From positions 65,650 through 92,779 of IMG/VR virus record IMGVR_UViG_3300028024_000007: a stretch of DNA of 27,130 bases; one strand, written 5' to 3'. This stretch comes from a virus. Below the pieces are notes generated by a model, which saw only the letters and a list, made by a program, of their open reading frames with translations, ran no database searches and was not told the origin of the DNA. The translations under genes and the position numbers were made by a program. This document shows positions 1-27,130 of this stretch, in pieces; positions within the stretch are counted from its first letter, which is position 1, and every line of letters starts with the position of its first letter.

Positions 1-917
1 TTGTACGATCCGGGGTGCTCACGGGAGCCACAGATGCTCCGTGGACCGTGTCGGACGCGACCCTGCCAGCGTCATGGTCAGCGTCGGGGTGCCTGTCGAC
101 ATCGAACGGGTCTCGCGTGATCAGGAAGACTGACCGCACCAAGCACGCGATGATGGCCTATGAGAATAGTGCGCGAACGGCGCAGACGTCGCCGACCACC
201 GGGTACTCGGCGGACTATTCCGTATCGGGACCTGCATCTGCATCCTTCGCGATCGGAGATGCTTATGAAGTCCTGGCGTTGCCGAAGTTCCCCAAGGTGT
301 CGCTCCCCGAGTACTCCGGCAGCTTCAACGGGACTGACTTCATCTACCTCGACATGAGTCTTATTATCGGAGGTTTCTCCCAGGTACGACTCTCGGGGTT
401 CAGTGGGCCCGCGTCGATCGGCAACGTGGTCCGCACTGGCGGGATCATCTGCCAAGGTGTCATCTTCACGGCTGGCGGTTCGATCCAGGGAGTCCAGATA
501 CAAAATTCGTTCGACCGAAGCCTGATCATGGGCGGATCGTTCCAGGGCGTCACGTGGTCAGGCGACCTGCACGGATACGTAAACGTGATCGCGAAGACTG
601 GTCAGCTCTGGGTGTCCCACTCGTCGTACCCGAGGTTAGGGACGCTCTACGTCTACGATGACACGACGACCGCGATCCTCGTGGACAACAACAGCTTCGC
701 CAGCATCGACGCTATCCACGGGTCTGGTAACACAGGCCTCATCGTCAACGTCGCCTATTCGGGGTGCTCGGTGAACTCCGTTGCCACCACGCCCCTGACC
801 GCTTTCGACGCCACGACCAGCGCCGCCCACCCGATCAGCGTGGTCGGGGCGCAGTACGATTACTCCGGCATCCCGATCACGGTGCCGGCCCACAACGCAT
901 CGTTCACCACGAACTGA
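1..917 (+). CDS. Probable virion/tail-associated protein, C-terminal part (5'-truncated)
   Basis: Frame is open from the window edge through the GTG at 15. The product is Ser/Thr/Gly/Val-rich and beta-strand-like; no diagnostic motif. Confidence 0.5.
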   Translation, partial: VRSGVLTGATDAPWTVSDATLPASWSASGCLSTSNGSRVIRKTDRTKHAMMAYENSARTAQTSPTTGYSADYSVSGPASASFAIGDAYEVLALPKFPKVSLPEYSGSFNGTDFIYLDMSLIIGGFSQVRLSGFSGPASIGNVVRTGGIICQGVIFTAGGSIQGVQIQNSFDRSLIMGGSFQGVTWSGDLHGYVNVIAKTGQLWVSHSSYPRLGTLYVYDDTTTAILVDNNSFASIDAIHGSGNTGLIVNVAYSGCSVNSVATTPLTAFDATTSAAHPISVVGAQYDYSGIPITVPAHNASFTTN

Positions 918-944
918 AAATTTGAAAGCCAGGAGCAACAGCCC

Positions 945-1538
945 ATGATCACGAACGCGAACAGTTCCTTCCCCCCTCGGGTTGCGAGAGGGCAGTACCA
1001 CGCTGGGGCATCGTCCGGCGAGATAGCGGCCGGGACGACCCTGGAGCTGTTCCAGTTCCGGTGGACGGACCCCACGCACCTCGCTGTCATCAGGAGATTG
1101 ATCCTGTCGATCGCCAAGGGCGTGACGGCGTTCACGGCGTCCCCGAGTGTGTGGCAGCTCTCCAAGGCGACCGCCTGGACCGCGCAGGGGACGGGCGGCA
1201 CCGTCGTGGACGTCGCGACGACCTCGTGCGGGCTCCAGCGCAACACCATGCCGACGTCGCTGCTCGCCTCCGGTGACTGCAGGATCGCGACGACTGCGGC
1301 CCTCGGCGGCGGCACGAAGACTTTCGCCATCCGCGGACCGCGCGCGTTAGTCCTGGACCCCACCGCCTCTCCGATCTTGCTCCCCACTGACATACTGCGC
1401 TGGGAGCCGTCGAACGGTGACTACCCTCTGACGCTCGCCGCGAACGAGGGGATCGTGCTGCGCAACGTCGTCAACCCCGGGACCGGCACCATGCAGATCG
1501 GGGTCTCGATCGACTGGATGGAGGTAGATCCCTCCTGA
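945..1538 (+). CDS. Hypothetical protein, possibly virion-associated
   Basis: RBS GCCAGGAG upstream of the ATG; high GC3; 197 aa beta-rich protein. Confidence 0.6.
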   Translation: MITNANSSFPPRVARGQYHAGASSGEIAAGTTLELFQFRWTDPTHLAVIRRLILSIAKGVTAFTASPSVWQLSKATAWTAQGTGGTVVDVATTSCGLQRNTMPTSLLASGDCRIATTAALGGGTKTFAIRGPRALVLDPTASPILLPTDILRWEPSNGDYPLTLAANEGIVLRNVVNPGTGTMQIGVSIDWMEVDPS

Positions 1539-1577
1539 CCTGCCTGCGCTGGGGCCTCTCGGCCAACATAGAGACCC

Positions 1578-2129
1578 ATGGAGACAAACCAACCTGAGGG
1601 TAAGTCGTTCGGTGGCATCGACCCGGGGAAGGACGGCGGCCTCGCCGTCATCCGCCCGGACGGGTCGGTCGAGTTCTACGGGGTCCCGCTGGCCACGGTG
1701 GAGCTGTCCACAAAGACCAAGCTCGGGAACAAGAAGACCCGGCGCGTCTACCTCCCCGCGGAGATGCTGCGCCTGGTGCGCGACGCGAGGCTTGACCACG
1801 TGACGATCGAGAAGGTCCAGCCGATGCCCCCGATCCGCGGCTCGTTCCGCCAGACCGGAACCGTCTCCGCGTTCTCGACCGGCGAGGGCTGGGGGATGTG
1901 GCAGATGCTGCTCGCCGCACTCGAGGTCTCGCACCAGGTCGTCCACGCGTCACATTGGAAAGCGGAGCTCATGCGTGGCCTCCCGAAGACGAAGGAGGCG
2001 GTCATCCCGTTCGCGCAGCAGCTCTACCCGCGCGCGGCCGGCGACCTGCGCGGACCGAAGGGCGCGCTGCTCATCGACCGCGCGGACGCGCTCCTGCTCG
2101 CGCACTTCGGGAAGCTCGGCCTGCGATGA
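1578..2129 (+). CDS. ruvC: RuvC-like Holliday junction resolvase
   Basis: GIDPGKDGG, VTIEKV, HWK and DRADALLLA match the RNase H-fold catalytic D/E/D/D pattern of phage RuvC-like resolvases. Confidence 0.85.
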   Translation: METNQPEGKSFGGIDPGKDGGLAVIRPDGSVEFYGVPLATVELSTKTKLGNKKTRRVYLPAEMLRLVRDARLDHVTIEKVQPMPPIRGSFRQTGTVSAFSTGEGWGMWQMLLAALEVSHQVVHASHWKAELMRGLPKTKEAVIPFAQQLYPRAAGDLRGPKGALLIDRADALLLAHFGKLGLR

Positions 2130-2677
2130 GGGCGGTCGGTGCCGTCGTCGCGTTCGTCGCCGACACCGACCGTCACGTGCAGCGAGCGTTCGACTGGTGC
2201 GTGCACGCGATCATGCGCGCGACCGGAGCGGAGAAGGTGAACGTCCGCTTCGCGGTGAACTTCGCGTCGTTCATGTCGATCCTGATGAAGGTCGTCGCGG
2301 AGGCGAGGTGGTACGCCGACAACGCGGTCGTCGCGGTCCTAATGTTCACCTGGGCCGCCTGCCTGTTCCTCCTCATGGGCATCGAGGAGCGACACGACCT
2401 CGACGCGGCCGCGCGCGGGATGATCTCCCGGGCCGACTCGGGGAGCGCGTTCGGTGACAAGGCGTGGGGGATCGTGGCGTCGATCTCCTGCGTGACGGGG
2501 AGCCCGTCGGCCAGCGTCGTCGCCGCGTGCGGACTCCCCGCGGCGAGGTTCAGCCAGCACCTGTCGCTCGCCTTCTGGCTCCTGCTCGTCGCCCACGGGT
2601 ACCTCAAGCGGACCCCTCCGAAGCCCCCCGCCCGCCGGCGCCGCGTCCCTGCCCGGATCGCCCCGCAGGGCGCCTGA
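2126..2677 (+). CDS. Putative membrane protein
   Basis: ATGA overlap with the ruvC stop; several hydrophobic segments (AVVAVLMFTWAACLFLLMGI, LSLAFWLLLVAHG) and a basic C-terminal tail. Confidence 0.65.
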   Translation: MRAVGAVVAFVADTDRHVQRAFDWCVHAIMRATGAEKVNVRFAVNFASFMSILMKVVAEARWYADNAVVAVLMFTWAACLFLLMGIEERHDLDAAARGMISRADSGSAFGDKAWGIVASISCVTGSPSASVVAACGLPAARFSQHLSLAFWLLLVAHGYLKRTPPKPPARRRRVPARIAPQGA

Positions 2678-2727
2678 CCACGGACTCAGATCGGCTGCCA
2701 CCGGCGGGCGGACGATTTCGGTTTGCG

Positions 2728-2747
2728 TTCTGGTTTTAATTACGGTA
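2728..2747 (+). promoter_or_regulatory. Conserved AT-rich promoter/operator box, copy 1 (TTCTGGTTTTAATTACGGTA)
   Basis: Near-identical to 4301-4320 and 6332-6351; each is intergenic and 54-70 nt upstream of a start codon. Confidence 0.7.
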
Positions 2748-2816
2748 CTGTTCTTCTTGTCGGTTGGATCGGTCCCCGCCCGGGACGGCCAGCCGGAAAC
2801 CCAGGAGGAACTACCG

Positions 2817-3059
2817 ATGAACCTTGAACAGAACGCCGCCGCCCGCCAGCACCGCCTCTCGGACGAGATCTCCATCCAGGTCATCCTGGAGCGCCAGGGG
2901 CTCTCCACCCTGCTGGACCTAGTCTCCGCCGCCTGCGAGGCGAAGGCCGTTCGCGCCGCCAAGCACGCGACGGCGGAGATCGAGGACCGTTGGGTGGCCG
3001 CCCAGCGCGCGGTCGACGCCTGCTCCGCCACCCTCGCCGTCGCCCTGGTGTCACCGTGA
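2817..3059 (+). CDS. Small hypothetical protein
   Basis: Strong RBS AACCCAGGAGG; high GC3. Confidence 0.75.
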   Translation: MNLEQNAAARQHRLSDEISIQVILERQGLSTLLDLVSAACEAKAVRAAKHATAEIEDRWVAAQRAVDACSATLAVALVSP

Positions 3060-3304
3060 TCACCGCGGCCACGGTGACCAACGGGCAGGCAAGGGCCCTA
3101 GCTGACGAAGCGGTTGAAGCCGGGGATTACATGATGGCGTTCGTCTGCGACCGTGCCCGCGCATACCAACTCGATACGCGCGCCACCAAGTTCCTTTCAC
3201 TCGAGGAGATCGAGCGCCTCCGGTCCATGACCCCGAAGCAAGCTCGGCAGATGGTCGCGGCTGCCATCAACTACGCCAGGGCGAGGGCCGAGGTGTCACG
3301 GTGA
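3056..3304 (+). CDS. Small hypothetical protein
   Basis: GTGA overlap with the previous gene. Confidence 0.6.
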   Translation: MITAATVTNGQARALADEAVEAGDYMMAFVCDRARAYQLDTRATKFLSLEEIERLRSMTPKQARQMVAAAINYARARAEVSR

Positions 3305-3540
3305 TGTCCCCCCTGGCGCGCGCCGTCGCCGGCCAGCTCAGGGGTCACTCCCGCGAGGTCCGGCTGGCGGTGCTCCGGTCTCTCCCGGTCGACACCTACG
3401 ACGCCCTGGCGGTTGAGGCCGTGGCCCACCTGCAGCGCGCCCGCGTGGTGGTCCCGCCCTCCAACCCGACGGCCCGCGCGCTCCTGGCGGGCGTGGGGCT
3501 GGACGAGATGCTCTACGGCGCGGTCGGGGGGGCGACGTGA
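3301..3540 (+). CDS. Small hypothetical protein
   Basis: GTGA overlap; GAGGTG RBS upstream. Confidence 0.6.
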   Translation: MMSPLARAVAGQLRGHSREVRLAVLRSLPVDTYDALAVEAVAHLQRARVVVPPSNPTARALLAGVGLDEMLYGAVGGAT

Positions 3541-3743
3541 TCACCGTGGAGGCGCTCCTGACGCAGAAGGAGCAGGCGGAGGCGTACCTGGCCAGGTTCT
3601 GGCCCGTCCTCCGCCCCACCGAGACTGACGTCATCGCTCTCGAGGCGCTCCTCCGGATGACCCTGGAACACGGGATCGCGATGGGGGAGTGGGGCTCGGA
3701 GGAACCGACCATCCGCGTCCATGCGGCGAAGGAGGGGGCGTGA
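3537..3743 (+). CDS. Small hypothetical protein
   Basis: GTGA overlap; high GC3. Confidence 0.65.
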   Translation: MITVEALLTQKEQAEAYLARFWPVLRPTETDVIALEALLRMTLEHGIAMGEWGSEEPTIRVHAAKEGA

Positions 3744-4270
3744 TGTCCGGCCACCAGATGACCTGCACGGATCGGGGCCCGTGCGCGTTCCACGCCGACG
3801 GTGCTCCTCCCGAGGAGAAGTGCCCCGGGTACTGCTGCGTAACGGACTGCCAGGAGCTCGTCGCCTGCGAGGACGCCGAGGACGGCATGTGCCACGCCCA
3901 CGCCGCCGTCTGGCACGCCCAAGAGGCTGGGATCGGGGAATCCGTCCCGTCCTACGTCGACCCCGCCTCCCCCGGGCAGGCCGTCGAGAAGGTCTCCTCC
4001 CTGGACCGCGCGGCCATCGAGGAGGCGGCCGCGCGCCGGCTCGAAGCGTTCGTCCGCGAGGTCTATGCCATGTTCGGGTGGCAGGGCGGGACGGTCCACC
4101 AGCTCGCCGCGGAGGTGAAGCGCCTCCGGCGGGCCGATGCCGCCGCCTCTGAGGTCGCGCAACTCATGTGGCACGCCGAGGGGCGCCCGTGGGGAAGCGT
4201 GCAGGCACGGAGTGCCATCGTCCGCGCCGCGGAGGTCCTCCGCGAGTTCCGCCCGCGCGACAACGGCTGA
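3743..4270 (+). CDS. Hypothetical protein with Cys/His-rich N-terminus
   Basis: TGATG coupling; AAGGAGG RBS; Cys/His cluster (CTDRGPCAFH, CPGYCCVTDC, CHAH). Confidence 0.7.
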   Translation: MSGHQMTCTDRGPCAFHADGAPPEEKCPGYCCVTDCQELVACEDAEDGMCHAHAAVWHAQEAGIGESVPSYVDPASPGQAVEKVSSLDRAAIEEAAARRLEAFVREVYAMFGWQGGTVHQLAAEVKRLRRADAAASEVAQLMWHAEGRPWGSVQARSAIVRAAEVLREFRPRDNG

Positions 4271-4300
4271 GTTTTCAACCGGCTGAAGATTCTTTTTTCC

Positions 4301-4320
4301 TTCTAGTTTTAATTACTGTA
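4301..4320 (+). promoter_or_regulatory. Conserved AT-rich promoter/operator box, copy 2 (TTCTAGTTTTAATTACTGTA)
   Basis: 18/20 identical to copy 1 and followed by the same TTGTCGGTTGGA. Confidence 0.7.
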
Positions 4321-4385
4321 GTGTGAGGTTGTCGGTTGGAACCAAGCCCGGGACCAGCGACAAAACCCGAACCCAGGAGATACCC

Positions 4386-5484
4386 ATGAACCTTCGAGCC
4401 ACGACCCAGGTCACCCGCGAGATCGCCATCAACCGCCTCGACCGCTACATCCAGGAGGGGCAGCAGCGCGCCCTGGCCGTCCAGGAGAAGGTCGTCCGCG
4501 ACGTCCCCACCGACTACATCGCCCCGGCCGGCACGATCCGGTTCGCCAACACGAACCGGGATTCCGGCCTGGAGATGGTCCTCGACCGGAAGGACGGCCG
4601 GACGGTCGCCAACCCGCTCCACCGCCACGGGCTGGGCCAGGCCGCCGAGCTGGCGAAGATGCCGATGGCCTACGTGGACCACCTGCTGGGCCAGGGCGGA
4701 TGGGGCCAGGAGCTCCTGGCGCGCAACCTGACGGATGGCGTCCAGTACGGCCACCAGGGGTCGCGCTACCTGGTCCGCTCCTGCGGTGGCCAGGTCCGCG
4801 CCGTCCTCTCCTCCAAGTTCCGCCGGCTGGACTCGCGCCCCATCCTGGACATGCTCATCGGCGAGTCGCAGCGGGTCGGCGCGATCCCGGTGGACGCGAT
4901 CGCCTCCGACATCCGGACAGAGGTGAAGTTCATCATCCCGAAGGTCCTCGAGCCCGCCCCCGGCGAGTTCATGGTGTTCGGGTTCGCCTGGGGGACCTCG
5001 GACTACGGTGCCGGCGCGAACTGGGTCCGCTCGTTCGCCTTCCGCCTGGCGTGCTTCAACGGCGCCACTATGGAGCAGGCGCTCCGCCAGGTGCACGTCG
5101 GGCGCGCCCTGACGGACGACGTCGAGTGGTCGCAGCGCACGCTGGAGCTGGACACGAAGACCGCCATCTCCGGGACGCGCGACGTCGCCCGGGCCCTCCT
5201 GTCCGAGGCGAAGATCTCCCAGACCGCCTCGCTCATCACGAAGGCGAACGCCGAGGGGATCGACGCGAAGGTGACGCTCGCCGGAATGCGGAAGAAGATC
5301 GGGGCCGGCACGGAGAAGGCGATCGCCGAGGCCTTCAACTCGGCCGACGTCGTCGAGCTGCCCCCCCGGTAACACCCTGTGGCGCTTCTCGAACGCCATC
5401 TCCCTGGTGGCGCGCGACACGAAGGATCCCGACCAGAAGCTCGAGCTCGAGCGCCTGGCCGGCGACGTCCTCCGGGCGGCGTAG
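4386..5484 (+). CDS. DUF932-like phage protein, frameshifted at a C7 run (5361-5367)
   Basis: RAVLSSKFRRLD and FRLACFNG...HVG motifs of DUF932-type proteins. The ORF stops at 5372, but the +1 frame continues GNTLWRFSNAISLVARD...LERLAGDVLRAA to TAG at 5484. Confidence 0.7.
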
Positions 5485-5568
5485 CTCCTAGCGCTGCCTG
5501 CGGCCCCGGGTGCGACCGGGGCGGCGGGGAGCGGTGGATGCCCCGCCGTCCGAACCCAGGAGATACCC

Positions 5569-6126
5569 ATGGCCAAGCCCAACCCGTCCGCGAAGCACGC
5601 CCCCGAGTCCAAGACCGCCTCCCCCGCCGCCGCCAAGGAGGCGGCCTCCCCCGCCGCCGCCAAGGCGGGGAAGAAGCCGCGCTCCGGCAAGCCGTCCACG
5701 TGGCGCAAGCTCGACAGCCAGCTGGCGCGCCTCGAGAAGCTCCGCGTACGCATCAAGGCCGTGGCCGTGGCTGTCGAATCTAGCCCGACGCCGGCAGCCC
5801 CCGTGGGCGGGAAGCTGGCGACCGCCATGGCGAGCCTGGTCTCCGGCATCCTGGAAGCGCACAACGCGCTCCAGTGGCTGGACGCCGAGGAGGTCCCCGC
5901 CATCAAGCCTCCGGCTGCCCCGAAGTTCTCGGTCGGCGACGCCGTCCGCGTGACCAAGAAGGCGCTCTCGAGGTACACCCGCTCCGGCCTGTACTCCGCC
6001 GAGTTCCTGGCGGACATGGTCGTCGACAAGGTCTCCGCCAGCGGCAAGGAGTTCCTCTGCCGCGACCCGGAGGGAGCCGAGAGCGTCCACGTCCGCTACG
6101 GCAAGCACCTCGAGCGGGTCGGCTGA
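5569..6126 (+). CDS. Hypothetical protein: Ala/Lys/Pro-rich N-terminus, KOW/SH3-like C-terminus
   Basis: RBS AACCCAGGAG; KFSVGDAVRVT motif. Confidence 0.75.
   Translation: MAKPNPSAKHAPESKTASPAAAKEAASPAAAKAGKKPRSGKPSTWRKLDSQLARLEKLRVRIKAVAVAVESSPTPAAPVGGKLATAMASLVSGILEAHNALQWLDAEEVPAIKPPAAPKFSVGDAVRVTKKALSRYTRSGLYSAEFLADMVVDKVSASGKEFLCRDPEGAESVHVRYGKHLERVG
5617..5665 (+). repeat. 22-bp direct repeat with a 27-bp period (ASPAAAK x2)
   Basis: GCCTCCCCCGCCGCCGCCAAGG at 5617-5638 and 5644-5665. Confidence 0.85.
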
Positions 6127-6132
6127 GAGACC

Positions 6133-6164
6133 CTCCCCGGGCCAGTTTGACCCGGCCCGGGGAG
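6133..6164 (+). other. Perfect 11-bp stem-loop (terminator or processing-site candidate)
   Basis: CTCCCCGGGCC-N10-GGCCCGGGGAG just after a stop codon; no U-tract. Confidence 0.55.
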
Positions 6165-6204
6165 ACCCTCGCCCGTACCAACAGAGTCCCAGGAGGGATC
6201 CCCG

Positions 6205-6318
6205 ATGTCCAAACGAATGACAGGTTGGGTCGAGGTCGTCAAGGTCTCGTGCGTCGTCGCGCTGGGGGCCGCCTCCCTCGCCGCGATGGTCGCCCTGGCG
6301 GTCGCCGGCACCAGGTAA
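6205..6318 (+). CDS. 37-aa single-TM peptide (not in the ORF track)
   Basis: RBS CCCAGGAGG; MSKRMTGWVEVVKVSCVVALGAASLAAMVALAVAGTR. Confidence 0.6.
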   Translation: MSKRMTGWVEVVKVSCVVALGAASLAAMVALAVAGTR

Positions 6319-6331
6319 CGTTTGTTTCGCG

Positions 6332-6351
6332 TGCTAGATTTAGTTACGGTA
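6332..6351 (+). promoter_or_regulatory. Conserved AT-rich promoter/operator box, copy 3 (TGCTAGATTTAGTTACGGTA)
   Basis: Matches consensus TKCTRGWTTTARTTACKGTA; lies upstream of the sigma-like gene. Confidence 0.65.
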
Positions 6352-6404
6352 ACTCTCACTCGGCGGGCCAAGCCCGGCCAGCCGGTGAACCCAGGAGGAT
6401 CGTC

Positions 6405-7049
6405 ATGCAGACCGCAACCCGTCCCGTGAATCACGCCCCCATCGGCCGCGCCGCGCTCGCCATCGAGCGGCACCTCGGCCGGCACTTCCCGTCCCTCGCC
6501 GCCGACATCGCCCAGGAGGCCTGGGTGGTCGGCCTGGAGATGGCCCCCCGGTACGACCCCGCGTTCGGCCCGCCCGAGCCGTACTTCTACCGGGGCATGC
6601 TCCTGCACACGGCGGCCATCGTCCACAAGTGGATCTCCGCCACGTCCATCTCCCGCGCCATCGCCAAGGCGGGCGGGGCCGGGTCGCTCCAGCGGCGCGT
6701 CGAGGTGAGCGACGCGAACCTGGTCTCCAACTTCCCGGACGCCGTGGCGCTCCTGGAGGCGGCGGAGGACGCGGCGGAGCTGGCGCGCCGCCTGTCCTCC
6801 CTCCGCGTCACCTGGCGGCGCGAGGTCGAGCGCGCCACCCGCGGCCTGCCGCGCCACGTGCGCGCCGCCGGCGACCTGGCCATCGGGGTCGACGGTCCGC
6901 CTCTCCGTCCCAAGAAGGTCGCCCTGCAGCTCGGGGTGTGGCGCGAGGACGCCGAGCGCGCCGTGTCCAAGTACAACAAGCGGATCTCCGGGACGCCCGC
7001 CGCGCGGATGTCGCGCGAGGTCCGCGCGCTCGAGGCGGCCCTGTCATGA
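6405..7049 (+). CDS. Phage sigma70-family-like transcription factor
   Basis: Region-2-like DIAQEAWVVGLEMAPRYDPAFG; region-4-like HTH LRPKKVALQLGVWREDAERAVSK; RBS AACCCAGGAGG. Confidence 0.7.
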   Translation: MQTATRPVNHAPIGRAALAIERHLGRHFPSLAADIAQEAWVVGLEMAPRYDPAFGPPEPYFYRGMLLHTAAIVHKWISATSISRAIAKAGGAGSLQRRVEVSDANLVSNFPDAVALLEAAEDAAELARRLSSLRVTWRREVERATRGLPRHVRAAGDLAIGVDGPPLRPKKVALQLGVWREDAERAVSKYNKRISGTPAARMSREVRALEAALS

Positions 7050-7330
7050 GCTGGCAGTGCCAGAGGTGCGGGGCGACGTGGGCCGACCGCCCGGTCGGTG
7101 ACTGCTTCCAGTGCGACCTACGCGCGCCATACTCGGCCGCCGTACCCGCCACCAGCGTCGCCAAGGTGCCGGCACTCGCCGGGTGCGGGACGCTCCTCGA
7201 GCTCGGGGACAACCTGGTCACGAGGTGTGGCGCGCGGCCGTCGTCCCGCGGCGGGAGCACCGTGACGCTCTGCCCGTCGTGCTTCTCGAAGCTTCCGCAG
7301 GGTGTGGTCGCCGCGAAGGTGACGTCATGA
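7046..7330 (+). CDS. Small Cys-rich (zinc-finger-like) protein
   Basis: ATGA overlap; CQRC, CFQC, CPSC motifs. Confidence 0.65.
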   Translation: MSWQCQRCGATWADRPVGDCFQCDLRAPYSAAVPATSVAKVPALAGCGTLLELGDNLVTRCGARPSSRGGSTVTLCPSCFSKLPQGVVAAKVTS

Positions 7331-7536
7331 GCGTCGAGGAGATCGTCATCCTAGAACCGGCCCCGTGGGATGACGAGCCGACTCGCCCCGGCGGGCTCAC
7401 CTGGATCGACCTGGTCATGACCGCCAGCGAGGCGACCAAGATGGAGGCCGTCCGCGTGATGACCGCGGAGGGGTTCAAGACGCTCGCCGAGGCGGTCGCC
7501 GCCGTCGTCCAGCGGCGCTCTGGGAGCGGGTCGTGA
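7327..7536 (+). CDS. Small hypothetical protein
   Basis: ATGA overlap; high GC3. Confidence 0.65.
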   Translation: MSVEEIVILEPAPWDDEPTRPGGLTWIDLVMTASEATKMEAVRVMTAEGFKTLAEAVAAVVQRRSGSGS

Positions 7537-7733
7537 GCGCCAACGACAAGCTCGTGTACCAGGTGACGGAGCGCCTTGCGATCCTGGACCGGGTCCGCCC
7601 GATCCTGGCGGAGGCGATCCGCGCGGCCCAGGGCGAGGAGGCCGTCAAGATCATGACCGTGCTCGGCGTGCGCCTGACGTCGGCGATCTTGCTGGACCCG
7701 CGGCCGCCCGAGAAGCGGGAAGGGAACACGTGA
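7533..7733 (+). CDS. Small hypothetical protein
   Basis: GTGA overlap. Confidence 0.65.
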   Translation: MSANDKLVYQVTERLAILDRVRPILAEAIRAAQGEEAVKIMTVLGVRLTSAILLDPRPPEKREGNT

Positions 7734-7975
7734 GGACCCCGTGGGACGCGTGCTTCGTCAGGTTCGAGATCGACATCGAACGCCCTGGAGGGCGGGGGCC
7801 AACCGAGCTCGAACTGGAGGCGCTCATGCTTCCCCTGCCGGAGGGTTGGACGATCGAAGATGCGGACGACAACAGCATCGTGTTCGAGGTCACCGGGCCG
7901 GTGACCCTGAAGGACGGACTGGCGGTCGAGAAGGACCTGATCCAGCTCGGCCTGAGACCGAAACCCCGTACGTGA
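7730..7975 (+). CDS. Small hypothetical protein
   Basis: GTGA overlap. Confidence 0.6.
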   Translation: MRTPWDACFVRFEIDIERPGGRGPTELELEALMLPLPEGWTIEDADDNSIVFEVTGPVTLKDGLAVEKDLIQLGLRPKPRT

Positions 7976-7989
7976 AAGGACCCCCACCC

Positions 7990-8334
7990 GTGAACTACAA
8001 AGACCCTCAGATCGCGGCCATGCACGCCGCCCGCGCCGGAGAGATGGCCGCCATCCCGGAGGAGGAAGGCGGACCCTACGTGTCCATCGACGAGGCGGCG
8101 GCGGCGGCCAAGGTGATCCGCTCGAACATCTACCACTGGGTGCGCGCCGGTGAGATCCGCCGGAAGAACTGGGGGCGCGGCCGCGGGTCGGTCTACGTGT
8201 CCCTCCTCGACCTCCAGAAGAAGGTCCCGGTCGCGTTCGGGCTGGCGGCCGCCCCCGCGGCGCCGGCCGAGGTGAAGCCGGCGCGCGGGAAGCGCCGGCT
8301 GGTCCGCGCGCCCAAGAAGCGACGGGCTGCCTGA
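7990..8334 (+). CDS. Excisionase/MerR-like HTH DNA-binding protein
   Basis: VSIDEAAAAAKVIRSNIYHWVRAGEI resembles HTH_17/Xis; AAAGGA RBS; basic tail. Confidence 0.7.
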   Translation: MNYKDPQIAAMHAARAGEMAAIPEEEGGPYVSIDEAAAAAKVIRSNIYHWVRAGEIRRKNWGRGRGSVYVSLLDLQKKVPVAFGLAAAPAAPAEVKPARGKRRLVRAPKKRRAA

Positions 8335-8558
8335 TGGCCGGCATGGCGAACCCGCGCGAGTACACCGAGCGGGAGGTCCAGCTCATCGAGCGCGCCGTCA
8401 CGCTCCTCCGCCGTGTGCGGGACGACCTGGTGGACGCCGGGGCCCTGCGCGCGGCGGAGGCGGCCAGGGAGTCGCTCCGGTCGGCGGAGGGGGCCCTCCG
8501 GCACATCCGCGGAGTGGTGGACCGGACGAGGGGGGGGCGCAGTGCGCCTGGCAGCTGA
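8334..8558 (+). CDS. Small hypothetical protein
   Basis: TGATG coupling; helical sequence. Confidence 0.6.
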   Translation: MAGMANPREYTEREVQLIERAVTLLRRVRDDLVDAGALRAAEAARESLRSAEGALRHIRGVVDRTRGGRSAPGS

Positions 8559-10770
8559 CAACCTGTGGGCGGTCATCGAGGCCGCCACGGCGGAGGAGCT
8601 CGACTGGCTGGACGGCTACCTGACCGTCCCGGTGAAGGGCGCCGAGTACAGCGAAGCGTACGAGCGCGGCGTGTGGGACGGGTCGGTGAAGCTCCTGGAC
8701 CGGAAGCGGTCCCGGATCGCCTCCGGGCTCCTGCGCCTGGTGGCCGGCCGCGCGAAGGAGGCCGGGTTCGCCTTCGAGGTGAAGGACGTCAGGACCAAGC
8801 CGTTCTGGGTCGTCGACAACCGGTGGGAGCCAGACGCGATCCCCTGGCTCCGCGACTACCAGCGCGAGGCGCTGGGGGTCGTGCTCGGTCGCGGGCGGGG
8901 CATCGTCTCCATGCCGACCGGATGTTTGTCGGGCGACACGGAGATCGGGGCGTACCGGGCTGGTCGCAGCTTTCGGATCAAGATCCGGGATCTGGAGCGC
9001 GGACAGAACGGGCGCGGCCTGCGCCCGTGGACGCAGGATATCCAGACCAAGGTCCGGTGCCGAGAGGAGGACGGGTTCATCAGAGTTCGTTCGATGAAGG
9101 GGGTCTACCGTAGCGGCATCAAGACCACCTTCACCGTGGAGACGAAGGGCGGAAAAAAAATCCGCGCGACTGCAGACCATCGGTTCCTCACGGTCTCGGG
9201 ATGGGAGCGCCTGGGAGACCTGTCGCCCGGGATGCACGTGTTCGTGGAGAAGTCACGCGGAGGCGGAGGTAAGCCGAAGGGGAAGAAGAATTGGTACCAG
9301 CTCGTCGCCGGGCTTCGCGCGCACCCGTACGTTGGGCGGAAGGGCGTGAAACCCGGCAAGGGCGGGTGGAGTGTACCGAAGCACAGGCTCGTCGCGGAGG
9401 CGCGACTCAACGGACTCTCGTTCGAGAAGTTCGTCGGACTGGTCAGGCGTGGTCGCATCGCTGACCTGAAGTTCCTGGACCCGAAGGTCGTCTCCGTCCA
9501 CCACCGGGACGAGAACCCGCGCAACAACGAAGGCTGGAACCTGGATGTCATGCCGAAGGACGAGCATCACAGGGTTCACGGGAAACAGGGCGGATGGCAG
9601 CACGTCACGGCCTCAACGTTCCTGGACGAGATCGTCTCGATCGAACGGTTCGGAGAGGAGGAGACGTTCGACATCGAGATGGAGGCCGATCCGCGCAACT
9701 TCATCGCGAACGGGATCGTCGTTCACAATTCTGGAAAAACACAGGTGTTCTCCGCCCTCGGCGCGTGCGTGGGGATCCGCTGGCTCGTCCTGGTCGACAC
9801 GAAGGACCTGATGCACCAGGCGGCCGACCGCTTCTACCAGCTGACCGGCGAGCGCGCCGGCCTGGCGGGGGACGGCGAGTGGGAGCCGAGGCGGTACACC
9901 GTCGCGACCCTGCAGACCCTGCACAAGCACATGGGGGACAAGGGGCGCGTCGACCAGCTCCTGGCGTCGGCGCAGGGGATGATCGCGGACGAGGTCCAGG
10001 TCCTCTCGGCGACCGAGTTCCGCAAGGTGGCGGTGGCCACGGTGAACGCCTGGTGGCGGGTGGGGTTCTCCGCCACGCCGTTCGAGCGGTCCGACGAGGC
10101 GGACTACCGGGCGATCGAGGTGCTCGGGCCGCTCATCCACGACGTGATGCCGGGACCGCTCATCGCCGCCGGCTGGCTGGCCGAGCCGAGGATCTGGATG
10201 GTCCGGCACCAGCACCAGAAGATGACCGGGTCGTTCGCCGAGGTGTACGAGGCCGGGGTCACCCTGTGCGAGGGGCGCAACGCGCTGGTCAGGCGCATCG
10301 TCGCCGACCGCGACCTCTGCCCACGGCCGTCGATGCTGTTCTTCTCGAAGCTCGCCCACGGGCGGGCGCTCGACCGGTCGCTGAACCCGCTCGGGGTCCG
10401 CACCGTGTTCGTTGAGGGGGCCTCGAGCTCGCGGGCGCGGGACTCCGCCCGCCACCAGCTCCGCGTCCGCCTGCGCGACGTCCTGGTGACGTCCAAGGTG
10501 TTCAACAAGGGGATCGACATCCCCGAGGTCGAGGGGGGCGTGAACGCCGCCGCCGGCGACAGCCGGATCGACGCGCTCCAGAAGGTCGGCCGGCTCATGC
10601 GCGTGGTGGAGGGCAAGAACCGCGTCGTCCGGTACTTCGACTTCGACGACGTCGGGAACCGCTGGCTCGAGCAGCACTCCCGCCACCGCGCCGACGCGTT
10701 CCGATCTCGCGGGTACACCGTCCACCACGTGCGCCCGGAGGACCTGGGCGCGATCGCGAGGGCCGCGTGA
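8542..10770 (+). CDS. SF2 (UvsW/XPB-like) helicase containing an intein
   Basis: WDGSVKL, Q motif LRDYQREA, Walker A PTG/SGKT split by the intein, DEVQ, FSATP, KGIDIP, QKVGRLMR. Confidence 0.9.
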   Translation: MRLAADNLWAVIEAATAEELDWLDGYLTVPVKGAEYSEAYERGVWDGSVKLLDRKRSRIASGLLRLVAGRAKEAGFAFEVKDVRTKPFWVVDNRWEPDAIPWLRDYQREALGVVLGRGRGIVSMPTGCLSGDTEIGAYRAGRSFRIKIRDLERGQNGRGLRPWTQDIQTKVRCREEDGFIRVRSMKGVYRSGIKTTFTVETKGGKKIRATADHRFLTVSGWERLGDLSPGMHVFVEKSRGGGGKPKGKKNWYQLVAGLRAHPYVGRKGVKPGKGGWSVPKHRLVAEARLNGLSFEKFVGLVRRGRIADLKFLDPKVVSVHHRDENPRNNEGWNLDVMPKDEHHRVHGKQGGWQHVTASTFLDEIVSIERFGEEETFDIEMEADPRNFIANGIVVHNSGKTQVFSALGACVGIRWLVLVDTKDLMHQAADRFYQLTGERAGLAGDGEWEPRRYTVATLQTLHKHMGDKGRVDQLLASAQGMIADEVQVLSATEFRKVAVATVNAWWRVGFSATPFERSDEADYRAIEVLGPLIHDVMPGPLIAAGWLAEPRIWMVRHQHQKMTGSFAEVYEAGVTLCEGRNALVRRIVADRDLCPRPSMLFFSKLAHGRALDRSLNPLGVRTVFVEGASSSRARDSARHQLRVRLRDVLVTSKVFNKGIDIPEVEGGVNAAAGDSRIDALQKVGRLMRVVEGKNRVVRYFDFDDVGNRWLEQHSRHRADAFRSRGYTVHHVRPEDLGAIARAA
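8923..9729 (+). mobile_element. 269-aa intein with HNH homing endonuclease
   Basis: N-terminal CLSGDTEI, block B IRATADHRF, C-terminal NFIANGIVVHN followed by Ser+1; internal VHHRDENPRNN...NL...EHHRVH; AT-richer codons than the exteins. Confidence 0.93.
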
Positions 10771-11117
10771 GGTTCAACGTGGTGTTCAGCGTCTCGCCAG
10801 AGACGGCGGAGTACGAGCGCGAGTGGAAGTTCATCGCTTGCAACATCCCGAACAAGCTCCGAGAACCGAAGGCGCACGGAGCCCGCGGGTACGAAGCGTG
10901 GGAAGCCGGTGGTGGATATGCCTGGGAGGCGTTCGGTGGTGACCTACCGGGTGACCTATGGGAAGAGGGCGACGTGCCGGCCGACGTCGCCGCGGGCGGC
11001 AAGTTCGTCGCTCTCGTTGACGGCAGGACCTACCGGTCCGGGAATCCGCTCGACGGGTACGAGGTGGACGCGTACGTCGAGGTCAAGAGCTACCGGAAGA
11101 TCGGAGATGCAGCATGA
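10767..11117 (+). CDS. Hypothetical protein
   Basis: GTGA overlap; 116 aa. Confidence 0.7.
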   Translation: MRFNVVFSVSPETAEYEREWKFIACNIPNKLREPKAHGARGYEAWEAGGGYAWEAFGGDLPGDLWEEGDVPADVAAGGKFVALVDGRTYRSGNPLDGYEVDAYVEVKSYRKIGDAA

Positions 11118-11287
11118 CGAAGTGGATGGTGGTCGCCGGGGTCGCCCTGCTGGCACTGGCCGGGTGCGACGACGCCTGGCTGGCGTGCGCGACGCCGGTT
11201 CCGCCGCCGGACGGTGGCTACAGCGACGCACCGACCGAGGGCGGTACCGGAGGCGGTAAGTGCACGAACGCCGCGGACTGCCGCTGA
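11114..11287 (+). CDS. 57-aa lipoprotein (not in the ORF track)
   Basis: ATGA overlap; MTKWMVVAGVALLALAG-C lipobox; ends KCTNAADCR. Confidence 0.7.
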   Translation: MTKWMVVAGVALLALAGCDDAWLACATPVPPPDGGYSDAPTEGGTGGGKCTNAADCR

Positions 11288-11381
11288 GGGCGGGTGCCGA
11301 TTTAACGTGACGGGAAAGCGCGCCGGGGTATGTCGCCCCGGGGCGGAGTGGGAAGCAAACAACGAGACGGGGAGGTCGCAG

Positions 11382-12260
11382 ATGAAGATGTTCAAGGTGT
11401 TCTCGGTGGGCGTGATGCTGGTGGCGGTGGGGTGCGGCGGGGCGCCGCCCGAACCCGCGGGAGGGCCGGCGAAGGCGCCGCAGTCAGAGGCCGTGCCGAT
11501 CCCGTTCCCGCCCGGCATCGGGAACTGGACGGCGTACACCACGGTCCCGGGGCACCCGAAGGCGGAGGTGTCCGACCTCTACTCGTGCGGAGGGTGGTCG
11601 TACCGGATGTTCTTCTCCTGGAACCAGTACCGGGATGCGAGTTCCCCCACCGGGTCGTACGCGGACATCGGGCTGTCGACCCCCGACACCGTGGGGTCGA
11701 ACCACCAGGACGTCTCGGCCGACGTCTACCTGACGTGCTACGGGGGGATCCTGATCCAGGACTACGGGCAGCAGCCCGGCGGCAACCCGATCTACGGGAT
11801 GTTCTACGGATCTAACTGGGACCAGGGGAACTGGATCTCCTGCCAGCTGCACACGGTCTGGCCCGCGTCGTGGCACGCGCAGGATCCGATCACGACGGTG
11901 TACCTGCGGGCGTACTACTACACGCCGGCGCCGGTGGGCGCGTACGCCGACCCGACCGACCCCTACGGCAAGATCAACTTCTACCTGTCCTCCGGGAAGG
12001 CCGGCGGCACCCCGGGCAGCGGCTGGTGCGGCGACGGGTGGGTGCGCACCACCGTGCTCCCGCTGGACAAGGTATTCGAGACGTCCGCCACGCCCGCCAG
12101 CTGCCAGGACGCGGTCAACGTCGGCCTGATCAACTCGATGTCCTGCGGGTGCCCCAACGGGAACCTGAACGCTCCCAAGTGCGACTACTACCCGCCGCCG
12201 TGCGACAGCGTGCCGATCGACGGGTGCATGAACTTCCCGCCCAAGTCCGGGGGCGTCTGA
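11382..12260 (+). CDS. Cys/Tyr/Trp-rich lipoprotein
   Basis: GGAGGT RBS; MKMFKVFSVGVMLVAVG-C lipobox; Pro-rich linker; Cys-rich C-terminus. Confidence 0.8.
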   Translation: MKMFKVFSVGVMLVAVGCGGAPPEPAGGPAKAPQSEAVPIPFPPGIGNWTAYTTVPGHPKAEVSDLYSCGGWSYRMFFSWNQYRDASSPTGSYADIGLSTPDTVGSNHQDVSADVYLTCYGGILIQDYGQQPGGNPIYGMFYGSNWDQGNWISCQLHTVWPASWHAQDPITTVYLRAYYYTPAPVGAYADPTDPYGKINFYLSSGKAGGTPGSGWCGDGWVRTTVLPLDKVFETSATPASCQDAVNVGLINSMSCGCPNGNLNAPKCDYYPPPCDSVPIDGCMNFPPKSGGV

Positions 12261-12499
12261 TGGCGCGGGCGTGGTCGGACGTGAGCGAGGCGCAGCGAGC
12301 TGGGATCGAGGAGTGCCTCCGGGGCCTGCGCCGGCGGGCCCTGCCGAATCTCCTGGAGATGGTCACGGCCGACTGCGCCCACCTGGTGGCCGCGAACCGC
12401 ATCAGCCGGGAGGCCGTCGAGGCCGAGGCCCTGAAGGTGTCCAAGGTGGTCGAGGACGCCGTGGACGCCGCGCTCGAGCGGCTGGGGTTCCGGCCGTGA
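12260..12499 (+). CDS. Small hypothetical protein
   Basis: TGATG coupling; high GC3. Confidence 0.65.
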   Translation: MARAWSDVSEAQRAGIEECLRGLRRRALPNLLEMVTADCAHLVAANRISREAVEAEALKVSKVVEDAVDAALERLGFRP

Positions 12500-12702
12500 G
12501 GGGGTCGGCGGTCGTCTGGCACGCGAGCATGGACCTGTACCTCGACCACGTCCGGAGGTTCGGCCTCCCCGGTGGATTCGCCAGCGCGAGGGTGGACGCC
12601 ACCTGCACGTGCGACCCGACCCTCCCCGACCGGGCCTGCGACGTCGGGGAGGCGCTGTTCCGGGTCCGCGCCCGGGACATGGTCCGGAAGGGCGTCGCGT
12701 GA
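12496..12702 (+). CDS. Small hypothetical protein
   Basis: GTGA overlaps at both ends. Confidence 0.55.
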   Translation: MRGSAVVWHASMDLYLDHVRRFGLPGGFASARVDATCTCDPTLPDRACDVGEALFRVRARDMVRKGVA

Positions 12703-13277
12703 CCAAGCGCAGCGCGCGGGAGGAGCGCGAGCTGCACGAGTACATCGCCTCCGCGGTGGTCATGTCGCCGCAGCGCTGGAAAGACCCGCTCTGGCGCCCG
12801 AGCTACCGCGCGGTCCTGGTGGGCGAGGCGAACCCGCTGGGCGGTGACCCGCGCGCCGCCCTGTTCCCGAAGCCGATCGGGTCGGCCGGCTGGCGCCTCT
12901 GCCACAAGGTCCTCGGCCTCTCCCCGTTCGAGTACTGCGACCAGTTCCACCGGGTGAACCTCTGCCCGGTCGGCTGGTGCCTGGCGGACGCCCGGGTCCG
13001 GGCGGTTGAGGTCGCGGTGGAGGCGTACGCCCACGACTGGGATCCCTCCGCCTCCCCCGTCCCCCTGGTCCTCCTGGGCGCCAAGGTGGCCCAGGCGTTC
13101 CGGGTTCCCTACGAGCCGTTCACCGTGGGCTCATGGCTTGCGCCAGGCGGGGCGTTCTCTGTCCGGTACGCGTCCCTGCCCCACCCGAGCGGCCTCTGCC
13201 GCGCCTGGAACGTCTCCGGCGCCTACGAGCGCGCCCGGGGGCTCGTTCTGGGGCTGACGAAGCCGTCAAAGACCTGA
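12699..13277 (+). CDS. Uracil-DNA glycosylase superfamily-like protein
   Basis: Motif A-like VLVGEANP, central NLCP, LVLLGAKVAQAF, motif B-like LPHPSG..RAWN. Confidence 0.65.
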   Translation: MTKRSAREERELHEYIASAVVMSPQRWKDPLWRPSYRAVLVGEANPLGGDPRAALFPKPIGSAGWRLCHKVLGLSPFEYCDQFHRVNLCPVGWCLADARVRAVEVAVEAYAHDWDPSASPVPLVLLGAKVAQAFRVPYEPFTVGSWLAPGGAFSVRYASLPHPSGLCRAWNVSGAYERARGLVLGLTKPSKT

Positions 13278-13371
13278 TCGCTGTTTCCTTTTGGAAACGG
13301 TCGCGTTAATTTTCTCCCCGCTGGGGCTGACCTGGTCGGAAACCGGGTCGCCTAAACCGAAAGGAATCCCC

Positions 13372-13488
13372 ATGATTGAACCAAGGTCGCCTAGATCAAT
13401 CCGTCCCGCTCGTCTTTGGCCTTCAGCAAGCCGGGGGTTCCGCGGGACGGGGCGGGTTGTTCTAGCCGACTTTGGGGGCGGCCGGTGA
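13372..13488 (+). CDS. Possible 38-aa peptide
   Basis: AAAGGA RBS before ATG 13372; stop overlaps the next GTG. Confidence 0.35.
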   Translation: MIEPRSPRSIRPARLWPSASRGFRGTGRVVLADFGGGR

Positions 13489-13679
13489 GTGCGGTCGCCT
13501 CCGGGTGGGCCAAGAAGCGCGCTCGGATCCTGTCCCTCCATGGGAATTCCTGCACATGGTGCGGAGCGGTCGACACGAAGCTCCCGATCCCTCCCCAGGG
13601 ATGCTGGCTGCAGGTCGACCCTCGCGGACCGTCGGAGCGCGGCGTGGTCTGCGTTCGGTATTGCGGAGGTGGGATTTGA
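13485..13679 (+). CDS. Small Cys-containing protein resembling a degenerate HNH-nuclease N-terminus
   Basis: WAKKRARILSLHGNSCTWCG...LQVD...CVRYC; overlaps at both ends. Confidence 0.5.
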   Translation: MSAVASGWAKKRARILSLHGNSCTWCGAVDTKLPIPPQGCWLQVDPRGPSERGVVCVRYCGGGI

Positions 13680-14743
13680 GGTTCGGCTCCCTGTTCTCCG
13701 GGATCGGAGGTCTCGACCTGGCGCTCGAACACTTCGGCCACGCCCCCTTGTGGCAGGCCGAGCGAGACCCGTACGCGCGTAGCGTGCTGGCCCGTCACTG
13801 GCCCGAGGTCAGTTGCTTTCACGACGTGAAGGAGATCGATGGCCACGCCCCCCCCCCTGACATCATCTGCGGCGGTTTCCCCTGCCAGGACATCTCGAAT
13901 GCCGGCAAGCGCGTCGGCATCGACGGCGAGCGATCCGGCCTCTGGTCGGAGTTCGCTCGGATCGTTCGCGAGCTTCGACCGCGCATCGTCCTCGTGGAGA
14001 ACGTCGCAGCTCTCACTGTTCGGGGGCTCGATCGGGTTCTCGGAGATCTGGCCGCGCTCGGGTTCGATGCGGAATGGGACGTGCTTCGAGCGTCCGACGT
14101 CGGCGCGCCCCATCTCCGAGCGCGAATCTTCATTCTTGCCTACGCCGAGCGCGACGCCTTACGGTTCGAATCAGGGTGGCTCGGCGGGCAGGGTCGGGCC
14201 GACTCGTCTGAGTCTCGACTCGATGGCGGCGCAGGGGCTGTGGCTGACGCCCACGGCAGCGGACAGTCGCCGATCGAGCGGAACGTACGCGCGGGGGAGT
14301 CTGACGCTATCCGGTGCCGTACGGACTTGGCCGACTCCGACTCCGACGGCGGGGGACTCCAGAGCCAGCGGCGGGAGGAACACGACCGCAGCGAAGCCAG
14401 GCTCACGGACGCACGCGGGGACGTCGCTTACGGACGCCGTTGTTCGACAGAGCTGGCCGACACCGACGGCGCGGAACGGCGATCCGAAGCGGGGGATGCC
14501 GTCGGCGGAGCTCGCGCAACGGAGACTGGACGACGGGAAGCGCAACCTGGAGGACGCCATCGCGGTCTCCGGCGCTGGGGCAACTGGAGCGTTGAACCCG
14601 AGGTGGGTCGAGTGGCTCATGGGGTTCCCGGACGAGTGGACCGCCTGCGCTGCCTCGGAAACGCCGTCGTCTGGCAGCAAGCGGCGCTCGCGATCGAAGT
14701 CCTGACGGCGCGGGCACTGTCTGACGTCGGCGGTGCCGCATGA
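13676..14743 (+). CDS. DNA cytosine-C5 methyltransferase, large (alpha) polypeptide
   Basis: TTG start with GGAGGT RBS. Motifs: I FSGIGG, IV GGFPCQDIS, VI ENV, VIII PHLRARIF, X RLRCLGNAVV; motif IX is absent from this frame. Confidence 0.92.
   Translation: MRFGSLFSGIGGLDLALEHFGHAPLWQAERDPYARSVLARHWPEVSCFHDVKEIDGHAPPPDIICGGFPCQDISNAGKRVGIDGERSGLWSEFARIVRELRPRIVLVENVAALTVRGLDRVLGDLAALGFDAEWDVLRASDVGAPHLRARIFILAYAERDALRFESGWLGGQGRADSSESRLDGGAGAVADAHGSGQSPIERNVRAGESDAIRCRTDLADSDSDGGGLQSQRREEHDRSEARLTDARGDVAYGRRCSTELADTDGAERRSEAGDAVGGARATETGRREAQPGGRHRGLRRWGNWSVEPEVGRVAHGVPGRVDRLRCLGNAVVWQQAALAIEVLTARALSDVGGAA
13839..14705 (+). CDS. C5 methyltransferase small (beta) polypeptide, nested in the +1 frame
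   Basis: AAGGAG RBS at 13829-13834; carries motif IX-like LNPRWVEWLMGFPDEWT and four (W/L)(P/L)TP modules. Confidence 0.75.
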   Translation: MATPPPLTSSAAVSPARTSRMPASASASTASDPASGRSSLGSFASFDRASSSWRTSQLSLFGGSIGFSEIWPRSGSMRNGTCFERPTSARPISERESSFLPTPSATPYGSNQGGSAGRVGPTRLSLDSMAAQGLWLTPTAADSRRSSGTYARGSLTLSGAVRTWPTPTPTAGDSRASGGRNTTAAKPGSRTHAGTSLTDAVVRQSWPTPTARNGDPKRGMPSAELAQRRLDDGKRNLEDAIAVSGAGATGALNPRWVEWLMGFPDEWTACAASETPSSGSKRRSRSKS

Positions 14744-14859
14744 GCGCGCGCGTGTCATCGGGCGCCGGGTCCGAGCAGGTTGTGAGTACGCCGCGGGACT
14801 TCCCCGCTGGAGTCCCGGCGGCTGAAGTCTGGAAGCTGTCTCAGAGAGAGGCGTCATGA
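14740..14859 (+). CDS. 39-aa ORF linking the MTase and initiator genes
   Basis: ATGA overlaps at both ends; MSARVSSGAGSEQVVSTPRDFPAGVPAAEVWKLSQREAS. Confidence 0.4.
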   Translation: MSARVSSGAGSEQVVSTPRDFPAGVPAAEVWKLSQREAS

Positions 14860-15782
14860 AGTTCGCCGCCGTCTACCCGGCGACCCTGAATGCTCCGCCG
14901 TTCTCCGACGCCTCTCCGGCCGCGCTCGGCGCCTGGGTCCGTCTCGCGGCCGCCGCCGCGGTCGCCGAGTCTGACGAGCTCCTGCTGACTCCGACATCGT
15001 CCGAGCGGACGTTCCTCCTGGGCGCCGGGGTGACCCTGGCAGAGGTCCAGGTGGCGGTCCAGGCGGGCCTCTGCCGGTGGGTCGATGGCGGCCTTTTCGT
15101 AGAGGGCTACGACTACCGCGGGCAGAAGCGTGTCGAGTCGATGCGCTCGAATGGAGCCAAGAGCGGAGGTCGGCCGAAAAAGCCAACAGAATCGAAGGGT
15201 AAAAACCTGCCGGTTAACCAGCCGGGTAACCGGACTGAAACCCAGGCAAAAGCCCCTACCCTTCCTCTCCCTTCCCTTCCTTTCCAAACCAAACCAAACC
15301 CAGAGATCAGAATCAGAGAAGAACACGCGACCGAAACCGGTCGCGCTTCTCCGGTCCAGCAAACCCTGCTGTCTGTGCAATCCGGAGATCCCCGGACCCC
15401 GAAGGTTCCGCGCCCGCGCCGCGCCGCGCTGACCCCGGCCGGGGAGCCTGGTGTCCGCGAGGTGATCGGCTGGTTCTGCGATGCCTGGAAGGAGGCGAAC
15501 GGTGGGGCCCGCTACTGCCTGCTCCCGCGGGACGCCGGGCAGGCGAAGGCGATGGTATCCGGTCTACCTGCGGCGCTGATGGCTGAGCTCCCGGTGATGT
15601 TCCAGCGGTATATGCGCGACCGGGACCCGTTCGTGGAGAAGCAGGGGCGGAGCCTGGCGTTCTTTTGCACGAGCGGCGGGGTGAACAAATATCGGTCGGA
15701 GCGTCCCGCCGGCCAACACGCGAACGGGCACGTCAAGGCGACGTCCGACAAGGTCTTCGTGACCGGGAGGGTAGCGGTATGA
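14856..15782 (+). CDS. Phage replication initiator protein
   Basis: N-terminal helical domain, NGAKSGGRPKK, low-complexity linker LPLPSLPFQTKPNPEIRIREE, C-terminal domain; lies directly upstream of the DnaC-like gene. Confidence 0.7.
   Translation: MKFAAVYPATLNAPPFSDASPAALGAWVRLAAAAAVAESDELLLTPTSSERTFLLGAGVTLAEVQVAVQAGLCRWVDGGLFVEGYDYRGQKRVESMRSNGAKSGGRPKKPTESKGKNLPVNQPGNRTETQAKAPTLPLPSLPFQTKPNPEIRIREEHATETGRASPVQQTLLSVQSGDPRTPKVPRPRRAALTPAGEPGVREVIGWFCDAWKEANGGARYCLLPRDAGQAKAMVSGLPAALMAELPVMFQRYMRDRDPFVEKQGRSLAFFCTSGGVNKYRSERPAGQHANGHVKATSDKVFVTGRVAV
15204..15322. repeat. Iteron-like 12-bp repeats plus strand-asymmetric tract: candidate replication origin
   Basis: AACCTGCCGGTT / AACCAGCCGGGT / AACCGGACTGAA / ACCCAGGCAAAA, followed by a CT-rich run, (CCAAA)x3 and a purine-rich run. 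Confidence 0.55.
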
Positions 15783-16432
15783 GCAAACCAGAGATCGGGA
15801 AGGACGAGAAGATCGGGGACTACGTGAAGCGCCTGGAGGCGTGGGGGCTCACGCCAGAGGGCGCGGCGCACGCGTCGCTCGCCCTGCGCCTGCAGGAGGA
15901 GGCCAGGCGTGACGAGGACGCGCGGTGGCTCCGTGACCAGGCCTGCGTCCCGAGGTCGGTCCTGGAGATCTTGGTGAAGGAGGTCCGGGCTACGGAGCCG
16001 ATGGAGGTCGCGCGCCAGAACCAGGCGTGCAAGCTCCTGGTCCTGGCGGGGAAGGCTGGGGCCGGGAAGACCGTCGCGGCCTGCTGGCTGGTGGCCCAGC
16101 CGAAGACGAAGACGGCCCTGTTCGTGAAGGCGGCGCAGCTCGCGCGGTGGCAGCGGTACGACGAGGACGAGGTCGACCGACTCATCGACCCCGGGCTCCT
16201 GGTCATCGACGACCTGGGGGCCGAGTTCAACGACGAGCGCGGGTCGTTCCTGACCCTGCTCGACGAGGTCCTGGTCCGGCGGCTCGAGGAGAAGCGGCGG
16301 ACGGTCGTGACGACGAACCTGGACGCCGGGGAGTGGGAGGCGCGCTACGGGATCCGGATCCTCGACCGCATCCGCGAGTCGGGCGTGTTCTACCAGTTCG
16401 GCGGGCCGTCGCTCCGCGGGCGTGCGCTCTGA
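15779..16432 (+). CDS. DnaC/IstB-like AAA+ helicase loader
   Basis: Walker A GKAGAGKT, Walker B LLVIDDLG, VVTTNL, RILDRI. Confidence 0.88.
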   Translation: MSKPEIGKDEKIGDYVKRLEAWGLTPEGAAHASLALRLQEEARRDEDARWLRDQACVPRSVLEILVKEVRATEPMEVARQNQACKLLVLAGKAGAGKTVAACWLVAQPKTKTALFVKAAQLARWQRYDEDEVDRLIDPGLLVIDDLGAEFNDERGSFLTLLDEVLVRRLEEKRRTVVTTNLDAGEWEARYGIRILDRIRESGVFYQFGGPSLRGRAL

Positions 16433-16791
16433 TGGCGAACCAAGTGGAGATGGTGGAGCCGTGGGTGGTCTGTCCGAGCACGGGCCCCGAGGACCCGCTG
16501 GCGGCGGAGTTCGTGGCTACCCAGGATGGCGAATCGGTCATCGAAACGGACGGGAACGATGAGATCATCTTCGCCTCGCTCGAGGTCCGCGAGCTCGTCA
16601 GGCTGGCTCCGAAGATGCTGGCGCTGCTCCGCGACCTCGAGTGGGAAGGTAGCGCGTTCGTGCTGGAGGGAAGTGGCGGCTGTCCGCAGTGCGGCGCGGA
16701 GGGCTCAGCGGAGTATCCCGGTAAGCATGAGGACGGGTGCGTGCTCGCCGAGATCTTGAACGCCGTGGACGCCGTCCGAAAAGGGACCTGA
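16432..16791 (+). CDS. Hypothetical protein with CxxC
   Basis: TGATG coupling; LAPKMLALL and CPQC...H...C. Confidence 0.65.
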   Translation: MANQVEMVEPWVVCPSTGPEDPLAAEFVATQDGESVIETDGNDEIIFASLEVRELVRLAPKMLALLRDLEWEGSAFVLEGSGGCPQCGAEGSAEYPGKHEDGCVLAEILNAVDAVRKGT

Positions 16792-17684
16792 TGGCGAAGC
16801 GCATCGCTCTCCCTGTCGAGCTCGTCGGCATGGCCGTGATCGCGAGTGTGAGCGGCGGCAAGGACTCGACCGCGCTCCTTCTGGCGCTGCGTGAGGAGGG
16901 CATCCCGCATCGGGCCGTGTTCGCTGATACGGGGTGGGAGGCGCCGGAGACATACGCCTATCTCGACCTGCTGCGCACCCGGATGGGGCTCGCCATTGAC
17001 GTGGTCGGAACGCCAGGCGGGATGGAGGCGAAGATCCGAGCGCGGGCTGGGTTCCCGGGCCGGATGCAGCGATGGTGCACGCGTGAACTGAAACTGGAAC
17101 CGTTGCGCGCCTACCACGATCGCGTCGAGGAGGAGACCGGCCTCGAGAGCGTCTGCGCGGTCGGCGTGCGCGCGGCCGAGAGCGACGCCCGGGCAAAGAT
17201 GCCGGAGCTCGAAGACGAGCCGGACGGGCCGCGGTCGTGGGGCGGATGGGTGTGGCGGCCGCTCATCCGCTGGACGGTCGAGGACGTGATCGGCATGCAC
17301 AACCGGCACGGCATCCCGGTCAACCCGCTCTACCAGCGCGGTCACAACCGGGTCGGCTGCTTCCCGTGCATCTACGCGGGCAAGGAGGAGATCGCGCTGG
17401 TGGCCGAGCACGCGCCAGAGAAGATCGACCAGATCGCGGCGCTCGAGGTCGAGATGACGGCCCTGCGCGCTGAGCGAAACGCCGCCGAGCCGGAGCGCTA
17501 CAAACACCCGGAGGCGACGTTTTTCATGGCTCGGCATGGCGTCGAGCCGATGGACATTCGCGCCGTCGTCGATTGGTCGCGCACGTCGCGCGGAGGACGG
17601 CAGCTGAAGCTCTTGGCCGATCCGCCGCAGGGAGGGTGCATGCGCTGGGGGATCTGCGACACGCCCTCCGAAGAAGCGCCCTGA
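16791..17684 (+). CDS. PAPS reductase family (PP-loop) protein
   Basis: SGGKDS, DTGWE, RWCT..LK, GVRAAES..R, PLIRW, NPLY..G..RVGCFPC. Confidence 0.88.
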   Translation: MAKRIALPVELVGMAVIASVSGGKDSTALLLALREEGIPHRAVFADTGWEAPETYAYLDLLRTRMGLAIDVVGTPGGMEAKIRARAGFPGRMQRWCTRELKLEPLRAYHDRVEEETGLESVCAVGVRAAESDARAKMPELEDEPDGPRSWGGWVWRPLIRWTVEDVIGMHNRHGIPVNPLYQRGHNRVGCFPCIYAGKEEIALVAEHAPEKIDQIAALEVEMTALRAERNAAEPERYKHPEATFFMARHGVEPMDIRAVVDWSRTSRGGRQLKLLADPPQGGCMRWGICDTPSEEAP

Positions 17685-18082
17685 TGGCGAAGCCCGCGCC
17701 CGCGAAGACGTTCGCGACCTACTCTCCGAGCTCGTCCATCTGGACTCCGATCTACGAACTGACGAAGGAGTTCGTGACCTGGGAGGTGCTCTGCCCCGGG
17801 TGCCTGAAGGACTTCGTCTCCCGGCGCTGGACGCCGAAGGCGGTCGGGCTCGCGCCCCAGAAGTGTCTCCGCTGCGCTGCCCGCGCGGCCAACAAGCAAA
17901 CCCAGGAGGTCCCCCGTGCCCAGACGACCGAGCCCGAAGAAGCCCGACCGAACCACGATTCGGAACGCCGTCCCGCTGACCCTGCACCCGCGCCGGCCGG
18001 AGGACCTGCTCTCCGCCTGCAACCTGTGCGGCGTGCCGGGCCCGCTCGACAAAAACCCGCAGCGCGAGCACGACGAGCATGA
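17684..18082 (+). CDS. Hypothetical zinc-ribbon protein; 3' end overlaps the next gene
   Basis: TGATG coupling; CPGC and CLRC. Confidence 0.55.
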   Translation: MAKPAPAKTFATYSPSSSIWTPIYELTKEFVTWEVLCPGCLKDFVSRRWTPKAVGLAPQKCLRCAARAANKQTQEVPRAQTTEPEEARPNHDSERRPADPAPAPAGGPALRLQPVRRAGPARQKPAARARRA

Positions 18083-18404
18083 CGTCCCGGTCGAGGGCGA
18101 CGGGGCCCTCGTGTTCCTGGGTGAGCGCCCGGCGCACGTGCTCTGCCACCAGCTACTGGAGGACCACCCGCGGCTCTACGCGCGGGTCCGCGGGAACCCC
18201 GGGCACCTGCCGGTGCTCTGCGGCCCGTGCGTCTGGCGGAGCGGGCTCGGGTGCCGGCACCCGGACCTGAAGTCGAACGGCGGTCGCGGCCTGAACGTCG
18301 GGTTGACCAACGGCCTGCCGCCGAACGCCATCATCTGCCCGCCGCCTAAGATCGTGCCGTGGGCGGTGTCCTGCTCTGGGTTCGCTGACGCGGGTGAGTC
18401 GTGA
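17916..18404 (+). CDS. Cys/His-rich hypothetical protein
   Basis: RBS AACCCAGGAGG before GTG; CNLC, CGPC; high GC3. Confidence 0.65.
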   Translation: MPRRPSPKKPDRTTIRNAVPLTLHPRRPEDLLSACNLCGVPGPLDKNPQREHDEHDVPVEGDGALVFLGERPAHVLCHQLLEDHPRLYARVRGNPGHLPVLCGPCVWRSGLGCRHPDLKSNGGRGLNVGLTNGLPPNAIICPPPKIVPWAVSCSGFADAGES

Positions 18405-18718
18405 GGCTCCGCGGGACGCCGCTGCAGCGCGCTCGTGATCTCGTCGAGGCGGCGATGCACGATATCATCCATGAGTGGGACGAGTGGCACGACAGGGGCA
18501 GCGTGTTGCCGCGCGGCGAGCTGGAGCTGCAACTAGACTGCGAGTCGACCAGCTATGTGCTGGTGGTCAAAGTCTACCCGGAAGAAGAGTCGTACTTCGC
18601 TGGCGACATCGTCACGGCGCTGGAACCCGTCCTCAAGCTCCACGGCGTGAACCGTGTCGAAGTGAGGTCGAGCTTTGCGAAGAGCGAGACGCTGTCCTAC
18701 GAGGACGACGCGGAGTGA
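18401..18718 (+). CDS. Hypothetical protein
   Basis: GTGA overlaps at both ends. Confidence 0.65.
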   Translation: MRLRGTPLQRARDLVEAAMHDIIHEWDEWHDRGSVLPRGELELQLDCESTSYVLVVKVYPEEESYFAGDIVTALEPVLKLHGVNRVEVRSSFAKSETLSYEDDAE

Positions 18719-20109
18719 GCGACCACGCGGAGGGTGGCGCGCGGCGCCCGGTCAGGAAGGTCGCGCCGAGCAACGGGCAGGCGGAGATGGCGGTGCTCGG
18801 CGCGATCATCCTGTCCCCGGACCGTTTCCACGAGGTGGCGGGTCTCGTGCGCACGGACGACTTCCTGATCCCCGCGCACCGGGAGATCTGGGACGCGTTC
18901 GTCCACGTCGACGCGGAGAAGAAGGCGCTCGACGTCATCGGCATCGCCGACGCCCTCCGCGATCGGCAGGTGACCGCGCGTCTCCCGGAAGGGGAGATGT
19001 ACTTGCTGAAGCTCACGAACGCGGTGTCGACCGCGGAGAACGTGATGCACTACGCGCGCATAGTCCGCGCAAAGTCCGAGCTGCGCCAGCTCATCGCGGT
19101 GTGCACGGAGACGGCGAGCCGCGCGTACGCCGCTGACGATCCGGAGGAGCTCGCCGCAGACTGCCTGGCGAAGCTCGAGAAGATCGGCGCATACGCCAGG
19201 ACGGGTGGACCGTCGCGGATCGGGAAGATGGTGAACGACGTGGTCGACGAAGTCGAGAAGCGCGGCGACAAGCCGTCCGGCGCGTACGTGAAGATCGGAC
19301 TCTCCGCGTACGACGCGATGTACTGCGGCCTCCCCGCCGGCAGCCTCGTCATCGTCGCGCAGAGACCAGGCGGAGGTAAGACAGGGTTCGTCGTCTCGAC
19401 GCTCATCCGCATGGGCATCAACGGCGTGCCGACGCTACTGTTCTCGCAGGAGATGAATAAGCAGCGCATCGTGGAGCGAGCGCTGTCGTTCACCTCGCGC
19501 ATCGATGCGCGCAAGTTCAGGCGCGGCACGATCGAGCGCGGCGACTGGAAGGACGTGCACCGCGGGAGCAAGGTCCTCTTCGACCTCCCGCTCGACATCG
19601 ACGACCGGACAGACCTGACGGCGGAGCTCATCCGCGCGGAGATCCGTCGCTGGTGCTACCGCGTCGATCGCGAGGCCGCGCAGCAAGGGAAGGAGCGCCC
19701 GCTGAAGGTCGTCGCCATCGACTCGATGTCGCTGACGGTCCCGGAGAAACCAGGGAAGAACCGCATGGACGACGTGACGAAGATGAGCCGCGAGTTCAAG
19801 AACCTGGCGCAGGGGCTGAACGTCACCATCATCCTCATCGTCCACCTGTCGCGCGAGATCGAAAAGGGCAAGAAGCCGCGCAAGCCGAAGCTCTCCGACC
19901 TGCGCGAGAGTGGCGCGCTCGAGCAGGACGCGGACGTGGTGATCTTCCCCTGGCGCGAGCCGGGGACGCGCTCGGCGGGCGGGGGTCCTGTGGAGGCGCT
20001 CCTGCTCGTCCCGAAGGCCAGGGACGACGTTGAGGGCGGGGAGATCCCCGTCCAGTGGGACGGTCGGTTCACCGCTTTCTACGACGCGCCGGAAGACCCG
20101 GGGGTCTGA
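18715..20109 (+). CDS. dnaB: DnaB-like replicative helicase
   Basis: AEMAVLGAII, DFLIPAHREI, QRPGGGKT, FSQEM, LSDLRESGALEQDADVV. Confidence 0.93.
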   Translation: MSDHAEGGARRPVRKVAPSNGQAEMAVLGAIILSPDRFHEVAGLVRTDDFLIPAHREIWDAFVHVDAEKKALDVIGIADALRDRQVTARLPEGEMYLLKLTNAVSTAENVMHYARIVRAKSELRQLIAVCTETASRAYAADDPEELAADCLAKLEKIGAYARTGGPSRIGKMVNDVVDEVEKRGDKPSGAYVKIGLSAYDAMYCGLPAGSLVIVAQRPGGGKTGFVVSTLIRMGINGVPTLLFSQEMNKQRIVERALSFTSRIDARKFRRGTIERGDWKDVHRGSKVLFDLPLDIDDRTDLTAELIRAEIRRWCYRVDREAAQQGKERPLKVVAIDSMSLTVPEKPGKNRMDDVTKMSREFKNLAQGLNVTIILIVHLSREIEKGKKPRKPKLSDLRESGALEQDADVVIFPWREPGTRSAGGGPVEALLLVPKARDDVEGGEIPVQWDGRFTAFYDAPEDPGV

Positions 20110-20176
20110 CGGCCAATATAGACTGCGAACCCCGGCCGCCGCCCGCGGACAGGGACCCAACCCAGGAGGAGTGACG

Positions 20177-20740
20177 ATGTCGTACCCACCAGAACCACCA
20201 GAGCCGAATCCCGAAGAGGAAGAGCAGTACCACGAGGAGCGCGTCGCGAAGGAGTCCTCAGGCGTGACCATCACGGGCCTCTCGGAGGAGGCCGTCCAGT
20301 CCGCGATCCGCGGCGTCCTCGAGTCGCAGTACAACCTGTGCGACCGCTACGAGCGGATGCTCGTGGAGCGCCTGGACAAGAAGGTCGGTGAGATCTCCGC
20401 GGCCTCTGCCAGAGAGGCGGTCGGCGCTGCGGTGGAGCGGGTCCTCGATCAGGGGATCCCGGAGTTCGACAGCTACACCGGTAAGGAGAAGTCGCGCACG
20501 ACGATCTCCCAAATGATCGAGAAGGAACTGATGGCGAAGTTCCGGGACTCGTACGAGACCCGCGGGTCCGCCGGCCTGACGATCTTGGAGGTCATGATCA
20601 AGAAGAAGATCGACGCCCTGTTCGACAAGGAGTTCAACGTCATCGTCGCGGAGGCCAAGAAGAAGTTCTCCGCGCAGGTCGACTCGGTCGTCATGGCGAA
20701 GCTCGCGGAGACCCTGAAGGGCGCGCTCGGCCTGCGCTGA
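20177..20740 (+). CDS. Hypothetical helical protein
   Basis: RBS AACCCAGGAGG; high GC3. Confidence 0.8.
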   Translation: MSYPPEPPEPNPEEEEQYHEERVAKESSGVTITGLSEEAVQSAIRGVLESQYNLCDRYERMLVERLDKKVGEISAASAREAVGAAVERVLDQGIPEFDSYTGKEKSRTTISQMIEKELMAKFRDSYETRGSAGLTILEVMIKKKIDALFDKEFNVIVAEAKKKFSAQVDSVVMAKLAETLKGALGLR

Positions 20741-20774
20741 ACCGGCGTCGGCCAACACAGAAGACGGAGACGAG

Positions 20775-21275
20775 ATGCTCAAGTTTACGATCACGATTGA
20801 GGCCGGCGACCCCGGCGAGGTGGGCCGCTGGGTCGGCGCCGCGCTGGCGGCGGTCGAGAGGGGAGTCTGCGATGGCAAGGCGTCGGAGGGCGCGGCGGCG
20901 CCGGCAGCTGCACGTGGTCTACCGCGGGAGGATGAACCGGCTGGCGCGCCGGCGCACGCTCCAGTGGCTCAGCAGCGCGCAGGGTATCCGGTGGAAGGCG
21001 GCGCAGGCAGAGATGCTCCTGGGGCTCCTGTTCCGGGACGCCCTGTTCTCGCGCCTGCTGTCCCGCGAGCCGATCCCTCCCGGTACGCCACCGCCACCAC
21101 GATGCTGAAGCTCCTGAAGCTCCTGCAGTCGGACGGGTACATCACGCACGACGCCATCCTGGCGCGCGCCGAGGAACTCCACCGCGGGAGGACGGTGCCG
21201 GTGCTGGCCATGATCCCCGCCGAGGACCTGACCGACCGGGTGGCGGTCGCCTGCGACTCGCTGGGGATCGACTGA
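20775..21275 (+). CDS. Hypothetical protein with a Pro/Ala-rich centre
   Basis: GGAG RBS; ends have normal GC3 but the centre does not (see nested ORF). Confidence 0.55.
   Translation: MLKFTITIEAGDPGEVGRWVGAALAAVERGVCDGKASEGAAAPAAARGLPREDEPAGAPAHAPVAQQRAGYPVEGGAGRDAPGAPVPGRPVLAPAVPRADPSRYATATTMLKLLKLLQSDGYITHDAILARAEELHRGRTVPVLAMIPAEDLTDRVAVACDSLGID
20872..21108 (+). CDS. Nested +1-frame ORF: 78-aa Arg-rich protein
   Basis: GAGAGGGGAG RBS; 55 of 57 codons G/C-ending over 20905-21075 (hand count). Confidence 0.55.
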   Translation: MARRRRARRRRQLHVVYRGRMNRLARRRTLQWLSSAQGIRWKAAQAEMLLGLLFRDALFSRLLSREPIPPGTPPPPRC

Positions 21276-21748
21276 TGGCCGCCCCGGTGAGGCCCCCGGC
21301 CACGACCGAAGCCGACGTGAAGAACGCGGTGTCCATCCGCGCCGACGTCCAGCTGGAGTACATCCAGCTCCCGTCGATCTTGGCCCGGTGGGGGAGCGAG
21401 CGCGTGGCCCTCGCGAAGGCCCAGCGCCTGGCGGAACTGGATCTCGAGGTGGTGAAGGCGTCCGCGAAGAAGACGGCCAAGGAGGCGCGCCTGGCGGAGG
21501 TCGAGGCCGCCGGGAAGGACTCGAAGCTGAAGCCGCTCTCCGAGGACGCGGCGGACGATGCCGTGACGCTCTCGGCGGAGTACCGCCAGGCGCGCCTCCG
21601 GGTCATCGACGCGACGGAGCGCAAGGAGCAGGCGCAGGTGATGGTGGACGCGGTCGCCGCGAAGAAGGACATGCTCGTCTCCCTCGGCGCGGACCTCCGC
21701 GCCGAGAAGGAAGCGGACCCCTCGATCCGAGACCGACGCCCGCGGTAG
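21275..21748 (+). CDS. UvsY-like recombination mediator (coiled-coil)
   Basis: All-helical 157 aa with LSEDAADDAV..SAEY and KKDMLVSLGADLRAE; lies upstream of the SSB and RecA genes. Confidence 0.6.
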   Translation: MAAPVRPPATTEADVKNAVSIRADVQLEYIQLPSILARWGSERVALAKAQRLAELDLEVVKASAKKTAKEARLAEVEAAGKDSKLKPLSEDAADDAVTLSAEYRQARLRVIDATERKEQAQVMVDAVAAKKDMLVSLGADLRAEKEADPSIRDRRPR

Positions 21749-21755
21749 TTAGCTT

Positions 21756-21888
21756 TCTCCCCTCGCCGGTAAGGGTGCGGCCGACCCAGGATGGTCCTGG
21801 GTCGGGGCAAGACCGCCTCCTGGGTTCCGGGGATCCTCGCGCGCCGGTCCGCGAGCACGAGGGGGGAGTCCGAGGCCGGCCTTATTTT
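21756..21888 (+). ncRNA. Candidate structured RNA or leader containing an anti-RBS segment
   Basis: Closing stem CTCCCCTCG/CGAGGGGGGAG, perfect 11-bp hairpin 21781-21805, CTCGCG/CGCGAG hairpin, and CCTCCTGGGTTC at 21816-21827. Confidence 0.5.
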
Positions 21889-21938
21889 CAACACGCAACA
21901 CGAACCACCAAAACACGCAGCACGAGGAGACGAACCAC

Positions 21939-23054
21939 ATGGCACGCAAGGGAGCAGCATCGAAGGCGGAGAACCAGGCCGGTGACCCGGAGGAGAAGGC
22001 GCTCGCGCCGGCCGCGCCTGCGGCGGTAGCCGAGGCGACGGCGGAGACGGACTGGGAGCCGGCCGACCCGGACTGGGTCCGCGAGGACTACGCCGACTAC
22101 GAGGAGAGCGCGGCCGAGCGGCGCCGCGCCGGCGCCGTGACGAAGCCGGAGAAGGGCAAGACGACCTGGCGGCCCCTCCCGCCGATCAAGGGGACCAAGC
22201 GCCTCTTCGGGCGCATCTGGACCCACAGCGTGAACAACGAGGTGCTGAACCGGATCACGCAGATCCTGGCGGCGCTCCCGGACGTCCCGCGCAAGGAGAT
22301 CGCCGACGCATTGAAGGTGTTCGACCTGGTGGAGTCGCACCTGGGGCAGGGGTTCAAGGCGACCGTCTGCCCGAGCAAGATGAGCGACGAGCCGTGCCTC
22401 TACTGCGACCTGGTCGCGCAGCTCTACAAGCTGGCCCGCGCGACGAAGGCGCTGGGCGCGGCGGCCGAGCTCGCCAAGGAGATCGGGTCCAAGGAGGAGA
22501 TCTTCGTGAACGCCGTCCGCCTGGACAAGAAGGAGGAGATGGACCGCGGCCCCCGCGCGCTGCAGCTGACCATCGGCCTCTACGAGAAGATGAACCGGAT
22601 CTGGAAGGAGCCCGAGACGGCCGAGCTGCTCGGCGGGGACTTCTCCCACCCGGAGACCGGGTTCAACCTGATCATCGACCGCATCGAGACCGGGAAGGAC
22701 ATCAAGATCGGGAACAAGTCCGTGAAGGAGACGAAGTACGAGATCTCCCCGTCGCGCCAGCGGACGAAGCTCCCGAACTACGACTGGCTGAAGCACATGC
22801 ACGACCTCACGAAGATCCGCGACCTGCCGGACGACGTGACCACGCGCGGGATCCTGGAGGGCGACGGGTCCGCCCCTGCCAAGGCCGACCCGAACGACCC
22901 GGACGAGCGCGCGTTCGGCGGCGGCCCGGCCCCGGCCCAGCGCCAGGTGGCCTCCCGCCCCGCCGGCAACGACGAGGACTGGATGGAAGACCCGGCGAAC
23001 CCCGGCGTCTTCGACTACCGCCGCAACCTCCGCGCGTCGGGGCGCTCGGTCTAG
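21939..23054 (+). CDS. T4 gp32-like single-stranded DNA-binding protein
   Basis: KGKTTWRPLPP, H...CPSK...PCLYCD zinc site, FVNAV, DFSHPETGFNLII, TKY; GAGGAG RBS. Confidence 0.75.
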   Translation: MARKGAASKAENQAGDPEEKALAPAAPAAVAEATAETDWEPADPDWVREDYADYEESAAERRRAGAVTKPEKGKTTWRPLPPIKGTKRLFGRIWTHSVNNEVLNRITQILAALPDVPRKEIADALKVFDLVESHLGQGFKATVCPSKMSDEPCLYCDLVAQLYKLARATKALGAAAELAKEIGSKEEIFVNAVRLDKKEEMDRGPRALQLTIGLYEKMNRIWKEPETAELLGGDFSHPETGFNLIIDRIETGKDIKIGNKSVKETKYEISPSRQRTKLPNYDWLKHMHDLTKIRDLPDDVTTRGILEGDGSAPAKADPNDPDERAFGGGPAPAQRQVASRPAGNDEDWMEDPANPGVFDYRRNLRASGRSV

Positions 23055-23072
23055 CCAGAAGCTCTCTGCACG

Positions 23073-23131
23073 GCCCGCGGCGCGCGCCTCCAACACCTCC
23101 TCCAACCGTGGCGGGGGCGCGCGCCGCGGGC
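23073..23131 (+). ncRNA. 19-bp hairpin with a 21-nt C/A-rich loop containing CACCTCCT
   Basis: GCCCGCGGCGCGCGCCTCC / GGGGGCGCGCGCCGCGGGC (one G-U pair); loop AACACCTCCTCCAACCGTGGC. Confidence 0.5.
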
Positions 23132-23159
23132 GGGCGGGGAATCTTCCGGGAATAATCCG

Positions 23160-24212
23160 ATGCCGAAAACTAAGAGCGCGAAGAGGAAGGTCCGGGCTCC
23201 GAAGGCGGAGAAGCCCGAGAAGAAGAAGGACCCGCGGACGCTGACGGAGCGCATGCGCGACGAGGTGCGGAAGCATTTCAACGACGAGTCGGCGGCCGAC
23301 ACGTTCGGCGACGGCGGCTACTCGATGGTCCGCGAGGTCCTCCCCACAGGCATCGAGGTGGTCGACCGGCACGTGGTGGGGATCGGCGGCCTGCCCTACG
23401 GGCGCATCGTCGAGGTCTCCGGGCTCGAGGACACCGGAAAGAGCTCGTTCATCAACGGACTGATCGCGGCCGCCCAGCGTGACGGCGCGACGGCGTCCCT
23501 GGGGGACAGCGAGCGCAAGGTGCAGCCGAACTGGGTGGACACGTTTCGGGTCAGCCGGCCCGACGTCCTGCTCCTGCCGGCCACGACGGTGGAGGAGTGG
23601 ATCGCCTCCGTGATGCTCACGGTCCGGAAGTTCGGGGCCCGGAACAAGCTCGTGTTCATCCTCGACTCGGTCCCGAGCACGACCCCGAAGAAGGCATTCG
23701 AGGAGGACCTGCGCGAGTCTGAGATCCCCGGGGCGATGGCGGCGTCCTGGTCGCGCGGCCTGCGACAGCTGAACAAGCTCATATCCGAGCGTCTGGTCAT
23801 GGTCATCCTCGTGAACCAATTGAGAAGTCGCATCGGAGTGCTCTACGGCCCGACGGAGGAGACCGCCGGGGGGCGCGCGATAAAGCAGTACGCCAGCCTC
23901 CGGCTCTCCCTGACGCACGGACCATCCCACAAGGAGGGGCCGGCTACCACGGGGAAGTGGGTGAAGTTCCGCGCCCAGAAGAACCACCTGGCGAGCGGGT
24001 ACCGGGACGCCATGGCCCTGCTGCACTTCGAGCAGGGATGGGACGACCACAAGACCACGATGCTGTTCGCCCGGAAGGCCGGCGCCGTCGCGTCGTCCTG
24101 CCGCAGCCTGAGGGAGGCCCGCGTCGCCCTCGGGTGGGAGACGAACCCGGAAGCCGCCGACGTCCAGGTGGACCTCGGCGAGGACCCGTCGAAGAAGCCG
24201 GCCAACACGTAA
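23160..24212 (+). CDS. recA: RecA/UvsX-like recombinase
   Basis: GGLPYGRIVEVSGLEDTGKS, DSE, ILDSV, VNQLR, GGRAIKQYASLRL, KN. Confidence 0.93.
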   Translation: MPKTKSAKRKVRAPKAEKPEKKKDPRTLTERMRDEVRKHFNDESAADTFGDGGYSMVREVLPTGIEVVDRHVVGIGGLPYGRIVEVSGLEDTGKSSFINGLIAAAQRDGATASLGDSERKVQPNWVDTFRVSRPDVLLLPATTVEEWIASVMLTVRKFGARNKLVFILDSVPSTTPKKAFEEDLRESEIPGAMAASWSRGLRQLNKLISERLVMVILVNQLRSRIGVLYGPTEETAGGRAIKQYASLRLSLTHGPSHKEGPATTGKWVKFRAQKNHLASGYRDAMALLHFEQGWDDHKTTMLFARKAGAVASSCRSLREARVALGWETNPEAADVQVDLGEDPSKKPANT

Positions 24213-24229
24213 AGTCAGGAGGAGACCAA

Positions 24230-24439
24230 ATGGACGATTACGAACGTGTCATCACCGCACTCGGCCGGCTCATCAGGAAGGCGCGCCTGGCGCTGGACAA
24301 CGAGTGCACGACCCCGCGGGAAGGTCCCGACCAGTCGGACGGGTTCATCACGAACGAGCGCCAGCGCGTGAAGGCGCTCTGTGAGCTCCGCGATCGGTTC
24401 GAGGACGTCGGGACGTCGTCCTCGACGCCGAGGCCGTAG
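24230..24439 (+). CDS. Small hypothetical protein
   Basis: AGGAGGAG RBS. Confidence 0.7.
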   Translation: MDDYERVITALGRLIRKARLALDNECTTPREGPDQSDGFITNERQRVKALCELRDRFEDVGTSSSTPRP

Positions 24440-24441
24440 CC

Positions 24442-25545
24442 ATGGCGAAGAAGAAGGCCGAGGCGCTCGGGGGGCTCGCGGTGATCGCGGACTGCCACAT
24501 AGCGAACCACGCGCGATTCGGGGGGCCGGTGGTGAACGGGATCAACGCCCGGGGCGCCATCGCCCTGAAGGCGTTCGAGCACGCGCTGATCATGGCCGCG
24601 GAGCGCGGGTGCAGAGACCTGGTGGTGGCGGGCGATCTGTTCCACAGCCGGCGCCCGGAGCCCGCGATCATCGCCGGCGTCCAGCAGGCGATCCACCGCG
24701 CGTCACCGGGGATCCGGGTGACGGTGATCCCGGGGAACCACGACATGCTGGACGCGGACGCGGCCGGGGGTAACACGGCCTGCGCGCCGCTCTGGCAGAA
24801 CGCGAGCCTGGTGAGCGAGCCGGGCTGGCGCGAGCCGGGCGACTGCGAGGCCCTGCTCGTCCCGTTCCAGTCCCGGGTCCCGATGGCGATGCACCTGTCC
24901 GAGGTGCTCGCCGTCAAGCCCACGGGCCTGCTCGGCCGCCCGCGGGTCCTGGTGACGCACGTCGGGGTCTACGACGACGCGGACGCGCCTCCCTGGCAGA
25001 GGCGCGCCAAGGACGCGATCGGCGCCCGGTTCCTCCTGGACCTGCTCGAGGCGGCCGGCATCGACACCGCGTTCGTCGGGAACTACCACGAGCACCGCAT
25101 CTGGCGCGGGGAGAGGTCCCGGGTCGTCCAGCTCGGCACGCTCTGCCCCGCGTCGTTCAGCGACGCCGGCCTGACCGATCGCGGCCTGATGGCAACCTAC
25201 CGCGACGGCGGGTTCTCGTTCGTCGAGGTCCCGGGACCGCGGTTCGTCAGTATCGGTTGCAAGGAGGATGAGAATGACTTCATCCGCGACGGTGAGTCGA
25301 AGAGGATCTTCGTCCGCGGGTTGGGTGCGTACGAGGTCGCGCATCCCGAGGAGTTCGGCGGGGTCGAGCCCGCGACCGGCGGGGATACTTCCTCTTTTTC
25401 GCCCCTCGCCGAGGGAGGCAAAACAGGAAGTATCGAGCCGCTGGCGGCGCTGGCGGAGTTCGTGGAGGGACAGCAGCTGCCGGACGGCATCGACCGCGGC
25501 GCCGTCCTGGACCTGGTCAGGGAATGCTGGACGAAGGGAGCCTGA
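24442..25545 (+). CDS. sbcD: SbcD/Mre11/gp47-like nuclease (metallophosphoesterase)
   Basis: ADCH, AGDLF, PGNHD, VTH, GNYH motifs; lies upstream of the SbcC-like ATPase. Confidence 0.9.
   Translation: MAKKKAEALGGLAVIADCHIANHARFGGPVVNGINARGAIALKAFEHALIMAAERGCRDLVVAGDLFHSRRPEPAIIAGVQQAIHRASPGIRVTVIPGNHDMLDADAAGGNTACAPLWQNASLVSEPGWREPGDCEALLVPFQSRVPMAMHLSEVLAVKPTGLLGRPRVLVTHVGVYDDADAPPWQRRAKDAIGARFLLDLLEAAGIDTAFVGNYHEHRIWRGERSRVVQLGTLCPASFSDAGLTDRGLMATYRDGGFSFVEVPGPRFVSIGCKEDENDFIRDGESKRIFVRGLGAYEVAHPEEFGGVEPATGGDTSSFSPLAEGGKTGSIEPLAALAEFVEGQQLPDGIDRGAVLDLVRECWTKGA
25384..25434. repeat. 51-bp imperfect inverted repeat inside the sbcD-like gene
   Basis: GATACTTCCT...AGGAAGTATC outer arms; inner TTTT/AAAA, GCC/GGC, CCTC/GAGG. 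Confidence 0.75.
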
Positions 25546-25550
25546 GGGAC

Positions 25551-25760
25551 ATGGCGAAGTCACCGAACATCGAAGTCTGCAGCTGCCTGGAGACGCTCCA
25601 CCTGCGCGAGGCGCTCCGGAAGATTCAGATCATCGCCTCGGAGCGAACGGCCGGAGACCTGGTCGACGACCTGGCGCAGATCAACAACCTGGCCGACCAG
25701 GCGCTAAGACTCGAGCCGCTGGTCGGTGACCCCTCGCTCGGCACGAAGGTCCCCCGGTGA
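25551..25760 (+). CDS. Small hypothetical protein
   Basis: GAGG RBS; GTGA overlap with the next gene. Confidence 0.65.
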   Translation: MAKSPNIEVCSCLETLHLREALRKIQIIASERTAGDLVDDLAQINNLADQALRLEPLVGDPSLGTKVPR

Positions 25761-27130
25761 GGGTGCAGCGGATCCTACTCCGGGACTTCTTCGGCTATCG
25801 CAAGGAGGAGGTCGAGTTCCCGGAGGCCGGCCTGGTGTGTGTTGTCGGGCCGAACGGGTCGGGCAAGAGCGCGCTCGGGGTGGAGGCGCTGGCCTGGGCG
25901 CTCTGGGGGAAGACCGTCCGCGACGCCGACCCGACCCCGGACGGGGACGTGGAGGTGGAGTTCCGTGGCGACGCCTCGGGGGTCGGCGAGGACACCCTGG
26001 TCCGGCGCGTTCGGTCCGGGCGCCGCCTGGTCGACCTGCGCATGCGTGAGACCGCGGAAGGCGGACCCGAAGACGGCGGCCTGGAAGGGTGCCGCGACAT
26101 CTCCGGCCAGACACCTGCGGAGACGCAGGCCAAGGTCGACCGCGAGTTCGGCGACTGGCGCCGGTTCGCGGCGACCCGGGTGTTCTCCCGGTCGCTCCTG
26201 TCCCGCTTCTCGAACGCCACGAACAAGGAGCGCCAGACCCTGCTGGAGTCGGTCCTGGGGCTCGAGCAGTTCACCCGGGCCGAGAAAGAGTGCCGCAGCG
26301 TCCTAGTGATGCGCCGGGCCAAGTCCGTGGTGGCGGACGGCGCCGTCCGGGAGGCGGCGAGCTCCCTGGAGCGCTCCCGCGCGGCCCTGGCGGGCGAGAG
26401 GGGCGGGCGGGACGTGGGGGTCATCTCCCAGGAGGTCGCCGTCCTGGCGCAGCGCCACGCGGCCCAGGTGACGGCGTCGCAGGCGCTCCGGGCCCGGGCG
26501 GAGCGGGTGGCGGCGGTCCTGCGGAAGATGGAGGCGGAGGACTCCGAGAAGCTGTCCAAGATCCGGATGCTCTCGGAGCAGGTGAAGGCGCTGCAGGGGA
26601 AGGTGAAGTCCGGGTCCGACCTGAAGGACTGCCCCGTATGCCTCCGCCCTGTCGGGGCGGACGAGCGGCACGAGATCGTCGTGCACTACTCGACGGAGCT
26701 CGCCCCGGTGAAGTTCACGAAGGAGCAACTGGAGGCCGAGCGCGCGGCGGCGGCCGGGGACCTCGCTGACATGAGGCAGGCCGAGGCGGACGTCCGCGCG
26801 AAGCTCCGCGAGCCGCTGGAGGACGTCGGGACGCCGCTGGTCAAGCTCCAGTCGGAGCTGGCGGCCGCGAAGGGCCAGGAGGAGACCAGGGCCCGGCTCC
26901 AGAAGATGGTCACGATCGACACCAAGCGCGTCCAGGACGCCGAGCTCGAGGCGGCCAAGTTCAAGCGCGACATGCAGGTGGCGGAGGCCGCCTGCGAGGC
27001 GCTGGGGCCGCGCGGGGCGCGCGTCCGGGTGTTCCGGGACGCCCTGGGCCAGTTGAACGCGGCGGCCGCGCGCGTGCTCTCCAAGCTCGGCATGGACATC
27101 ACCGTCCGGGTCACGGACAAGAAGGTCCAG
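25757..27130 (+). CDS. sbcC: SbcC/Rad50/gp46-like SMC ATPase (3'-truncated; absent from the ORF track)
   Basis: MRVQRILLRDFFGY...VVGPNGSGKS Walker A, coiled coils, zinc hook CPVC at 26630-26641; open to the window end. Confidence 0.9.
   Translation, partial: MRVQRILLRDFFGYRKEEVEFPEAGLVCVVGPNGSGKSALGVEALAWALWGKTVRDADPTPDGDVEVEFRGDASGVGEDTLVRRVRSGRRLVDLRMRETAEGGPEDGGLEGCRDISGQTPAETQAKVDREFGDWRRFAATRVFSRSLLSRFSNATNKERQTLLESVLGLEQFTRAEKECRSVLVMRRAKSVVADGAVREAASSLERSRAALAGERGGRDVGVISQEVAVLAQRHAAQVTASQALRARAERVAAVLRKMEAEDSEKLSKIRMLSEQVKALQGKVKSGSDLKDCPVCLRPVGADERHEIVVHYSTELAPVKFTKEQLEAERAAAAGDLADMRQAEADVRAKLREPLEDVGTPLVKLQSELAAAKGQEETRARLQKMVTIDTKRVQDAELEAAKFKRDMQVAEAACEALGPRGARVRVFRDALGQLNAAAARVLSKLGMDITVRVTDKKVQ

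What the first reader, a model, noticed from the sequence alone, without database searches (positions are those of the whole stretch)
13676..14743. C5 methyltransferase encoded by two fully nested reading frames
Seen: frame A has motifs I-VIII and X but a low-complexity variable region and no motif IX. The +1 frame (13839-14705, own AAGGAG RBS) is open for 288 codons and supplies the motif IX-like LNPRWVEWLMGFPDEWT immediately before the DNA encoding motif X in frame A. Known: M.EcoHK31I is a heterodimer whose beta subunit, carrying motif IX, is encoded in an alternative frame inside the alpha gene. Inference: the same design here, with about 870 bp of dual coding that gene callers would miss.
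Basis: partly seen in the sequence, partly recalled or inferred. Interest (0 to 1): 0.7.

Follow-up and report, generated by a model that had tools for sequence, protein, structure and literature searches.

The report
Cytosine methyltransferase encoded in two nested frames
About 870 bases of this phage genome are read in two overlapping reading frames, which most likely produce the catalytic half and the DNA-reading half of one DNA cytosine methyltransferase; one E. coli enzyme is known to be built this way, and standard annotation misses the second protein.

Summary

- **Alpha (frame A, 13676-14743, 355 aa):** it carries C5-methyltransferase motifs I-VIII and X. Residues 158-306 match nothing and are conserved no better than the untranslated third frame.
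- **Beta (+1 ORF, 13839-14705, 288 aa):** AAGGAG lies 4 nt before its ATG. It carries four (W/L)PTP-type repeats and LNPRWVEWLMGFPDEWT (motif IX).
- **Single-chain relatives:** natural ones are colinear with alpha 1-155, then beta 130-269, then alpha 317-346.
- **Related viral loci:** in about 135 distinct loci (GC 0.45-0.72), including Salmonella phage SEN5, the middle part always sits at +1. It is fully nested in 120.
- **Stop-codon depletion:** both frames are depleted of stops exactly where they overlap (5 observed against 152 expected; 19 against 425). The third frame is not depleted.
- **Substitutions:** wobble periodicity switches from frame A to the beta frame in the middle region.

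The most likely reading is two polypeptides, a large-domain alpha and a small-domain beta, as in M.EcoHK31I. The correction is that beta carries the whole variable region, not only motif IX.

Activity and subunit association are untested. I could not obtain the M.EcoHK31I sequence, so homology to it is unchecked.

Earlier notes from this scan report the same layout on many other genomes.

The parts
13665..13669 (+). GGAGG Shine-Dalgarno-like sequence, 6 nt before the alpha start
   Evidence: Read from the sequence
13676..14743 (+). Alpha gene (355 aa, TTG start): motifs I-VIII, an unconstrained linker, then pre-X and motif X
   Evidence: Related loci have ATG, GTG or TTG at the same position, before (G)SLFSGIGG
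13676..14149 (+). Alpha catalytic part. Motif I FSGIGG is at 13694-13711, motif IV GFPCQ at 13874-13888 (Cys70), motif VI ENV at 13997-14005, and motif VIII RARIF at 14117-14131
   Evidence: Pfam PF00145, 142 bits. M.HhaI residues 12-172 align at E 3e-22. 45% identical to residues 1-184 of the single-chain relative P0238
13829..13834 (+). AAGGAG Shine-Dalgarno sequence for beta, just after a +1-frame TGA at 13827-13829
   Evidence: The same TGA-(A/G)GGAG-ATCG-ATG context is kept in L083 and L082, and near-identical contexts (GGAGATTGATG, GGGAAATCGATG) in L084, L086 and L088
13839..14705 (+). Beta gene (288 aa), fully nested in alpha at +1
13839..14040 (+). Beta leader (about 67 aa, Ser/Ala/Pro/Thr-rich), overlapping alpha motifs IV-VI. 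It is kept open across the family but is not conserved as protein
   Evidence: Substitutions here follow frame-A wobble. At family level, +1 stops at N-domain offsets 230-390 are 5 observed against 151.7 expected
14041..14150 (+). Dual-constrained stretch 1: alpha motifs VII-VIII over beta WPRSGSMRNG (14049-14078), ending at the first PTP repeat
   Evidence: Substitution rates are low at all three codon positions. Both frames give consensus motifs across 100 loci
14133..14591 (+). Beta variable (TRD-position) region: four (W/L)PTP-type repeats and AHAGTSLTDAV. The same DNA in frame A is alpha's linker
   Evidence: Beta frame is 62-73% identical to the three closest relatives; alpha frame is 38-43%, the same as the third frame. 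Wobble periodicity and GC3 follow the beta frame. Beta 130-269 matches P0238 300-421 at E 2e-18
14592..14642 (+). Beta motif IX, LNPRWVEWLMGFPDEWT
   Evidence: At least 90% conserved at most positions in 96 loci. Present in frame in single-chain relatives
14594..14743 (+). Alpha pre-X and motif X, EPEVGRVAHGVPGRVDRLRCLGNAVVWQQAALAIEVL... Its first 50 nt are the same nucleotides as beta motif IX (dual-constrained stretch 2)
   Evidence: fixed 65-nt register in 96 of 108 loci. Alpha 317-346 matches P0238 471-500 at E 5e-4

Best explanation
The locus encodes a two-subunit DNA (cytosine-5) methyltransferase from one stretch of DNA read in two frames.

Alpha (13676-14743) provides the parts that form the large catalytic, AdoMet-binding domain of monomeric enzymes such as M.HhaI: motifs I-VIII and the C-terminal motif-X helix. 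These parts are joined by a linker of about 150 residues. The linker is simply the frame-A read-through of beta's coding DNA and is selected only to contain no stop codon.

Beta (13839-14705) starts independently at its own AAGGAG-ATG inside alpha, one base out of step. It provides the small-domain parts: the variable target-recognition region (PTP repeats) and motif IX.

The inferred mechanism is that the two chains associate and together methylate C5 of cytosine in a still unknown target sequence. Because the gene sits in a phage replication module with no restriction gene evident among its Pfam-scanned neighbours, its inferred role is to protect phage DNA from host restriction.

Shown here: both frames are open, homologous and under selection; the start context is conserved in close relatives; single-chain relatives are colinear with the two products. 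Inferred: separate translation of the two chains, heterodimer formation, activity and biological role.
For: 1. **Homology of each frame.** Alpha 1-155 and 317-346 match the two ends of the single-chain relative P0238 (2e-43 and 5e-4). Beta 130-269 matches its middle (2e-18). Alpha 156-316 matches nothing.
2. **Single-chain relatives exist.** At least 14 have the order I-VIII, PTP repeats, LNPxWVExLMGxPxGW, then 56-78 residues to GNxVVP.
3. **Conserved layout.** Across about 150 fetched viral loci (135 distinct), the middle part is at +1 in every locus where it was detected, and motif X is back in frame 0 in all but one of the loci where it was detected; the exception is L087. In 120 of the 135 distinct loci beta is fully nested. 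GC ranges from 0.45 to 0.72. Salmonella phage SEN5 gene SEN5_42 shows the same layout.
4. **Stop depletion only where needed.** +1 stops inside alpha's N-domain are 5 observed against 151.7 expected at offsets 230-390, but 209 against 167 at offsets 0-150; the +2 frame is at about 1.0. Frame-A stops inside the beta middle region are 19 against 424.6, while the third frame gives 860 against 776.
5. **Selection switches frame.** Against the closest relatives, substitutions peak at frame-A position 3 in the N part and at beta position 3 in the middle part. They are low at all three positions in 14041-14150. Amino-acid identity in the middle region is 62-73% in the beta frame and 38-43% in the alpha frame, the same as the third frame. 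GC3 flips to the beta frame.
6. **Two conserved motifs on the same nucleotides.** Beta motif IX and alpha pre-X share nucleotides at a fixed 65-nt register in 96 of 108 loci. Both occur separately and sequentially in single-chain relatives. One ribosome pass therefore cannot produce both.
7. **Beta's start.** TGA, then (A/G)GGAG, then ATG, in the same or a near-identical context, is kept in the five closest relatives that retain the layout.
8. **Precedent.** M.EcoHK31I is a natural alpha/beta C5 methyltransferase whose beta chain is encoded inside alpha in another frame (PMC2836561, PMC3404938).
Against: - There is no expression, protein or methylation data for this or any close relative.
- For this high-GC window alone, the open +1 frame is not statistically unusual; the case rests on homology and comparative data.
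- The AlphaFold model of beta alone is poor (mean pLDDT 63) and has no PDB fold match. The PTP-repeat region is also low-confidence in the single-chain model. Its role as target-recognition domain therefore rests on its position between motifs VIII and IX, not on structure.
- The beta leader (13839-14040) shows no amino-acid constraint, so the exact start codon is inferred. An ATG at 14067 is also widely conserved.
- Homology to M.EcoHK31I itself was not checked.
Confidence: 0.85

Rival explanations
1. One polypeptide is made by two programmed ribosomal frameshifts: +1 near 14140 and -1 near 14645. This would rebuild a conventional monomeric methyltransferase with the order I-VIII, TRD, IX, X.
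For: Joining the frames would reproduce the order seen in single-chain relatives.
Against: The +1 frame is kept open about 240 nt upstream of the supposed shift site, and frame A is kept open through about 500 nt downstream of it. A frameshift product needs neither. Beta motif IX and alpha pre-X are both conserved on the same nucleotides, as are beta WPRSG and alpha motifs VII-VIII, so a single pass cannot include both. Beta has a conserved Shine-Dalgarno sequence and ATG. No slippery sequence is visible at either junction.
Confidence: 0.04
2. Alpha alone is the enzyme, its own variable region is the TRD, and the +1 ORF is an untranslated by-product of high GC content.
For: At 69% GC, long alternative-frame ORFs are common, and the whole-gene shuffle is not significant for this window.
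Against: Alpha's variable region is conserved no better than the third frame, while the +1 translation is 62-73% identical to close relatives. The +1 translation is homologous to the in-frame middle of single-chain methyltransferases. The nested ORF persists at 45-52% GC. Alpha lacks motif IX.
Confidence: 0.04
3. The gene is a decayed pseudogene, or an assembly with two compensating indel errors in an ordinary single-frame gene.
For: The contig comes from a metagenome. A 10-C homopolymer lies at 13848-13857. One relative, L087, looks as if it carries a 1-nt indel.
Against: The same frame offsets recur in about 135 independent, divergent loci from many samples and in cultured-phage genomes. In single-chain relatives motif IX and pre-X are sequential, so no pair of indels could convert one layout into the other.
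Confidence: 0.02

Closest known systems
M.EcoHK31I (E. coli HK31, YGGCCR), alpha/beta C5 methyltransferase, as described in PMC2836561 and PMC3404938 citing Lee, Kam and Shaw 1995
   Same: Alpha carries motifs I-VIII and X. Beta carries motif IX and is encoded entirely inside the alpha gene in another reading frame. In M.EcoHK31I the N-terminal part of beta contributes to alpha-beta association. Here the +1 frame is kept open far upstream of the conserved part of beta.
   Different: The published description places the predicted TRD in alpha and only motif IX in beta. Here the whole variable region is under selection in the beta frame, and alpha's counterpart is an unconstrained linker. I could not obtain the M.EcoHK31I sequence, so neither homology nor this difference could be tested directly. 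The present gene is an orphan methyltransferase in a phage replication module.
M.AquI (CYCGRG), a two-subunit C5 methyltransferase (PMC3404938, citing Karreman and de Waard 1990)
   Same: It is a natural C5 methyltransferase split within the variable region into two polypeptides.
   Different: In M.AquI the small subunit carries both motif IX and motif X. Here motif X returns to the alpha frame. One relative, L130, does have the AquI-like layout: alpha of 226 aa, and beta with the variable region plus motifs IX and X.
Monomeric C5 methyltransferases: M.HhaI, M.HaeIII, and the single-chain relatives P0238, P0196, P0200 and P0212
   Same: They share the catalytic motifs and the motif order. The N-domain of the P0238 model superposes on M.HhaI (rmsd 2.0 Å over 192 columns, E 6e-15). 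Alpha 1-157 aligns to M.HhaI 12-172.
   Different: They are one chain read in one frame. In them motif IX and pre-X/X are sequential, whereas here they are overprinted on the same DNA.

Membership tests
DNA (cytosine-5) methyltransferase (Pfam PF00145) | Pfam model scores above the gathering threshold | tested here: met
   142.2 bits against a cutoff of 22, but only profile positions 2-164 of 324 are matched
DNA (cytosine-5) methyltransferase (Pfam PF00145) | Catalytic motifs I (FxGxGG), IV (PCQ, with the catalytic Cys), VI (ENV) and VIII (RxR) | tested here: met
   FSGIGG, GFPCQ (Cys70), ENV and RARIF are all in frame A
DNA (cytosine-5) methyltransferase (Pfam PF00145) | Motifs IX and X lie in the same polypeptide as motifs I-VIII | tested here: not met
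   Motix X (LGNAVV) is in frame A. Motif IX (LNPRWVEWLMGFPDEW) exists only in the +1 frame
M.EcoHK31I-type nested heterodimeric C5 methyltransferase | Alpha carries motifs I-VIII and X; beta carries motif IX | tested here: met
M.EcoHK31I-type nested heterodimeric C5 methyltransferase | The beta ORF lies wholly inside the alpha ORF in an alternative frame, with its own start | tested here: met
   13839-14705 lies inside 13676-14743 at +1, with AAGGAG 4 nt before the ATG
M.EcoHK31I-type nested heterodimeric C5 methyltransferase | Both polypeptides are made and both are required for methylation | not testable with these tools
   Only indirect evidence: both frames are kept free of stops and under selection across the family
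M.EcoHK31I-type nested heterodimeric C5 methyltransferase | The TRD is located in alpha, as in the published description | tested here: not met
   Alpha's variable region is conserved no better than the third frame. The variable region under selection is in beta
M.EcoHK31I-type nested heterodimeric C5 methyltransferase | Sequence homology to M.EcoHK31I alpha and beta | not tested
M.AquI-type split C5 methyltransferase | The small subunit carries both motif IX and motif X | tested here: not met
   Motif X is in the alpha frame. It is met in relative L130
Programmed ribosomal frameshifting gene | A slippery site at the junction, with the zero frame closed soon after the shift | tested here: not met
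   No slippery heptamer is visible at 14130-14150 or 14640-14650. Both frames stay open for hundreds of nucleotides beyond the junctions

The most novel reading that the evidence does not exclude
This gene is one member of a very large family of phage and prophage C5 methyltransferases in which the nested two-frame layout is the norm, not a curiosity. The supporting points are these. Beta carries the entire specificity region. Conserved protein motifs of both subunits are written on the same nucleotides at a fixed 65-nt register. Single-chain and AquI-like split relatives show that the overlap has been created or resolved more than once. Databases hold thousands of these genes, either as a single 'methyltransferase' with a junk middle or as an unannotated 'hypothetical protein'.
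Probability: 0.75. Interest if true: 0.7.

Novelty: new member of a known kind. Interest (0 to 1): 0.55.

Why it matters
Same-strand dual coding over about 870 nt is rare outside small viruses. Here it is backed by unusually clean comparative evidence.

**Annotation.** Gene callers report only one of the two frames. Alpha is annotated with a meaningless variable region, and the part that should determine target specificity is hidden or labelled hypothetical. Predicting specificity for these methyltransferases from the annotated protein would therefore fail.

**Protein architecture.** In monomeric C5 methyltransferases the small domain is inserted into the large domain. Here the nested gene delivers the large domain as one chain and the small domain as another.

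**Evolution.** Nested, split and single-chain relatives coexist, so the family is a natural system for studying how overlapping genes arise and are resolved.

Tried and rejected
- **Whole-gene synonymous shuffle of alpha, counting +1 stops.** Not significant for this window (3 observed, 2.9 expected). Alpha's middle amino-acid sequence is itself dictated by beta, so I replaced this with segment-wise tests.
- **Pfam and PDB sequence searches with beta.** No hit.
- **AlphaFold of beta alone with 62 homologues.** Mean pLDDT 63 and pTM 0.35; Foldseek against the PDB found nothing below E 2.6. Not informative.
- **Mixed alignment A2** (single-chain proteins plus alpha and beta fragments). MAFFT placed beta fragments on N-domain columns, so I discarded it. 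I used alignment A3, single-chain proteins only, instead.
- **Fold of the single-chain relative P0238.** The N-domain, motif IX and motif X are confident, but the PTP-repeat region is below pLDDT 50. There is therefore no structural support for calling it a TRD. PDB matches cover the N-domain only.
- **First shuffle script.** Timed out.
- **The look-up of encoding contigs.** Closed. I could not check whether single-chain relatives have closed alternative frames.
- **Original M.EcoHK31I paper (PMC306636).** Not held.
- **Literature searches.** They found no description of a phage-wide nested family.
- **A few proteins fusing part of alpha to the beta frame** (for example P0144). I read these as indel or gene-calling artefacts, not as true fusions.

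Full report
**What is in the sequence**

The window is the last 27 kb of a 92.8-kb IMG/VR virus record with 69% GC.

Frame A is open from 13472 to 14743. The real start is most likely TTG at 13676, with GGAGG 6 nt upstream. Related loci have ATG, GTG or TTG at exactly this position, in front of the motif-I sequence (G)SLFSGIGG. This gives a 355-aa product, which I call alpha.

Pfam DNA_methylase matches only its first half: profile positions 2-164 of 324, 142 bits. M.HhaI aligns to alpha residues 1-157, covering motifs I-VIII, at E 3e-22. FSGIGG, GFPCQ, ENV and RARIF are all present. LGNAVV (motif X) follows at the C-terminus. Alpha residues 158-306 match nothing.

The +1 frame is open from a TGA at 13827 to a stop at 14703-14705. 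AAGGAG is at 13829-13834 and ATG at 13839. This gives a 288-aa product, which I call beta. It has no Pfam or PDB sequence match. It contains WPRSGSMRNG, four (W/L)PTP-type repeats, AHAGTSLTDAV and LNPRWVEWLMGFPDEWT.

**Is the +1 frame real coding sequence?**

In this high-GC window, openness alone proves little. A whole-gene synonymous shuffle expects 2.9 stops in the +1 frame and 3 are observed. 59% of shuffles leave 13839-14149 open. The decisive evidence is homology and comparison with relatives.

tblastn with the +1 translation hits annotated phage cytosine methyltransferases, with E values from about 6e-6 down to 2e-9. HMMER against 1.8 billion representative proteins finds 16,286 clusters at E of 0.001 or better and 5,884 at 1e-10 or better. 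Nearly all of the hits for which Pfam domains were reported or scanned have no Pfam domain and are labelled 'hypothetical' or left unnamed.

A minority are true single-chain methyltransferases; I identified at least 14. Their order is motifs I-VIII, PTP repeats, LNPxWVExLMGxPxGW, and then GNxVVP of motif X 56-78 residues after the start of that motif, preceded by EPxRLV..RLR.

The window's products map colinearly on one of these, P0238:
- alpha 1-155 matches P0238 1-184 (2e-43);
- beta 130-269 matches P0238 300-421 (2e-18);
- alpha 317-346 matches P0238 471-500 (5e-4).

The three pieces of an ordinary enzyme are therefore all present, but the middle piece is one base out of step.

**Conservation of the layout**

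I fetched about 160 related viral loci, seeded either with the N-domain or with the +1 translation. In every locus where the N-domain and the middle part are both detectable, the middle part is at +1 relative to the N-domain. Where motif X is detected it is back in frame 0, with one exception, L087.

Of 135 distinct loci, 120 have the beta ORF completely nested in an open alpha frame. The loci range from 0.45 to 0.72 GC. Salmonella phage SEN5 gene SEN5_42, annotated as a single 330-aa 'DNA methyltransferase', contains an unannotated nested 280-codon +1 ORF with the same motifs.

**Tests of selection**

*Stop codons, against synonymous-codon shuffles.* Inside alpha's N-domain, +1 stops are not depleted at offsets 0-150 (209 observed, 167 expected). 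They are almost absent at offsets 230-390 (5 against 151.7) and at 390-474 (1 against 46.4). The +2 frame runs at 0.89-1.03 of expectation (124 loci). Beta is therefore read from about offset 150-230. The window's ATG is at offset 163.

Conversely, shuffling beta's codons in the middle region predicts 424.6 frame-A stops, and 19 are seen. The third frame shows 860 against 776 (123 loci). For the window alone the figures are 0 observed against 3.9 expected, with 0.85% of 2000 shuffles giving none.

*Substitution periodicity, against the closest relatives L083, L082 and L084.* In the N part, changes peak at frame-A position 3 (0.28-0.50, against 0.04-0.22 at positions 1 and 2). In 14151-14640 they peak at frame-A position 1, which is beta position 3 (0.45-0.53, against 0.16-0.36). 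In 14041-14150 they are low at all three positions.

*Amino-acid identity in the middle region.* It is 62-73% in the beta frame. In the alpha frame it is 38-43%, no better than the untranslated third frame at 38-46%.

*GC3.* It flips to the beta frame in 14401-14640.

**True dual coding**

Two stretches carry conserved motifs in both frames on the same nucleotides.
- Alpha W..EPxVGRVAHGVPxRVDRLRxLGNAVVPQ lies over beta GxLNPxWVEWLMGFPxGWT. Most positions are at least 90% conserved in 96 loci. The distance from beta's LNP to alpha's GN is exactly 65 nt in 96 of 108 loci.
- Alpha motifs VII-VIII lie over beta FSxTWPRSGxMRxG...LWPTP.

In single-chain relatives, motif IX and the pre-X/X motif follow one another on separate DNA. 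Both are therefore genuine protein motifs, and one ribosome pass cannot produce both. This, together with the long open overlaps, argues against a double programmed frameshift.

**Beta's start**

The context TGA (a stop in the +1 frame), then (A/G)GGAG, then ATCG, then ATG is kept in L083 and L082, with near-identical contexts in L084, L086 and L088. More distant loci have an ATG with a Shine-Dalgarno-like sequence at offsets 142-226. This is just before alpha's PCQ motif, where alpha is variable.

The first 67 or so beta residues show no amino-acid constraint, yet the frame is kept open across the family. In M.EcoHK31I, progressive N-terminal deletions of beta weaken alpha-beta association (PMC2836561). 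A similar role here is possible but untested. An ATG at offset 391-397 (window 14067) is also nearly universal. It could be an alternative start, or simply the conserved Met of the GxMRxG motif.

**Structure**

AlphaFold of beta alone is poor: mean pLDDT 63, with no PDB fold match.

The single-chain relative P0238 folds with a confident N-domain (pLDDT mostly above 90). Its N-domain superposes on M.HhaI at rmsd 2.0 Å. Motif IX and motif X are also confident (blocks mostly 70-94). The PTP-repeat region is below pLDDT 50.

Calling the repeats the target-recognition domain therefore rests on two things: their position between motifs VIII and IX, and their variability in length and repeat number among loci.

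From the published M.HhaI structures (my own knowledge, not tested here), motifs I-VIII and X form the large domain, and the variable region with motif IX forms the small domain. On that basis alpha corresponds to the large domain and beta to the small one.

**Context and function**

Neighbouring genes are an intein-containing helicase, an IstB-like ATPase, a PAPS-reductase-like protein and a DnaB helicase. This is a phage replication and DNA-modification module. No restriction enzyme is evident among the ORFs I scanned. The likely role, by inference, is self-methylation of phage DNA against host restriction.

**Comparison with known systems and novelty**

It differs from that description in that the specificity region is in beta. 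It differs from M.AquI, where motif X is in the small subunit; relative L130 does have that split. I could not obtain the M.EcoHK31I sequence, so family membership by homology is untested.

I found no paper in the held library that describes the phage-wide family.

Earlier notes of this scan report the same layout on many other genomes. I treated those notes as leads and re-derived the evidence independently here.

**Verdict**

The gene is a new member of a known but barely documented kind. The main open points are biochemical: whether two chains are made, whether they associate, whether the complex is active, and what its target sequence is.

Noticed in passing
window 13848-13857: A run of 10 C lies 9 nt after beta's ATG, inside both ORFs (alpha APPP, beta TPPP). 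Relatives L083, L082 and L087 have 9, 10 and 8 C at the same place; L084, L086 and L088 have none. A homopolymer this long is prone to slippage and could switch both subunits off. It could also be a source of assembly error.
   Followed up: partly
window 8413-10770: A 785-aa ORF combines ResIII/DEAD and Helicase_C helicase domains with an Intein_splicing domain at residues 213-439, so it is an intein-interrupted phage helicase.
   Followed up: no
window 15665-20109: A replication and modification module lies downstream of the methyltransferase: an IstB-like ATPase (15665-16432), a PAPS-reductase-domain protein (16737-17684) and a DnaB-type helicase (18475-20109).
   Followed up: no
window 13416-13679: An 87-codon upstream ORF, in the same frame as beta, ends with a TGA that overlaps alpha's TTG start (TTGA). 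This suggests translational coupling into alpha. It has no Pfam match.
   Followed up: no
L130:2998-4015: This relative (51% GC) has an M.AquI-like split instead of full nesting. Alpha is 226 aa with motifs I-VIII only. The overlapping 287-aa +1 ORF carries the PTP repeats and motif IX and, 20 residues later in the same frame, pre-X and motif X. An SPPY-motif (amino-type) methyltransferase gene follows at 4012-5409.
   Followed up: partly
L087:2980-4075: In this relative (71% identical in the N-domain) everything downstream of about 3800 is shifted by one further base: motif IX is in the third frame and motif X is in the +1 frame. A single 1-nt indel would explain this, so it is either a pseudogene or an assembly error.
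   Followed up: partly
L162:1089-2078 (Salmonella phage SEN5, NC_028701.2 27561-28550): The annotated CDS SEN5_42 'DNA methyltransferase' contains an unannotated nested 280-codon +1 ORF (locus coordinates 1210-2052) with WPTPTA repeats and LNPELALWLMGLPDEW. The RefSeq annotation of a cultured phage therefore misses the second subunit.
   Followed up: yes
L011:2107-3522: In this relative the frame-A N-domain match contains a stop, leaving alpha open for only 77 codons, while the +1 frame is open for 471 codons. It may be a recoded, broken or differently fused form.
   Followed up: no

What the first reader, a model, noticed from the sequence alone, without database searches (positions are those of the whole stretch)
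21756..21888. Candidate phage anti-RBS RNA complementary to the phage's own shared ribosome-binding sites
Seen: a multi-stem intergenic element contains CCTCCTGGGTTC (21816-21827), the reverse complement of GAACCCAGGAGG. It can form 11-12 contiguous bp with the RBS of six same-strand genes (starts 2817, 4386, 5569, 6405 sigma-like, 17916, 20176/20177) and 9 bp with that of 6205; the adjacent CCGG can extend pairing to the 2817 leader. The element also holds its own ACCCAGGA, locked in a perfect 11-bp hairpin with another TCCTGGGT, so two conformations are possible. It ends near TTATTTT. Inference: an RNA made with the recombination operon that shuts off translation of earlier genes through a common RBS address, a one-to-many temporal switch. 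I do not recognise it as a described family.
Basis: partly seen in the sequence, partly recalled or inferred. Interest (0 to 1): 0.85.

Follow-up and report, generated by a model that had tools for sequence, protein, structure and literature searches.

The report
Knotted RNA ahead of phage SSB
The element is one member of a small family of knotted RNA structures that sit just before the DNA-coating (SSB) gene in several related uncultured phages and probably help that protein limit its own production; the match to the phage's shared ribosome-binding sites is real but lies in a variable, folded-away arm found only in this phage.

Summary
The ribosome-binding motif AACCCAGGAG precedes 7 genes of this 92.8-kb phage, and its only reverse copy lies in the element (0.9% of letter-shuffled 10-mers occur in intergenic DNA). 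The element is the 5' part of the leader of a gp32-fold SSB gene. Five of 12 orthologous leaders carry a homologous + strand fold: an outer helix, a variable arm, and a small hairpin whose loop pairs with a downstream strand (a pseudoknot). All leaders end in an unfolded A/C-rich tract. The 'seed' lies in the variable arm, is predicted paired, is absent from the other four copies, and has no promoter of its own. The module is missing in the closest relatives and has been replaced between two phages with 99% identical SSBs. Best reading: a T4 gene-32-like autoregulatory leader (0.45). An anti-RBS role for this phage's arm stays open (0.2), because the RBS is uniform only in this lineage and cluster K1 mycobacteriophages show a loop-displayed reverse copy. 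The scan noted both SSB-leader pseudoknots and anti-RBS RNAs before on other DNA. No expression data were obtained.

The parts
21275..21748 (+). Upstream gene, 157 aa, unknown function (phrog_1069); its stop codon bounds the leader in nearly all relatives
21755..21765 (+). P1 5' strand (outer helix, 11 bp with 21858-21868); sequence differs in each of 5 copies, pairing kept
   Evidence: (p 0.79)
21766..21837 (+). Variable arm: differs in every copy, and is reduced to a few nt in L011
21781..21805 (+). 11-bp hairpin in the variable arm holding the sense ACCCAGGA copy; loosely similar to a hairpin in L024 that lacks the motif
21816..21827 (+). Anti-RBS 12-mer (the finding's seed); near-duplicate of the hairpin's 3' arm; predicted paired in a 21818-23/21827-32 stem or with 21773-80; unique to this phage
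21838..21853 (+). Conserved core hairpin P3 (CGC/GCG) with loop GCCGGTCC at 21843-21850
21858..21868 (+). P1 3' strand (purine-rich)
21874..21880 (+). Pseudoknot 3' strand GGCCGGC: 7 bp with the P3 loop (-13.1 kcal/mol); C-G to U-A compensatory change in L010/L034
21882..21888 (+). U-rich stretch TTATTTT; similar only in L024
21884..21938 (+). Unfolded A/C-rich tract with SD GAGGAG (21924-21929); least structured leader of 144 in the genome; A+C 76-84% in 11 relatives
21939..23054 (+). gp32-fold single-stranded DNA binding protein, with invariant H96, C144, C153, C156
2798..2807 (+). Shared extended RBS AACCCAGGAG, gene 2817
4370..4379 (+). Shared extended RBS, gene 4386
5553..5562 (+). Shared extended RBS, gene 5569
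6188..6196 (+). Shorter RBS copy (9 nt), gene 6205
6388..6397 (+). Shared extended RBS, sigma-like gene 6405 (PF04542 below cut-off)
17899..17908 (+). Shared extended RBS, gene 17916
20159..20168 (+). Shared extended RBS, gene 20177
20749..20757 (+). Nearest upstream promoter-like motif CGGCCAACA (11:0 strand bias in this genome and in G001); inferred source of read-through transcription over the element

Best explanation
The element is an optional, exchangeable pseudoknot module at the 5' end of the leader of a gp32-type SSB gene, acting in cis like the T4 gene 32 translational operator. Shown by comparison: outer helix P1, variable arm, hairpin P3 whose loop pairs with a strand 3' of P1, then about 55 unfolded A/C-rich bases holding the SD. 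Inferred: the region is transcribed by read-through from the CGGCCAAYA promoters upstream; when free SSB exceeds ssDNA it loads at or beside the pseudoknot and coats the unfolded tract (about 8 monomers at about 7 nt each, own knowledge), blocking the SD; ssDNA made in replication and recombination draws SSB off and translation resumes. The knot also walls the tract off from GC-rich upstream mRNA. In this reading the anti-RBS 12-mer is a lineage-specific feature of the variable arm, probably a local duplicate of the neighbouring hairpin arm.
For: Position between the upstream stop and ssb in every copy. SSB has the gp32 fold: Foldseek top hits 1gpc and 2a1k, E about 1e-6; VIA Z 10.4, rmsd 4.0 over 174 residues; PF08804 E 1.6e-5, just under cut-off. 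Unfolded A/C tract: -0.3 kcal/mol against a genome median of -18.3, rank 1 of 144, kept in 11 leaders. Pseudoknot descriptor hits each of the 5 long leaders once, nowhere else in three related genomes, and 0 times in 682 kb of other held DNA. All 5 keep 7 pseudoknot pairs, with one compensatory change. P1 is different in all 5 yet pairs (shuffle p 0.04, 0.17, 0.002, 0.04, 0.05). T4's operator is a pseudoknot plus a more than 40-nt unfolded repeat tract, and RB49 lacks the knot (PMC535899, PMC3014915).
Against: Seven of 12 orthologous leaders lack the module, including the three closest by protein identity, so it is not needed. Its topology (multiloop, 70-130 nt) is unlike T4's compact 28-nt H-type knot. 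In L010, L011 and L034 a further long hairpin separates the knot from the unfolded tract. Wholesale replacement between phages with 99% identical SSB is odd for a protein-specific site. Only 5 copies (4 independent contexts); the descriptor was derived from them. The knotted fold is only about as stable as the best unknotted fold by rough estimate. No binding, transcript or structure-probing data.
Confidence: 0.45

Rival explanations
1. One reading: in this lineage the variable arm was co-opted as an anti-RBS guide. The ssb transcript, or a processed piece held together by the pseudoknot scaffold, pairs with the shared RBS of 7-9 early and replication genes and lowers their translation.
For: Single reverse copy in intergenic structured RNA, about 1% by permutation. 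Seven exact RBS copies against 0.1-0.3 expected, in three genome regions, while G001 orthologues have different RBSs: uniform RBS and reverse copy are both specific to this lineage. Net pairing energies -8.6 to -14.3 kcal/mol. Precedent: cluster K1 mycobacteriophages have one reverse SAS (PMC3203893), which I found in a hairpin loop in a region shared by 138 records.
Against: Seed predicted paired, not loop-displayed as in c4 RNA or the K1 hairpin. Absent from 4 homologous modules; the L034 orthologue of gene 17916 has a different RBS and no specific match. G001 and G002 have shared RBS words but no intergenic reverse copy. No own promoter; terminator-like end not conserved. The seed can be explained as a duplicate of the adjacent hairpin arm.
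Confidence: 0.2
2. The module is an autonomous RNA device that matures or protects the ssb mRNA: an undescribed self-cleaving ribozyme, or a ring-forming pseudoknot that stops 5'-3' exonucleases (topology like viral xrRNA, own knowledge). Such modules are gained, lost and swapped by recombination.
For: Minimal form of about 50 nt (L011), conserved unpaired core bases, dispensable variable arm, polyphyly on the SSB tree (3 changes; one clade rejected), clean replacement in L010/L034. The three closest relatives have a CGGCCAACA promoter-like motif where the window has the module, so the module may supply a 5' end by other means.
Against: No Rfam match at gathering score or at E up to 10 beyond chance. 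Manual fitting to HDV, twister and pistol layouts failed (own knowledge of consensus). No copies at other loci, in IMG/VR or convincingly in bacteria. L007, L019, L022 and L106 lack both promoter motif and module; L011 has both.
Confidence: 0.2
3. Intrinsic terminator or attenuator: the 21843-50/21874-80 helix forms as a plain hairpin before TTATTTT and limits read-through into ssb.
For: U-rich run follows the helix in the window and L024.
Against: No U-run in L010, L011, L034; not called by the terminator scan; plain-hairpin fold is about 9 kcal/mol worse than the free ensemble.
Confidence: 0.08
4. The reverse copy is a real minus-strand RBS for a TTG ORF starting at 21810.
For: SD-to-TTG spacing is 5 nt and the frame is open to 21142.
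Against: The frame is the antisense shadow of the GC3-rich 157-aa gene; 145 of 150 called genes are on +; no minus-strand promoter motif; the start lies in the non-conserved arm.
Confidence: 0.04

Closest known systems
Translational operator of T4/T2/RB69 gene 32 (PMC535899, PMC3014915)
   Same: gp32-fold SSB; pseudoknot 5' of an unfolded repeat-rich tract that holds the RBS; similar distance (knot ends 59 nt before ATG here, T4 knot starts at -67); absent in some relatives (RB49).
   Different: Knot is embedded in a multiloop with a variable arm rather than a 28-nt H-type; tract is A/C-rich, not UUAAA repeats; an extra hairpin in three copies; module is swapped between near-identical phages; no experiments.
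Start-Associated Sequences (SAS) of cluster K mycobacteriophages (PMC3203893)
   Same: An extended, partly non-16S-complementary RBS repeated before non-structural genes, one orientation, with a single reverse copy not at a gene start.
   Different: Different sequence; 7 copies not 11-19; lineage-specific; the K1 reverse copy is in a conserved hairpin loop while this one is predicted paired and unconserved.
c4 antisense RNA of phages P1/P7 (PMC12197685)
   Same: Phage RNA complementary to the RBS region of its own genes.
   Different: c4 presents its seeds in loops and has a defined target; here the seed is in a stem, would address 7-9 genes, and no Rfam match.

Membership tests
T4 gene 32-type autogenous operator | Downstream gene is a gp32-family SSB | tested here: met
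   Foldseek 1gpc E 5.9e-7; VIA Z 10.4; phrog_1192; PF08804 just under cut-off
T4 gene 32-type autogenous operator | Pseudoknot 5' of the RBS region, supported by covariation | tested here: met
   5 copies keep 7 pairs, one compensatory change, P1 fully co-varying; small sample
T4 gene 32-type autogenous operator | More than 40 nt unfolded, repeat-rich tract overlapping the RBS | tested here: met
   rank 1 of 144 leaders; kept in 11 relatives
T4 gene 32-type autogenous operator | Compact H-type knot of about 28 nt with UUAAA repeats | tested here: not met
   multiloop module of 50-130 nt; tract has 0-9% T. Works like it; not a homologue
T4 gene 32-type autogenous operator | SSB binds the leader and represses its own translation | not testable with these tools
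   needs footprinting and reporter assays
Trans-acting anti-RBS RNA (c4-like) | Complementarity to target RBS | tested here: met
   11-12 bp with 7 genes
Trans-acting anti-RBS RNA (c4-like) | Seed displayed single-stranded in a loop | tested here: not met
   most seed bases predicted paired; opening 5.9-8.2 kcal/mol; prediction only
Trans-acting anti-RBS RNA (c4-like) | Seed conserved and co-varying with the target motif | tested here: inconclusive
   negative in 4 homologous modules and 2 related genomes, but module-bearing relatives lack their early genes
Trans-acting anti-RBS RNA (c4-like) | Own promoter and terminator, or a defined processed RNA | tested here: inconclusive
Start-Associated Sequence (cluster K type), for the AACCCAGGAG motif | Repeated, one orientation, a few nt before starts, extends beyond 16S pairing, non-structural genes | tested here: met
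   7 forward copies, all before starts; 0.1-0.3 expected; sequence unrelated to the K motif
Rfam families (riboswitches, twister, pistol, hatchet, HDV-like, guanidine-I) | Covariance model match | tested here: not met
   none at gathering score; only Scr3920 at E 3.4, 12.6 against 88 bits; RF00442 none

The most novel reading that the evidence does not exclude
The pseudoknot module is a swappable scaffold on the ssb mRNA whose variable arm serves as a guide; in this phage the guide and a newly uniform RBS evolved together, so the SSB transcript both senses ssDNA through autorepression and shuts down a set of early and replication genes through one RBS address.
Probability: 0.15. Interest if true: 0.85.

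Novelty: new variant of a known kind. Interest (0 to 1): 0.5.

Why it matters
A 2010 review called the T4-type gene 32 pseudoknot possibly the only viral example of that kind of autoregulation (PMC3014915). An unrelated, larger knot at the same place in a distant high-GC phage family, with natural present/absent and swapped pairs (L022/L024, L010/L034), gives ready-made controls for asking what the knot adds to SSB autorepression. If the anti-RBS arm works, it would explain why some phages make their RBS uniform, the open SAS question, which is now directly testable in cultured cluster K1 phages.

Tried and rejected
Rfam at gathering and E-value thresholds: nothing credible. BLAST for further copies in the own genome: only the hairpin itself. 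Hairpin pattern in IMG/VR: 3 unrelated hits. Core patterns in IMG/VR: 0 and 45 hits, the latter mostly coding and none recognisable as the module. Bacterial genomes: 7 hits, 6 coding; a Streptomyces intergenic look-alike folds as a plain hairpin and is treated as chance. No cultured phage relative (RecA best 32%); host unknown. Stop-codon readthrough or frameshift into ssb rejected: spacer lengths 190, 194, 212, 146 give no common frame and the window has a stop 8 codons on. Anti-SD switch by the P1 5' strand: possible in the window but not in L010 or L034. HDV, twister, pistol, kink-turn, SAH and guanidine-I layouts fitted by hand from memory: none fits. PDB sequence search for the SSB: nothing. 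In the tree the L019 row was mistranslated and should be ignored; one search timed out.

Full report
Setting. The window is the right end of a 92,779-base, about 69% GC virus record with almost all genes on the + strand and no cultured relative. The element fills the first 130 nt of a 190-nt spacer between a 157-aa gene (21275-21748) and a 371-aa gene (21939-23054) followed by a RecA-like and an SbcD-like gene. The 371-aa protein is a gp32-type SSB: phrog_1192, AlphaFold model matched by Foldseek to T4 and RB69 gp32 cores at E about 1e-6 and by VIA at Z 10.4, with four invariant His/Cys residues that fit a zinc site (inference).

Observation. All sequence claims hold. AACCCAGGAG occurs 7 times forward, each before a start, and once in reverse, inside the element. 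Complementarity is 11-12 bp, and 9 bp for gene 6205. The 11-bp hairpin is real, but the alternative pairing has negligible probability and the seed is itself mostly paired. The reverse 10-mer is expected 0.05-0.19 times per genome strand, and 0.9% of its permutations occur in intergenic DNA. Motif genes rank near the top of an accessibility-corrected pairing scan, but this restates the complement.

What relatives show. Protein searches gave 12 orthologous ssb leaders. Seven are 48-83 nt and hold little more than an unfolded tract. Five (window, L010, L011, L024, L034) carry an extra GC-rich module. What these share is not the seed but a core 3' of it: a CGC/GCG hairpin with loop GCYGG(W)CC, a purine-rich strand that pairs with the start of the spacer (P1), a short linker, and GG-CCRGC, which pairs with the loop across P1, giving a pseudoknot. 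All five keep seven knot pairs, with a C-G to U-A change in L010/L034 and G-U pairs that fit the + strand only. P1 differs in all five and still pairs (the window tested was chosen after seeing the data). A descriptor of the core finds each long leader once, nothing else in three related genomes, and nothing in 682 kb of other DNA. The arm between P1 and the core, which holds the seed here, is different in each copy and only a few bases long in L011. The 55 nt before the ssb start are the least folded leader of the genome and are A/C-rich in 11 relatives; L106 is less so (62%).

Mobility. The module is polyphyletic on the SSB tree. L022 and L024 (SSB 83% identical) differ by its presence. L010 and L034 (SSB 99% identical) have near-identical flanks but different module sequences with the same fold. 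The three closest relatives have the strand-specific motif CGGCCAACA, a likely phage promoter (11:0 in two genomes; inference), at the place where the window has the module.

Mechanism. T4's gene 32 operator is a pseudoknot followed by more than 40 unfolded bases over the RBS, and RB49 lacks the knot (PMC535899, PMC3014915). The same protein fold, place and two-part layout make a cis-acting autoregulatory leader the best reading (0.45). Structure and layout are shown by comparison; transcription, SSB binding and repression are inferred. It works like the T4 operator but is not its homologue. A maturation device (ribozyme or nuclease block) fits the swapping better and is given 0.2.

The anti-RBS idea. 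Against it: buried seed, no conservation, no match between the other modules and leaders on their contigs, including the orthologue of target 17916, no intergenic reverse copy of the shared RBS words of G001 or G002 (G002 is 76% complete), and a simple origin as a duplicate of the neighbouring hairpin arm. For it: the RBS is uniform only in this lineage, which needs a cause, and there is a precedent. Cluster K1 mycobacteriophages have one reverse copy of their SAS (PMC3203893); I located it in a predicted hairpin loop, in a stretch shared by 138 records. Unchecked scan notes describe similar RNAs in other phages. I therefore keep 0.2. The two readings are not exclusive.

Verdict. A real, uncatalogued RNA module in a phage SSB leader; new variant of a known kind; the headline claim of a one-to-many RBS switch is unproven and failed the part of its conservation test that could be run. 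Interest 0.5.

Noticed in passing
L104 about 38635-38647 (Angelica) and L105 about 39871-39883 (Anaya): The single reverse-orientation SAS of cluster K1 mycobacteriophages lies in a predicted hairpin loop that displays the anti-SD; the stretch is intergenic in Anaya and shared by 138 phage records. A better anti-RBS RNA candidate than this window's, in cultured phages.
   Followed up: partly
window 1560, 15710, 17886, 20110, 20749, 24199: CGGCCAAYA motif, 11 forward and 0 reverse in this genome and in G001, often 8 nt before an ATG (leaderless starts); likely promoter of the phage sigma-like protein.
   Followed up: partly
window 2736, 4309, 6340 and genome 6687: Early promoter-like repeat around TTAC(G/T)GTA, with counterparts in G001 and G002, upstream of three of the RBS-motif genes.
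   Followed up: partly
window 23055-23159: Long GC hairpin between ssb and recA in all relatives examined; pyrimidine-rich loop with CCTCC in several; recA often lacks an SD. Its match to early leaders did not rank in a genome-wide pairing scan.
   Followed up: partly
L010 1411-1466, L011 59-130, L034 9877-9945: A second conserved long hairpin follows the pseudoknot in three relatives and is absent from the window.
   Followed up: no
L087 431-473: Streptomyces intergenic segment between speD and a polyamine-synthase-like gene resembles the core and is a roughly 50-nt presence/absence indel among species; folds as a plain hairpin, probably chance.
   Followed up: partly
G002 44021, 62876, 63483, 65912: A related phage has its own shared early RBS word CGAAAGG(AC), so lineage-specific uniform RBSs recur in this family.
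   Followed up: partly
window 8413-10770: UvsW-like helicase with an intein.
   Followed up: no
genome 38820 (outside window): The 12-mer CCAGGATGGTCC of the element's hairpin also occurs before a 568-aa structural-region gene, where it looks like a -10 box conserved in G001; probably coincidence.
   Followed up: no
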